DNA of 64,000 nucleotides. It comes from an uncultured archaeon. GTDB taxonomy: Archaea > Thermoplasmatota > Penumbrarchaeia > JASLWR01. The translations under genes and the position numbers were made by a program. Below, piece by piece: positions 1 to 64,000 of the stretch. The stretch lies in assembly GCA_964342815.1 (NCBI GenBank), contig CAYFHS010000006.1, positions 85,850 to 149,849 of the forward strand. Reading direction: 5' to 3'. The stretch's first letter is position 1. The number at the start of each line of letters is the position of its first letter. Below the pieces are notes generated by a model. The model did not search any database and was not told where the DNA came from. It was given only the letters and a program-made list of their open reading frames with translations.

Positions 1-1
1 C

Positions 2-745
2 TCCTTCGTAGGTACAGGTTCAGTGGTTTTTATAGCTGATGCCGATTTATTCACCAACGACCTTTTCTCCCTGGATCATATGTCCATCGATTACGAAGAC
101 CCTTCCCACTCTCTTTTCGCGGAAAGCCGGATCAATACAAGCTCCCTTCATCCGGATGACAAGGCTGACGGAGATAATCTTGCAGATAACACGCCGGACT
201 CGGAACCGGATTACGATAACCAAAAATTCATGAAAGAACTGATTTATTACCTGTTTCATGACAAGTTCAATTCGGATGAAGATCCTGAGATCCTCGTTCT
301 CATTGATGACAGCCGGCATGGTGAGGATGCAGTATGGTTAAGACCGATGTATGGTAGTTTGAGGGTGACCAGTGTTCTTACCTCACAGAGCTGTTATGTT
401 CTGGTCTCTTCGATATTCCTCTTCGTGGGCCTTTTCCTAGTGGTTTTGTTGAGCAAGGGCCAATTGGAATGGGAGCACGAATTCAATGTTCGGACATTTA
501 AAAAGAGATCCATGGTGCCCGTGGCTTCCGATTTGAAGAAGTCACGTTTAAGACGGGCTGTGATCGAGAAAGTAAGGATGGACCGGGGTCTCTCGCCGGA
601 AGAATTCCGTGAGGTGGACCCGCGGGATATTGATCGATTGATCGGAAATCCACAGCTTATACAATTGGTAAGGGACGAGAAGATTAGCTATTCGCCAGAG
701 GATTTCAGGCGATTGATTGAGATAATCAATAAATGGAAAAAATAA
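2..745 (+). CDS. DUF4350/GldG-like membrane-anchored protein, 5'-truncated by window edge
   Basis: Frame is open from base 2. G-x-G-x-VVFIADADLFTN motif and a C-terminal TM helix; lies directly upstream of moxR, the usual DUF4350-MoxR-DUF58 context. Confidence 0.6.
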   Translation, partial: SFVGTGSVVFIADADLFTNDLFSLDHMSIDYEDPSHSLFAESRINTSSLHPDDKADGDNLADNTPDSEPDYDNQKFMKELIYYLFHDKFNSDEDPEILVLIDDSRHGEDAVWLRPMYGSLRVTSVLTSQSCYVLVSSIFLFVGLFLVVLLSKGQLEWEHEFNVRTFKKRSMVPVASDLKKSRLRRAVIEKVRMDRGLSPEEFREVDPRDIDRLIGNPQLIQLVRDEKISYSPEDFRRLIEIINKWKK

Positions 746-788
746 CGGTCAAAGGAGAAATCCTAATATTATAAAAAGGTGATGAAAT

Positions 789-1910
789 ATGACAAATGGA
801 GCAGGACCAAAGAAGTTGCCCCCCGGACCGAGAGGACCTGGGCCTGGCGCAAGGCCAGTGGGGCCTCCGCAGAGAGGACCCATGGGACGACCCGGACCTA
901 GAGGGCCGGGACCCGGACCCAGGGGACCTCCAAGAGCAGGTGGTGCGCCAAAAGCGAGCCCAGCAGCTATTAGAGGAGTGGCAGCAACGGCAAATGCCGT
1001 TATTGAACAGGTATCCAAGGCTATCATAGGTAAAAGAGAGGTTCTGGAGAATGTATTGATTTCCATTCTTGCAAATGGTCATACATTGATGGAAGATTTC
1101 CCGGGAACGGCGAAGTCCCTAATGATCATGACATTTGCAGACACTCTGGGATGCAAATACAGAAGGATTCAGTTCACTCCGGATTTACTTCCCTCTGATA
1201 TTACTGGTACCTATATATACGACGAAAAGGAAAACGAATTCAAGTTCAGGGCAGGCCCGATCTTTGCGAACATAATCCTCGCAGATGAGATCAACCGGGC
1301 TCCGCCAAAGACCCAGGCGGCTATGCTCGAGGCAATGCAGGAAAGACAGACATCCATTGAAGGTGTTACTCACAAACTTCCGAAACCCTTCATCGTTATG
1401 GCGACTCAGAACCCCATTGAGCAGGAAGGAACATATCCCCTGCCCGAAGCTCAGGTAGATAGGTTCATGCAGAAGATGAGCATGGGTTATCCGTCCAGAG
1501 AAGATGAGCGAGAGATTCTCATCAGGAGGATGGGCCGAGGCAAGGATGATGTGGATGTGGACGTAATAACCAATCCGGAGAAGATCTTGGCTATGATGCG
1601 GACTGTTGAGGGTATTCACCTTGATCCAGCATTATTGACCTATATAGTCGAGATCGTGACCAGGACTAGAGAGGACCCCCGTGTTGTGGTAGGGGCGTCA
1701 CCAAGAGGTTCATTGGCGCTTTTCAAGCTGTCTAGAGCCAGAGCGGTCCTTCACGGAAGAGACTATATCACACCGGATGATATCAAGGCTATCTGCATAC
1801 ATGGGTTGGCTCACAGGATTATCCTGAAACCAGAACCTCGTATCAGAGGTGTACTGCCTGAGGATATCCTTAACAAGATTCTTGCAGAAGTGCCAGTACC
1901 AGCGGTGTAA
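789..1910 (+). CDS. moxR: MoxR-family AAA+ ATPase with Gly/Pro-rich N-terminal extension
   Basis: Walker A variant EDFPGTAKS, RIQFTPDLLPSDITG, Walker B ILADEINRAPPKTQAAMLEAMQE, ATQNPIEQEGTYPLPEAQVDRF, GASPRG. Confidence 0.95.
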   Translation: MTNGAGPKKLPPGPRGPGPGARPVGPPQRGPMGRPGPRGPGPGPRGPPRAGGAPKASPAAIRGVAATANAVIEQVSKAIIGKREVLENVLISILANGHTLMEDFPGTAKSLMIMTFADTLGCKYRRIQFTPDLLPSDITGTYIYDEKENEFKFRAGPIFANIILADEINRAPPKTQAAMLEAMQERQTSIEGVTHKLPKPFIVMATQNPIEQEGTYPLPEAQVDRFMQKMSMGYPSREDEREILIRRMGRGKDDVDVDVITNPEKILAMMRTVEGIHLDPALLTYIVEIVTRTREDPRVVVGASPRGSLALFKLSRARAVLHGRDYITPDDIKAICIHGLAHRIILKPEPRIRGVLPEDILNKILAEVPVPAV

Positions 1911-1913
1911 ATA

Positions 1914-3410
1914 ATGTGGACCAAGAAAGCGGTATTGTTGCTGTGTACGGGGATAGGTCTAGTACTTCTGGGGTTGATATTTCGGAACCTACTCCTCCTT
2001 GGGATCAGTATAGTACTGTTAGTATACTTGGGAATAAGCATCTTCATCAACCTGAATATGATGGTGCGTCCGAACAGACAGATGTCCAATGAAAGGATCT
2101 TTGAGGACGGGATGATAAAGACCGAACTGCAATTGGTCCGACCAAAATCCCTTCAGATAATCGCCCCTGTCGTTGGTGGGGGAGTTGTTGGCCTTGTGCT
2201 TTCGCTCCCCCTCGGTTTCTGGCTTTGGGGATTTGAGAGTCTTGGCAACGGAGCGGGTTTCCTCGCTCTTTCGACCCTCCTGATCGGTGCGGTTACCGGA
2301 GCTCTAATTGGATATTTTTCCTCGAAAGGGGGGATTGTGGAGGTGCGGGATACTCTGCCAAAACAGGTTGAGCTTAGAAGGGGAAGCAATTATACATACC
2401 TCGATCTCAAACCCAAGGGAAAAACCCGGTTGAGATATGCGATTCGCTGCCCCCTGAAAGGAGTTTACAAACTAGGTCCGGTATCCATTAGATCGCATGA
2501 TCCTTTCTATCTGTTCTACAGTGAGGTCAACATAAACTACACTTCAAGGCTCACCGTATTCCCGCAGACGAGAGAAATAAAGGAACTGCGTCTTAAGTCC
2601 AGGCAGCCCAAGATGTACCCCGGCGAGATGCGCGTGAAAATGCCGGGCCCGGGATATGAGTTCTGGGGCATCAGGGATTATGTACCTGGAGATTCCTTCA
2701 AAATGATAAACTGGAAGGCATTTGCTTCCACAGGGAGGCTTCTGGTCAACGAGAAGGAAAGAGAGAGCGTTTCCGATATCACCATCGTCTACGATGCAAG
2801 GGAGGTCTCAGGTATCGGGATGGAGTCCGATAATGCCAATATATATGGTGCTAGAGCGGCTGCTACATTGACCCAGTATTTCCTTGGGCGCCGCGATTCC
2901 GTGTGCCTGGTGGTATACAGCGACAAGGTCATGACAATCAAGAAAGGTGGCGGTCAGAAACAGTTATACGAGATATTGACGGCCTTGGCCGGTGCATCCC
3001 CCAAGGGGGATATACCGCTGCAGGGAATCGTTGAGGTCGCACTTCCCTATCTACCTCGAATGTCTCCTGTCATTGTCATTTCCTCATTGGATGATGACGA
3101 CTCTCTGAGAAAAGCGGTCAGTATGATGCGTGTCCTCGAGTTCGATGTAACCATATTATCTCCTTCTACCATAGATTTTGAACTTCTGGCAAAGGAAAAA
3201 GGCGCCGTTCAGGAAGGCTCAAGCATACTGGGAACCAAGAAGATACTGCAGTTCGATCCACTTGCATATGATGTTTTACGTCTCGAGCGGGATATTCTTC
3301 TGAAAGAGATGAGAGGATACGGTATTAACGTCGTTGACTGGAAACCACAGACACCTCTACAGCAGGTACTGTTAAGGGCAAGATCCATTTCAGGAATACG
3401 GGGGGATTAA
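1914..3410 (+). CDS. DUF58 (vWA-like) membrane protein, MoxR partner
   Basis: N-terminal TM pair, GYEFWGIRDYVPGDSFKMINWKAFA DUF58 signature; 3 nt after the moxR stop. Confidence 0.9.
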   Translation: MWTKKAVLLLCTGIGLVLLGLIFRNLLLLGISIVLLVYLGISIFINLNMMVRPNRQMSNERIFEDGMIKTELQLVRPKSLQIIAPVVGGGVVGLVLSLPLGFWLWGFESLGNGAGFLALSTLLIGAVTGALIGYFSSKGGIVEVRDTLPKQVELRRGSNYTYLDLKPKGKTRLRYAIRCPLKGVYKLGPVSIRSHDPFYLFYSEVNINYTSRLTVFPQTREIKELRLKSRQPKMYPGEMRVKMPGPGYEFWGIRDYVPGDSFKMINWKAFASTGRLLVNEKERESVSDITIVYDAREVSGIGMESDNANIYGARAAATLTQYFLGRRDSVCLVVYSDKVMTIKKGGGQKQLYEILTALAGASPKGDIPLQGIVEVALPYLPRMSPVIVISSLDDDDSLRKAVSMMRVLEFDVTILSPSTIDFELLAKEKGAVQEGSSILGTKKILQFDPLAYDVLRLERDILLKEMRGYGINVVDWKPQTPLQQVLLRARSISGIRGD

Positions 3411-3412
3411 AT

Positions 3413-4228
3413 ATGGCAAACGAAGTAGCCCGACCTCAAATGTCCATCGATGCAACGAAGTCAGCATATTTGATCATATTACTGCAGATATTCGGTACCA
3501 TCGTCCTGTTTACCGGAGGTTTTTTCCTGTACCAGATTATCAATGCCGGGGAAACTTCCCAAACACTGCAGCTGATGGGTTTCATTTTTCTTGGCATCGC
3601 TGTCATATTGGGACTTGTAGGATTGTGGGGTAGCCTGCCTTTCGAAATAATCGAACTGTCCGATTTGGAGATAGTACCAAGCCTAAACAATCTGATGGTA
3701 ATGTCCACAGCCCTGTTCTTCATACTGGCATCCATAGTTGGTATCTGGGGTAGCAGGATGTATACCGACGTCGGTAAACTTGGAAGCTGGGATCTCTTTG
3801 CGGTTCTTTTGTTCTCTTTCTGCGTGGTGACATATGTCGAATTGGCTTCCACCTCGAACCATTTCTATTCGGTAAAGAAATTCGCCAAGAAACACAACCT
3901 GAAAAAGGAGAACCTCAATCTGAACGTTCTTTCCGGCAAGTACCTTGTATGGTTCTTCGTGCTATTCACCATCATATTTATTTATTCCTGGTTCGTATTG
4001 GACCTCCAGAATGTAATAATTGCGATGATGGGCGACGGTTATGTAATATCTCCAATAACAATAGAAGGACTTTCACATCAGTTCGCAAATTCTCTCATAT
4101 TGAACTCTATCTACGGTGTCGCTCTTTCCATGGCCATTGTTTTCATACCCTTTACAATATTCATTCTGCTGATTTTCGGCGGGAAGGAAAAGGAAGATGA
4201 AGGGTTCGAAAGCGACGATATGATGTGA
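3413..4228 (+). CDS. Multi-pass membrane protein of unknown function, last gene of moxR operon
   Basis: About 6 hydrophobic helices; 2 nt after the DUF58 stop; acidic tail. Confidence 0.75.
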   Translation: MANEVARPQMSIDATKSAYLIILLQIFGTIVLFTGGFFLYQIINAGETSQTLQLMGFIFLGIAVILGLVGLWGSLPFEIIELSDLEIVPSLNNLMVMSTALFFILASIVGIWGSRMYTDVGKLGSWDLFAVLLFSFCVVTYVELASTSNHFYSVKKFAKKHNLKKENLNLNVLSGKYLVWFFVLFTIIFIYSWFVLDLQNVIIAMMGDGYVISPITIEGLSHQFANSLILNSIYGVALSMAIVFIPFTIFILLIFGGKEKEDEGFESDDMM

Positions 4229-4254
4229 TTTCTTTTTTTTCTTTTCTTTTTTTT
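4229..4254 (+). terminator. Oligo-T archaeal terminator of moxR operon
   Basis: TTTCTTTTTTTTCTTTTCTTTTTTTT immediately after the TGA stop. Confidence 0.7.
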
Positions 4255-4281
4255 ATAATTCCAGTATAAGCTCTATTTCAA

Positions 4282-4522
4282 TATATATTGCGGGGATTTG
4301 GAATTAATTATATTCAGCGGAATCGGCCCTTCGGGCTCCCACTTTGTTCCGGAGACACCCTTCTGGCGCTCCTGAGCCCTCGGCAAGAATGCCTACGGCC
4401 CCCGATTCCGCGAACTATGACAGGTAACACCTGTCATGCCAGACGAGCCGTCAGGGTCGTCGAGGATTGTCAAGCTGCAAACGTCGACTTTTTGTCGAGA
4501 TTTTCACCATTGACAATATATA
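4282..4522 (+). repeat. Dispersed structured non-coding element (ncRNA/leader or MITE-like), copy 1
   Basis: 4431-4522 is the reverse complement of 63909-64000 (84/92 nt). 10-bp closing stem 4317-4326/4402-4411, cUUCGg and cUACGg loops, 9-bp hairpin 4417-4437. Confidence 0.75.
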
Positions 4523-4588
4523 CCAAAAAGGGGATATTAATAAGGTATAGCAAAATAACTAAGCATGGATTAAGAAGGGATTGAAAGG

Positions 4589-6298
4589 ATGTTCACAACT
4601 CGTAGGATAATTGGCCGGAAAGGTAATATGCCGGTTATTTCGTTTACAGCAACCTTTATTATTATCCTACTTTCAATAGCTTCTTTTACCGGTATGATTC
4701 TTCTAACTGCCTATGGGGCTCAAGAGGGCGAGACGCGACTTGTCTGGACGGGAGAAGATGGTTACCATACCGATGGTCTAGAACCGGATTCAGGCCTGAC
4801 GACCGATACTTTTGAATTCAGGGTCATGTACCTGGATGATCTGGGCGATGATCCTTTGGATGAACTGGCCGGACATTACATTCATCTGGTATTGGATGAC
4901 GATGCTTATGATTTGACAACGGTTGATAATGAGTATTCCGACGGATCCATATTCAACATAAGCATGAAGGGACTTGAACCGAGACAGTACAAATACTACT
5001 TTAAGCTCAAGGTGCGGGATACGACCTATCGGCTGCCGACATCGGGGTATTTAGATGCTCCTTACGTTAATTCCAACCCAACATTAAGAACCGTATCGGG
5101 CGTGGAGCATGAGACTACGGTATACCCGGAGATGGGGAATACCACCGACCTCTTTAATTTCCAGATATTATATTCCGACCCCGACAATCATCCTCCCGAT
5201 GCCGGCCCTTTTTCAAGAGGAGTATATATCGACAATGTGTTTTATGAGATGAGCCGTGTACCCGGTGGTGGAAAGTACGGTAACGGAGTATTCACCGATG
5301 GTGAACTGTATCTGTTCACAACAAATCTAAAAAAGGGTGAACATAGGTATTATTTCCAGTTCACAGATGAAAAGGGAGGGGTTGCCACCAGCGAATTATT
5401 TATGGGTCCAACTGTAATAACAGGTTTTCCAGACCTGATGGTGAAAATGGACGGAGCGGTTCCGGATATAGCTTGGGAGTTGCCCTCCAGCGATCCGAAA
5501 GATTGGGATGCTGTTACCATAACGGCGGCAGTAGAGAATGATGGGGGATCCGATATCCCAGTGAACGAAAGCTTCATTGTTGACCTTGAGGTATATTATG
5601 TAGATCCCCGCACCGGAGATGCCGTACTCGAGGAGAGCTGGGTATTTCCCGAAACCGGCTTGGCCGTTGGTAAGGAACACATCATTAGCACAGAATACAA
5701 TCCCATCTCCGTGGGAGTGTACGAAGTACGGATAATTGTTGACATGGATAACGATATCAGGGAACTCGTTGAATTTCAAGGGAATCTTTCCCCTTCAAAT
5801 AACTTTGCGAAGGTCCGCTTCAAAGTCGGGCCCGATCTTTCGATATCTCACAGCGACATAATGCCCATATCCGCCTTTAACAGGGATGATCTGATATCAT
5901 CCGTCACAATACGCAATACTGGACCCACCGATGCGGTGCTCGGTGACGACCTTACAGTGGTGTTCAAACTTGGAGATATAATCGAGCGAAGTATTATTCC
6001 CAAGGACACAAAGATAGCTGCGGGGAAAGTATACAAGATTGGTGCGGGATTCTATATTTCAACAGATAAAACCGATGCGAACATTTCGATCTCGGTTGAC
6101 CCTGATGGAGTTCTCAAAGAAGCAATAAATCGAGAAAGTCTATATGATAACAACAATGCGGATTCTCAAATAAAGGTGGTGACGAGAAAAAACCGGACCG
6201 TGGCGCCTTCCTTTCAACCGCCTATGCTGCTGCTTATTTCGGTTCTTGCAGCATTATCCCTTTTAACATGCAAGGATTCTAAAAAGGATCCCTATTGA
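4589..6298 (+). CDS. Surface protein: two Ig-like F-x-F-x-V-x-Y-x-D-x-D domains + two CARDB domains + C-terminal anchor
   Basis: N-terminal signal/TM; PDLMV...AVENDGG...VDMDNDIRE...NN CARDB pattern twice; C-terminal PSF-hydrophobic-basic segment. Confidence 0.8.
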   Translation: MFTTRRIIGRKGNMPVISFTATFIIILLSIASFTGMILLTAYGAQEGETRLVWTGEDGYHTDGLEPDSGLTTDTFEFRVMYLDDLGDDPLDELAGHYIHLVLDDDAYDLTTVDNEYSDGSIFNISMKGLEPRQYKYYFKLKVRDTTYRLPTSGYLDAPYVNSNPTLRTVSGVEHETTVYPEMGNTTDLFNFQILYSDPDNHPPDAGPFSRGVYIDNVFYEMSRVPGGGKYGNGVFTDGELYLFTTNLKKGEHRYYFQFTDEKGGVATSELFMGPTVITGFPDLMVKMDGAVPDIAWELPSSDPKDWDAVTITAAVENDGGSDIPVNESFIVDLEVYYVDPRTGDAVLEESWVFPETGLAVGKEHIISTEYNPISVGVYEVRIIVDMDNDIRELVEFQGNLSPSNNFAKVRFKVGPDLSISHSDIMPISAFNRDDLISSVTIRNTGPTDAVLGDDLTVVFKLGDIIERSIIPKDTKIAAGKVYKIGAGFYISTDKTDANISISVDPDGVLKEAINRESLYDNNNADSQIKVVTRKNRTVAPSFQPPMLLLISVLAALSLLTCKDSKKDPY

Positions 6299-6349
6299 GC
6301 AATTATTTTAATACCAAAAGTCCAAATTCCTATCTTGGGATGTATTTTT

Positions 6350-6994
6350 ATGAAAATTCTAGTCGTCAGTGATATTCACGGCAGCAGGAAAGCCGTGGAG
6401 ATGATCAGGGGGAAGATCGAGAAATTGGGGCCGGACCTTACGGTGGTGTGCGGTGATATTACACATTTTGGAACTCCTGATGAGGCCCGTTTGACAATTG
6501 ATTCCTTTTCAGGTCTGGTACTTGCGGTTCCGGGTAACTGCGACCCTCCGGGGATCGAGGACGGTGTGGCCGATAGTCACGGAGTTGACCTGCACGGAAA
6601 GACGTATGAGCTGGACGGAATAATATTCGCGGGATTCGGCGGGGCAAGAAAGATGTTCGGTACCGCCCGAGAATACGATGAAGAATTTATCGGTGAGAAC
6701 ATAAGACGTATCTTACCGGGTGCGGATGTACTTATTGTTCATGGACCGCCCTACGGAATCAACGATCTATCCCAAAGTGGTCATGCCGGATCACGCGAGT
6801 TACTTGATGCAGTTCAAGCCTACAAGCCACTGCTGGTGCTGTCCGGTCATATCCATGAGTGTCAAGGTATCGTCCGGGAAGACGGTATCACTTATATCAA
6901 TCCCGGGGCTGCCAGAGACGGAAGATTCGCTTTTCTAGAGATAGACGAGGCAGCTCACAAGATCAGAGATGGGTCTATAGAGATGGTAGATTAA
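6350..6994 (+). CDS. Calcineurin-like metallophosphoesterase (Icc/YfcE-related)
   Basis: SDIHG, CGDIT, PGNCD, VHGPP, SGHIHE motifs; ATG start at 6350. Confidence 0.9.
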   Translation: MKILVVSDIHGSRKAVEMIRGKIEKLGPDLTVVCGDITHFGTPDEARLTIDSFSGLVLAVPGNCDPPGIEDGVADSHGVDLHGKTYELDGIIFAGFGGARKMFGTAREYDEEFIGENIRRILPGADVLIVHGPPYGINDLSQSGHAGSRELLDAVQAYKPLLVLSGHIHECQGIVREDGITYINPGAARDGRFAFLEIDEAAHKIRDGSIEMVD

Positions 6995-6996
6995 GC

Positions 6997-7545
6997 TCAA
7001 TCATAAAGATATTTGAAGATCCGGGGATTCTTTTCCATTATCTCCTCTTTGGTTAGCCCTTCCAATTCGTGGGGAAAAACAAGCCAGTTATCGTTTGTAC
7101 AAGCGTAATAATCGGGAGTTATGTCGGTTTGGTTTCTCGAGGGTTTGTAATAAACCGTAGCAACCCGGATCTCAGGTGCGTTCTTCCTGGCCTTTGCCTT
7201 AATGACCCTTATAACCTCCACCATGGTCTTCCCAGTGTCGAAAACGTCGTCGATCAAAAGCATACGGTCCTCGCTGTTCACTCGGTCAATAACATGATCG
7301 ATACCCTTAATCTCCACCGGGCCGGTGCTCATAATACCGGTATATGATTGGGTCTTGATTGAAGTATGGTAGGGTTTTATCCCCTTGTAGACCAGAAATT
7401 CATGGATCACTATTCCCGGAGGAGTGCCGCCTCTCCAGATACCTATCAGGAAATTTGGGTAGTATCCGTCATCCCAGATCATTTTGGCCAGTTCGAAGGA
7501 TTTCTCCTGTAGTTCATTTGCCGAGATATACACCTTTTTTATCAT
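6997..7545 (-). CDS. Type I phosphoribosyltransferase (hypoxanthine/xanthine PRT-like)
   Basis: IGIWRGG and PRPP-binding LLIDDVFDTGKT; W-x-V-F-P-H-E end motif. Confidence 0.88.
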   Translation of the reverse strand: MIKKVYISANELQEKSFELAKMIWDDGYYPNFLIGIWRGGTPPGIVIHEFLVYKGIKPYHTSIKTQSYTGIMSTGPVEIKGIDHVIDRVNSEDRMLLIDDVFDTGKTMVEVIRVIKAKARKNAPEIRVATVYYKPSRNQTDITPDYYACTNDNWLVFPHELEGLTKEEIMEKNPRIFKYLYD

Positions 7546-7564
7546 ATGCTCCCCTTGTATATTG

Positions 7565-7585
7565 TCAAAAGTGATTCACTTTTGA
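7565..7585. promoter_or_regulatory. Perfect 21-bp palindrome upstream of PRT gene, candidate operator
   Basis: TCAAAAGTGA-T-TCACTTTTGA, 20-40 nt upstream of the PRT start codon. Confidence 0.45.
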
Positions 7586-7588
7586 TAA

Positions 7589-7633
7589 TGTTCGCGGAAT
7601 GAGAGCTTCGCGGGAACCTTATTCCGCAGAACA
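7589..7633 (-). repeat. Short hairpin sharing the closing stem of the 4.3-kb element
   Basis: Minus strand TTC-T-GCGGAAT...ATTCCGCGAAC versus TTC-A-GCGGAAT...ATTCCGCGAAC at 4313-4415. Confidence 0.45.
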
Positions 7634-7695
7634 CACATATTATGACTATAGTGTTATTGGAGTATGACTGTATTATTATTGGTCTTACATAAAAA

Positions 7696-8799
7696 TTATC
7701 TTCGTATTACTACCGATAATATATCCTTGTCCTTCAAAATATGGAATAGACCCACCTTTTGACCCGGAAACTTCGCGCTGGGACCCCATATACGGGCATA
7801 TCGAAAGTTATGCACGAAATCTCTGTGAATGTTGTTGCAGATCGATTCCACGTCGGTTCCCATTTTCACCACCATTGGCTCCTCAAGATCCGCTTTTTCC
7901 CCCTGTGGTTTAAGGAAAACCCTCATAAATCGCAGGGTATCGAAAATACGGTCCTTGATCTCCTCTATCCCCTGGTTCTTACCAACGGCAATGGGTAGCG
8001 GATTGTAGGACCTGTATTTCGCTATGATCTTGGCAACAATTTCGGATTCGGCCAGGTCTACCTTGTTTATGAAAAGTAATGTCGGGAGATATTTCACACC
8101 ACCGGTCAGGCTGTCAATCAACTGGTAAGGTTTGATACGACTTCGTACAACCACGGTGGCATTGACGTAACCATAGGTTCTCACCATGTCACGTATCAGC
8201 TCTTCGGTCATAAAAGGCTGGTGACAGGTGGAGGCAACTTCGATTCCCCCTGCGTCGTTAACAGTGATGTGTATGTTCGGAGGAGATTCATTGAGTCTAA
8301 TCTTTGAATCCCTCAGTTCCCTGATCAATAGGTCCAGGTCAGGGGAGAACACGTCGAGCATCAGGATAATGAGATCACTACTCCTTGCCGCGCTTATGAC
8401 CTGTCGGCCTCGTCCCTTTCCCTTTGACGCTCCCTCGATGAGTCCCGGTAGGTCGAGAACCTGTATGTTCGCGCCCCGGTGATGAAGGGTACCCGGGACC
8501 ACATCCAAGGTAGTGAAATTGTACGAACCCACCTCACTCTCCGCATCCGTGATACAGTTGAGCATGGTGGACTTTCCCACCGATGGGAATCCAACGATGG
8601 AAACCGTTGCATTTCCGCTCTTCTTTACCTCATAACCACCTCCTCCCTTTCCACCGGCGGAACGGTTTCTCTCGAGATCTTCTTTAAGCTTTGCCACCTT
8701 CGCCTTGAGCTTCCCTACGTGGTGTTGGGTGGCTTTGTTGTATTTTGTATTTCGGATCTCTTCTTCAAGCAGATCGATCTGCTCCTTGATGGTCGCCAT
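7696..8799 (-). CDS. DRG/Rbg-family OBG GTPase with TGS domain
   Basis: N-terminal NKATQHHVGKLKAK, G1 GFPSVGKS, YNFTT, DLPG, NKVD, C-terminal TGS (ARIWGPSAKFPGQKVG). Confidence 0.95.
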   Translation of the reverse strand: MATIKEQIDLLEEEIRNTKYNKATQHHVGKLKAKVAKLKEDLERNRSAGGKGGGGYEVKKSGNATVSIVGFPSVGKSTMLNCITDAESEVGSYNFTTLDVVPGTLHHRGANIQVLDLPGLIEGASKGKGRGRQVISAARSSDLIILMLDVFSPDLDLLIRELRDSKIRLNESPPNIHITVNDAGGIEVASTCHQPFMTEELIRDMVRTYGYVNATVVVRSRIKPYQLIDSLTGGVKYLPTLLFINKVDLAESEIVAKIIAKYRSYNPLPIAVGKNQGIEEIKDRIFDTLRFMRVFLKPQGEKADLEEPMVVKMGTDVESICNNIHRDFVHNFRYARIWGPSAKFPGQKVGLFHILKDKDILSVVIRR

Positions 8800-8911
8800 T
8801 GGGGTCCGAGAGCGTCATTGGATTATATTTGTTTTTTCCACTCAGCCGTCTGTGACCAAACGGAAGCCAATTTTTATATTTATTTACTCCCTTACACGCC
8901 CCGGTGCATGC

Positions 8912-10453
8912 TTGCTAGCGAGGAAGACCCTGCTGATCATTGCGAATAACGTCGCAGGCGGAATATTGGGATACATCATCCTGTTCGTCATTGCCAGGTA
9001 CATGATTAACGCCGATTACACATACGGAGTTGTAGCCTTCGGTCTAGCAACTCTCGGCTTGTTCATGTTCATTCTAAATCCAGGTACCAATACGGCCCAT
9101 ATAAAGAAGGTGTCCGAGGGAAAAGATGTTGGGACCTGTATCGGTACTTACCTGGCAATGAAGGTTGTGTTAACAGCTTTCTTTCTATTTGTGGTACTGG
9201 TTGGAATATTCAGCTGGAAACATGTATTTAATCAGGGGTTTGAGTCCAACAAGATAGAAGTGGCCATATACATCCTTCTCTTTAACTACGTGCTTACCTC
9301 CTTCAACGGTGTCTTCGTTGCCACGTATGAGGCAAGAAAGGAGATTGCAAAGGCTCAACTGGGAATGCTGATGTCCACTCTATCAAGACTGGCGGCCGTC
9401 CTGATAATCGTGTACTTCCAGATGGGTGTATACGGTCTTGCTTGGACTTGGAACATCAGTATGATGGCATACTTTTTTGTGTCCATATTGATGTTCAGGG
9501 GTTACAGGATAAAACGCCCATCCTGGACACTTGCCAAGGATTATATAAAATTCGCCTTTCCAATTATGTTCATTACCATCGCATTCGTTCTGGTAGTCAC
9601 AACTGACAGGGTAATGCTGGGTTATTTCTGGAAACCGGAAGACGTGGGTCACTATTTTGCAGCATGGCGCATAACAGTCTTCATCATAATGTTCGGAGTT
9701 GCTGTGCAGAAACTAGTATTCCCCACTATATCGGAATACCATACGGAAAACAAGGAGGGCCACATTCAAAACCTTAGCTGGGTAGCCGAGAAATATATTG
9801 GCCTTTTCATCATACCCATCTGTTTTTTTATGGCTGTGTTTCCAAGTGACGTGATCCATATTATGACCAGCGATGACTTTCTTCCGGCAGCACCCATACT
9901 CCGTATTTTTGCCATTTACTCATTACTTATCGCACTCAATACTCCATATGCGTCCCAGTTTGCTGGAACTAACCGGCCCCGAATGGCGGCCCTGTTGGGA
10001 ATCCCCGCCGCCTTTTTGAATATATTATTGAACCTCATTTTAATACCTGCATCCCTATTTGGAATCCCACTTGCAGGTCTTAAAGGCGTGGGTGCGGCAC
10101 TGGGAACTCTCATATCCACAACCATTTATGTCGTTGTATCCCGTATAGTAATATACAAGTCCATATCTGGGACTAAAAGCAATTGGAAAATAATATTCAA
10201 CTTGATATCCGCAGGACTGATGAGCCTTTTTCTCTACTACGTTCTTTACCAGTATCATCCTATAATCCGATATTATGACATCTTTCTCTTCATGGTTGTG
10301 GGAGCGTTAATCTATTTTGCCGCAATGTTCGTATTCCGCCAGTTCACAAAGAAAGAAGTCGTATATCTTCTCAAAGTGGTGGATCCCGTACAGATGATAA
10401 AATACATTAAGAACGAAGTATTTAACAGAAATGAAAGGAGTTCTGGAAAATAG
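8912..10453 (+). CDS. Oligosaccharide flippase (MOP/Wzx-RfbX family)
   Basis: About 14 TM helices, TDRVMLGYF...VGHY motif. Likely start is TTG at 8912 (MLARKTLLII) behind GGTG; the ORF-track extension overlaps the divergent GTPase gene. Confidence 0.85.
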   Translation: MLARKTLLIIANNVAGGILGYIILFVIARYMINADYTYGVVAFGLATLGLFMFILNPGTNTAHIKKVSEGKDVGTCIGTYLAMKVVLTAFFLFVVLVGIFSWKHVFNQGFESNKIEVAIYILLFNYVLTSFNGVFVATYEARKEIAKAQLGMLMSTLSRLAAVLIIVYFQMGVYGLAWTWNISMMAYFFVSILMFRGYRIKRPSWTLAKDYIKFAFPIMFITIAFVLVVTTDRVMLGYFWKPEDVGHYFAAWRITVFIIMFGVAVQKLVFPTISEYHTENKEGHIQNLSWVAEKYIGLFIIPICFFMAVFPSDVIHIMTSDDFLPAAPILRIFAIYSLLIALNTPYASQFAGTNRPRMAALLGIPAAFLNILLNLILIPASLFGIPLAGLKGVGAALGTLISTTIYVVVSRIVIYKSISGTKSNWKIIFNLISAGLMSLFLYYVLYQYHPIIRYYDIFLFMVVGALIYFAAMFVFRQFTKKEVVYLLKVVDPVQMIKYIKNEVFNRNERSSGK

Positions 10454-10486
10454 AAATGGAAAAATAAAAAAGGAGAATAACTGCGA

Positions 10487-10831
10487 CTACTTTTTCTTCG
10501 CCGCAGCCTTTACTGTCTTCAGTTTTCTCTCAAGAGATGAGATATCCGCATCCGCCGTGTTAATAAATGTTTTGAGATTGGTAATCCGCTGAACGAGTAT
10601 ATCGTATTTTTCCTCATACTCAAGTGTGTCGACCCTTGTTACCAATCCGAACTCCTCGATATAATTGTTGAAGTTCTCGTCCAGATATCGCTCGATCCTT
10701 CCGTCGAAAAATCTTCTTTTGTAATGAGCTTCTTCCGGTGCTACTTTTTCTTTTGAGAAGAGCTTTTTGACCCGGGCGAAAAAGGGCGGCTTCTCTTCCA
10801 TTTCCTGTTCCTGTTCGGTTAATTCTGCCAT
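10487..10831 (-). CDS. Small coiled-coil protein, paralog 3 of triad
   Basis: RIERYLDENFNNYIEEFGLVTRVD followed by heptads; RBS GGAGG upstream. Confidence 0.75.
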   Translation of the reverse strand: MAELTEQEQEMEEKPPFFARVKKLFSKEKVAPEEAHYKRRFFDGRIERYLDENFNNYIEEFGLVTRVDTLEYEEKYDILVQRITNLKTFINTADADISSLERKLKTVKAAAKKK

Positions 10832-10845
10832 ATCCTTTTCCTCCT

Positions 10846-11199
10846 TTAGAATTCCTCCAAGCTTTTCATTCCCTTCTCAATGGAATCCATTCGGGAATTG
10901 ATGGAAGTCTTCTTTTTCTTTATCGTCCCGATATCCCGGCTGATAACCTTTAACTTCTTATTCATATCCTTTTTCCAGGTCTTTACCTTGGACCGGGGCA
11001 TCAGGTCCCATTCGTCAATGATGTTCCGGAAATGTTCATCGAAATAGAGTTGGATGTGATCCGCTCCTCCTCCTCTTTTCTTCTTCAACTGATAAATATA
11101 ATATATCAAGTAAACGAAGACAAAAGCCAATAATAGGACCACAATGAATATTCCGACCTGTTGAAATGTTGACATTGCCATATTATTTCCCCTCCACAC
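10846..11199 (-). CDS. Small coiled-coil protein with N-terminal TM helix, paralog 2 of triad
   Basis: TM helix, then HIQLYFDEHFRNIIDEWDLMPRSK and heptads. Confidence 0.75.
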   Translation of the reverse strand: MWRGNNMAMSTFQQVGIFIVVLLLAFVFVYLIYYIYQLKKKRGGGADHIQLYFDEHFRNIIDEWDLMPRSKVKTWKKDMNKKLKVISRDIGTIKKKKTSINSRMDSIEKGMKSLEEF

Positions 11200-11464
11200 C
11201 GTATTTTAATTCGAGCCTTTCCATTCGAAGCCGGGCCTTTTTCAAACGCTCTTCGGTTTCTTCTTTCCATGAATCCAGATCATTCAATTCTGTTTCCGCC
11301 CAGTTGAAAGAACTGTCTACGTCGATAAAATCGTTCTTGGTGGCCAACCGGTGAGTATCGATCAATTCCGGTAAATGCTCACTGATATACCTATCGATCT
11401 TTCGGGGATTGCCCCCGGTGAGTTCCCTGAAGTATGCGGATATTCTTTCGCTTACACCTACCAT
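11183..11464 (-). CDS. Small coiled-coil protein, paralog 1 of triad
   Basis: KIDRYISEHLPELIDTHRLATKND followed by heptads; RBS GGAGG upstream. Confidence 0.75.
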   Translation of the reverse strand: MVGVSERISAYFRELTGGNPRKIDRYISEHLPELIDTHRLATKNDFIDVDSSFNWAETELNDLDSWKEETEERLKKARLRMERLELKYGVEGK

Positions 11465-11497
11465 TTTATTCCTCCTTTAACATTTTTAGGATGAGTA

Positions 11498-11905
11498 TCA
11501 TTCAGTATTATCTTTTTCATCTTCTTCAGCCTCTTCTTCATCTTTCTTGCGGATGATTTTGTCTTTTATCTTTTGATACCCGTCCTTCAAACTCTCGGTA
11601 TATTTTTTGTAATTTTTTAATATGACTGTGTCTCCGTCCTGGATCTTCAATTTGTTCATATCCCTTTGCCTTATTGAAGCAACATTGATGGAAATGAATT
11701 TATCCGCGTTCAATTTCACGATTACTCCCTTATCGATCTCCGGTGTACAGAGAAACACTTTGTCGCCTGGGTTGAAGTCCACACTTTCCATGAGGGATTC
11801 ATGAACTCTTACCAGGCCCGGCTGCCCCTTAATCATGCTGGTTTTCGCCTTCAGTTCCAGTTTGGGCACCTCAAGTTCTTCAATTTCTTCCTTTTCCATG
11901 ATCAT
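11498..11905 (-). CDS. Stand-alone double-psi beta-barrel (CDC48/VAT N-domain-like) protein
   Basis: Two-fold internal symmetry, GLVRVHESLMESVDFNPGDKV / VASIRQRDMNKLKIQDGDTV, matching the DPBB pattern. Confidence 0.65.
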   Translation of the reverse strand: MIMEKEEIEELEVPKLELKAKTSMIKGQPGLVRVHESLMESVDFNPGDKVFLCTPEIDKGVIVKLNADKFISINVASIRQRDMNKLKIQDGDTVILKNYKKYTESLKDGYQKIKDKIIRKKDEEEAEEDEKDNTE

Positions 11906-12414
11906 TACTCCTTTTCTTCTTCTTCTTCTTTCGATGGGAAAAGTTCATCATAGGTCTTCCTGAGAACCATCTCCCCCCCGAGGCTCTTAATTTCTTCCGG
12001 CGATATCCTGAGGCGACGACTTTTGAAGCCTGTGGTGATCATTATCTTCCATATTTTCCATATCTTCAATTTCTCAGGTATATCAAAATCAGTGACCTTT
12101 CCGATCTTTTTGTTGTCAGATGAAACTACTGATATTCCCACAAAGTCCTTGCACATGAACATCTCTCTCTTCGAGGTCAAAGGGATTTCCTCTTCCTCGT
12201 GTTCGTCGGTGAGAAGTATGAGATTATTGTCCATATCGAATTTTTGTACATACTTTTCGTGTATCAGTTTCTTGGCCTTCTTGCCCATCCCATGAGAGAT
12301 CACAAAATGGGTAACCCGCCATGTATTGGTATTCAATATCATGCCCACTTGTTTGCCGATGATACCTTCGATGGCTTTTTTGAATTCAAATTCCTTTACC
12401 CTAGAGTATAACAT
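11905..12414 (-). CDS. Tandem PRC-barrel domain protein
   Basis: KDFVGISVVSSDNKKIGKVTDFDI...RLRISPEEIKSLGGEMVL is a PRC-barrel; a degenerate second copy is N-terminal. Confidence 0.75.
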   Translation of the reverse strand: MLYSRVKEFEFKKAIEGIIGKQVGMILNTNTWRVTHFVISHGMGKKAKKLIHEKYVQKFDMDNNLILLTDEHEEEEIPLTSKREMFMCKDFVGISVVSSDNKKIGKVTDFDIPEKLKIWKIWKIMITTGFKSRRLRISPEEIKSLGGEMVLRKTYDELFPSKEEEEEKE

Positions 12415-12468
12415 TGCTTTTCCTCCATTTTTGAGATGTGCGAACTAACGAGACTAATGGATTATCTA

Positions 12469-12477
12469 TTTATATAA
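12469..12477 (-). promoter_or_regulatory. TATA box of PRC-barrel operon
   Basis: TTATATAAA on the minus strand about 55 nt upstream of the ATG; GGAGG RBS at 12422-12426. Confidence 0.5.
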
Positions 12478-12519
12478 GTTTCGGTGAACTCTCCTTCTTG
12501 CGAGGAATAATTGTGGAAA

Positions 12520-13719
12520 TCAATAGGGGTCTCTTTTACCGAATGTGAATACAAAAAGAGCGAGTAGTATGACGATTGTTATTAATATGACCAGAACTAT
12601 CAAAACGGGCTGAGGATCATCACCATTCTGCGGTGTTTCGCCTTCTTTCACGTGGAAGTTCATTTCGACCAGCGTAAATTCCGTTCCGTTATAGGTATAT
12701 TCTATACGGTACATCCAATCACCGACGGTAATCCCTTCAGTAGTAAGATCAACTCTTCGCTCATAGATCGCACCTTTTTTTGGGGTTCCCGTCTCATGAG
12801 GAATGTTACCTGAAAAAATGAGGGTGTCCGTAGAACTGTTGAATATGCTAACCATTATCTTGTCCGGCGGATCGCCCTCTGCGTCCTTGTAGCTTATCTG
12901 GAACATTATGGGTTTATTTGCGAACAGCTCCGGAGGGATGTTTGTCAAGTCTTTGACATCCGGGAGTGTATCATTCAAGGGTAGTTCGCCTTCGATGATG
13001 TTGATGGGAAAGGTCTTAACATATGTCCAATTGTTATCTCCGTCCTTCTTTCTTGTGGTTTTGATCGAGTAATTGTAGGACTCAATCGTATGATGCAATC
13101 TTCCGATGTATTTCGTATATATTCCACCGTCATTTGACATTATATAATTAGTATCATTTACCACTATCTCGACCTGTACGATCCGGTCCCCATCCGGATC
13201 GGTTATATTTGCCGAGAAGACGATCTCATCATTCGTCGTATGAACATAATCAGGGCGTGGTGTGATGGTATCGATAATAGGGGCCGCATCGCTTTCCCGG
13301 ATGGAAAAGGGAGCTCTGGCGGATTCTCCCGTGGCACCGCTTTCAAGTTCCATGTGATGAATGAAATGCCATGCACCGGGTGACAGGTCACCTGTGTTCA
13401 ATTTAAGGTGGAGCCTGAAAAAATTCGCAAAGGGCATTTCGGTATCGTTTCGTTTGTACTGGAAGGTATATGTGCTATTCGCCTCATCAATGAGAGTGAT
13501 GTATGTTCCAGTCCGGTGCATGCCGGAATATTTAATCTCCCCGTCTGTTTGGACCTGTGCAATAAAGTGAATCGTGTCCCCCTTGATTATCGTGTCCGAG
13601 ATATCCGTGGCATCCACCACCGACAACTCTCCTTCCTCCCCTTTAGACTTATGAGTGGGGAAAAGTAACAGATTTAGTAAAAATAAAAAAATGACAACAA
13701 TAGTAAACAGTTTTTTCAT
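12520..13719 (-). CDS. Single-pass surface protein with Ig-like domains
   Basis: Signal peptide MKKLFTIVV (ATG 13719 behind GAGGA), F-Q-I-S-Y-K-D-A-E-G-D-P-P domain, C-terminal TM + GKRDPY. Confidence 0.8.
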   Translation of the reverse strand: MKKLFTIVVIFLFLLNLLLFPTHKSKGEEGELSVVDATDISDTIIKGDTIHFIAQVQTDGEIKYSGMHRTGTYITLIDEANSTYTFQYKRNDTEMPFANFFRLHLKLNTGDLSPGAWHFIHHMELESGATGESARAPFSIRESDAAPIIDTITPRPDYVHTTNDEIVFSANITDPDGDRIVQVEIVVNDTNYIMSNDGGIYTKYIGRLHHTIESYNYSIKTTRKKDGDNNWTYVKTFPINIIEGELPLNDTLPDVKDLTNIPPELFANKPIMFQISYKDAEGDPPDKIMVSIFNSSTDTLIFSGNIPHETGTPKKGAIYERRVDLTTEGITVGDWMYRIEYTYNGTEFTLVEMNFHVKEGETPQNGDDPQPVLIVLVILITIVILLALFVFTFGKRDPY

Positions 13720-13956
13720 TCTACATTCCTCGTACCAGTTCCGGTTGTTGATCAGCACCTGTGAGCTACTTTGAATCATAGTGCTGGTTATATATAATTA
13801 TGCACCGTATTATAAATAATTTCGTCTCTCCTATTGGTAAGGTATTATTATAATTGGAAATTGAATAATCGGGGAAAATATTTTTAATACAACGAAAGAT
13901 AGATTACCTGATAACATTTTTCCAATAATGTATTTCAGAGTTAGGAAGGTGTGATA

Positions 13957-16569
13957 ATGCAGCGTATATTCAGAAAAAGCGTAGTTGGAGTAATTTGCAT
14001 TTTATTACTATTAGTTACAATGATTATAACGCCTGAAATTCTTGGCGAGAAAGCGCATGAGACACGGGCCTATCAGCTCCCTGTTTGGAAATCGGATGAT
14101 TGGTGGAAATATTATTACCATTCGGATGAGCCCCTGTTTCTGGATTCCGGGGATATTCAAGTAACCATCGACGAGATCACGACCGTGGAGGTCTTGACGG
14201 TGGCAGGAAGTGAATCTGTTATGGTCAACGGGACTTCATATGACATATATAACGTTACGATCGAAGGCAATATCGCTCAAAAGGGCTCTTATGTATATGG
14301 TCAATATTCGGGCCCGTACACGGATAACAGCGAATCAACCGGATTTGCCTACTACCGAAGGTCTGACCTTGCCTTCATAAAAAGGGTGGATGATATCACG
14401 GGTACCATAACAATGACGATCATGGGAAGCCCTCAAAATAGTCCTTACACAAGTACCGTTTTAACGAATATGCAGCCGCCCCGGGAGGATTTCAATTTTC
14501 CCATGTCACATTTAAGCACGTGGAATGTCAATTCCCTGCAGACTGTAAACCAGACCTTTTCATCCCAGGGGCAGACCGAGTCAGTGGAGACTCATACACT
14601 CTTCAGTTACATCGCCACCGTGGGAGCCGAGGACAAGGGAGAAGTGGCTGGCAGGGTTGTGGACTTTTATCCCATTCATGGGGTAGGAACCGCGGTGGGG
14701 GGCGGCAATACGGCCCCTTTCGAGGTGTACAATAATTATTCGTCTGTGGTGAAGAACTCCATCATAGGTCTCATCGGTTTCGGTGATGTTGACAGTCCTC
14801 CAGGTTCGGGGGATCTTACTATTGATGTTGAAGATTTTTTAATTGCACCACAATCCCCCAGAGAAGGAGTGAGAGCGAATATAAGCTGTGAGATATCAAA
14901 CGTGGGCTATGGGAACGTAGCATACCCCAGGGTTAGAGCGGAACTGGATGGTGATACTTATGGTGAAGACATCATCATCGATATGATCGAATCGTACGGT
15001 AAATACACCATTTACTATGACATCGTGCCACTAGATCGTGGATCCCATAGTTTCGAGATCATTTTGGACCCCGATAACTTGATCGAGGAAAGCGATGAAA
15101 CCAATAACGGGGCTGTTTTTACCTTCGAGGTTGCTGCCAACAAAGAACCGTTGATAACTGGTTATCAGCCCTTTACGAATATTATTATCAACAAGGGTTC
15201 CACTGCGGTTTTTGAAATAGTTGCAAGTGACCCGGATGGGGATAAGATCAATTATGAATGGACCGTTGATGGAGGAACGGTTTCAGGTGCAAATGGACCG
15301 GATTGCGAAATTGCATTTACAGGTGTCGACGAGGGTGATGAGCTGGTGGTCAAGGCAGTTGTGTACGATGATTTCAATGCCAATGTTTCCCATGAATGGG
15401 GGGTAACCATCAATACGGCCCCAACCATTACCGGTCACACTCCACCGGAACAGATGATCACCACACTAGAGGGCGAAGAAGTTGATTTCGTCATCACTTA
15501 CGATAATGCAGGAGAGGAATCCATTATCTTTCGATGGTATCTTGATGATGATCTCCTTCACTGGGAGAAGGCTGGTTTTTTTACCTTCGAGGCCGCCCTT
15601 AGCGGTGCGAATTCCTCTGAGGGTTCACCATACGAGATCAAAGTTGTTGTGGAAGACTTTTTGAACCTCACAGACGAGTATTCATGGACTCTGCAGGTGG
15701 ACAATATGAATCAGGCACCTCAAATTATCAATGCGTTTGCAGGAGGGGCCGCACGCGAGATGCAAACCATCAATGAGACCGAGAATATGAATTATAATAT
15801 AACTGCCCTTGATCCGGACAACGACGCTTTGACCTATACCTGGTTCGTTGACGGACAGGAGATCACCGGGGCAAAGGCCGCGGATTTTATCTATACCACA
15901 GATAAAGACACGGTAACCCACCTAAATGGAAGGAGAACCCAGGATTTCATCATCAAGGTGCTTTGCGACGACGGCGAATTAAATGACACGTTCACGTGGA
16001 TCCTGAGAGTGGTGGACATCAACAGAGCACCGATCATATCTTTCGAAGAATCTCTAGATTCCGCCTTGTCCGGTATTAAAGAGGGTGAAATGGCCGCTCT
16101 CAATGTAAGTTCGGAAGATTCCGACGGTGATGTCATGACGTATCAATGGTTGCTGGATGGTGAGATATTGGCAGTTGATCCCTCCTTCACCATCAGTTTC
16201 AAGGAAGGGGATCACACCATCCAACTGCTTGTGGACGACGGTTATGACAAAACTCGGACGGAAATATTTAATTTTACAATTCTGCCAGGAGAAACAGGGC
16301 CTGGAAACTCCGGGAATACCGATGGCAGCAAGGGTGGAAAAGGTATTCCTCTCTGGGCCGTGATCGTCATAGTACTTGTGGTGCTGGTTGTCATCATGGT
16401 AATTATTCTTTTAATAAAAAGAAAAAAGCCGGTAGCGAAAGTATCTTTTGAGGGAGTGAATGAACACAAGGAGAATGTTATATTCTTGTGCCCTAAATGC
16501 AACGAGAAAGAAGACCTTGATCTGGGTTACTGCATCAGCTGCGGAAATGATTTCAGCCATAAAAAATGA
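13957..16569 (+). CDS. Surface protein: PxW..D.W.Y N-domain + CARDB + Ig/PKD-like repeats + TM + cytoplasmic zinc ribbon
   Basis: Signal peptide; LDPDNLIEESDETNN CARDB; D-P-D-G-D-x-x-x-Y-x-W repeats; CPKC...CISCG after the TM. Confidence 0.85.
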   Translation: MQRIFRKSVVGVICILLLLVTMIITPEILGEKAHETRAYQLPVWKSDDWWKYYYHSDEPLFLDSGDIQVTIDEITTVEVLTVAGSESVMVNGTSYDIYNVTIEGNIAQKGSYVYGQYSGPYTDNSESTGFAYYRRSDLAFIKRVDDITGTITMTIMGSPQNSPYTSTVLTNMQPPREDFNFPMSHLSTWNVNSLQTVNQTFSSQGQTESVETHTLFSYIATVGAEDKGEVAGRVVDFYPIHGVGTAVGGGNTAPFEVYNNYSSVVKNSIIGLIGFGDVDSPPGSGDLTIDVEDFLIAPQSPREGVRANISCEISNVGYGNVAYPRVRAELDGDTYGEDIIIDMIESYGKYTIYYDIVPLDRGSHSFEIILDPDNLIEESDETNNGAVFTFEVAANKEPLITGYQPFTNIIINKGSTAVFEIVASDPDGDKINYEWTVDGGTVSGANGPDCEIAFTGVDEGDELVVKAVVYDDFNANVSHEWGVTINTAPTITGHTPPEQMITTLEGEEVDFVITYDNAGEESIIFRWYLDDDLLHWEKAGFFTFEAALSGANSSEGSPYEIKVVVEDFLNLTDEYSWTLQVDNMNQAPQIINAFAGGAAREMQTINETENMNYNITALDPDNDALTYTWFVDGQEITGAKAADFIYTTDKDTVTHLNGRRTQDFIIKVLCDDGELNDTFTWILRVVDINRAPIISFEESLDSALSGIKEGEMAALNVSSEDSDGDVMTYQWLLDGEILAVDPSFTISFKEGDHTIQLLVDDGYDKTRTEIFNFTILPGETGPGNSGNTDGSKGGKGIPLWAVIVIVLVVLVVIMVIILLIKRKKPVAKVSFEGVNEHKENVIFLCPKCNEKEDLDLGYCISCGNDFSHKK

Positions 16570-16593
16570 ATTGACCTGTTAATTGGTGAAACA

Positions 16594-16746
16594 ATGAATG
16601 AAAAGGAAATTATGTGTCCCCTGCTGAAGGAAGCCTGTTTGCAGGATAGATGTTCTTGGTTTCAGGTTTCGGGACAGTGCTCGATAACTGTACTTGCACA
16701 GGCTTTTTCAACGAGAAGCAAGGGATCCGGTCTTGGACCGTTGTAA
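16594..16746 (+). CDS. 50-aa Cys4 microprotein (below ORF-track cutoff)
   Basis: GGTGA RBS, then MNEKEIMCPLLKEACLQDRCSWFQVSGQCSITVLAQAFSTRSKGSGLGPL-TAA. Confidence 0.65.
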   Translation: MNEKEIMCPLLKEACLQDRCSWFQVSGQCSITVLAQAFSTRSKGSGLGPL

Positions 16747-17049
16747 TATGAAAAATACGTGTATGTTTTCCATAAATATTCTTGGAAAACTCTCGACGTT
16801 GCTGATTAGGCGCGGGCTTGTAGAATAAAAAATTTTTTCTTATCAATCCCGAGGAATCCGAATGGGGAACGACTTGAAAATTACACGAAACAATTATATC
16901 GTAAGAATAGCTATCAGTAAAGCACCAATAATATTCGTTGACCGGGAAAGTTATCTTGTAACGCAGTGAATCAAAATCTGAATAAGTTTACTTTATCGAA
17001 GATCATGTTAGATAAACCGGCTCCATCATTGGTGTATCTTGAAAGGTTG

Positions 17050-19095
17050 ATGACATTGAATAAACAAAACAGTATATTATTGCTTACGATCTTTCTCCTG
17101 ATCGCCTCGTCGCTTATTATGGGTGACCGATCCGCAGTAATGGGTAATGACGATGTGACTCCGGTTACGGTTCAAATCCTTGCACCGGCGAACGGTACGG
17201 AAGTGAATGGCTCGGTACCGATCGATGCAAAGGTCCTCAACTGTGGCTCGAATTGTACCGGCAACACCTCCATCTACATCGACAAGAAGTTCCAATCCAT
17301 CGGGACAAGATACGATCTTGTGGGTCAGTACGAATATTTCAGACATGAATGGAACACAACGACGGTTGAGAACGGACTGCACGAGATACTCGTCTTTGAT
17401 AAACACAATATCACCTACGATATAATATACCTTTTCGTAAACAACGCGGTCAACGGGAGTTCCATTAGAAATACCAGAATTACATCACCCGGCAACAACA
17501 CGAATATTCAAGGTATAGTGGCCGTTCACGCTGAAGTGCTCACTTGTAATTGCAGTGGGTTATCCTCGCTGTACGTCGACGGGGATTTCATCTCGAACGG
17601 CACTCGAGGGGCCACGATCAACCACGACGGGAGGTGGTGGGAGATATTCAAACATTCATGGGATACACGTACTGTGGAGAATGGTAGGCATACAATAAGG
17701 ATCTACGGCAAGCATCCGGAATATTATCATGAGATCAGCGTGATAGTGGATAACGAGGAAGTTGAACCGAACACAATGATTATCTCCCTGCACAACAATA
17801 CTGAGGTACACGGCAATCAGAGGGTGAGCATCCGGGTAATGGCATGCAAATGCACTGCCCTGACATCCCTCTACGTGGACGGGCTGTTCATCTCCAACGG
17901 GACGAAGGATGGGTCGGTGGGGCTGTACGAGTACTATAGCCATGAGTGGGACAGCACGATGGTGGAGAACGGCAGGCATCTCTTGAGGGCGTACGGAAAG
18001 CACAAGGAATATTACGATGAGATCACCATATTCGTAAACAACACGGACGACGGGTACGACGGGGAAGTGAGAATCCTGTCCCCGGAGATGAACTCGGAAG
18101 TAAAGGGTCTGGTAACGGTGAGGGTCGAGGTCACGAAGGGAAACGTCAGCGGGAACACATCGTTGTTCATTGATGACGTCTTCGTATCCAACGGGACCCA
18201 TGAGCTGAGCGTCGGTCAGTATGAATACTACAGTCACCTCTGGGACAGCACCACCGTCAATAACGGGATTTACCTACTAAAGGTAGTGGGGAAAAATAGA
18301 AAAATTTTCGATGTCATCAATGTTATTGTAAATAATCCAATCGTCATGGAGCATCCCCCCATCCGGATTGTTACACCGACGAATAATTCACAAGTGGAAG
18401 GGATCGCGGCAATAAAGGTGGAAGTATTGGCGAATATAAGTGTTAATACCACCATATTGTACATTGACGATATATTGATGTCAAACGGCATTAGCGAGTC
18501 AAAGATAAATAAGAACGGAACCTGGTTTGATATCTACCTTTATGAATGGAACAGCAAATCAACTTCAAACGGTAATCACGAAATAAAGGTTATCACTGAC
18601 GATATGAGTTTTTTAGATTCTATTACCGTTTTTGTTCTGAATCCATTGGACGAGTCAATCACGATCACCAAGATCATATCTCCTACGAATGGTTCTCTCA
18701 TCGATAATAAAATAACCATCGAAATTGAAGTAATGGTTATTTGTCCCTGCAACGGCACTACGATCATGTTTGTTGATGGGCTCTATTTGTCGAACGGGAC
18801 CTTGCTCGATACCTATTTCCGCAACGATTCCCTGTACGAGGTGTATGCTCACCAGTGGAACACAACATCCATCGCGGATGGATCACATTTGATTCGGATA
18901 CTCGGTAAACACAGGCAATATTTCGATCAAATCACAGTTATTGTTGATAATTCACCCGCAATAAAACCAGTAACGGACGATAATCGATCGTCCTCTTACA
19001 GAATCTTTTCAATCATTTTCGCATCCACAATCGTTGTAATAATATTAATAACAATAATAAGAAAAAAGAAATTCCAGGACGAGTCGCAAAAATGA
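17050..19095 (+). CDS. Surface protein with six ~95-aa bacterial Ig-like (Big_7-like) repeats, four carrying Cys pairs
   Basis: Six repeats I-x-S-P-x-N...G...YVDG...SNGT...H-x-W-D-T-x-x-V-E-N-G-x-H; signal peptide from ATG 17050; C-terminal TM + RKKK. Confidence 0.85.
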   Translation: MTLNKQNSILLLTIFLLIASSLIMGDRSAVMGNDDVTPVTVQILAPANGTEVNGSVPIDAKVLNCGSNCTGNTSIYIDKKFQSIGTRYDLVGQYEYFRHEWNTTTVENGLHEILVFDKHNITYDIIYLFVNNAVNGSSIRNTRITSPGNNTNIQGIVAVHAEVLTCNCSGLSSLYVDGDFISNGTRGATINHDGRWWEIFKHSWDTRTVENGRHTIRIYGKHPEYYHEISVIVDNEEVEPNTMIISLHNNTEVHGNQRVSIRVMACKCTALTSLYVDGLFISNGTKDGSVGLYEYYSHEWDSTMVENGRHLLRAYGKHKEYYDEITIFVNNTDDGYDGEVRILSPEMNSEVKGLVTVRVEVTKGNVSGNTSLFIDDVFVSNGTHELSVGQYEYYSHLWDSTTVNNGIYLLKVVGKNRKIFDVINVIVNNPIVMEHPPIRIVTPTNNSQVEGIAAIKVEVLANISVNTTILYIDDILMSNGISESKINKNGTWFDIYLYEWNSKSTSNGNHEIKVITDDMSFLDSITVFVLNPLDESITITKIISPTNGSLIDNKITIEIEVMVICPCNGTTIMFVDGLYLSNGTLLDTYFRNDSLYEVYAHQWNTTSIADGSHLIRILGKHRQYFDQITVIVDNSPAIKPVTDDNRSSSYRIFSIIFASTIVVIILITIIRKKKFQDESQK

Positions 19096-28273: not shown

Positions 28274-30538
28274 ATGGTTGATAAAAAAATTTCATATTTA
28301 TTGGTTTTTCTTTTCATATTTATTTTTATACTCCTTTTCGGGTGCGGTCCTCGATTTGTTTCAATATCCGGAAATCGATCACCCGTTTTCCCCGGAACTG
28401 GTGAAAGGAGTTCCATGGATGATATGCTGGTCATGGACGAGGATAGTATTATCAATGACGGAGAAACGCTCAAGATACCTCCCGGGACCGTGGTATCGCT
28501 GGGGAAGGACGTCAGGTTGACCGTTTACGGAGCACTGGAGGTAAGAGGGGAGGTGAATGACCCCGTGGTCTTCAGGAGGAGTGATCCAAATTATCCCTGG
28601 GAAGGCATACTTGTAGAAAAAGGTGGATTTGCACATATTGTAAATGCCGATATTTCCGGCGGAACCAGGACCATCATATGCAATAACAGCTCGCCGATCT
28701 TGGAAAACCTATCAATCAGAGATGCGACTAACGGATTAATTGTTGCAGGCGACTCGAAGCCCTTTGTGAGGAATGTAAAGCTCGATAATGTAGTGAACGG
28801 TATCGGTCTTCGGTCGAATGAGAATTCCGGGGCCGACTTCGATTATTCCTTCACGGAATGGCAGGTGAATATGTCTGGTAGCGAAGGCTCCATAGACTAC
28901 CCGGCTCAACACTTGTCTTCCGATTCATTTATCTCACTCCAATCAAATTTTAAAAATTTGAAAGGAAATAATGCGACGAAGGTTGTTTTAGAAAACAGTT
29001 TTCATCTTTCGGCGTTTGAACATCTTTCGAGGGACGGCCTTCGTTTGGTGCTTTCCTACGACCGAACCATGGAAGACCTCCGGGGGATAAAGGTTAGGCT
29101 CAACGGTATTATACAAAACACCTCTTGCTCGGTAATTGATGCAGGTCTCTGTGAAAATGGAACATTTTTTCAGGCCCTTGAACTCTCCGGTTTCTATGAT
29201 AACTATTCGGACATGCTCTCCAATAAAAGGAATTCGCTCATTTCCCCTACTTCTCAGGTACCAAATATTATTCCTAACGAATATCACATAGCACTTGGGG
29301 AGGGATTAATGGAGGGTTTGAATGTGATCCGAGTTGAGTTGGATGAAAATTTATTTTCCGATAAACCACCCTCGGTATTCATGGAATCCGCTCTTCCCAC
29401 AGGTGGAGTATACGATAACATATCCATGACAAATGGCGGGGACTGGGGTTTATTTATCTCCGGATCCGAACCGCTTTTTTCCAGAGTGAATGTAGAAGGT
29501 GTTTCGCGTCATATGGTTGTCAAGGGATGCTCCCGCCCGGTCTTGTTAGAATGTAATTTTGTTGGAGGGAATGCAACGGACGGGATAATCTCACTGGATG
29601 AGGGAGCTTTTATCAGAATACGTGATTCGACATTTTCAGATTTCACTTCTTCGCCAATAGAGCTGTCCCAGGGTACTGCTGCTCTTGTTTTCTGTAGATT
29701 TGAAAATATCACCACAAATGAGATGGGAGCTCTAAAGCTGGATGTGAATCCGTTCATAATTCCCTCGGTTGCCAGCCTTCTGGAAATCCGACCCATCGTA
29801 ATAAATGGGATCGAGATGAAGAACATTTCTGGGTGGGGGCTCATGGTCTTGGGGGGCAGGATATCAATCTTCGATTCCACGTTCGCTGACAGCGCAAATG
29901 GTCTTTATATCGGTGAGGGGACAGCCGCGGATATTCGTGGAAATACATTTCGAGATCTGGTCTCCACAGGGATTCTTTTATACCGTGCCATGGATAATCG
30001 CGTTAACATAAATTCGAATTTATTTATTGCTGTTGAAAAATACGGAATAATTGTAAAACAGACTTCCGCCAGCCTCTCCGATAATATTGTGGAGGGTTCG
30101 ATCGATCACGCCGTTAGTTCCGTTAAATTAACTGACACTTATCTTCTGGAGCGTAACTGGGCAGTCTATATCGAGAACAGTATATGCAGTTTAGAAAGTA
30201 ATTTTATCTCGAACAACAGCTTTTCGATACTCGTTGGTATCGACAGCATAGCATGGCTGGAAAACAACCGGATCTCAGGAATTGACGGGATCGGTATTGG
30301 TGTTCTTTCAAAAAAAGCGGTTCATATTTCCGAAACTTCTGTTACAGTTTTAGACGGATATGACATTGTCTACTTCGAGGATTCAAAGGTCAGTTTTGAT
30401 CAGGTCACATACAATACAACTGCTTATATTGAAGAGGGTAATAATGAACTGGATGAAGGTTATTTCAGCGTTATTATTCCTGTAATTATCCTTTTCGTTC
30501 TATTGCTCGTGGCCCTTGTTCGTATCAAGATAAAATAA
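28274..30538 (+). CDS. Surface protein with right-handed parallel beta-helix (NosD/pectin-lyase-like) repeats and C-terminal TM
   Basis: Signal peptide; GTAADIRGNTF..., INSNLF, LESNFISNNSFSI solenoid repeats; W-E-G-I motif; C-terminal anchor. Confidence 0.8.
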   Translation: MVDKKISYLLVFLFIFIFILLFGCGPRFVSISGNRSPVFPGTGERSSMDDMLVMDEDSIINDGETLKIPPGTVVSLGKDVRLTVYGALEVRGEVNDPVVFRRSDPNYPWEGILVEKGGFAHIVNADISGGTRTIICNNSSPILENLSIRDATNGLIVAGDSKPFVRNVKLDNVVNGIGLRSNENSGADFDYSFTEWQVNMSGSEGSIDYPAQHLSSDSFISLQSNFKNLKGNNATKVVLENSFHLSAFEHLSRDGLRLVLSYDRTMEDLRGIKVRLNGIIQNTSCSVIDAGLCENGTFFQALELSGFYDNYSDMLSNKRNSLISPTSQVPNIIPNEYHIALGEGLMEGLNVIRVELDENLFSDKPPSVFMESALPTGGVYDNISMTNGGDWGLFISGSEPLFSRVNVEGVSRHMVVKGCSRPVLLECNFVGGNATDGIISLDEGAFIRIRDSTFSDFTSSPIELSQGTAALVFCRFENITTNEMGALKLDVNPFIIPSVASLLEIRPIVINGIEMKNISGWGLMVLGGRISIFDSTFADSANGLYIGEGTAADIRGNTFRDLVSTGILLYRAMDNRVNINSNLFIAVEKYGIIVKQTSASLSDNIVEGSIDHAVSSVKLTDTYLLERNWAVYIENSICSLESNFISNNSFSILVGIDSIAWLENNRISGIDGIGIGVLSKKAVHISETSVTVLDGYDIVYFEDSKVSFDQVTYNTTAYIEEGNNELDEGYFSVIIPVIILFVLLLVALVRIKIK

Positions 30539-30617
30539 TTTTTTTTTTATAACTTTGAGATTGAAATATCCGATAGATCAGTGGAATATTGTTTCTATAC
30601 AGAATATCCTGGCGAGT

Positions 30618-30628
30618 AAATTTAAGTA
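30618..30628 (+). promoter_or_regulatory. Putative TATA box, conserved in duplicated promoter (also near 34326-34336)
   Basis: ATTTAAGTA within a 231-bp block about 95% identical to the region upstream of 34391. Confidence 0.45.
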
Positions 30629-30682
30629 CTAACGAGTTTATGTTAATAGTATCAGTCTTTACATACCTGATGGTGAATGTCC

Positions 30683-33628
30683 ATGAAATTTATCTCGATT
30701 CCGTTTGTATTTTTACTTCTGTCAAGTATCTTTGCCGGGATCGTGAACTTAGAGGTTGAATTTGGGAAAGGAGATTTATCCGAAGTCGAGGTGGTTCAAA
30801 TCGGTGACACGGAAAGGGGAAACTCGTTTTCTATTGGTGCGAGAGGGAACCAATGGTACTCAGGGACGGTAGATTCTCAAGGTTCTGTGGGTAGATATTC
30901 TTCTATTGCAGTGGACCCTAATAATCAGGTACATATAAGTTATTATGATTACTCAAACAGTGCTTTAAAATACTCGATTTTTGACGGTATAAAATGGTCC
31001 ACGGATTTTGTCGATTCCAGGGGTAATGTTGGTGAATACACATCCATAGCCATCGATAGTCTGAATCAGCCCCACATCAGTTATTATGATAATAGCAATT
31101 ATAATCTGAAATATGCTTTTTTCAATGGCGTAAACTGGCAAACTGAAACCGTGGATTCAATTGGATATGTTGGAGAATATACATCACTGGCTCTAGACTC
31201 AAATGACCTTCCCCATATAAGTTATTATGATCTTATCAACTTCGATCTGAAATACACTTACAACAATGGGGTAGAATGGTATACTGAAACTGTGGATTAT
31301 CAAGGGAGAGTTGGTGAACATACCTCTATTGCCCTTGATTCCAATAACCATCCTCATATAAGTTATTATGATGATCTCAACCGCGGTTTGAGATATACTT
31401 ATTATGATGGAGATCAGTGGTTTAATGAGACGATATATTCCGAAGTTTCCGGAAGTCGGACCTCAATCGCAATTGATAACAACGACCACCCTCACATCAG
31501 CTTCGTTGACATTGGTAATGATGATTTGAAATATGCTCATTGGAATGGGACAGCATGGTTAAACGAAACTATTGACTCACAAAGGGAAGTAGGCTATTGT
31601 TCTTCATTAGCATTAGATGTAAAAGGAAATCCCCACATAGCTTATTATGACAATTCCAACGGTGGTCTGAAATATGTTTATTATGATGGATTTCTGTGGC
31701 GTTCCGAGCTTATAGATGCGTCGGTGGGTTCGTATTTGTCAATGACACTGGATGACTCCGACCAACCGCACATTAGCTATGAAAGCTTAAATTATTACCT
31801 GAAATATGCTACTATCGACGATGACCCACCCAATCTTATCAGCGATAACAGTCCGGATTACGCCACCACCGGCGACGAGTTCAATTTTAAAATATCTGCA
31901 TCGGATAATACTGAAATCGATGTGGTTTTTATCAACTGGACTCATGGTAGAGAAATGGGTATTGTAAATCTTTCTGAATCTGGACAATATTGGAAATCCA
32001 CGATCCGACTCGACCACACTCTAACGAACATGACCTATACAATATACATAGATGACATTATGGGAAACCGTTTTTGTGGTACTTTAGAGACAGTGATCAT
32101 ATCTGATAATGATCCTCCAGGAATGGAGCAACCTACAAATTCGCAAGGTTATACCGGGGACGAAATGACATTTTTTATTGATATTTTAGACAACATTGCA
32201 GTGGAAAATGTATATTTTACTTATTGGACTGGATGGGGCTCATATAATTACTCGATAGATAATAATACTGGCACTTCATGGAATATTACAATTATTACAC
32301 CTATTAGTGAATTGTCGTTAACGTATTACTTTTCCGCGATGGATACGTCCGGAAACTGGGCAAATACTACAGCGTATAACGTTGAGATCATTGATAATGA
32401 TGGGCCTTTGCTCATACAGGACTTGACAAGCGGCCAAGCAGTAACCGGTAGTAAATATTTTTTTCAAATAGGAGCCTGGGATCAGTCAGGTGTAGCATCT
32501 GCTAACATATGTTGTTCCTTTGACAATAATGTATATATTGAGAATCCCATGATCTATAATAATCTATTCGATTTATGGGATGGATTGATCTCAGTTTCTA
32601 TAAATTCCAGTTATATATATTACCATTTTAACATAACGGATTCCTACGGTAATTATCGATTAACGCCTCAGAGGATCATCAAGGTTATAGATAATATAAA
32701 ACCTGTGGTAGAGACGGGAAAGGATATGGTTTGTTCGCTAAATGAAACCGTTACGTTCGATGGATCAGGTTCAGTTGACAATATCGGCATAGTATCGTAT
32801 AATTGGACTTTCAATTATAATGGAACACCAATATTGCTGACCGGTGAAAGATCAAACTTTAGCTTCAATATCTTGGGAGTCTATGGCATCAAATTAACAG
32901 TAACCGATGAAGCAGGAAATATAGCAAATGATATATTCATTCTAGGAGTGAAAGATATTACACCACCCATTGCCAACATATCATTGTTGGGAAATTACAA
33001 TTATAGCAATGGATTGTATATAATTCCTGTTAATCAAAAAATCATTTTTTCCGGTAGGGATAGTTATGACAATGATATAATCGAGCAATATCTTTGGAGA
33101 TTCAAAGATAACTTGAAACAGGTTGAAAGGGAAAAAGATCAAATATCATACAGTTTTAGTCAACCCGGATATTATTATATCATGCTTACGACCACTGATC
33201 GGTCTGGAAATAACGGCACTAATCTTATTAAAATAGATGTAATCGAGGATGATATAGAGAATGAAATCATTGATAAACCTAAGGAGACCGTACCTAAAAA
33301 AATTGAGAATGACAACTCCTTTTTGGACATAATCTTGGATATACTATTGATAATTTTATTATTGGTCATTGGTTATATGCTCGTTGTAAGGTTTAAAACG
33401 AGAAAAAATAAAAAACCAAAAGTATCAACTAGAAGAGCCAATGATGGAGGCCGCTTATTTAGAACGTCCAATAAGTATCGAAGACGGAGAAAATTAAGAT
33501 ATAAGATGCCTAAAGCCAGGGAGATGCCGGGGGAACAGATTTTTTCAAATTCTACACGGCAGGGGCTGAGAACTCCACCGGAGGCTCCAATAAATACCCG
33601 TTATTCTCATGGTTTTAATGATTGGTAG
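30683..33628 (+). CDS. 7-bladed beta-propeller + Ig + PKD + TM protein, copy 1, ending at an in-frame TAG
   Basis: Seven W.TE.VD..G.VG.YTS.A.D....PHISY repeats; paralog of 34391-37753. ATG 30683 matches the paralog start, with GGTGA upstream. Confidence 0.85.
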   Translation: MKFISIPFVFLLLSSIFAGIVNLEVEFGKGDLSEVEVVQIGDTERGNSFSIGARGNQWYSGTVDSQGSVGRYSSIAVDPNNQVHISYYDYSNSALKYSIFDGIKWSTDFVDSRGNVGEYTSIAIDSLNQPHISYYDNSNYNLKYAFFNGVNWQTETVDSIGYVGEYTSLALDSNDLPHISYYDLINFDLKYTYNNGVEWYTETVDYQGRVGEHTSIALDSNNHPHISYYDDLNRGLRYTYYDGDQWFNETIYSEVSGSRTSIAIDNNDHPHISFVDIGNDDLKYAHWNGTAWLNETIDSQREVGYCSSLALDVKGNPHIAYYDNSNGGLKYVYYDGFLWRSELIDASVGSYLSMTLDDSDQPHISYESLNYYLKYATIDDDPPNLISDNSPDYATTGDEFNFKISASDNTEIDVVFINWTHGREMGIVNLSESGQYWKSTIRLDHTLTNMTYTIYIDDIMGNRFCGTLETVIISDNDPPGMEQPTNSQGYTGDEMTFFIDILDNIAVENVYFTYWTGWGSYNYSIDNNTGTSWNITIITPISELSLTYYFSAMDTSGNWANTTAYNVEIIDNDGPLLIQDLTSGQAVTGSKYFFQIGAWDQSGVASANICCSFDNNVYIENPMIYNNLFDLWDGLISVSINSSYIYYHFNITDSYGNYRLTPQRIIKVIDNIKPVVETGKDMVCSLNETVTFDGSGSVDNIGIVSYNWTFNYNGTPILLTGERSNFSFNILGVYGIKLTVTDEAGNIANDIFILGVKDITPPIANISLLGNYNYSNGLYIIPVNQKIIFSGRDSYDNDIIEQYLWRFKDNLKQVEREKDQISYSFSQPGYYYIMLTTTDRSGNNGTNLIKIDVIEDDIENEIIDKPKETVPKKIENDNSFLDIILDILLIILLLVIGYMLVVRFKTRKNKKPKVSTRRANDGGRLFRTSNKYRRRRKLRYKMPKAREMPGEQIFSNSTRQGLRTPPEAPINTRYSHGFNDW

Positions 33629-34024
33629 TCATCTCCGGTACCGGAAATATCCATCGAAAAGGATCCGATTCCCAAAACGGTGGAGAAGGAACAATTGAAT
33701 GATAATATTAATTTGGGTATTGGTCCGAAGGTCCATGTTGAACCAATTGGGACGGGTCGGGTGATAAAAACAAAACCCGTACCAGTTCTCGCAAATCCTT
33801 TTGATATTTCAACACGCCAGGGATGCCTGAATTTTTATAATATGCTTCTTGGGAAAAACCGTATTAACGTTACGTTAAGATCTGATTCCACCCCTGATCA
33901 GATCAAGAAAGCCCACAGAATAATAATAAAGAAATATCATCCCGATAAGTGGCAAAAGGACAAAGATAAAGCCACCTTTCTCATGAAAAGGATTAACGCC
34001 GCCTGGGAATTGCTTTCCAAATAA
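33629..34024 (+). CDS. In-frame continuation after TAG encoding an HPD J-domain (split gene or read-through)
   Basis: Same frame as 30683-33628; DQIKKAHRIIIKKYHPDKW...KRINAAWELLS; collinear with the paralog C-terminus. Confidence 0.75.
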   Translation, partial: SSPVPEISIEKDPIPKTVEKEQLNDNINLGIGPKVHVEPIGTGRVIKTKPVPVLANPFDISTRQGCLNFYNMLLGKNRINVTLRSDSTPDQIKKAHRIIIKKYHPDKWQKDKDKATFLMKRINAAWELLSK

Positions 34025-34127
34025 TAATTTTTTTTAATGGAAAACAAAAGCTAGAATCAGTCCCCTTGTTGACTAGACTTGAAATTGGGTACTTGAAACA
34101 TTAGCCGATCGGTTTTAAGGTACTATT

Positions 34128-34251
34128 TACATTAATACCGCGTATTTAGTGGAGGATGATATTAAAGGGGATGGAGGTGATTTTGGATTATTCTTGCTAT
34201 AATTTTTCCCTTATCCTAGTTCTCTTGATCCTCGTTCGCGGAATAAAATGG
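34128..34251 (+). pseudogene. Decayed remnant of 3' end of beta-helix gene 28274-30538
   Basis: Three-frame translation YINTAYLVEDDIKGDGGDF / WIILAII / LILVLLILVRGIK resembles YNTTAYIEEGNNELDEGYF...FVLLLVALVRIKIK; same ~60-nt spacing to the duplicated promoter. Confidence 0.45.
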
Positions 34252-34390
34252 AATCCTTCTATATTACAGGTTGAAAGTTTTTGTATGTGTGTATTCTTAT
34301 ATCTGTGTTGAATATCCTAGCGAGTAGATTTAAGTACTAACGAGTTTATGTTATTAGTATCAGTCTTTACATACCTGATGGTGAATATCC

Positions 34391-37300
34391 ATGAAATTTA
34401 TCTCGATTCCGTTTGTTTTTTTACTTCTGTCAGGTATCTTTGCCGGGATCGTGAACCTAGAGGTTGAATTCGGGAAAGGGGATTTATCCGAAGTCGAAGT
34501 GGTTCAAATCGGTGACACGGAAAGGGGAACCTCGTTTTCTTTGGGTACCAGAGGGAATAACTGGTACAGTGTTCAAATTGATACTTTAGGTTACAGGGGG
34601 CAAACCACCATTGCATTGGATTCGAATAATCAAGCACATATAAGTTATTATGATTCTTCCAATAACGAGCTGAAATACTCTAATTTTGATGGAAACAAAT
34701 GGTCCATTGATTTTATCGATCCGGCTGGTGGGTATGGTGCGTACCCATCCATTGCTATTGATAACTTGAATCAGCCCCATATGAGTTATTATGGTAACGG
34801 AGATTTGAAATATGCTTATTTAAAATGGATGGAATGGCAGACCGAAATGGTAGATTTTGTGGGGGATGTCGGTTATCATACGTCTCTGGCTTTGGATTCT
34901 GACAATCATCCTCATATAAGCTATTATGATAATTCCAATACTGATCTGAAATACGCATATCACGATGGGGCGGAATGGCAGACCGAAATAGTGGATTCTC
35001 AAGGTATAGTCGGTTCATATACCTCTATTGCTCTGGATTCACAGGATCTTCCTCACATTAGTTATTTTGATTATACCAACTATGACCTAAAATACGCATT
35101 TTTTGATGGATCTCGGTGGCACAACCAGACCCTGGATTCAAATGGGAATGTTGGAAGGTATACGTCATTGGCAGTGGATTCTAATGACCGTCCACATATC
35201 AGCTATGTTGATTATTCGTACTCCGATCTGAAATACACAGCCTATGATGGGACCAATTGGCAAACTGAAACTGTGGATTTGCAAGGACCGCATGATGCTT
35301 ACACATCTATTGCCCTGGATTCAAATGACCGCCCACACATAAGTTATCATGATAATTCCAATCGCGACCTTAAATATGCTATTTTTGATGGATCTATCTG
35401 GCGGACCGAGATTGTAGATACAGAGGGCGGGGAAGCTTCGTCATTGGCTTTGGACGACAAAGATATACCGCATATTAGCTATGATTGCAGTACCGGAGGT
35501 TACGGTTATTACTTAAAATATACTACACTCGACTACGATCCCCCAATTCTTCTTAGCGATAAGAGCCCGGATTTTGCCACAACCGGCGATGAGTTCGATT
35601 TTAAGATATCCGCCTGGGATATTACGGAAGTTGGTGAAGTTTATATCGATTGGGCCCATGGGAAGAAAACGGGTATTGAAAATCTATCCAAATCGGGTGA
35701 ATATTGGAAATCCAATGTACGTCTCGATCACAATTTATCGAAGATGACCTATACAATATACATGGATGATATAATGGGAAACCGTTTTAATAGTAGCTTA
35801 CAGACGGTGAATATCACCGATAACGACCTCCCGGTATTGGAGCAACCTAAGCATATGCAAGGGTATGCCGGGGAGCCGATAACTTTTAGGATTCCCATTG
35901 GGGACAATATCGCATTGGAAAGGGTACATTTCGCATATTGGTACGGATCAGGTTCATACAATTATTCGGTTGTAAATAACTCACAAAATACATGGAATAT
36001 TACAATAACCGCACCTACTAATGAACTTTGGTTCTCCTATTACTTTTCCGCTATGGATACCTCCGGTAACTGGGCGGATACCCCAATATATAATATAGAG
36101 CTCTACGATATCAAAGCACCTGTGCTTCTGGATGACCTCACGAGCGGCCAACCAAAAACCGGTAAACTATTTCGTATTCAGATGAGAGCCTGGGACCATT
36201 TCGGTATCTCTTCTGTGAATCTTTTTTATTCGTCTGACGTTAATACATATGTTGATGATCCCATGATCTATTTTTATCAGCATGATTTCTGGGAGAGTTC
36301 GATTACCATTCCGATTGATGCCACTTATATTTATTATTATTTCATAATAACGGATTCAAACGGTAATTCCTTACTGACAGATATCAGGAATATCGATGTG
36401 CTGGATAAACAAAAGCCCGTGGCCGATGCTGGAAAAGATCGGATTATAAAGCAGCACGAATCGGTAATATTCGATGGGTCTAGCTCTCGCGATAACATGG
36501 GGATCGTGTCGTATAATTGGACCTTTGTCTATGATAATGAAACTATATTGTTGACCGGTGAAAGATTGAGTTTTTCATTCAGCAGTTTTGGAATTTATAG
36601 TGTTACATTAACTGTTTCCGATAAAGCCGGTAATATTGCAAAGGATATAATGATCGTAGATGTGAAGGATACTACCCCTCCCAAAGCCAATGCATCACTG
36701 TTCGGAAAACATAATTTTACCGAGGGTTGGTATATTTTTCCAGAGAATCAGGTGGTCTATCTGGACGGTAGGGGGAGTACAGATAATGACTTGATTGATA
36801 AATATATCTGGAGGTTCGAGGAGGGTCGCAAACAGATTGAAATCAAGGGGTACCTGAGGTCATACACGTTTAGTCAACCCGGGGTCTATACAGTTATACT
36901 TACAACCTATGATCGATCCGGTAATTCTGGCTCAGATATCATGAAATTGGACGTATTGGGGGATGAAACCGATTTTGAAATCCCTGAGGAACCAGCAGGT
37001 AACCCTTCTCCGGTGAAAGAGAAAGAAACAGAAAAAGAAAAAGATTACTCTTTCTATATTTACCTGGGTATTCTTTTGTTACCACTGTTTTTAACAATTG
37101 ATATCTTGCTCGTGATGAGGTATCGAAGGAGAAAAATAAAAACGAGAGTTTCAATTGAGGATCCCGATTATACTGAGCAATCTTATGAACAGATTGATAA
37201 GTATGTAAGGCGTAGAAAACATCGTGAAAAGACAAGACAAACGTGGGAAATACCGGGAGACAGTATATTTTCTTATTCGACATGGGAGTGGCTGGGAGCT

Positions 37301-37753
37301 CCACCGGAGGGTCCGGTAAATCCACGTTATTCCAATGCAAATGATGGTTGGCAATCATCTCAGGTACCGGGAATATCCATAGAAAAAGATCCCCTTCCCA
37401 AATCGATAGATGTGGGGATATTGAATGAAGATATAGAATGGGACCCGATCAGAATTATCCAAGGCAGGCCAATTGGAGCCCGTAGTGTGAAGAAAACAAT
37501 ACCCGTTCCAATCCTCGCAAATCCTTTTGATATTACCAAAAGGCAGGGATGCCTGAATTTTTATAATATGCTTCTTGGGAAAAAAAAGTTCAAAATTAAA
37601 TTATCGTCCGATTCCACACCCGATCAGATCAAGAAAGCGCGCAGGATAATAATCAAGAATTATCATCCCGATAAATGGCAGAGCGACAAAGATAAGGCCA
37701 CCTTTCTCATGAAGAGGATCAACGTCGCGTGGGACTTGCTTTCTAAAAAATAA
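34391..37753 (+). CDS. 7-bladed beta-propeller + Ig + PKD + TM + cytoplasmic DnaJ (J) domain protein, copy 2, intact
   Basis: Seven PHISY blades, two PKD repeats, TM, C-terminal IKKARRIIIKNYHPDKW...KRINVAWDLLS. Confidence 0.88.
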   Translation: MKFISIPFVFLLLSGIFAGIVNLEVEFGKGDLSEVEVVQIGDTERGTSFSLGTRGNNWYSVQIDTLGYRGQTTIALDSNNQAHISYYDSSNNELKYSNFDGNKWSIDFIDPAGGYGAYPSIAIDNLNQPHMSYYGNGDLKYAYLKWMEWQTEMVDFVGDVGYHTSLALDSDNHPHISYYDNSNTDLKYAYHDGAEWQTEIVDSQGIVGSYTSIALDSQDLPHISYFDYTNYDLKYAFFDGSRWHNQTLDSNGNVGRYTSLAVDSNDRPHISYVDYSYSDLKYTAYDGTNWQTETVDLQGPHDAYTSIALDSNDRPHISYHDNSNRDLKYAIFDGSIWRTEIVDTEGGEASSLALDDKDIPHISYDCSTGGYGYYLKYTTLDYDPPILLSDKSPDFATTGDEFDFKISAWDITEVGEVYIDWAHGKKTGIENLSKSGEYWKSNVRLDHNLSKMTYTIYMDDIMGNRFNSSLQTVNITDNDLPVLEQPKHMQGYAGEPITFRIPIGDNIALERVHFAYWYGSGSYNYSVVNNSQNTWNITITAPTNELWFSYYFSAMDTSGNWADTPIYNIELYDIKAPVLLDDLTSGQPKTGKLFRIQMRAWDHFGISSVNLFYSSDVNTYVDDPMIYFYQHDFWESSITIPIDATYIYYYFIITDSNGNSLLTDIRNIDVLDKQKPVADAGKDRIIKQHESVIFDGSSSRDNMGIVSYNWTFVYDNETILLTGERLSFSFSSFGIYSVTLTVSDKAGNIAKDIMIVDVKDTTPPKANASLFGKHNFTEGWYIFPENQVVYLDGRGSTDNDLIDKYIWRFEEGRKQIEIKGYLRSYTFSQPGVYTVILTTYDRSGNSGSDIMKLDVLGDETDFEIPEEPAGNPSPVKEKETEKEKDYSFYIYLGILLLPLFLTIDILLVMRYRRRKIKTRVSIEDPDYTEQSYEQIDKYVRRRKHREKTRQTWEIPGDSIFSYSTWEWLGAPPEGPVNPRYSNANDGWQSSQVPGISIEKDPLPKSIDVGILNEDIEWDPIRIIQGRPIGARSVKKTIPVPILANPFDITKRQGCLNFYNMLLGKKKFKIKLSSDSTPDQIKKARRIIIKNYHPDKWQSDKDKATFLMKRINVAWDLLSKK

Positions 37754-37956
37754 TATATCTCCCACAACTGGAAAAAATATGCAGTAACTCGCAATCCCCT
37801 TGGTCGAAAATAAATGCAGGTACACGCAGCCCCTTTCAGGCTCTGCTGTCCCTAAATTTTTCCATAAATGTAAAAATGCAGGTGCTCGCCCTGCTCCGGC
37901 GGAAACAAGTTCCGCCTGCCCCTTCAATTTTTTTCTCTCATAGTTCGAAAAAAATA

Positions 37957-38052
37957 TGCAGGTGTCGGGATTTGAACCCGAGCAGTAGGCTTTCTCCGGT
38001 AACAGTGTTACCGTGGAAGGCCCAAATCCTAACCAGGCTAGATCACACCTGC
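37957..38052 (-). tRNA. tRNA-Gly: tRNA-Gly(UCC) with 22-nt intron at canonical 37/38 position
   Basis: Acceptor GCAGGTG/CACCTGC-A, D arm ATCTAGCCTGGTTAGGAT, T arm CGGGTTCAAATCCCG, anticodon TCC. Intron 37992-38013 forms a BHB motif (CTTC/GGAG helix, CAC and AAA bulges). Confidence 0.95.
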
Positions 38053-38082
38053 ATCGTCGGTCCGGCGCTATCGGTTATTTGA

Positions 38083-38090
38083 TATTTAAA
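38083..38090 (-). promoter_or_regulatory. TATA box of tRNA-Gly gene
   Basis: TTTAAATA on the minus strand about 30 nt upstream of the mature 5' end. Confidence 0.5.
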
Positions 38091-38140
38091 GATATTTCTC
38101 GCTGGATATTGCTTTCATGACGAGACCCATGATGGCAGGC

Positions 38141-39358
38141 TCAATCTTCCATATTGTCCAGGTATTCTTTGATCCTGAGAGCGAAAGATATCGCCTCACT
38201 GTCCATATTCTTCTCCAGAGCCCTCTCAGCCTGGAAAAGAGGTTTGGCGAGAATGCTGAGATGTTCCTCGTAATCGTCACGCTTCAGTAGAGTATTTCGG
38301 ATGGAAGAATAGATTTCTCCTGCTTTCGGATAAAGATATTTCCCGGAAAGCGTTTCGATCATCTTCTCAGCATCCCCGAAGGTTTTAAGGGCCTTTTCGA
38401 ATTTCCCGGAGTTGATCTCCCACTCCGCCTGCGAAAGGAATTTATCCACACGGTATATCTTGAAGATCGCTCTCTCATCCTCATCCACCTCCGAGAACTC
38501 ATGTAACGCCTGAACCCGCAGACCGAGATTTTCCGATATCTCCTCGCATTCCTGGTATTTTCCTGCTAGGTCCCCCGCATCTATTTCATCCTCGAATTCC
38601 TGTGCACATGATGGGCAAACAGTATCCTCGGTATTCAAAGCGGCACCGCACTCGGAGCATACATAATCTCCCGTTTTTTCCTCCACCTCCATATCTTCCG
38701 CCTCGTAAGGCACTGTCTTTGCAACAGTAATCGTACGCAGACCCAGAGGCCCGGTTCTTTCCTCTATTACTATCTTTTCCCTTCGCGCAGACTCCATTAA
38801 AGGTTCTTCGGGAGGTACTAACATCTCCTCCTCTGCCGGCGGTGGGGGCGGTGCCATCTCCTCTCCTTCATCTTCTTCTTCCATTACCTCATCGATATCC
38901 TCTTCCTCTTTACGGGTTTGCATGAAGGGAAGCATGGTTGGTTCTTTAAAGGAAGTTTCTGGTTCTGAAGAGCTTTTCGCCACAGGGGGCCCCGCTTTTT
39001 TTGTTACCTTGGGAGGCTCTTCCGCGGGTTTAGCCGCTCCATACTGCTGGACGATGGATTTCTTACGTTTGACGCCGAAGAGATTATCCTGAATCTCCTT
39101 CTCACAGGCCTCGAGATTAGCTTTCGCAGAGTCATTTTCCTCGTTGATCTGCAGGGCACGTTTGAAGCATTTGAGGGCAAAGTTCAGGTTATCGATTTCT
39201 CTGTATGCCAATCCCATATTATTCCAAGCTTTATCAAATTGTGGGAAGGTCGAAACTGCTCCCAGATAATACTTGATAGCAGCAGGATAATCCTTTTTCA
39301 TGAATGTTTCATCACCAAGCTTCTTCAACGATTCCGCTTTGGGGGATATTTCTGACAT
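38141..39358 (-). CDS. TPR + acidic linker + double zinc ribbon + helical C-terminal protein
   Basis: AWNNMGLAY/ALKCFKRALQINEEN TPRs; CSECG...CPSCA. Confidence 0.85.
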   Translation of the reverse strand: MSEISPKAESLKKLGDETFMKKDYPAAIKYYLGAVSTFPQFDKAWNNMGLAYREIDNLNFALKCFKRALQINEENDSAKANLEACEKEIQDNLFGVKRKKSIVQQYGAAKPAEEPPKVTKKAGPPVAKSSSEPETSFKEPTMLPFMQTRKEEEDIDEVMEEEDEGEEMAPPPPPAEEEMLVPPEEPLMESARREKIVIEERTGPLGLRTITVAKTVPYEAEDMEVEEKTGDYVCSECGAALNTEDTVCPSCAQEFEDEIDAGDLAGKYQECEEISENLGLRVQALHEFSEVDEDERAIFKIYRVDKFLSQAEWEINSGKFEKALKTFGDAEKMIETLSGKYLYPKAGEIYSSIRNTLLKRDDYEEHLSILAKPLFQAERALEKNMDSEAISFALRIKEYLDNMED

Positions 39359-39436
39359 GGTTGCACCTCAGCTATGTTTATACATTTTCTCTTTTTATAC
39401 TTTTCTAAGCTGTAAATCGGTAGGGTCAAAGACATG

Positions 39437-41827
39437 TTAATTAGTTGAACGGATCAATACTTCCACGTTACCGTAACGCCTAAGCAAATTGTATCGGGTA
39501 TATATATATTCCCTGAAATAGTCTCTGTTAGTAAAGAAAACGTCCTTGACGTTCTGGTCCACAATTACTATCTTGACTTCATTATTATCCATGTATTGAA
39601 TTATCTCGTGGACCGTGGGATAGCTAAACTCTTTAAGTCCGTATTCGTTCTCACCTACATATTCCTGGTAAAGCAGCGGATGGGTTATGTTGAATATAAC
39701 ATGCCTGTTCGATTGAAACGCGTATATCGGCCATGCGAATATCTCATCTTTTTCCCCGGTATTTTCTTCAATATAACCGGAAATACTCCTGATGGTCGAT
39801 ACCGAGGGGTGTTGTTCTTCACGGCCCACATAGACGTTATAGGGATCAACGACGTACATATAAACTGGCAATACAAGTATGATCACTACCAGGGCTGATG
39901 TTATAATCCTTTTATTCATGTTTAGGATGGCTGATTTTCTGAGGATTGTTTTAGCCTTATTTTCCGATCGATCTTTGCCTTGGTTGATGTGACATCCTCC
40001 TTTATCCGCCGGAAAAAGCCCAACCAGAACAACTGCCGAGATAATGCAGAGACCAGGTGCCATCTCAGAAAAATAGATCGGCATCCACCACCATCGAAGA
40101 AAATAAAACAGGAATGGAACAATGATCAGAAAAATGGGGACAGCAAAGCGGTACTTCAGGCCTGGGGAATTTTTTTTATATTCGGCGGTATTATCCAACC
40201 GAAAACGATCATCGGCTATGATATAAGCCGCAATATATCCTGTAAAAAGGGTGAATCCGAGAAATACTGCCTTGGAAATATTAACATTATCATAAACCTG
40301 TGTGAGAATGATGGGGCATGCAATAGTCATTGAAGTACCTATAAATAAGACGATATGTTGGAAATTTTTTCCTCCCAGCAGATCTGTGAATCGATTTTTC
40401 ACTATCTTCATTTTCCACATGACGCAAATCTTTGCGCTCATAATAATTCCCGCCGCAAGCGTGCCTGCAAATAGGATCAGGACCGTACGATCTCGATAAA
40501 TTGCCTTTGAAATTGCGGTCATATAGATGATATATAGAATGATTATTGCCGTGTAGTAGAGTTTAGCATTACCCTGACCATATTTTTTAATTACGGTTTT
40601 CCCGAGATTTAGTAACAGTAGCAGAATTACTGCCAGGATATACGCTTTCATAGCCCATTCAATAAATGTATTTGACAGCTCCATTCCGGGAATCAAAGCA
40701 GCAACGGCAAGTGGTAGGGACAGTGGAAAAAGCCTTTTTACTACCTTTCCTGGACTGGACTTTTTGTCTGACAAAGGAATCCACGGTCGGGTTAAAATAA
40801 AAATAATACCGAAGACGGCTAGTACATAGGCTGCTGTGGCAAGAAAACCCCCGGGGGAGCTTGCAATAAAGCCCTCCAGCTCATTGAGTGATAGGGCAGT
40901 ATGCATGAGAATGATCGAGATCGCAGCGGTCAATGATACAAACAATCGATAATAGTTTTGTTTTAAGAACCGTTTCATGGCAGATGAGATGAATATCATG
41001 AAAAATACCGCTAAATACCACATCTGGTATCCCAATTCCTTTAGGTTCCATATGATGGTCTTTTCCAGCTCTATATATCTCCATAACTCGCTGATGTTAT
41101 ACATAGATCGGACCATGTTCATGTTTGCGTCGTTTACAAGAAAGAAAAGCAAAGCCAAAAACACTATGGAGAAGCTCACCGTAAAAATTATCGCATTGAC
41201 TAAAAAGATCGAGAACCATTCCTTTCGGGATTTTTTTTTTCGGATTACCGGAACGGAAGAATAAATAAAATAGAAAATAGGAAGCGCCACGGCATAAATG
41301 GCTGAAGACCTGCGGACCAATACGGCCAATGAAAGCACGATTCCGGAAATAAAGAAATTTTTTTTACTCTGGAAATCACAACCCTTCAGGAAAAAATGTA
41401 TGGAAATGAGAACGAAAAGGATACTTACGGGTTCGGTTACCGCAATAAAACCGTATCTTAGGGGGAAAGGTGAGAGAGCGTAAAGAAGACCGCTGAGCAC
41501 GGCGGCCCTCTCCGAAAAATATTTTTTTGCGATGGAATAAATTAAAACCGCGGATAAGGACGACGATAAGACAGATACAAGCCTCCCAAAAAAGATATCA
41601 TGAGTGGTAAGCTTTACCATTCCCCCGATCATGTATAGTAGAAGGGGTGACCTCCCAAAGAAATCCCGGTAGGGAATCTGACCGTCCATAGTCAGACTGC
41701 TGTTTGCCAGGTACCAGGCTTCATCGAAATCCAGGGGCATCCTTTCAGCGAGGAAAAGTCGAATAACAAGAGCGGAAAGAAAGATGATCGCCCCATTGAT
41801 GAGCGTTTCTCTTTTCAATGGCGACAT
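39437..41827 (-). CDS. GT-C fold (ArnT/PMT-like, GT39/83) membrane glycosyltransferase
   Basis: DFDEAWY acidic loop after TM1, PYRDFFGRSP, TEP, more than 15 TM helices, C-terminal extracellular domain. Confidence 0.8.
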   Translation of the reverse strand: MSPLKRETLINGAIIFLSALVIRLFLAERMPLDFDEAWYLANSSLTMDGQIPYRDFFGRSPLLLYMIGGMVKLTTHDIFFGRLVSVLSSSLSAVLIYSIAKKYFSERAAVLSGLLYALSPFPLRYGFIAVTEPVSILFVLISIHFFLKGCDFQSKKNFFISGIVLSLAVLVRRSSAIYAVALPIFYFIYSSVPVIRKKKSRKEWFSIFLVNAIIFTVSFSIVFLALLFFLVNDANMNMVRSMYNISELWRYIELEKTIIWNLKELGYQMWYLAVFFMIFISSAMKRFLKQNYYRLFVSLTAAISIILMHTALSLNELEGFIASSPGGFLATAAYVLAVFGIIFILTRPWIPLSDKKSSPGKVVKRLFPLSLPLAVAALIPGMELSNTFIEWAMKAYILAVILLLLLNLGKTVIKKYGQGNAKLYYTAIIILYIIYMTAISKAIYRDRTVLILFAGTLAAGIIMSAKICVMWKMKIVKNRFTDLLGGKNFQHIVLFIGTSMTIACPIILTQVYDNVNISKAVFLGFTLFTGYIAAYIIADDRFRLDNTAEYKKNSPGLKYRFAVPIFLIIVPFLFYFLRWWWMPIYFSEMAPGLCIISAVVLVGLFPADKGGCHINQGKDRSENKAKTILRKSAILNMNKRIITSALVVIILVLPVYMYVVDPYNVYVGREEQHPSVSTIRSISGYIEENTGEKDEIFAWPIYAFQSNRHVIFNITHPLLYQEYVGENEYGLKEFSYPTVHEIIQYMDNNEVKIVIVDQNVKDVFFTNRDYFREYIYTRYNLLRRYGNVEVLIRSTN

Positions 41828-41928
41828 TATCCGTCACCTGTATTATCGGTACTTAAATCTATCCGAATAAACTTGGTAACCTTCACCCTTTCATGCTTCT
41901 CCGGGGTTATTCTCTTCAATAAGGCCAT

Positions 41929-42603
41929 TCAGATATCTCTTACCTTTCTGCCAAAGGCGATTCTACCCTGAATCCTATCGATCTTGATCTTCACCCGGGC
42001 ACCCTTAGCCACTCCTGCAATGAAAATCGTATAACCTCCCTCTTTTGCAACTCCGTCTCCCTGTTTCCCGATATCCGTTATCAACACATCCACTTCCGCT
42101 CCCTCACGTACCGCAGATAGTTCGGTTTTTCTACCACCTTTTTTGACCTTGATGGGCCGATGTCCTCCGCAAGCCTCGCACTGGAGTATCTGAGTTCGTC
42201 CCTCCTTCACGATCCGTGTATCTGGTTTCTGGCATTCCGAGCATAGAACAAAGGTCTTTGTATAACTTTCGATCTTTTGACCGATCTGCCGGGGTGAGAC
42301 CCTGCCCTTGAAAACAACTCTTCTCCCCTCAAGAACGCCAGCAGTTCCCAGTTCTTTCAAAAGGTAACTGATGAGATGGCTGGGTTCCCTGTTCAGTATG
42401 CTTGCAATGTCCGCGAAGTTCCTGACCACAGTGGTATTGCCCTCTGCAAGAGCATCCACATTGGGAACACTGAAACGAGAATGCTCCTTTACAGAATCCG
42501 GTAGATCCCCCCAAGCTCGGTTCAGTAATTTTTCATAATCAAAGTCATCATCGTGGTTCTGGGGATCTTTGTTGGAATTCTCTGTTTTTTCTTCGTCGGT
42601 CAT
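41929..42603 (-). CDS. eif2b: Translation initiation factor aIF-2 beta with C-terminal TRAM domain
   Basis: YEKLLNRAW...FADIASILNREPSHLISYLLKELGT, CSEC...CEACG zinc ribbon, TRAM (GKQGDGVAKEGGYTIFI). Likely start 42603 behind AGGA. Confidence 0.95.
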   Translation of the reverse strand: MTDEEKTENSNKDPQNHDDDFDYEKLLNRAWGDLPDSVKEHSRFSVPNVDALAEGNTTVVRNFADIASILNREPSHLISYLLKELGTAGVLEGRRVVFKGRVSPRQIGQKIESYTKTFVLCSECQKPDTRIVKEGRTQILQCEACGGHRPIKVKKGGRKTELSAVREGAEVDVLITDIGKQGDGVAKEGGYTIFIAGVAKGARVKIKIDRIQGRIAFGRKVRDI

Positions 42604-42741
42604 ATTATACATCCTGCTCATGATCGTAATTCAGGAAATCTGAAATACCGATGCTGGTAAATCCGTGCATAAGATATTTAATTTCCGCATGATTTTACGT
42701 ACTAAGCAATTCCCACGATTCCACAGGGAGATGGTCCGATA

Positions 42742-43479
42742 ATGAAAAATGTTCCGGATTTCAACGTGCAGCTGAGAATGGGATTGAAAAATAGAGAATC
42801 ATTTGGGAAAGGAAAGATTAATCTTCTCACACTGATAGATCAATTGGGATCGATCCTCAAGGCCGCAAAAGAGATGGGTATGTCATACCGGCATGCATGG
42901 GGCAAGATAAAACGGATGGAGAAAGATATTGGTGCACCGCTGGTATTATCTAGAAGGGGTGGACGAGACGGGGGGAAGACCGTTCTCACACCCCTTGCCA
43001 ATGGACTGATCCGGGCGTTTCACGAGAAGACGAAAGACGTCGAAATTCTGCTTCGATACGGTCGAAAACCGGCTCTTACAGTGGATGGGATCATTTTCGA
43101 AGGTGATTCATTTCTGGCGGTCAAGAGGAAGAATGAACCCTTTCAGGGAATGTATGCACTTCCCGGAGGTTTCGTGGACTATGGTGAGACAGTGGAGGAA
43201 GCAGTAGTGAGAGAAATTTTCGAGGAAACTTCTCTTAAAACCGAGGTGTATCTGCCAGTGGGAGTATATTCGAGACCGGACCGGGACCCGCGGGGACACA
43301 CGGTAAGCTGCGTATATATTTTAAGCCGGATCGGGGGGAAAGCCAAGGCCGGTGATGATGCAGCTGCCGTCAAATGGCTTTCATTCAGGGAACCGGGAGA
43401 ACTAGCATTCGATCATGGGGAGATCTTGAAGGATGCGGTTAAGATTCTCGAAGAACAGAAAAATCCTCCTAATAGGTAA
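42742..43479 (+). CDS. ModE-type N-terminal winged-helix fused to Nudix hydrolase
   Basis: GSILKAAKEMGMSYRHAW...GGRDGGKTVLT (ModE HTH) + Nudix box GGFVDYGETVEEAVVREIFEETSL and RDPRGH...LAFDH. Confidence 0.88.
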   Translation: MKNVPDFNVQLRMGLKNRESFGKGKINLLTLIDQLGSILKAAKEMGMSYRHAWGKIKRMEKDIGAPLVLSRRGGRDGGKTVLTPLANGLIRAFHEKTKDVEILLRYGRKPALTVDGIIFEGDSFLAVKRKNEPFQGMYALPGGFVDYGETVEEAVVREIFEETSLKTEVYLPVGVYSRPDRDPRGHTVSCVYILSRIGGKAKAGDDAAAVKWLSFREPGELAFDHGEILKDAVKILEEQKNPPNR

Positions 43480-43483
43480 TCCG

Positions 43484-44614
43484 ATGAAGATAGTCATCAA
43501 TGCCAGGGATTGTGTCGGGGTACACCGGGGAGGTATTGGCCGTTATGCGCTCAACCTGCTGGAAAGCATGGGGAATAATAAAATTTCTGAGCAAATGGAG
43601 CATATCGTTTATCTGAGCAATACGGATATGGACCGGTCGGAAAGGACCCGCTCTCTTGCGGAAAGAGGTAAATTCAGGGTATCTGCGAGAGATTTCAACA
43701 GCTGGTTTTCACGTATGTATTTCGATCATATCACTCTTCCAGAGCTGGCTCCATCGCATGATGCCGACATTATTCACTGCCTGAAATTCGTGCTGCCACT
43801 GCTAAAACCGCTGCCCGATGCCACCAAAACCGTTGTAACGATCCACGATCTTATTTATCTTGAGAAACCAGAGCTCTTTCCTTTTGCTACGAGAGAATAC
43901 TGGAAAAGAGCGGTGAAGGCAAGCGCCCGGCGGGCGGACCTCATCACGGTTCCTTCCCGCTACACCCGGGATCAGATAATTAAATGGTACGGCGAGGAGA
44001 TAGGTGAAAAAACGAGAGTGATTCCCCATGGAGTGGACCCTATCTTTCGTCCGGGACCTGAACGGGATAATACTGATAGATATTTTCTATGCGTTGGGAC
44101 CGTCGAGCCGCGAAAGAATCTTGCTAACATCGTAAAGGCCTTCGGAGAATTTTCGCACAATGGTAAAAACCAAGATGTGAAACTGATATGGGCTGGCAAA
44201 AAGGGGTGGGAGGACGAAAGTATTTTTGAGGATATCAGGAAACGAGGTCTGGAAGGCAAAATAATATTTACAGGTCAGGTGGACGATGAACAACTTAGTG
44301 AGTTATACCGGAATGCTTTGGCTTTAGTGTTCCCTTCGTTTTCGGAGGGTTTCGGCCTGCCTTTGATCGAGGCAATGGCATCCGGGTGCCCGGTGATACA
44401 TTCGGGTAAGGGGGCACTTCGAGAGGTGTCAGGAAGGGAGCAGTTGGAAGTTGACCCCCACGATCCCAAAAGTATCGCCAAAGCCATGAAGGCCCTGAGC
44501 GATTCCGGGGAGCTGAGACGGAAAATGATCCGCGACGGAATAAAAAGGGCGAAACGATATACCTGGGAGAAGGCTGCAGAAGGGCTTTATGGTGTATACC
44601 GGGAGTTGAGGTAG
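43484..44614 (+). CDS. GT4 (GT-B) glycosyltransferase
   Basis: VGTVEPRKN, EGFGLPLIEAMASGCPV; ATG 43484. Confidence 0.92.
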   Translation: MKIVINARDCVGVHRGGIGRYALNLLESMGNNKISEQMEHIVYLSNTDMDRSERTRSLAERGKFRVSARDFNSWFSRMYFDHITLPELAPSHDADIIHCLKFVLPLLKPLPDATKTVVTIHDLIYLEKPELFPFATREYWKRAVKASARRADLITVPSRYTRDQIIKWYGEEIGEKTRVIPHGVDPIFRPGPERDNTDRYFLCVGTVEPRKNLANIVKAFGEFSHNGKNQDVKLIWAGKKGWEDESIFEDIRKRGLEGKIIFTGQVDDEQLSELYRNALALVFPSFSEGFGLPLIEAMASGCPVIHSGKGALREVSGREQLEVDPHDPKSIAKAMKALSDSGELRRKMIRDGIKRAKRYTWEKAAEGLYGVYRELR

Positions 44615-44778
44615 TTTTCGACTTCTGGGGTCAGGCTCATAATAAAGCATTCAAAGGAAACCTAAGTATCTTACGTGTGGCCTCATGGATTATATCCATA
44701 TATTTATGGCTTCTTCATTGGCACCAATCGAGAAAAATACCAAAATTTATATTATCTACGCATCAGCTTTTTTTGTCC

Positions 44779-45369
44779 ATGACGCATAAAATTCAATTCA
44801 AGAAAGCGGAAGAATACTCCTTCGACGGTATCTCCCTGGGGATGAACTTCAAAGATGATATACTGCCCAGACCTCCCTTCAATGTCTTCTGCGATGATGA
44901 TCCGATAGATGATAGGTCCCGCCTTATGGTGGTTTACACCGCAAAGGACTGCAGGATGACCCGTTTTCCGGAGGATACTTCGGTATTGATGTATTTTCCT
45001 GATTACCCGGAGGACAAATTCGATCAATCCCTGGAGGCCTTAGCAGTCATCCATGGTAAATATTTCGATACCAGATCCGATTTTCCCATAAAGGTGAACT
45101 CTCCGCTGGAGGATTACGATATCCTAGGAGAATCCCTGATCACCTCGATCCCCATGAGGACGAGGAGGAAACAAAAGACGAATGTCGATATAATGAGGTA
45201 TCCCGACGATATTTCGATCATTACTATTGACGTTGACGGCGGGAAACTGATCGGGGGTTTTGTGGTTGGAAAGATGCCAGATAACATGGAAATGGAATCC
45301 TGGCGCTCAATTTTGAAAGTTTATCGAACTTTCGCGCCGGATAAGATCAAAGCTCTTTTCAAAAAATAA
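44779..45369 (+). CDS. Hypothetical protein
   Basis: Long ORF with globular composition; probable ATG 44779. Confidence 0.6.
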   Translation: MTHKIQFKKAEEYSFDGISLGMNFKDDILPRPPFNVFCDDDPIDDRSRLMVVYTAKDCRMTRFPEDTSVLMYFPDYPEDKFDQSLEALAVIHGKYFDTRSDFPIKVNSPLEDYDILGESLITSIPMRTRRKQKTNVDIMRYPDDISIITIDVDGGKLIGGFVVGKMPDNMEMESWRSILKVYRTFAPDKIKALFKK

Positions 45370-45395
45370 AGGAACAAGCCTCCGGTGGTAATGAG

Positions 45396-45704
45396 GTGAA
45401 AATCATGTCAACACACGAGAAGTTCTATCGAATCAACGCGAACACTTTGTTCAATCTTGCAGTGAGAGCCCTTGGTAGAATGGAAGGTATATCAATAATC
45501 GATAAGGGAATGAGCCAGGGTTATATTGAGGCTGAAAGGAAAAAAAAGGGATCGGGAGACTTGAATCTCCTTATGAAATTTCATCCGGATGGAAAGAATA
45601 CGAGACTGTATTTGAAGATAAAACCCCGATCATTTCTAAATCTATTTGCGGATACCAAGACCACCGTGCAGGAGTTCTTCAAGGAATTGGAAAAGGAGAT
45701 CTGA
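45396..45704 (+). CDS. Small alpha/beta hypothetical protein
   Basis: GAGGTGA RBS; co-directional with neighbours. Confidence 0.6.
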   Translation: MKIMSTHEKFYRINANTLFNLAVRALGRMEGISIIDKGMSQGYIEAERKKKGSGDLNLLMKFHPDGKNTRLYLKIKPRSFLNLFADTKTTVQEFFKELEKEI

Positions 45705-45751
45705 ATCAATAAATAAAGCAGCGTCGTAAATAATAGAGGGATCGGAGAAAT

Positions 45752-46597
45752 ATGGATAGAATGGAGTTTATACTGGTTAACGAGCCATACATCCGTTTGG
45801 GGGCATTTCTCGTAACATTATTACTGTTACTCTTTCTGGAGCTTCTTATCAGGAGACGACCGCTTTCGGTACCCAGGCCAACCAGATGGACATCGAATCT
45901 TGGACTTACCCTCTTCAACAATTTTCTGGTCCGGGCAGTAGCATTTACCTTAGTTTCTTTGTTTCCGATTCTGCCCGTTGGCGCTGCGATCTGGGCAAAG
46001 GATAACGGCTGGGGTCTGCTGAACATTCTGGACTTGCCAATTTGGATCTCCATTCCCATAACAATCGTGTTATTTGACTTCGTCATTTGGATACAGCATG
46101 CACTTTTCCACCGGGCCGATCTGCTGTGGAGACTGCACCGGACCCACCACACGGACCTGGATATTGACGTAACTTCGGCAGCCAGATTCCATCCTCTGGA
46201 GATATTGATCTCTCTTGGAATCAAGTCGGGTATGGTACTTGCTCTTGGACCCCCTGCAGTGGGAGTGGTATTATTCGAGATCAGCCTCGCCGCAATGGCT
46301 TTCTTCACCCATGCAGATATCAATATTTCACGTGCAGTGGACTGGGTTCTACGCACACTGTTTGTAACTCCCGATATGCACCGGATACACCACAGTAATA
46401 TTTATCGTGAATCCTATTCCAATTTTGGAACTGTTTTCTCATGGTGGGACCGATTGTTTTCTCTTTACACAGATAAACCAAAGAACGGCCAGCTTACCTT
46501 TAAAATTGGATTGAACGAATACCGTGAACCAGGTAAGCTTCATATTCTCAATCTGCTTATACAGCCCTTCAATGATAGGCCATCAAGGTCCAAATAA
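45752..46597 (+). CDS. Sterol desaturase / fatty-acid hydroxylase superfamily membrane di-iron enzyme
   Basis: His boxes HALFH, HRTHH, RFHPLE, THAD, HRIHH; SNFG..FSWWDRLF. Confidence 0.92.
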   Translation: MDRMEFILVNEPYIRLGAFLVTLLLLLFLELLIRRRPLSVPRPTRWTSNLGLTLFNNFLVRAVAFTLVSLFPILPVGAAIWAKDNGWGLLNILDLPIWISIPITIVLFDFVIWIQHALFHRADLLWRLHRTHHTDLDIDVTSAARFHPLEILISLGIKSGMVLALGPPAVGVVLFEISLAAMAFFTHADINISRAVDWVLRTLFVTPDMHRIHHSNIYRESYSNFGTVFSWWDRLFSLYTDKPKNGQLTFKIGLNEYREPGKLHILNLLIQPFNDRPSRSK

Positions 46598-46833
46598 GCG
46601 AATGAATGAAGCTGTATTATGTATGGCTGGGCACCACAAAAAGCTTCGAGCCGTTCCTGCGTCAAATGTTTGAGTGCTGGAGTTTTCAAGCCTTTGCTTT
46701 TCTTCAGTATCTACCATTTTTTTTGGCTTATTTTACTTTCACTCACCCCCCTGATTAACCTTTATATACTATCTTTCCAATACACTTTCATACGCAGTGA
46801 ATTGCTGTGTACCGGGGCCTTGGAGGGCCGAGA

Positions 46834-48975
46834 ATGGAAATCTGGAACGAAGAAGAGATCAAGGAAATGTGGCGCATATTCTACAGGGGTGAGCTTGAAG
46901 GTCAGAGAAAATACGGCCCATTGATCCGAGAAGCTGCCGATAATTATCCTCAAACCGCAAGTATATCCGTTTATTTCACAGATATTGTTGAGTTCAACAG
47001 AGACTTTTCCGAGTATGTGCTGGAATCTCCCCGTCGGGCCATTTCACTTGGTGAAGAGGCCATGAAGGATTTCATGCATGTTGACAGAAAAGTACGATTA
47101 ATAATGCATATCATCGATATTCCACCTGCAACAGCTAGGGTGGACATCAGGAACATCCGGGCAAGTCACCTGGATCGTCTCGTATCCATTGAAGCACTAG
47201 TCAGAAGGGTCACAGAGGTCAGGCCCAGGGTAACAGTGGCAGTTTTCAAGTGCAGGAGATGCGAAACCCCAATCAACATTATCCAGAGCCGCAAGGATTT
47301 CGAGGAACCGCTGTTCTGTCCCAAGGACCAGGGCGGATGCGGCCGCGCAGCCTCTGCAACACGTTTCACACTGTTGAAAAGGGACTCAACCTTTATCGAC
47401 ACCCAGAGCATTGACGTTCAGGAATACCCCGAGGGACTCAGGGGAGGCGCACAGCCCCAGAGACTGACCGTATATGTGGAAGGTGATCTCACCGACAGCG
47501 TATTTCCCGGAGACCGGGTTGTATTCAATGGTATTCTTCAGTCACGACAGCTGCGGGATCGAGGGAATGCCAAGTCCACCCTCTTCGAGAAATTTCTGGA
47601 ATGCAGGGGTATTAACAGGTCAAAGGAGGATTACGAGGAAATACAAATCACTCCGGAAGAAGAGAAACTTTTTAGGACCGTTTCCCAGGCCGATGGAGTT
47701 CTCTCGAAGATCGCAATTTCCATTGCTCCCACTATACAGGGGATGAAGGAAGAAAAACTTGCCCTTGCCCTGCAGTTGTTCGGTGGGGTCCGAAAAGAAA
47801 CACCGGACGGTTTTCTCAGAGGTGATATGCATATTCTCATGGTGGGAGATCCGGGAACAGCCAAATCTCAGCTGCTGAACTACATTCAAAAAATTTCCCC
47901 CCGCGGAGTTATGACCACCGGAAAATCCGCAACGGCAGCAGGTCTTACCGCCGCCGCGGTACCCGACGAGCACGAGAAGGGGCGGTGGAATCTGGAAGCC
48001 GGCGCTCTCGTGTTGGCCGATATGGGGACAGTGTGCATAGACGAGATCGACAAAATGACCACCCATGACCGGAGCTCCATGCATGAGGCAATGGAACAGC
48101 AGAGGGTAACTATTACCAAGGCGGGCATCCAGGCTACGCTGCAGTCCCGCTGCGCCGTCCTGGGAGCGGCTAATCCGAAAATGGGTCGTTTTACCGGTGT
48201 TTCGGAGTCCCTAGTAGACGAAATAAATATGCCGCCAACACTTCTTGATCGCTTTGACATGATCTTCACTATCCAGGATGTTCCCAACCGAGACAAGGAT
48301 GATAAATTAGCAGCTCATGTGCTGAAAACACATCGGTACGGCGAGATCAAACGATACAGGGAAGTGGCCCCTTACGGTAAATTTGGAAAAGATGATGTGC
48401 AGCTCGCAAGTGAGAACATCGAACCGGATTATGATCGTGATTTCCTGAAAAAGTATATCGCCTACGCAAAGAAACACGTTTTTCCCGTTATGACCGATGA
48501 ATCCATGGACCGGATACGGGAGTATTACGTTGATATCAGGAGCGGCAGCAGGGGAGATGTGGTCACATGCACTGCAAGGCAGCTCGAGGGACTTATTAGA
48601 TTTTCGGAAGCATCCGCCAGGGCCCACCTGTCGGATACGGTCCGTTTGGAACACGTTGAAGTAGCAATAGGTCTCATCGGATATTACCTGGAGAAGGAGG
48701 CTTCTTTGGAGATGGGAGGGATTGACCGAATAACCAGCTCAATGGTTCCTTCGCAGAGGGCCAAGGTTTTCACTATTCAGCGTGTTATTCGTGAGCTGCA
48801 GATGGAAGTGGACGATTACGGGCGAAACGGCGTCCCAGTGGAAGAAATAATCCGCCAAAGCGAAATGGAGAATATTACAAAGGACGTGGTGTTGGTCACC
48901 CTTGATAAATTGAACCAGTTGGGGGATATTTACAGAACAAGTGCAAATAAATACAAAATAGTGGACGCCATTTGA
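46834..48975 (+). CDS. mcm: MCM replicative helicase
   Basis: C4 zinc finger, Walker A GDPGTAKS, IDEIDKM, AANP, RFD arginine finger, TARQLE, C-terminal wHTH; ATG 46834 behind GGAGG. Confidence 0.97.
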   Translation: MEIWNEEEIKEMWRIFYRGELEGQRKYGPLIREAADNYPQTASISVYFTDIVEFNRDFSEYVLESPRRAISLGEEAMKDFMHVDRKVRLIMHIIDIPPATARVDIRNIRASHLDRLVSIEALVRRVTEVRPRVTVAVFKCRRCETPINIIQSRKDFEEPLFCPKDQGGCGRAASATRFTLLKRDSTFIDTQSIDVQEYPEGLRGGAQPQRLTVYVEGDLTDSVFPGDRVVFNGILQSRQLRDRGNAKSTLFEKFLECRGINRSKEDYEEIQITPEEEKLFRTVSQADGVLSKIAISIAPTIQGMKEEKLALALQLFGGVRKETPDGFLRGDMHILMVGDPGTAKSQLLNYIQKISPRGVMTTGKSATAAGLTAAAVPDEHEKGRWNLEAGALVLADMGTVCIDEIDKMTTHDRSSMHEAMEQQRVTITKAGIQATLQSRCAVLGAANPKMGRFTGVSESLVDEINMPPTLLDRFDMIFTIQDVPNRDKDDKLAAHVLKTHRYGEIKRYREVAPYGKFGKDDVQLASENIEPDYDRDFLKKYIAYAKKHVFPVMTDESMDRIREYYVDIRSGSRGDVVTCTARQLEGLIRFSEASARAHLSDTVRLEHVEVAIGLIGYYLEKEASLEMGGIDRITSSMVPSQRAKVFTIQRVIRELQMEVDDYGRNGVPVEEIIRQSEMENITKDVVLVTLDKLNQLGDIYRTSANKYKIVDAI

Positions 48976-49005
48976 ACAAATCAATAAACCCACGGGAAAT
49001 ATTTT

Positions 49006-49314
49006 ATGTCCAACAAAACTACTTACTGTTGCCGGGTCCATATCCATAGGAACCAACGGATCGTAGCTGCCTGCGACAGTGATATTGTTGGTCGGAAATT
49101 CCGGGAGGGCAAGATGAATATTTTCGTAGATCCCGCTTTCTACTTTGAAAATGAAATTTCGGAAAACGAAGTGATTCCGCTGATCCGGACCGCTGATATG
49201 GTAAATATGGTTGGGAACAAAATCGTTGAGATGGTGGTTGAACAGGGTTTTGTTGACAAGGAAAGTGTACTGGTCATTCAAGGTGTTAAGCACGCGCAGA
49301 TAATGTCTTTTTAG
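49006..49314 (+). CDS. DUF424 family protein
   Basis: IVAACDSDIVG, FY, NMVGNKIV, GVKHAQ; classic mcm neighbour. Confidence 0.9.
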   Translation: MSNKTTYCCRVHIHRNQRIVAACDSDIVGRKFREGKMNIFVDPAFYFENEISENEVIPLIRTADMVNMVGNKIVEMVVEQGFVDKESVLVIQGVKHAQIMSF

Positions 49315-49340
49315 TTGAGACCACGGTATCGGTATAATTT

Positions 49341-50396
49341 TCACAGTTTGTTTCCACAGGCCGGGCAGGCCACCCACCCTGATTGAACATCCGCACCGCA
49401 TCCGGGACATGATAATTTCACTTTCTCACCGCATCCTGGACATGCGATCCATCCCGGTTGTATGCCCCCGCCGCAGTTCGGGCAGGCTTCGGCAGCCCCG
49501 CCCCCACCTCCACCACCCACATTTGTGCGGGTCAACACACTGTCCTGTATATGGGTTTCACCGCTTCCTCCGGAACCGCCTCCACCTCCCCCGCCTATAT
49601 TGGAGCGCTGAACCACGCTGTCTTTTATTGTAACATTGCTTTCGTCGCCGATTCTACCTATAGCTACGTTACCCCCGGACCGTGCGGCTTCCCTCATGGC
49701 GTCCCCGGCGGCCAGTTTCGTCCTCTTCATTATCTGTTCATCCGTGAAAGCAGATATGGTGGATACCTCCTGGATAGCATCCTTTACCTTCTTTGGCGGA
49801 TTGATGTACAGCTCAGATATTTCAGTTAGTACCATTCCCATGTCCTCGAATGATCTTTTACCAGCTTTTACTGTGACATTTCCGATAGCTTTCAATTTTT
49901 GCGGGATCTGAGTTACGGCCATTCCCTTCTTTTTCATATATCCCAGAGCCTGGTTGAGCGCCATTACCACCTCATCCCGTACGATCTCAGCTATGTCTTG
50001 TGAGGTGAGAGTCCCTCTGTCCCTTCCTATCTCGTTAAGGAATTTGACCGGATCCGTTACCCTGTATTTGTATTCACCAAAAGCCTGCAGCTGCACCATG
50101 TCAAACCTGGCATCATGGAAGGTCAGCGGCTGTTTTGTTCCGAACTTTCCCTCGAACTTTTGGCGGGATACGAAAAAAACGTTCCCCTCTGAAGCTAGCG
50201 TTGTCTGACCAGGTTCGGAAATGACCTGTTTTACAGCACCATATTGAAAAAGGACGGCAAATTCATTTCCCCTCACCACCAGCGGATTTCCGGCCTTTGC
50301 CGGTTCAGGGTATTTGAATACCAACTGATCTGCTTTTTCATTTTCAGGCCACATGACGGTTCTTGATCCGCTTTTCTTAAAAAGTCCCATATGCAT
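49341..50396 (-). CDS. SPFH/band-7 (YdjI-like) protein with Gly-rich linker and double zinc ribbon
   Basis: LVVRGNEFAVLF, KFGTKQP, AFGEYKYRVTDP; CPNCG...CPGCG...CPGCG...CPACG. Confidence 0.85.
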   Translation of the reverse strand: MHMGLFKKSGSRTVMWPENEKADQLVFKYPEPAKAGNPLVVRGNEFAVLFQYGAVKQVISEPGQTTLASEGNVFFVSRQKFEGKFGTKQPLTFHDARFDMVQLQAFGEYKYRVTDPVKFLNEIGRDRGTLTSQDIAEIVRDEVVMALNQALGYMKKKGMAVTQIPQKLKAIGNVTVKAGKRSFEDMGMVLTEISELYINPPKKVKDAIQEVSTISAFTDEQIMKRTKLAAGDAMREAARSGGNVAIGRIGDESNVTIKDSVVQRSNIGGGGGGGSGGSGETHIQDSVLTRTNVGGGGGGGAAEACPNCGGGIQPGWIACPGCGEKVKLSCPGCGADVQSGWVACPACGNKL

Positions 50397-50582
50397 ACCT
50401 CGGTTGATAGCTAATCTATTTTATTAAGTCCGTACAATCGTAATCCCTCCCAATCTACTAAAAATATTCGCCTGTAACATCATGATTTTCAGAAATTTAC
50501 GCGCACAACGATAAAATCATAACATAGAACTGAAATCAGGTCATAATATAAGGGAAAGAGACCAAAACGAACAGGCGAAATC

Positions 50583-51239
50583 ATGTCGAAGAAATCCATT
50601 GCGATTCTGGAGTCCACCAGCTTTATTGATGCGCTGAATGCGGTAGGAACATTATTGAGTGAGGTAAAGGTCACTCTTGCGGGGAGGTATTTCCTTGGGG
50701 AAGGGAAAGTTGCAATAGTGTTCAAGGGAGAGCCCGAGGCAATAACATCGATTATTTCTATAGCGGAGAACCGTATGGGGAATCTGGAGTTGAATACAGG
50801 TGCAGTACATGATCTTCCTAGGAAAGCAATGGAAGTTTTGTTGGCTCCGCACAATGGTTTTCACCCGGTTTTCACTGTACGGGAATCTACTCCTGTTGAA
50901 AAGCTTGCCATCGGAAAGGAGGTGGGAACTGCAGCTGATATCGAAGGGCTCTATATCGTAATGAGCCCTCAGGGTCCTACGGTTTCATTTGAACGGGTTC
51001 CTGGGCTGACCTCGAAAAGAAAGAAACGATTGAGCGAAGTACTGCAGTATTTCTGGGCCAACAAGAACCGAAAGATTACAAGCAATGAGGTAGCGCGAAT
51101 CCTTGATCACATTCCGAAACCCACTTTGGGGAGAGATTTGGATTATTTATCTCAATGCAGTCTCATTGGAAAGGAGGGGAGGGGTCGCGCGACATATTAT
51201 CTATACCGGCCTCTCGATGCAGGAAACCGCAAAGACTGA
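50583..51239 (+). CDS. BMC-H-like shell-fold domain fused to C-terminal winged-helix (DeoR/Fic-type) DNA-binding domain
   Basis: Residues 1-87 align nearly gaplessly by eye with PduA-type BMC-H (LE, LxG, LGEG pore, G-E, AVHxxPR); residues ~145-208 carry TLGRDLDYL and EGRGRATYY. Confidence 0.7.
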   Translation: [218 protein letters not shown]

Positions 51240-51541
51240 TTCTTGATATTGCATCAGTTGATGATTCATTGGTAAAGGCGACCCTATTGGCTCCCATTTC
51301 ATTCCGGCGAATCAGTAGATGCGCCTGATCCCGACATATAATCGAGATTATATTAGGGTTCGGAGAAACTTGTTTCTCCATCACCCTCGGCTAGTAAGCC
51401 TACGGGCTCGCCAAACTTGTCAAGTGGTGACTTTACAAGTGAATGTTAAATATGGCTGGATCATTCAGGTGCTCGGTGAGTGGCGGGAACTGCCGCCTTC
51501 AAACCCGGATTCATTCTATTTAACACAGGAGCGGTGCACGT

Positions 51542-52450
51542 ATGGTATTTGAATTAGATCTGAAAAAATTGAGATTCGGTACGGAACTGTTGAAGAGAGG
51601 ATTTGCAAGGATGCAGAAGGGGGGTGTGGTGATGGATGTGACCAATGACGAGCAGGCCCGAATTGCCGAGGAAGCCGGAGCTGTTGCTGTCATGGCTCTC
51701 GAGAGGGTTCCTGCCGATATAAGAGCGGAAGGCGGAGTTGCAAGGATGGCAGATCCACAGATGATAACGAGGATCATTGAGACCGTGACCATTCCCGTCA
51801 TGGCAAAATGCAGGATCGGTCACTTTGCCGAGGCCCAGATTCTATCGACCCTGGGAGTGGACATGGTGGACGAGAGCGAGGTGTTGACACCTGCAGACCC
51901 CTTCGATCACGTTTACAAAAAAGATTTCGTAATACCCTTCGTTTGCGGGTGCAGAAATCTCGGTGAAGCCTGCCGAAGGATCGGCGAGGGTGCGGCCATG
52001 ATCCGTACTAAGGGCGAGGCGGGTACCGGCGATGTGGTGGAGGCTGTAAGGCATATGAAGACTTTGAACCGTGAGATCGCTCATCTCAAGGAGCTGGGAG
52101 ATGAGGGTATGAAAGATTACGCAGAAGAAATTAACGCGCCGTTGGACGTTTTGCTTGAAGTGAAGAAGATGGGCCGACTCCCCGTCGTGAACTTTGCAGC
52201 AGGCGGTATAGCCACCCCTGCCGATGCTTCTCTGATGATGCAGCTCGGTTGTGACGGGATATTTGTCGGAAGCGGTATATTCAAATCCGGGGACCCTGCT
52301 CTTCTCGCAAACGCCATTGTGGAAGCTACAACTCATTATGATGATCCCCAGATACTCGCCAAAGTTTCCAAGGGCCTAGGGGCGGCAATGAAGGGGCAAC
52401 AGGCGGGGGATATACCCGAAGAGGAAAGGCTCCAGTACAGGGGTTGGTGA
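51542..52450 (+). CDS. pdxS: Pyridoxal 5'-phosphate synthase lyase subunit
   Basis: [58 protein letters not shown]. Confidence 0.98.
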
Positions 52451-52491
52451 TCTCGCAGAATTTTTCATAACGGAAAACTTCGGTGACCGAC

Positions 52492-52998
52492 ATGGCCTGG
52501 TATCATGTATTTCGTTGTCCCCGATGTTCCAGAGCAAAAAGTGTTCTCGCTACTGTGAAATCGGCACAGTGCAGTTATTGTTCCAGTCGTTTTAAAACAA
52601 AGGGTCTCAAGAAATTCTATCAAACGGATATTGTGAGGGAAGCCGCAGAAGCCGTAGGTCGATTGAACTCCGAGCAAGCGGGGAAGACTGATGAGTTCAT
52701 TGCGGGATTGACCGAAGAGCGGTTCAGGGATCTTGAAAAAAAAGTCCCTTCGTCATTCGACACTCCGTACCAGTACGTGGGATATCGCCTGGGTGAAATT
52801 TCGAGTGAAAAAAGAATCATGGAAACTGCAATGCGTCTATTGACGGAAGAACTTGGTGAATTTACCTCAGACGATCTGTTATACGCTCTCAGGGAAGCCA
52901 ATCAAAGCACGGCGCGGGTGGAAGAATATATTGGGAGAATGATCCAGGACAATATGATATTTTCAAAGGACGGGAAACGGTACAAGTACATTTTCTAA
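52492..52998 (+). CDS. Zinc-ribbon + C-terminal wHTH protein (DUF1922/DUF5817-like)
   Basis: CPRC...CSYC; ATG 52492 behind GGTGA. Confidence 0.65.
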   Translation: MAWYHVFRCPRCSRAKSVLATVKSAQCSYCSSRFKTKGLKKFYQTDIVREAAEAVGRLNSEQAGKTDEFIAGLTEERFRDLEKKVPSSFDTPYQYVGYRLGEISSEKRIMETAMRLLTEELGEFTSDDLLYALREANQSTARVEEYIGRMIQDNMIFSKDGKRYKYIF

Positions 52999-53038
52999 AT
53001 TCCTCCGCAGTGGGCTCAAAATATAAGCGGTGACGGAA

Positions 53039-54193
53039 ATGCTTAAGATCGGATTGATAATAAATCCCATAGCGGGCATGGGCGGAAGGGTGGGGTTAAA
53101 GGGTACCGATGGAGAACTTACATACTCCGAAGCCCTGAGAAGGGGAGCCGAACCTGTTTCTCATGATCGCATGCAACAGTTTATTCGTTCGTTTTTGATT
53201 CATTCCAGTTCTATCGATAAAATACATTTTCTTGTCTGCCGCGGTTCCATGGGAAACGGTCAGGTAGAATCGATTTTAGCATCCAATGAAAATTTCTCCC
53301 TAACGGAATGTTATGATACAGGCAGCAGGCAGAGCACCGCCGGGGATACCGTGAAAGCGGCGGGAAAGATGGCCGAGGATGGTGCGGGGCTAATATGTTT
53401 TGCCGGTGGTGACGGTACCGCAAGAGACCTGCTTTCCGGAATCGAAAGTTCTGAAATTGATCCGGCGCCACTGCTGCTTGGCGTTCCGGCGGGGGTCAAG
53501 ATGCATTCATCGGTTTTCGCGATTTCCCCGGAAGCTGCAGGAGAGATACTTTCGTCCTATTTGAAAGGGACGACAAGCACAGAGCAGAGGGAGATCATGG
53601 ATATCGACGAAGAAGATTATCGTCGAGGGATTTTATCGGCAAAACTATATGGTTATGCATCTGTCCCAGTACTCAGCGGAATGGTGCAGCATTCGAAATC
53701 GGTGCAGCTAATGGATGAGGAAATGGAAAAGAAAGCTATCGCCGAGGAAATCGCTCATGACATAGAAGTGGATAATGAAAATATCTATTTTCTGGGGGCC
53801 GGTACCACCGTTTATGCCGTAAAGGAGAAATTGGGAATCGACGGTTCGCTTCTGGGTGTCGATGCTGTGTTGGGACGTAAAATGATGGGAAAGGACCTGT
53901 GGGACGAACCGATACTGGAGATGCTGGAAGGTAAATATGGAAAAATTATTCTTACGCCAATCGGGAGACAAGGATTTCTCCTGGGTCGGGGGAACCAGCA
54001 GTTCTCTCCAAGAGTTCTCAAAAAGGTTGGTATTCAAAATATCAGGATCATCTCTACCCGTGGGAAGCTAGAAGAAATAGAAAACCTGATAGTTTATACC
54101 GGAAACCGAGTATTGGATGATCAGTTCCCAAAATTTATGAAGGTCTTGGTTGGCCCGGACAGGTACAAGATGGTTCGGATCGTCAAGGGCTGA
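53039..54193 (+). CDS. ATP-NAD kinase-like family protein (COG3199-type)
   Basis: INPIAGMGGRVGLKGTDG, GGDGTARD, GVKMHS, QGFLLGRGNQQ. Confidence 0.9.
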   Translation: MLKIGLIINPIAGMGGRVGLKGTDGELTYSEALRRGAEPVSHDRMQQFIRSFLIHSSSIDKIHFLVCRGSMGNGQVESILASNENFSLTECYDTGSRQSTAGDTVKAAGKMAEDGAGLICFAGGDGTARDLLSGIESSEIDPAPLLLGVPAGVKMHSSVFAISPEAAGEILSSYLKGTTSTEQREIMDIDEEDYRRGILSAKLYGYASVPVLSGMVQHSKSVQLMDEEMEKKAIAEEIAHDIEVDNENIYFLGAGTTVYAVKEKLGIDGSLLGVDAVLGRKMMGKDLWDEPILEMLEGKYGKIILTPIGRQGFLLGRGNQQFSPRVLKKVGIQNIRIISTRGKLEEIENLIVYTGNRVLDDQFPKFMKVLVGPDRYKMVRIVKG

Positions 54194-54455
54194 TTGTTGA
54201 TGTGGGTGATCGACCGATAAGGGTGAAGTTGTTAGATCTGGATATAGGTTTTTGAGAATTCAACAAACCCAGCATTGTTGAACAAATTCTCGCATATCGA
54301 ATGGCAATTAAGTAGTTAGAGTATAGTGATATGAGGTGAGGTAGTGACAATGACTGAATAGTCGTGAATAAAAGACAAATATTTAATTATCATAGTAACT
54401 ATCAATTCATTTATTAATTACTTAATTGAGGAATAATCTTCAAAGGGTAGGTACT

Positions 54456-57400
54456 ATGAGAAAAGAATTTGGCTTATATATAATATTCTTGATGATATTG
54501 TTGCCACTACTCATTCCCATATCTTCTGAGGCACTGGATTACGAATTGGATAGTAATCTCAGTAATGTTAATGCTTCTTTCTGGGGGGAGTGCGAATATG
54601 ATTTTTCCGGATACTCGGTTGCACGCGCGGGCGACGTCAACGGGGACGGATACGATGACATTTTGATAGGTGCAGATTATAACGACGAAGGTGGTGATGA
54701 GGCAGGTCAGACCTACCTGATTTTCGGCAAGGCTTCCGGGTTGGCTATGAATACCGACCTATCGGATTCAGACGCTTCATTCTGGGGAGAGAGCGCAGAC
54801 GACAATTCCGGAATCTCGTTAGCAGGGGCTGGAGATGTCAACGGTGACGGCTACGACGATATTCTGATCGGAGTTAGGGATAACGGCGAAGGCGGACCCG
54901 ATGCGGGCCAGACATATATTATATTCGGCAAGGCATCCGGATGGTCCATGGACACCAATCTCTCCGATTCGGACGCATCATTCCTGGGAGAGAGACCATA
55001 CGATAAATCCGGATGGTCTGTGGCCGGTGCGGGGGACGTTAACGGAGACGGCTACGACGATATCCTTGTCGGGGCCTATGGCAACGACGAAGGCGATAAC
55101 TGGGGTGGCCAGACCTACCTCATATTCGGCAAGGCTTCCGGCTGGTCCATGGACACCAACCTCTCCATTTCAGATGCATCATTTTGGGGAGAAAACGAAG
55201 GAGACCTTTCCGGAGATTTTGTTGCAGGTGTGGGTGATGTAAATGGAGATGGATTCGACGACATTTTGATTGGAGCAAGTGATAACGATGAAGGCGGTAA
55301 CAGGGCGGGCCAGACCTACCTCATATTCGGCAAGGCTTCTGGTTGGTCCATGGACACCGGCCTCTCTACTTCAGACGCATCATTCTGGGGGGAAAACGCC
55401 GGCGAAAGCTCGGGAGAGTCTCTCTCAAGTGCGGGAGACGTCAACGGCGACGGATACGACGACATTCTTATAGGTGTGAGTGAGAACAGCGAAGCCGGTG
55501 GCTGGGCGGGCCAGACCTACCTCATTTTCGGGAAAGCTTCCGGGTGGTCCATGGACACCGATTTGTCCACCTCGGAGGCATCGTTCCTCGGTGAAAACGC
55601 AGACGACCATTCCGGTTGCTCCATCGCTGGTGCTGGAGATGTTAACGGGGACGGCTACGATGACATTTTGATAGCTGCAGATTATAACGATGACGGCGGA
55701 AGCAATACAGGTCAGACTTACCTCATATTAGGTAAATCCTCCAGCTGGTACATGGATATTAGCCTCTCAGCTTCGGACGCATCATTCCAGGGAGCTGACC
55801 TATACGACTTTTCCGGAATCTCGGTTGCTGGTGCGGGGGACGTTAACGGGGATGGACATGACGACATCCTTATCGGAGCGCTTCATAACGATTCCGGCGG
55901 TAGCAGTGCAGGTCAGACATATCTCATCTTCCCGGAACACAATAACGAACCCGTATCGATCACATCTATCAAAGCCTATTCGGACGATGAATATTCACAT
56001 GAAATTTCTAATGCATACCCTGGCAGCAAGATATATTTGGAACTGACAGCGATCGATGAGGATGCAAAGAAGAACATTGCCCAGGTCTGGATAAAAGGAA
56101 GTTCAAATCCCGGTAAACGATTTAAAATGAGATTGATGGAAACCGGCGAAAACACCGGGAAGTTCCACGGTGAGATGACCATCGCTAACCGAACTCATTC
56201 AAGATATAAATGGATCGATGCAGACGAAGGGGGATGGGTTGAAATTTCATCACGAAAAGAACCGGCTATACTACTTAATCTCAGTATTATACCAGGGATG
56301 CAACTTGAGCCGAAACCTACAATTCTATATTTGAACGAGGACGATAACTTTTCACAACACTTCGATACGACCGGAGTTAATCCAGAATTGTGGATACTAG
56401 AAACAAATGCCCCCTGGTTATCTTGGAATGAATCCACAAATAACCTCGTTGGTACCCCCACGAATTTTCATGTAGGTACCTATTGGGTCAATCTCCATGT
56501 GGAAGGGAATATTTTTTCGGATGGTATAAATTTCACGATTATTGTTAACAATTCGCTACCTCAGATAACGACTGAAAATATGCTCTTCGCCGAACAAGAT
56601 CAATTGTACATTGTAGATTACAATTCCACCGATGACCTACTAGGCAATGTCGTTTGGTACCTTGCTACAAATGCCAGCTGGTTATCCATAAATTCCAGTT
56701 CGGGCGTCTTAAATGGAATTCCTATAAAGAAAGATTTAGGTATCTATTTAGTCAATGTTTCAGTGTCGGACGGCAATGATGGTTGGGATTATTCTGAGTT
56801 CAATCTTCATGTGGTGAATGATAATGAACGGCCCAAATTGTATGATGACAGTCTCAATACTAACAAAGGAGATACATCTACAAGCTTTAGATTTTCCATC
56901 ATGTATAATGACGATGATGGTGACGAACCGGTCTATATCAATTTGGTCATTGATGAGCTATTGCATACCATGATAAGAGATAGCTCAGTTCCATTTGATT
57001 TCATTGAGGGAGTCAAATATGATTATACACTGAATTTGTCCGAGGGTGTCCATCAATATCATTATTCCGTATCAGATGGGAAATCCATAGTTCGATTTCC
57101 TGAAGATGGGAATTTGGTAACACCTTATATACAGCAAGTCCTTGAGGAAGACACTGGAAAGGATTCCGATGGTGACGGGTACTCAGATTCCAAAGAAAGA
57201 CAAATGGGTAGCGACCCTATTGATGAAAACTCTATTCCGCTCGACTGGGATGGGGATGGAATAGCGAACGTGGATGATGCTTATCCAAATGACGGGAATA
57301 AATGGGAAGGAACTAAAACTATAGGAGAAGGAATTTATGCTTTTTGGTGGATAATAGGTATTATGGGTGGATTAATAATTTTGGGGGTGATTGTCGGGGT

Positions 57401-57533
57401 AGTATTGATTATAAAAATGGGTAATGATAGAAGGGGGGAACGTTATGGAAAGGGGGGGAAAAAGGGTAGGGCGAATAATGAGTTGGGGTATGTTGATTGG
57501 GAAGGAGATGTGGAGGAAGAGAAAGGCGGATGA
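54456..57533 (+). CDS. FG-GAP (integrin-alpha-like) 7-bladed propeller + cadherin/He_PIG-like Ig domains + TSP3-like Ca-binding repeats + TM
   Basis: Seven 67-aa GDVNGDGYDDILIGA...GQTYLIFG repeats; DSDGDG/DWDGDG motifs; ATG 54456. Confidence 0.92.
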   Translation: MRKEFGLYIIFLMILLPLLIPISSEALDYELDSNLSNVNASFWGECEYDFSGYSVARAGDVNGDGYDDILIGADYNDEGGDEAGQTYLIFGKASGLAMNTDLSDSDASFWGESADDNSGISLAGAGDVNGDGYDDILIGVRDNGEGGPDAGQTYIIFGKASGWSMDTNLSDSDASFLGERPYDKSGWSVAGAGDVNGDGYDDILVGAYGNDEGDNWGGQTYLIFGKASGWSMDTNLSISDASFWGENEGDLSGDFVAGVGDVNGDGFDDILIGASDNDEGGNRAGQTYLIFGKASGWSMDTGLSTSDASFWGENAGESSGESLSSAGDVNGDGYDDILIGVSENSEAGGWAGQTYLIFGKASGWSMDTDLSTSEASFLGENADDHSGCSIAGAGDVNGDGYDDILIAADYNDDGGSNTGQTYLILGKSSSWYMDISLSASDASFQGADLYDFSGISVAGAGDVNGDGHDDILIGALHNDSGGSSAGQTYLIFPEHNNEPVSITSIKAYSDDEYSHEISNAYPGSKIYLELTAIDEDAKKNIAQVWIKGSSNPGKRFKMRLMETGENTGKFHGEMTIANRTHSRYKWIDADEGGWVEISSRKEPAILLNLSIIPGMQLEPKPTILYLNEDDNFSQHFDTTGVNPELWILETNAPWLSWNESTNNLVGTPTNFHVGTYWVNLHVEGNIFSDGINFTIIVNNSLPQITTENMLFAEQDQLYIVDYNSTDDLLGNVVWYLATNASWLSINSSSGVLNGIPIKKDLGIYLVNVSVSDGNDGWDYSEFNLHVVNDNERPKLYDDSLNTNKGDTSTSFRFSIMYNDDDGDEPVYINLVIDELLHTMIRDSSVPFDFIEGVKYDYTLNLSEGVHQYHYSVSDGKSIVRFPEDGNLVTPYIQQVLEEDTGKDSDGDGYSDSKERQMGSDPIDENSIPLDWDGDGIANVDDAYPNDGNKWEGTKTIGEGIYAFWWIIGIMGGLIILGVIVGVVLIIKMGNDRRGERYGKGGKKGRANNELGYVDWEGDVEEEKGG

Positions 57534-57793
57534 TGTTCAAGAAAGTACTACTATTGGATTCTGGGATTTTAGGCATGGGAATGGTTGGGAATGTGTGTTC
57601 AAATATGTTTGCTTTTATAACCCCCTAGAGATAATATTTCAGAACGGAAATCTAATTAGTTTATCGATTGAACGCCGAAAGGACCAAGAATTTGTAGTCC
57701 GCTTTATAATTATTTCACTCTGGATTTTTTACGCAAAAAATTTAATTCCTTGAGCCCATTTATTGTCAATTTCATATTTACGGTGGAAAAAAG

Positions 57794-60457
57794 ATGCGCA
57801 GGATATTAGTGCTCTTCGTTGTATTACTTTTGGCCTTATCGTCATTATTATTACTGCTGCAAGTGGGAAATTCTTCAGATCATTCTTCGATTGAGCTATC
57901 AGGAAAACAATCCCTGAGAAATATTGGCCGCGATAGATCGTCATACCCCGTATGGTCCATCGGTGACCGGTTCAATTACACCCAGACCAAATACGACACC
58001 TCACTTTACAGTTCTTATTCATACTGGGCCAGCTACGAGGTAATGAATCTGACCACGGTGTCCACGCCACAGGGGACATATGAAGTTTACGGAGTGGCCG
58101 GGAAAAGCCAGAGCTCTTGGACCGGAATTTCCCCCGTGTCGGACGGTTTTTTCTATTATAATTCCACCAATTATTACCGCTCGTCAGACAAGGCCGCGGT
58201 GGAAAATTTCGCCACAAGTATAGGCCCGAACTATTACCTGAACTACTATTCGTATTACAAGCCTCCACGGGACCAGATGGATTATCCCATCCTACCGGAA
58301 GAATCGTGGAACGCGTCCCAGAGCTATTATTACCGCAATTCAGGCGTGGTGGGAGGAAATCCTCATTACAGCGACGGCGATCATTCATACAATAACAGTT
58401 ACACCTGCATATCGGAAGGAGCGGTAAATGTCTCCGCAGGAAAATTTTCCATAATGAAACTGCGAACCCAAAGTGATCCGAACAGCTACACGCTCCAGTA
58501 TTTCGACGATGCAATGGGGTGGTACGCGAAAATGGAATCGTACGTCAACGGTGATCTGAACTCCGTCTATGAGCTGGAGTCAACAACATTCGTCCACGGT
58601 CCTTCCGTGAACCGTGAAAGTTTCGATTTTACAATGAGAGAGGACGGTGTTGATTCCGCGAGTATTGACCTTCGGGATATATTTTCCAGCGATGGTAATA
58701 TATCTTATTCGGTGGAAAGCACCGAGATTATGAACGTCACCATAGACAATGATGGTTTGGCCACTTTCAAACCCAAAAAGAATTGGAACGGCAACATCAC
58801 TATCACCTTCAGCGCTTCTAACGGTTTGAAGAGCGCATCGAAGGATATCACTATTACCGTAACCCCGGTGAACGACCGTCCATACTTCAAAGACCTGCCC
58901 GATATCACAATTATGGAAGGAGGTTTCGATAGCAGTCTCGACCTCGATGATTACGCGCATGACGTGGATGACCGTACCGTGGACCTGAGCTATCATCTGG
59001 AATCCACCGAGAACATTCAGGCAAAGCTTCTGGCCGGGGATATACTTGAATTATCTTCCCCGGGCTTCTGGTACGGGGAGGAATATGTGGGGGTCAAGGT
59101 AAAGGACAAAACGAAATACTCCGATCTGGCGAGAATCCGGGTCATTGTGACCAAGATAAATGATGATCCAATCCTGGATCCATTGGATGACATGAGCGTT
59201 CTCCAGTATGATTATCTTAATTTTACGCTGTCGGCAACCGACCCGGATCCGCTGGATGTTCTGACGTTCCATACCAATATCAGTTTGACCATAAGGGATA
59301 TAGCGAGCGGGATCGATTTTTCCATGGACGAGATCACAGGTGATTTCTTTTTTCACCCCTGCCGCGAAAAGTTAATTGGTACACATGAAATTGCGTTCTG
59401 GGTGGATGACGGTACTTCTAGAAATTATTCCAACATTACCATCACGGTGAAAAACGTGAATGATCCACCTGTGGTAGATGAAAGTTTTAACATTATTATT
59501 GTTGATGCGGACCCTGAAAAGCCAGGCGACAACAACCTTACCGTCCGTTTCACGGCACCGTTGGTTACGGATCCCGATGGCGATTATATAACCTTCACCT
59601 GGGATCTCGGCGACGGAACGGATGCAGTTTCCGGAAAATACGCCAATCACACCTATGAAAAGAGCGGTAACTATTCCGTTATATTATCCGTCACCGACGG
59701 TATTATCGATGAACCACTTACCCTTACAGATATTATTTATGTTACTGCGCCGGGCTCGTCAGATGGAATGGATGATGATGACGTAGATGACGATGACGAT
59801 GATGATACTGCCGGGGAGGACGGCCCGGTGAATGAAGATGATGATGCTTCTCCCGTAGACGATGATCTGGACGACGATACCGGACCTTCCGGTAACGGAA
59901 AGAACTCCTACGGCAGTAGTGAGAGTGGAACAGATAGCGCAAGCGGAGTGTCGGGATGGCTGATAGGTGTGATCGCCGCCGTATTGGTTATCGCCGTGAT
60001 AATTTCCCTATTTATCATTATTACGAGGATGACCCGTGAGGGCACGGATGCCCAGGCAATACAGGAAAATATCAACGGTCAGGTTCCGTCGTACAATTGC
60101 AGAAAATGCGGTTTTTCTCTTCGTTACATTGATCACTATGGGAGGTGGTGGTGTGAAGGTTGTAAAGAATATATTCATCATGATCAGGAAGATAATAAAT
60201 TGACTGTTTCCGGGCCCCGCTTATACGAATCCGGCGTTCCGACACCGGAAAGTTGGGGTGGGTCCGTATCAAACAGATATGAGCTTTCTCATTTCGAATC
60301 CGCCCCAAAGGATCGAAGCGTGAATATGACAATTCCAATAAATTCACTTGCGCCGTTATGCAGGCGCTGCGGCCAGTTTGCAGAATTCTATCCGGAACAC
60401 AATTGCTACTGGTGCGATGGTTGCATGGATTACGTGACGAATGATCTAACTAGATGA
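57794..60457 (+). CDS. Surface protein: PxW..GD N-domain, cadherin-like repeats, PKD, Asp-rich linker, TM, two cytoplasmic zinc ribbons
   Basis: VTPVNDRP/NDDP repeats, WDLGDGT PKD, CRKCG...WWCEGC and CRRCG...YWCDGC. Confidence 0.88.
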   Translation: MRRILVLFVVLLLALSSLLLLLQVGNSSDHSSIELSGKQSLRNIGRDRSSYPVWSIGDRFNYTQTKYDTSLYSSYSYWASYEVMNLTTVSTPQGTYEVYGVAGKSQSSWTGISPVSDGFFYYNSTNYYRSSDKAAVENFATSIGPNYYLNYYSYYKPPRDQMDYPILPEESWNASQSYYYRNSGVVGGNPHYSDGDHSYNNSYTCISEGAVNVSAGKFSIMKLRTQSDPNSYTLQYFDDAMGWYAKMESYVNGDLNSVYELESTTFVHGPSVNRESFDFTMREDGVDSASIDLRDIFSSDGNISYSVESTEIMNVTIDNDGLATFKPKKNWNGNITITFSASNGLKSASKDITITVTPVNDRPYFKDLPDITIMEGGFDSSLDLDDYAHDVDDRTVDLSYHLESTENIQAKLLAGDILELSSPGFWYGEEYVGVKVKDKTKYSDLARIRVIVTKINDDPILDPLDDMSVLQYDYLNFTLSATDPDPLDVLTFHTNISLTIRDIASGIDFSMDEITGDFFFHPCREKLIGTHEIAFWVDDGTSRNYSNITITVKNVNDPPVVDESFNIIIVDADPEKPGDNNLTVRFTAPLVTDPDGDYITFTWDLGDGTDAVSGKYANHTYEKSGNYSVILSVTDGIIDEPLTLTDIIYVTAPGSSDGMDDDDVDDDDDDDTAGEDGPVNEDDDASPVDDDLDDDTGPSGNGKNSYGSSESGTDSASGVSGWLIGVIAAVLVIAVIISLFIIITRMTREGTDAQAIQENINGQVPSYNCRKCGFSLRYIDHYGRWWCEGCKEYIHHDQEDNKLTVSGPRLYESGVPTPESWGGSVSNRYELSHFESAPKDRSVNMTIPINSLAPLCRRCGQFAEFYPEHNCYWCDGCMDYVTNDLTR

Positions 60458-60570
60458 TGATGAGGTTCGCATGATGTGGGTGTTCGCCTATATACCGCGG
60501 CAACTCTATAATTCAATCTTATGTGGGTTTGATGTTTTGCGTTTTATATGTCAACAAATATATTCTTTCT

Positions 60571-60733
60571 TAGGCCGGGCGGGGGAACCGATGCCCGGCC
60601 TATTTCCAAAATCACTCCAAATGAATGTCAAAAAACAAGGTCGGCTCCTGCCGACCATGGGGCCAAGGCCCCTTCCAAATATTATTTTATGTTTTTGGTG
60701 CCGGGCCGCTATTTGCTGAAGCTCAGTGGCCCT
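60571..60733. terminator. Cluster of GC-rich hairpins in convergent intergenic gap
   Basis: Stems 60571-60602 (10 bp), 60639-60656 (7 bp, followed by TTGTTTTTT on the minus strand), 60659-60672 and about 60702-60733. Confidence 0.45.
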
Positions 60734-60798
60734 CTTTATGAAGATAATCCACTAAAACGTAAAAGGTCCAGTTTGGGTTAAGGAGCAATAGAAAATAA

Positions 60799-61002
60799 CT
60801 AGAAGTTTTCTTTTATATCCTTTGAGATGGCCTGATATTGTTCGACAGTTATCTCATTGTTCAGAAGTTTCTTCAACAATCCTTTCATCAGATCCCCTTT
60901 CTCGTCCCACTCCACCTGAACTTCAACTGCCCTCTTCCCAGTCTTCTTGCTGTCCTCAGAAAGATAGTCATAGCGAAGAATAGTACCGATTAGACCCAAC
61001 AC
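60799..61002 (-). CDS. Small protein with SHOCT-like C-terminus
   Basis: LKKLLNNEITVEQYQAI; GTG start 15 nt after the upstream stop. Confidence 0.45.
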   Translation of the reverse strand: MLGLIGTILRYDYLSEDSKKTGKRAVEVQVEWDEKGDLMKGLLKKLLNNEITVEQYQAISKDIKENF

Positions 61003-61017
61003 GGTCCCACGGTGAAT

Positions 61018-61305
61018 TCAAGAGCGTAAATATGCCGTCAATGCTTCTCTTACAAAGTCACCCATGCTCTTGGAGGAATTTGTAGCGATCTTTTTCAGAC
61101 CATCCAATGTCTTTGCAGGTAATACTGCGGATATCGTTTCAGCCCCCTCCATCTTTTCATCCAATTCTTCCAGAACACGAGAATAGCTGGTTATCTTGTA
61201 ATTTCCGGCGGCAAGCATATCAGCGATCTTATTTTTCAATCCTTCTACGGCATACCATTCGTTATCCAGTTGAATTGTTCCTTCATCAAAATTTATATTT
61301 GCCAT
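61018..61305 (-). CDS. Ribbon-helix-helix (CopG/Arc-like) domain protein
   Basis: ISAVLPAKTLDGLKKIATNSSKSMGDFVREALTAYL; ATG 61305 with AGGAGG 9 nt upstream. Confidence 0.7.
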   Translation of the reverse strand: MANINFDEGTIQLDNEWYAVEGLKNKIADMLAAGNYKITSYSRVLEELDEKMEGAETISAVLPAKTLDGLKKIATNSSKSMGDFVREALTAYLRS

Positions 61306-61345
61306 TTTATGCATCCTCCTATCTGCGAGCGAATCATCCTTGAGC

Positions 61346-61606
61346 TTAATTATTGTTGGCTTCCAAAGAACGGAACTGGGGATTGACATAATAAGCCAGT
61401 CTCCCCTCAGAATCGGGTATCTGGATTACGATGCCCTTTTGGATTAGGGCGTTTAATGCAATATCGAATTCATCATCGCTCATATGAAGACAATTATTGA
61501 ATAACATTATAAATCTTTCTCTAGAACGAGTTCTTTTCGTCAATCTTTCTGCATGAATCCGTTTTCGTTTATAGAAATAATTTCCTATATCCCCTTTGAT
61601 TTGCAT
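61346..61606 (-). CDS. Small hypothetical protein, possible winged helix
   Basis: FDIALNALIQKGIVIQI...YYV helix-wing pattern; follows rqcH. Confidence 0.5.
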   Translation of the reverse strand: MQIKGDIGNYFYKRKRIHAERLTKRTRSRERFIMLFNNCLHMSDDEFDIALNALIQKGIVIQIPDSEGRLAYYVNPQFRSLEANNN

Positions 61607-61634
61607 ATATAGTTCATTTTTATTAAAAAAAAAT

Positions 61635-63800
61635 TCAATCCTTAATTAGTGATTCGTCTATCCCCTTTGAGCCAATAATCCGACCACCACCCGAAGGCAG
61701 GAGGCTTAAAAATAGATCCGATGATTCGCGAAATACCTTTCCTAGACGTTTTGCAAGAGTGTTTTTCTCGATCTCTCCGGGTACAATTATTACATAAGCG
61801 GCGGAATGAACCTCTAATGCACTTACCGGTCCTACCATTATTTTTTCGTCCCCTTCTATCTTGACCCGCCCTATGGCTATTCTCATATCGAGCTTTGCCA
61901 TCCAGTTTCGTTTTCCACGAACAATGAACGACCCTTTCGGAAGAAACTCTCCGCTCTGCGGCGATTTCGAGACCTGATCCGGATTCACCCAGTACGCCGT
62001 TTGCGAGCCCACCTGTCTCGCCCAGCTTCTTGAGAAACAAGCGGAGAATATCCCGCCTTCCTCAAGGGTCCGCTCCGATATCTCCTCATCACTGCGGGGC
62101 AGAACGACAACAGAGGGCGAGCCGTGAACGTCTGTATGTATGTACCTGGCACCTTTATCGAGGTATTTTTTCACTATCTTTTCGTTCGTTTTCGCGTCCT
62201 TGCCGCCAATTACAACGTTACTGTCCGACGAGATGAACCAGCGGTATGATTCGAACCAGTTCTTTTTGGTTTTTTTCGTTACCTGCGAAATTTTCTCAGT
62301 TTCAGCCACCCTTTTTTCCGCTTTTTTCTTGGTTTTTTCAAGCTCAACGTATGATGTTTCGAGAGCCAGCTTCGCCCCCTTCATCTTCGACCTGCTCTTT
62401 TTGGCCTTTTCGAAATACAATGCAGCGTTCTCGTTAACATCCTTTTTCACTTTTATATGAACTTTGCACTTGCCCCCGTCGCTTTGGGGAATTAACACAA
62501 CAGCTCTCCATGTGGAGGGATCGATAGATAGTATGTCCGGAATATCCTTAATCCTTTTTCTGACCTCTTTCCACCCGAATTTCTTCTGAGCCTCGCGGAG
62601 TGCCTTTATTACTCCTTCCAATCTTTGGTAGTTCAGGTAAACAAGGTCCGCCAGTTCGCTGTTCTTGAGAATTTCCGCCTCGAACTTTTTTATCCCTTTT
62701 TCCTGCTGGGCGATCTTTCGAAGCACTCTGGCCACTGATGGGTCGTACTTGCTGCCGTCAATTCCATTCGAAGTATCGATCTCGGCTTGTTCGTAATCAC
62801 CTTTGCTAAGAGCGATTCGTTCCAGAATAACATTGAGTGAGGGGAATTTCTCTACTTCCGGTTCCTCGTCGGCACCCATGGATACAAGAGGGTTGCGGCT
62901 GATCCTTATGAACTCCCCGGCTTTTTTATAGCCGAACATGCCGGCAACCTTTTGCGTTTCCTCCAGTAATGTTCGGATAATATCGGTTACTACTGTCTTT
63001 TCCTCATTAGTTAGACTGCTGACGTTCCTTTTCTTGTCAATCCCGGATCTTGCCAGCACTTCCTCCGCCATTGTACCGCCGAGATTCAGCTCCATGGCAA
63101 GGCATCTTACCACATCCATCTCGCTGGTCTCCATTACCTCGATTAGCCGGGTTAACTCCTTTCCCCTTGGATTGTATCTATCAGGAGGAAATATATATTC
63201 ATGCCTGGCACGAAGCGTCCTTGAGCTGTACGAACGGGAGTGAAGGGGTTGTATTATCTTTCCATCCTTTACGAGAATCACATTTCCCTCCATGAACATC
63301 TCCAGGATCAGCTTGTAGTGATCGTCAACGTGACCGAATTCGAAGGTCAGTATTCTATCGAACCGATGCTGGTAAACATTCAACAGCCGCCTGTTTCTCA
63401 GATGTTTCCTGAGCAGCATGGCAAACGAATGGGGTATCATCGGATAGATGAAGCTCTTGTCCGTGCAAAAGAGAAGACCCCCAGGTTCAATGAAAAGGTT
63501 CACCTTGTAATAACTGCCGCCACTCTTACCCTCTCCTTTGAGTTTGATCTCTTTAGCGACATCTATTGAATCATCGTCTTCGGCCCTTTCAACTGGCGGG
63601 CTCGCCTCTTTCATGGCCGGACTTGACAATTCCGGTAATACCCTGTGAAAAGAGGATTCAACATAGTCCTTCTTTACGGTGAGACGGATCACGATCTCTC
63701 CCGTTTCCAGCATGAATGCCTTATCGAAGTAGGCTCCGCGCAATAACTGGAATTCCTGCTCAAGGACCGCAATGTCGAACGAAGTAGGCGAGTATACCAT
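61635..63800 (-). CDS. rqcH: Ribosome quality-control protein RqcH/Rqc2 (NFACT family)
   Basis: FAMLLRKHL, DRIL.F.F, LILEMFMEGNVIL, NAALYFEKAKK, WFESYRWF, GGKDAKTNE, HTDVHGSP, GSFIVRG. Likely ATG 63800 behind GAGGA. Confidence 0.95.
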   Translation of the reverse strand: MVYSPTSFDIAVLEQEFQLLRGAYFDKAFMLETGEIVIRLTVKKDYVESSFHRVLPELSSPAMKEASPPVERAEDDDSIDVAKEIKLKGEGKSGGSYYKVNLFIEPGGLLFCTDKSFIYPMIPHSFAMLLRKHLRNRRLLNVYQHRFDRILTFEFGHVDDHYKLILEMFMEGNVILVKDGKIIQPLHSRSYSSRTLRARHEYIFPPDRYNPRGKELTRLIEVMETSEMDVVRCLAMELNLGGTMAEEVLARSGIDKKRNVSSLTNEEKTVVTDIIRTLLEETQKVAGMFGYKKAGEFIRISRNPLVSMGADEEPEVEKFPSLNVILERIALSKGDYEQAEIDTSNGIDGSKYDPSVARVLRKIAQQEKGIKKFEAEILKNSELADLVYLNYQRLEGVIKALREAQKKFGWKEVRKRIKDIPDILSIDPSTWRAVVLIPQSDGGKCKVHIKVKKDVNENAALYFEKAKKSRSKMKGAKLALETSYVELEKTKKKAEKRVAETEKISQVTKKTKKNWFESYRWFISSDSNVVIGGKDAKTNEKIVKKYLDKGARYIHTDVHGSPSVVVLPRSDEEISERTLEEGGIFSACFSRSWARQVGSQTAYWVNPDQVSKSPQSGEFLPKGSFIVRGKRNWMAKLDMRIAIGRVKIEGDEKIMVGPVSALEVHSAAYVIIVPGEIEKNTLAKRLGKVFRESSDLFLSLLPSGGGRIIGSKGIDESLIKD

Positions 63801-63908
63801 ATAAATTTCCTCTGAATAACGTTCTATGGTGACCACTGGACTTTAAGATAGAGGCCATGAATTTCATTATCTCTATTAGGGAATCCTGTGAAGTTATAAT
63901 ACAGGCGC

Positions 63909-64000
63909 TATATATTGTCATAGGTGCAAAGTTCGATAAAAAGTCGAAGTTTGCAGCTTGACAATCCTCGACGACCCTAACGGCTCGTCTGGCATGACAG
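63909..64000 (-). repeat. Dispersed structured element, copy 2 (truncated by window end)
   Basis: 84/92 nt identical to the reverse complement of 4431-4522. Confidence 0.8.

Follow-up and report, generated by a model that had tools for sequence, protein, structure and literature searches.

A BMC-H shell domain joined to a winged helix in an archaeal lineage with microcompartment genes

To our knowledge, BMC domains have been described solely as components from which microcompartment shells are built. Among the closest described counterparts of the protein considered here is EutK, in which an N-terminal non-permuted BMC-H domain is followed by a linker and by a small C-terminal helix-turn-helix that is presumed to bind nucleic acids, and in which the function of the C-terminal appendage is unknown (PMC5821096). 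Archaeal microcompartments (AMCs) of Hodarchaeales, together with operons from JASLWR01 and SpSt-1190, have already been reported (bioRxiv 10.1101/2025.11.08.687404 = PMC12747264), so an earlier, sequence-only reading of the present DNA relied on outdated knowledge when it stated that such shells do not occur as a feature of archaea. The pentamers of AMCs bear Lys/Arg-rich disordered tails, which are reported to capture DNA in Hodarchaeales (PMC12747264). Regulators of the DeoR family, for their part, commonly accompany the sugar and sugar-phosphate BMC loci (GRM5, PVM and PVM-like) (PMC4207490).

The gene described below combines a shell-protein domain with a predicted DNA-binding domain. It occupies 50583..51239 on the forward strand (stop codon included) of the 64,000-nucleotide stretch of DNA that was analysed, which we call the window, and it comes from the Thermoplasmatota order JASLWR01. 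The open reading frame list and the translation establish a genuine frame of 218 amino acids; orthologues are 84–43% identical to its product, and dN/dS against the same-genus orthologue is 0.08 across the whole gene and 0.05–0.09 for its individual segments. The fusion gene is functional and under strong purifying selection. Its protein has three parts: a diverged BMC-H fold comes first, an acidic and conserved segment lies in the middle, and a winged helix-turn-helix (wHTH) of basic character forms the end. We consider it very probable that the protein is a true BMC-H–wHTH fusion within an archaeal microcompartment gene set. Two paralogous subfamilies can be distinguished: A, which includes this gene and lies off the shell operon, and B, which is encoded within it.

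Residues 1–92 (50583..50858, +) constitute a diverged, non-permuted BMC-H domain (beta-alpha-beta-beta-alpha-beta-alpha), and both the sequence profiles and two structure searches identify it as a true BMC-H homologue, as the earlier reading had claimed. The single sequence remains below the Pfam gathering cut-off for BMC (PF00936), with 18.4 bits for the N-domain alone and 15.6 bits at full length against a cut-off of 24.5, whereas the G003 orthologue passes it (25.3 bits); a further orthologue, P0006, carries a precomputed PF00936 match. A phmmer search of the PDB with the single sequence returned about 30 significant matches, all of them BMC-H (best E 5e-5), and a profile built from orthologues only (alignment A2) returned about 55 BMC matches (best E 5.4e-11); up to E 1 this profile found practically BMC proteins alone, with one spurious PPR match on the KRKKR stretch and no PII or ACT sequence. 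Alignment by hhalign with the canonical BMC-H of sister genomes gave 95.1% (E 3e-8). Residues 1–66 give an ungapped alignment with BMC-H proteins of solved structure, including the RMM shell protein 5l38, the PduA-type 7mmx and the HO BMC-H 6ner, which bears out the PduA-like gapless alignment earlier claimed for residues 1–68, and AVHDLPR indeed aligns with the (A/S)VHVIPR of the solved proteins. The structural model (strands at 4–11, 31–39, 42–49 and 70–78; helices at 14–27, 51–64 and 80–87; pLDDT about 84) points the same way: the top 50 Foldseek matches are all BMC-H, with a target TM of about 0.8 and an rmsd of about 2.2 A, and VIA-align places BMC-H at Z 10.1–11.4, PII-like folds at 8.4–8.6 and CutA folds at about 8. 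A PII-type T-loop is absent, because the turn that joins beta2 (31–39) and beta3 (42–49) has just 2 residues. The assembly state is presumed, by homology, to be a BMC-type hexamer; a four-copy complex prediction of the N-domain, made without controls, fell short of the mark in its median score and speaks neither for nor against self-association.

The description of this gene as an orphan holds for the window, where there is no other BMC-domain match and on whose contig no further PF00936 or PF03319 match was found, but it fails for the genome as a whole. Contig C1 of the same genome encodes an operon consisting of a BMC-P protein (58.5 bits), a tandem BMC protein (31.5 bits) and a second BMC-wHTH protein, the BMC+HTH_DeoR paralogue of subfamily B (56.7 bits; G000:C1:88911-89570), which passes the Pfam cut-offs for both BMC and HTH_DeoR (the latter with 24.0 bits against 21); another example of subfamily B is found at L001:1468-2145, and relatives possess full shell-plus-enzyme loci. 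The gene is accordingly not the isolated invention that it was first taken to be: in this lineage with SPU-type microcompartments the BMC-wHTH proteins fall into two paralogous subfamilies, and it represents one of them. The BMC-H–wHTH family is tiny and confined to one archaeal family within JASLWR01, and in 4/4 genomes of that family a satellite operon combines BMC-P, tandem BMC and BMC-H-wHTH genes. Subfamilies A and B are about 30–32% identical at full length and share the three-part architecture, the invariant G34-R35-Y36..L38-G39 (GRY(F/L)LG), the basic arm and the GRGRATxY wing. The only other BMC-positive genome in the sample of the phylum, G005, proved to be a different matter, as its 240-aa BMC-matching frame, on a GC-rich contig, is EutC with an EutL-like module and not a wHTH fusion.

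Three sister genomes (G001-G003) contain a full metabolosome locus of the SPU type (sugar-phosphate/deoxyribose-phosphate), in which genes for AldDh, a PduS-like protein, TIM, RpiB and DeoC are interleaved with those for BMC-H/T/P. This main locus was not found in the assembly of the genome under study, which is 88.9% complete, so that absence and non-assembly are indistinguishable; nor was a canonical BMC-H gene found there. Searches of that genome with the same-genus SPU DNA and the aldehyde dehydrogenase returned only a repeat of about 90 nt and an unrelated ALDH of 31% identity, and the remainder of the SPU-bearing sister contig likewise has no counterpart in it. The AMC preprint covers the same lineage, in which record JASLWR010000008.1 is a same-genus relative, and a locus of the same SPU type, which combines three BMC-P genes with one for a tandem BMC-T and lacks PTAC; DNA-binding appendages on shell proteins are a theme common to that work and to the JASLWR01 loci; its text does not contain the terms regulator, HTH, DeoR or EutK, and it describes neither the folded winged-helix/BMC-H fusions nor the satellite operon nor the unlinked subfamily A (PMC12747264).

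The two subfamilies differ at edge and pore positions. Alignment with the canonical BMC-H of sister genomes shows that, in PduA numbering, the protein has G22 in place of Asp, S26 in place of Lys, and K29, whereas the Arg of the IPRPH motif is retained as P79-R80 and the pore loop reads G39-E40-G41; the sequence-only reading was correct about the G22 and S26 losses, the G-E-G pore and the retained arginine. The facet-tiling edge set (PduA D22/K26, N29, R79) is therefore incomplete in the 218-aa protein. Position 26 is S, G or R in 7/7 subfamily-A sequences; in subfamily B it is K or R throughout, D22 is kept, and N29 is present in 2/4 members, while the canonical archaeal BMC-H proteins retain both the D and the K edge residues. 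The pore loop, too, is charged and variable in subfamily A and GGG or GDG in subfamily B. Among the Foldseek matches are PDB entries whose titles describe an Asn-Arg-Lys triad as essential for Pdu shell assembly and K26A as giving free hexamers, and the K26A and K26D structures rank with the best of these matches. In hexamers of the PduA K26A type, the edge lysine of the antiparallel Lys-Lys pair is likewise absent; those proteins, however, are engineered shell mutants, whereas in subfamily A the loss is natural, subfamily-wide and accompanied by a predicted DNA-binding domain. That the tiling lysine is gone in A and kept in the shell-operon paralogue fits a protomer that no longer tiles, and we infer that subfamily A lost facet tiling after the duplication; the equivalent of PduA R79 is an Arg or Lys in most of subfamily A, and some edge contact may therefore persist.

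Downstream of the BMC-H domain, residues 93–140 (50859..51002, +) form a conserved acidic segment (pI 5.1), which is delineated by alignment, models, charge and a dN/dS of 0.05. Its conservation and the purifying selection on it make this segment more than the mere linker of some 55 residues that had been supposed; invariant columns of the A2 alignment make up the motifs LAPHxGFxPV and SPEGPxxSFE, and in the models the BMC domain is followed by a stretch of low confidence, residues 98–110 are disordered and a short beta hairpin packs ahead of the winged helix. The corresponding linker of subfamily B is Lys/Arg-rich. The C-terminal part, residues 141–218 (51003..51236, +; pI 10.1), comprises a basic arm (KRKKR) and the wHTH, and the models, VIA-align and Foldseek uphold the earlier assignment of the latter. 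The winged helix spans 143–212 with a model pLDDT of about 90 and closes with the wing motif GRGRATYY, after which the protein ends within 6–10 residues; K145, R146, K147 and R149 of the arm are invariant, and the wing is also basic. The closest folds are those of transcription regulators: VIA-align gives Z 8–9 to the winged helices of Fur, Rrf2, ArsR and IclR, and the Foldseek matches comprise Fur, PerR, SmtB, MepR, BlaI, HxlR and TubR. By Pfam, the 218-aa sequence has weak HTH_20/ArsR matches only and none to HTH_DeoR (PF08220), a family that is matched by 4/12 of the C-termini in the fusion family. The C-domain is a wHTH of the transcription-regulator type, for which DNA binding is predicted. 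A feature search of the ESM Atlas gave small DeoR-like HTH clusters at about 0.75.

Set against the described systems, the fusion is analogous to EutK and independent of it. The order of domains is the same, and an EutK cluster is among the nearest ESM Atlas structures, with the match confined to the BMC domain; the BMC domains of the two proteins are 19% identical, and their C-terminal domains are unrelated. Alignment of the fusion C-termini with E. coli EutK gave an hhalign probability of 0.1%, Pfam returned no match to EutK_C (PF16365) at E up to 10, and EutK_C is missing from the fold-search lists. EutK is moreover part of a bacterial eut operon, whereas the fusion gene belongs to an archaeon, has no linkage to shell genes and encodes a protein devoid of the tiling lysine. 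DeoR proteins consist of an N-terminal HTH followed by a DeoRC sugar-phosphate-binding domain. The winged helix of paralogue B is DeoR-like, but in the fusion the HTH is C-terminal, its partner is the BMC fold, and neither the sequence nor Pfam reveals a DeoRC domain in the 218-aa protein.

The genomic setting of subfamily A also differs from that of its paralogue: B, which has D22/K26, a pore loop of GGG and a linker rich in basic residues, shares an operon with BMC-P and tandem BMC genes, while A has lost these features and adjoins pdxS. The other neighbour is a divergent SPFH/Band-7 zinc-ribbon gene, both having been correctly named beforehand, and genes for MCM, DUF424 and NAD kinase also belong to the neighbourhood; no eut genes occur nearby. 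Several independent assemblies show the gene flanked by MCM/DUF424/SPFH on one side and by pdxS/NAD kinase on the other, and because this gene order recurs in several related genomes, the contig can be taken as archaeal and not chimeric. A related-locus search with the single protein yielded one locus. The fusion gene adjoins pdxS solely in two genera and in related lineages from metagenomes, and a separate, conserved promoter serves pdxS. The suggestion of the earlier reading that the protein controls pdxS or the SPFH gene stays a conjecture.

Upstream of the fusion gene, alignment of five orthologous upstream regions delimits an A/T-rich block (…CTAAAAATATTCGCC; 50453..50473, +) that is conserved in all orthologous loci and whose lowest mismatch total in a 12-mer scan was 4, compared with 7–9 in shuffles; it is probably an archaeal BRE/TATA promoter element. 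Between this block and the start codon, a repeat search located an inverted repeat, ATGATTTT - 23 nt - AAAATCAT (50482..50520, no strand assigned), which is a candidate operator; as it is conserved solely in the same-genus orthologue, it lacks independent support. When the upstream regions of the A genes, of the satellite operons and of the main SPU loci were compared in the 12-mer scan, no operator motif was shared beyond shuffled controls; all that stood out was the promoter block common to the A orthologues. Another inverted repeat, TGAATG-N-CATTCA, occurs within the window at the pdxS promoter only and is for that reason uninformative about the targets of the fusion protein. Rfam matches and terminator-like sites were both absent from 50300-51700.

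We tentatively favour, at slightly less than an even chance, the explanation that subfamily A descends from a shell protein and acts as a soluble, oligomeric regulator that binds DNA. After duplication, subfamily A would have left the shell operon and lost facet tiling; it would exist as a soluble oligomer, presumably a BMC-type hexamer with its C-termini on one face, and would thereby present several winged helices to DNA. The most plausible targets would be microcompartment or sugar-phosphate genes, and its own promoter or the adjacent pdxS would be further possibilities. The conserved promoter block of its own, the acidic linker and the transcription regulators among the structural neighbours of the C-domain would suit a regulator; against it count the lack of a shared promoter motif, the mostly kept R79 equivalent, the failure to find an SPU locus in the same assembly and the restriction of the pdxS adjacency to close relatives. 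Transcription factors normally bind as dimers, and a six-fold display of winged helices would be unusual. A bolder version seems to us possible but rather unlikely: the BMC fold would have been exapted for a transcription factor or sensor that exists free, as an oligomer that does not tile, and the charged-pore hexamer would give the winged helices a platform for oligomerisation or ligand sensing. Since the protein belongs to one of two paralogous subfamilies in an SPU-microcompartment lineage, a compartment-linked function is no less likely than a new, stand-alone class of transcription factor.

The main rival to the regulator is a DNA tether anchored in the shell, an account that we hold to be unlikely on balance and still worth serious weight. 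The protein, either by itself or sharing hexamers with subfamily B, would be inserted in the facets, with the winged helices on their outer (concave) face; DNA binding would be non-specific, and DNA might be captured as a source of deoxyribose phosphate, or compartments might be anchored or segregated on the nucleoid. Such an arrangement would suit paralogue B, which resides in the shell operon and has kept the tiling residues and a Lys/Arg-rich linker, and the main-locus BMC-P of a sister genome bears a Lys-rich tail of about 70 aa that resembles the DNA-capturing pentamer tails of Hodarchaeales (PMC12747264). SPU loci have been linked to the catabolism of DNA and deoxyribose-5-phosphate (PMC4207490), bacterial BMC domains are known in fusions with the nucleic-acid-binding modules EutK_C and Rho_N (PMC5821096), and the retained arginine also speaks for a tether. 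Subfamily A itself, however, has lost K26 in every member, its pore loop is charged and variable, its linker is acidic instead of basic, and its gene stands apart from all shell genes, behind its own promoter, in a genome whose assembly yielded no canonical BMC-H.

Were the winged helix to serve protein-protein or RNA contacts, the protein would act as an adaptor and bring a partner to a BMC oligomer. This strikes us as improbable: the winged helices of Rpa2, the MCM C-terminal domain, SelB and Z-alpha do appear at similar Z and the 218-aa sequence has no significant match to a Pfam HTH family, but the C-domain combines a pI of 10.1 with an invariant basic arm and a basic wing, paralogue B passes the HTH_DeoR cut-off, and most neighbours of the C-domain are DNA-binding repressors. 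The least credible alternatives are that the N-domain adopts some different ferredoxin-like fold (PII, ACT, RAM or CutA), to which the sub-threshold Pfam score and the PII-like and CutA folds at Z about 8 might point, or that the gene stems from bacterial contamination or a chimeric assembly or is a pseudogene in decay, and we reject them, given that BMC-H leads by 2–3 Z units and fills the top of the Foldseek list, that the profile search was free of PII and ACT at E up to 1 and the T-loop is missing, that dN/dS is 0.08, and that the archaeal neighbours (MCM, DUF424) recur in several independent assemblies.

If the regulator or sensor reading is true, this would be the first BMC-domain protein to function outside a shell, in an archaeon and beside a paralogue that is still shell-associated. 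A natural non-tiling BMC domain, joined to a winged helix and held under selection, would show that shell proteins can be recruited to gene regulation or to DNA tethering, and the pair of A and B paralogues offers a natural tool for finding the residues on which it depends whether hexamers tile or stay soluble. The modules in question would be the third independent nucleic-acid-binding addition to BMC-H proteins, after the EutK_C and Rho_N fusions, and we know of no explanation for the function of any such module. The very recent report of archaeal microcompartments is extended in that JASLWR01 also has a minimal P+T+H shell operon, the sole hexamer of which carries a predicted DNA-binding head; together with the Lys-rich tails of the pentamers, this head points to a physical link between compartment and DNA.

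The fusion gene, 50583..51239 (+), encodes from an ATG start a protein of 218 residues whose match to the Pfam BMC model covers residues 5-65 and lies below threshold (15.6 bits at full length and 18.4 bits for residues 1-90, with a cut-off of 24.5 bits), and NCBIfam adds weak CsoS1 and ArsR-type HTH matches. When the protein was compared by phmmer with all PDB chains, 38 sequences were recovered at E <=10, and BMC-H shell proteins take all of the first thirty-odd places, with the HO BMC-H tandem (5e-5) at the top and an RMM shell protein (2e-4), a PduA-type protein (7e-4), and CsoS1/CcmK (~1e-3) next. Because these are all BMC-H, and because they align without gaps over about residues 1-66 and again over AVHDLPR (VHVIPR), the ungapped alignment to a PduA-type shell protein claimed in the sequence-only reading is real. 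A profile of nine sequences restricted to orthologues of the fusion gene matched ~55 BMC chains in the PDB (best E 5.4e-11) and no PII, ACT, or RAM protein at E <=1, its sole non-BMC match being a spurious one of a KRKKR segment to a PPR protein, and hhalign paired the same alignment with the canonical BMC-H proteins of the sister genomes at a probability of 95.1% (E 3e-8). The AlphaFold2 model (pLDDT 78.8 overall, ~84 in the N-domain) has the topology of a non-permuted BMC-H; its best 50 Foldseek matches in the PDB are all BMC-H (target TM ~0.8, rmsd ~2.2 A), and an aligner independent of Foldseek gave Z scores of 10.1-11.4 for BMC-H versus 8.4-8.6 for PII-like proteins, 8.1 for CutA, and 7.9 for an ACT protein. 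The model lacks a PII T-loop, since a two-residue turn joins beta2 to beta3. Another ferredoxin-like fold, the alternative that the sequence-only reading had itself raised, was rejected, as the sequence profiles and both structure comparisons rank BMC-H first, above PII, ACT, and CutA. Four independent routes thus concur in assigning the N-domain, by sequence and predicted structure, to the BMC superfamily.

Aligned with the canonical BMC-H of the sister genomes (motif ADAMVKAAKV...GGG...IPRPH), the protein carries G22 and S26 at the D22/K26 positions of PduA, a G-E-G pore, and the retained Arg of the PR motif, all as first read from the sequence. The fusion protein and its orthologues are here called subfamily A; all seven of its sequences have S, G, or R at position 26, and their pore loops vary and carry charge. 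Residues 143-212 are predicted to form a winged helix (pLDDT ~90), the structural neighbours of which include the DNA-binding domains of Fur/PerR, ArsR/SmtB, Rrf2, IclR, MarR/MepR, BlaI/MecI, HxlR, and TubR, as well as the non-transcriptional winged helices of Rpa2, the MCM C-terminus, and Z-alpha. With a pI of 10.1 this domain is basic, and before it comes an arm of invariant basic residues (K145, R146, K147, and R149). The dN/dS of the gene, 0.08 overall and 0.09, 0.05, and 0.05 in its three segments, indicates strong purifying selection. What had been taken for a linker of ~55 residues is a segment of 48 that is more than a plain linker, because it is acidic (pI 5.1), contains conserved motifs, and is under selection equal to that on both domains.

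In architecture, the closest analogue is EutK, but the C-terminal domain of EutK (PF16365) bears no relation to that of the fusion protein (hhalign 0.1%, no match in Pfam), on which ground identification as EutK was rejected, and the two BMC domains are only 19% identical. Nor was the protein assigned to the DeoR-family regulators or, given its edge motif and its locus, to the facet-forming shell hexamers. A shape search of the ESM Atlas returned bacterial BMC+EutK_C and BMC+Rho_N clusters that match the model over the BMC domain alone; therefore, nucleic-acid-binding appendages on BMC-H arose repeatedly, the archaeal fusion being a further, independent case.

The gene order MCM, DUF424, SPFH/Band-7 zinc-ribbon (divergent), fusion gene, pdxS, DUF5817, and NAD kinase recurs in independent assemblies around orthologues of just 45-53% identity. 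The contig is thus plainly archaeal and non-chimeric, which settles a doubt voiced in the sequence-only reading. One lineage has a rearranged upstream side and retains pdxS downstream, and different genes lie upstream of pdxS in a family member without subfamily A and in another family. Strong conservation also marks a separate promoter block of the pdxS gene (51542-52450): the upstream stretch GTGAATGTTAAATATGG at 51436-51470 is conserved across five lineages, and here a TATA-like box lies between the arms of the inverted repeat TGAATG-16 nt-CATTCA (51440-51467), which matches once in the window (0.11 expected). The leader contains a GC hairpin (GGCGGGAAC..GCCGCC). This element has no Rfam family and is a candidate regulator site or PLP synthase leader. 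An exact 8-nt inverted repeat (ATGATTTT / AAAATCAT, 23 nt between arms) occupies 50482-50520, downstream of a promoter-like block and ahead of the ATG of the fusion gene, and is conserved only in the same-genus orthologue; no operator motif shared between loci was found.

The shell domain had been described as an orphan, and it is not one. A search of the whole assembly (4.35 Mb in 116 contigs, 88.9% complete, 3.2% contamination; the window lies on contig C6) revealed further BMC matches on contig C1, where three co-oriented genes (L001:437-2145 = G000:C1:87862-89570) encode a 90-aa EutN/CcmL pentamer protein (BMC-P, 58.5 bits), a divergent tandem BMC protein of 179 aa (31.5 bits), and a BMC-H-wHTH paralogue of 225 aa, here subfamily B (BMC 56.7 bits; HTH_DeoR 24 bits, cut-off 21). 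Of the earlier interpretation, the fusion and the loss of the tiling lysine stand, but the isolation does not. This minimal shell operon, with no enzyme among its genes, is present in 4/4 genomes of the family, and its sole hexamer-type protein carries a predicted DNA-binding head. Its flanks are archaeal (methanogen-type SerRS, RadB), with an M24 Xaa-Pro peptidase and an Sm-like gene downstream on the opposite strand. Subfamilies A and B have the same architecture, and the basic arm, the GRY(F/L)LG signature, and a GRGRATxY wing are common to both; unlike subfamily A, the C1 paralogue retains D22/K26, N29, and a GGG pore, and its linker is Lys/Arg-rich.

The fusion family is tiny: HMMER, run exhaustively over 1.84 billion cluster representatives, gave seven matches, and a word-indexed search of 5.8 billion likewise gave seven. 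Of 61 related genomes, only the four that make up one family (three genera) contain it; a same-genus relative is GenBank JASLWR010000008.1, 'Thermoplasmatota archaeon'. BMC domains occur in 5/301 sampled genomes of the phylum, namely the same four and one with an unrelated EUT-type module (L073, G005:C56:8000-13278; EutC-like, then EutL-type BMC-T) on a GC-rich contig from another family of the class, which is either a bacterial contaminant in a fragmented MAG or was acquired horizontally in a separate event. Each of the three sister genomes carries a main locus of the SPU type as Axen et al. define it (PMC4207490), comprising a permuted or tandem BMC protein, three BMC-P, one BMC-T, one or two BMC-H (93-98 bits), an aldehyde dehydrogenase, a PduS/RnfC-like flavoprotein, triose-phosphate isomerase (TIM), RpiB, and a DeoC-type aldolase. 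Searches of the window's own assembly by family, same-genus DNA, and enzyme did not find this locus, and with 11% of markers missing a real absence and a failure of assembly would both fit. Microcompartments in Hodarchaeales, with related operons in 'JASLWR01 (Thermoplasmatota)', were noted in a November 2025 preprint (PMC12747264), the text of which does not mention regulators, HTH, DeoR, or EutK; the 2021 BMC catalogue makes no mention of BMC-wHTH fusions, and full-text searches (shell protein + winged helix; SPU + DeoR) gave nothing relevant.

In the main locus of one sister genome (G002:C6), one of the three BMC-P (L043:11836-12348, 171 aa) has a very lysine-rich C-terminal tail of ~70 aa resembling the disordered DNA-capturing tails of Hodarchaeales microcompartment pentamers (PMC12747264), TIM (L043:12358-13269) and the DeoC-type aldolase (L043:15069-16505) bear N-terminal extensions of ~55 and ~270 aa, candidate encapsulation or targeting segments, and a 263-aa protein of no known family is encoded between the first BMC gene and the first BMC-P. 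P0012 (341 aa; L069:7001-8026 = G002:C3:~172690), from a genus without subfamily A, joins one BMC-H with D22/K26 kept to two winged helices in tandem with a Lys-rich spacer between them, and its gene adjoins a ferritin/rubrerythrin/hemerythrin cluster. Directly after a BMC-P gene in another sister genome (L045:6086-6186, G001:C119) lies an element of ~90 nt that contains a hairpin (CAGAATCG...CGATTCTG). With at least 6 further sites in the window's genome (G000 contigs C10, C12, C39, C13, C34, and C7; 73-85% identity), it is probably a small intergenic repeat of dispersed type.

Established for the fusion protein are the BMC-H fold with a basic winged helix, the paralogy with a shell-operon protein, and selection; in subfamily A, the hexamer-hexamer tiling lysine and the basic linker were lost, and the gene moved to a separate transcription unit. 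In BMC-H hexamers both termini lie on the concave face, which faces outward in solved shells, and PduA without K26 assembles no sheet or shell while its hexamers persist (PDB entry titles). We tentatively propose, at a little under an even chance, that proteins of subfamily A are soluble and oligomeric, presumably hexameric, and would present their winged helices to DNA and act as regulators, most plausibly tied to the microcompartment or to sugar-phosphate metabolism. Purely as speculation, the ribose-5-P and glyceraldehyde-3-P that PdxS consumes belong to the pool on which RpiB, TIM, and DeoC act. Sugar BMC loci are typically accompanied by DeoR-type regulators (PMC4207490). The main rival, that the fusion protein is still shell-associated and serves as a DNA tether, we consider somewhat less likely for subfamily A; it draws on the very probable shell association of subfamily B and on the Lys-rich tail of the one main-locus pentamer, with its Hodarchaeales likeness (PMC12747264). 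A shell operon whose sole hexamer has a predicted DNA-binding head extends the newly emerging picture of archaeal microcompartments, and the A/B paralogue pair offers an attractive natural experiment on the exit of a shell protein from its shell.
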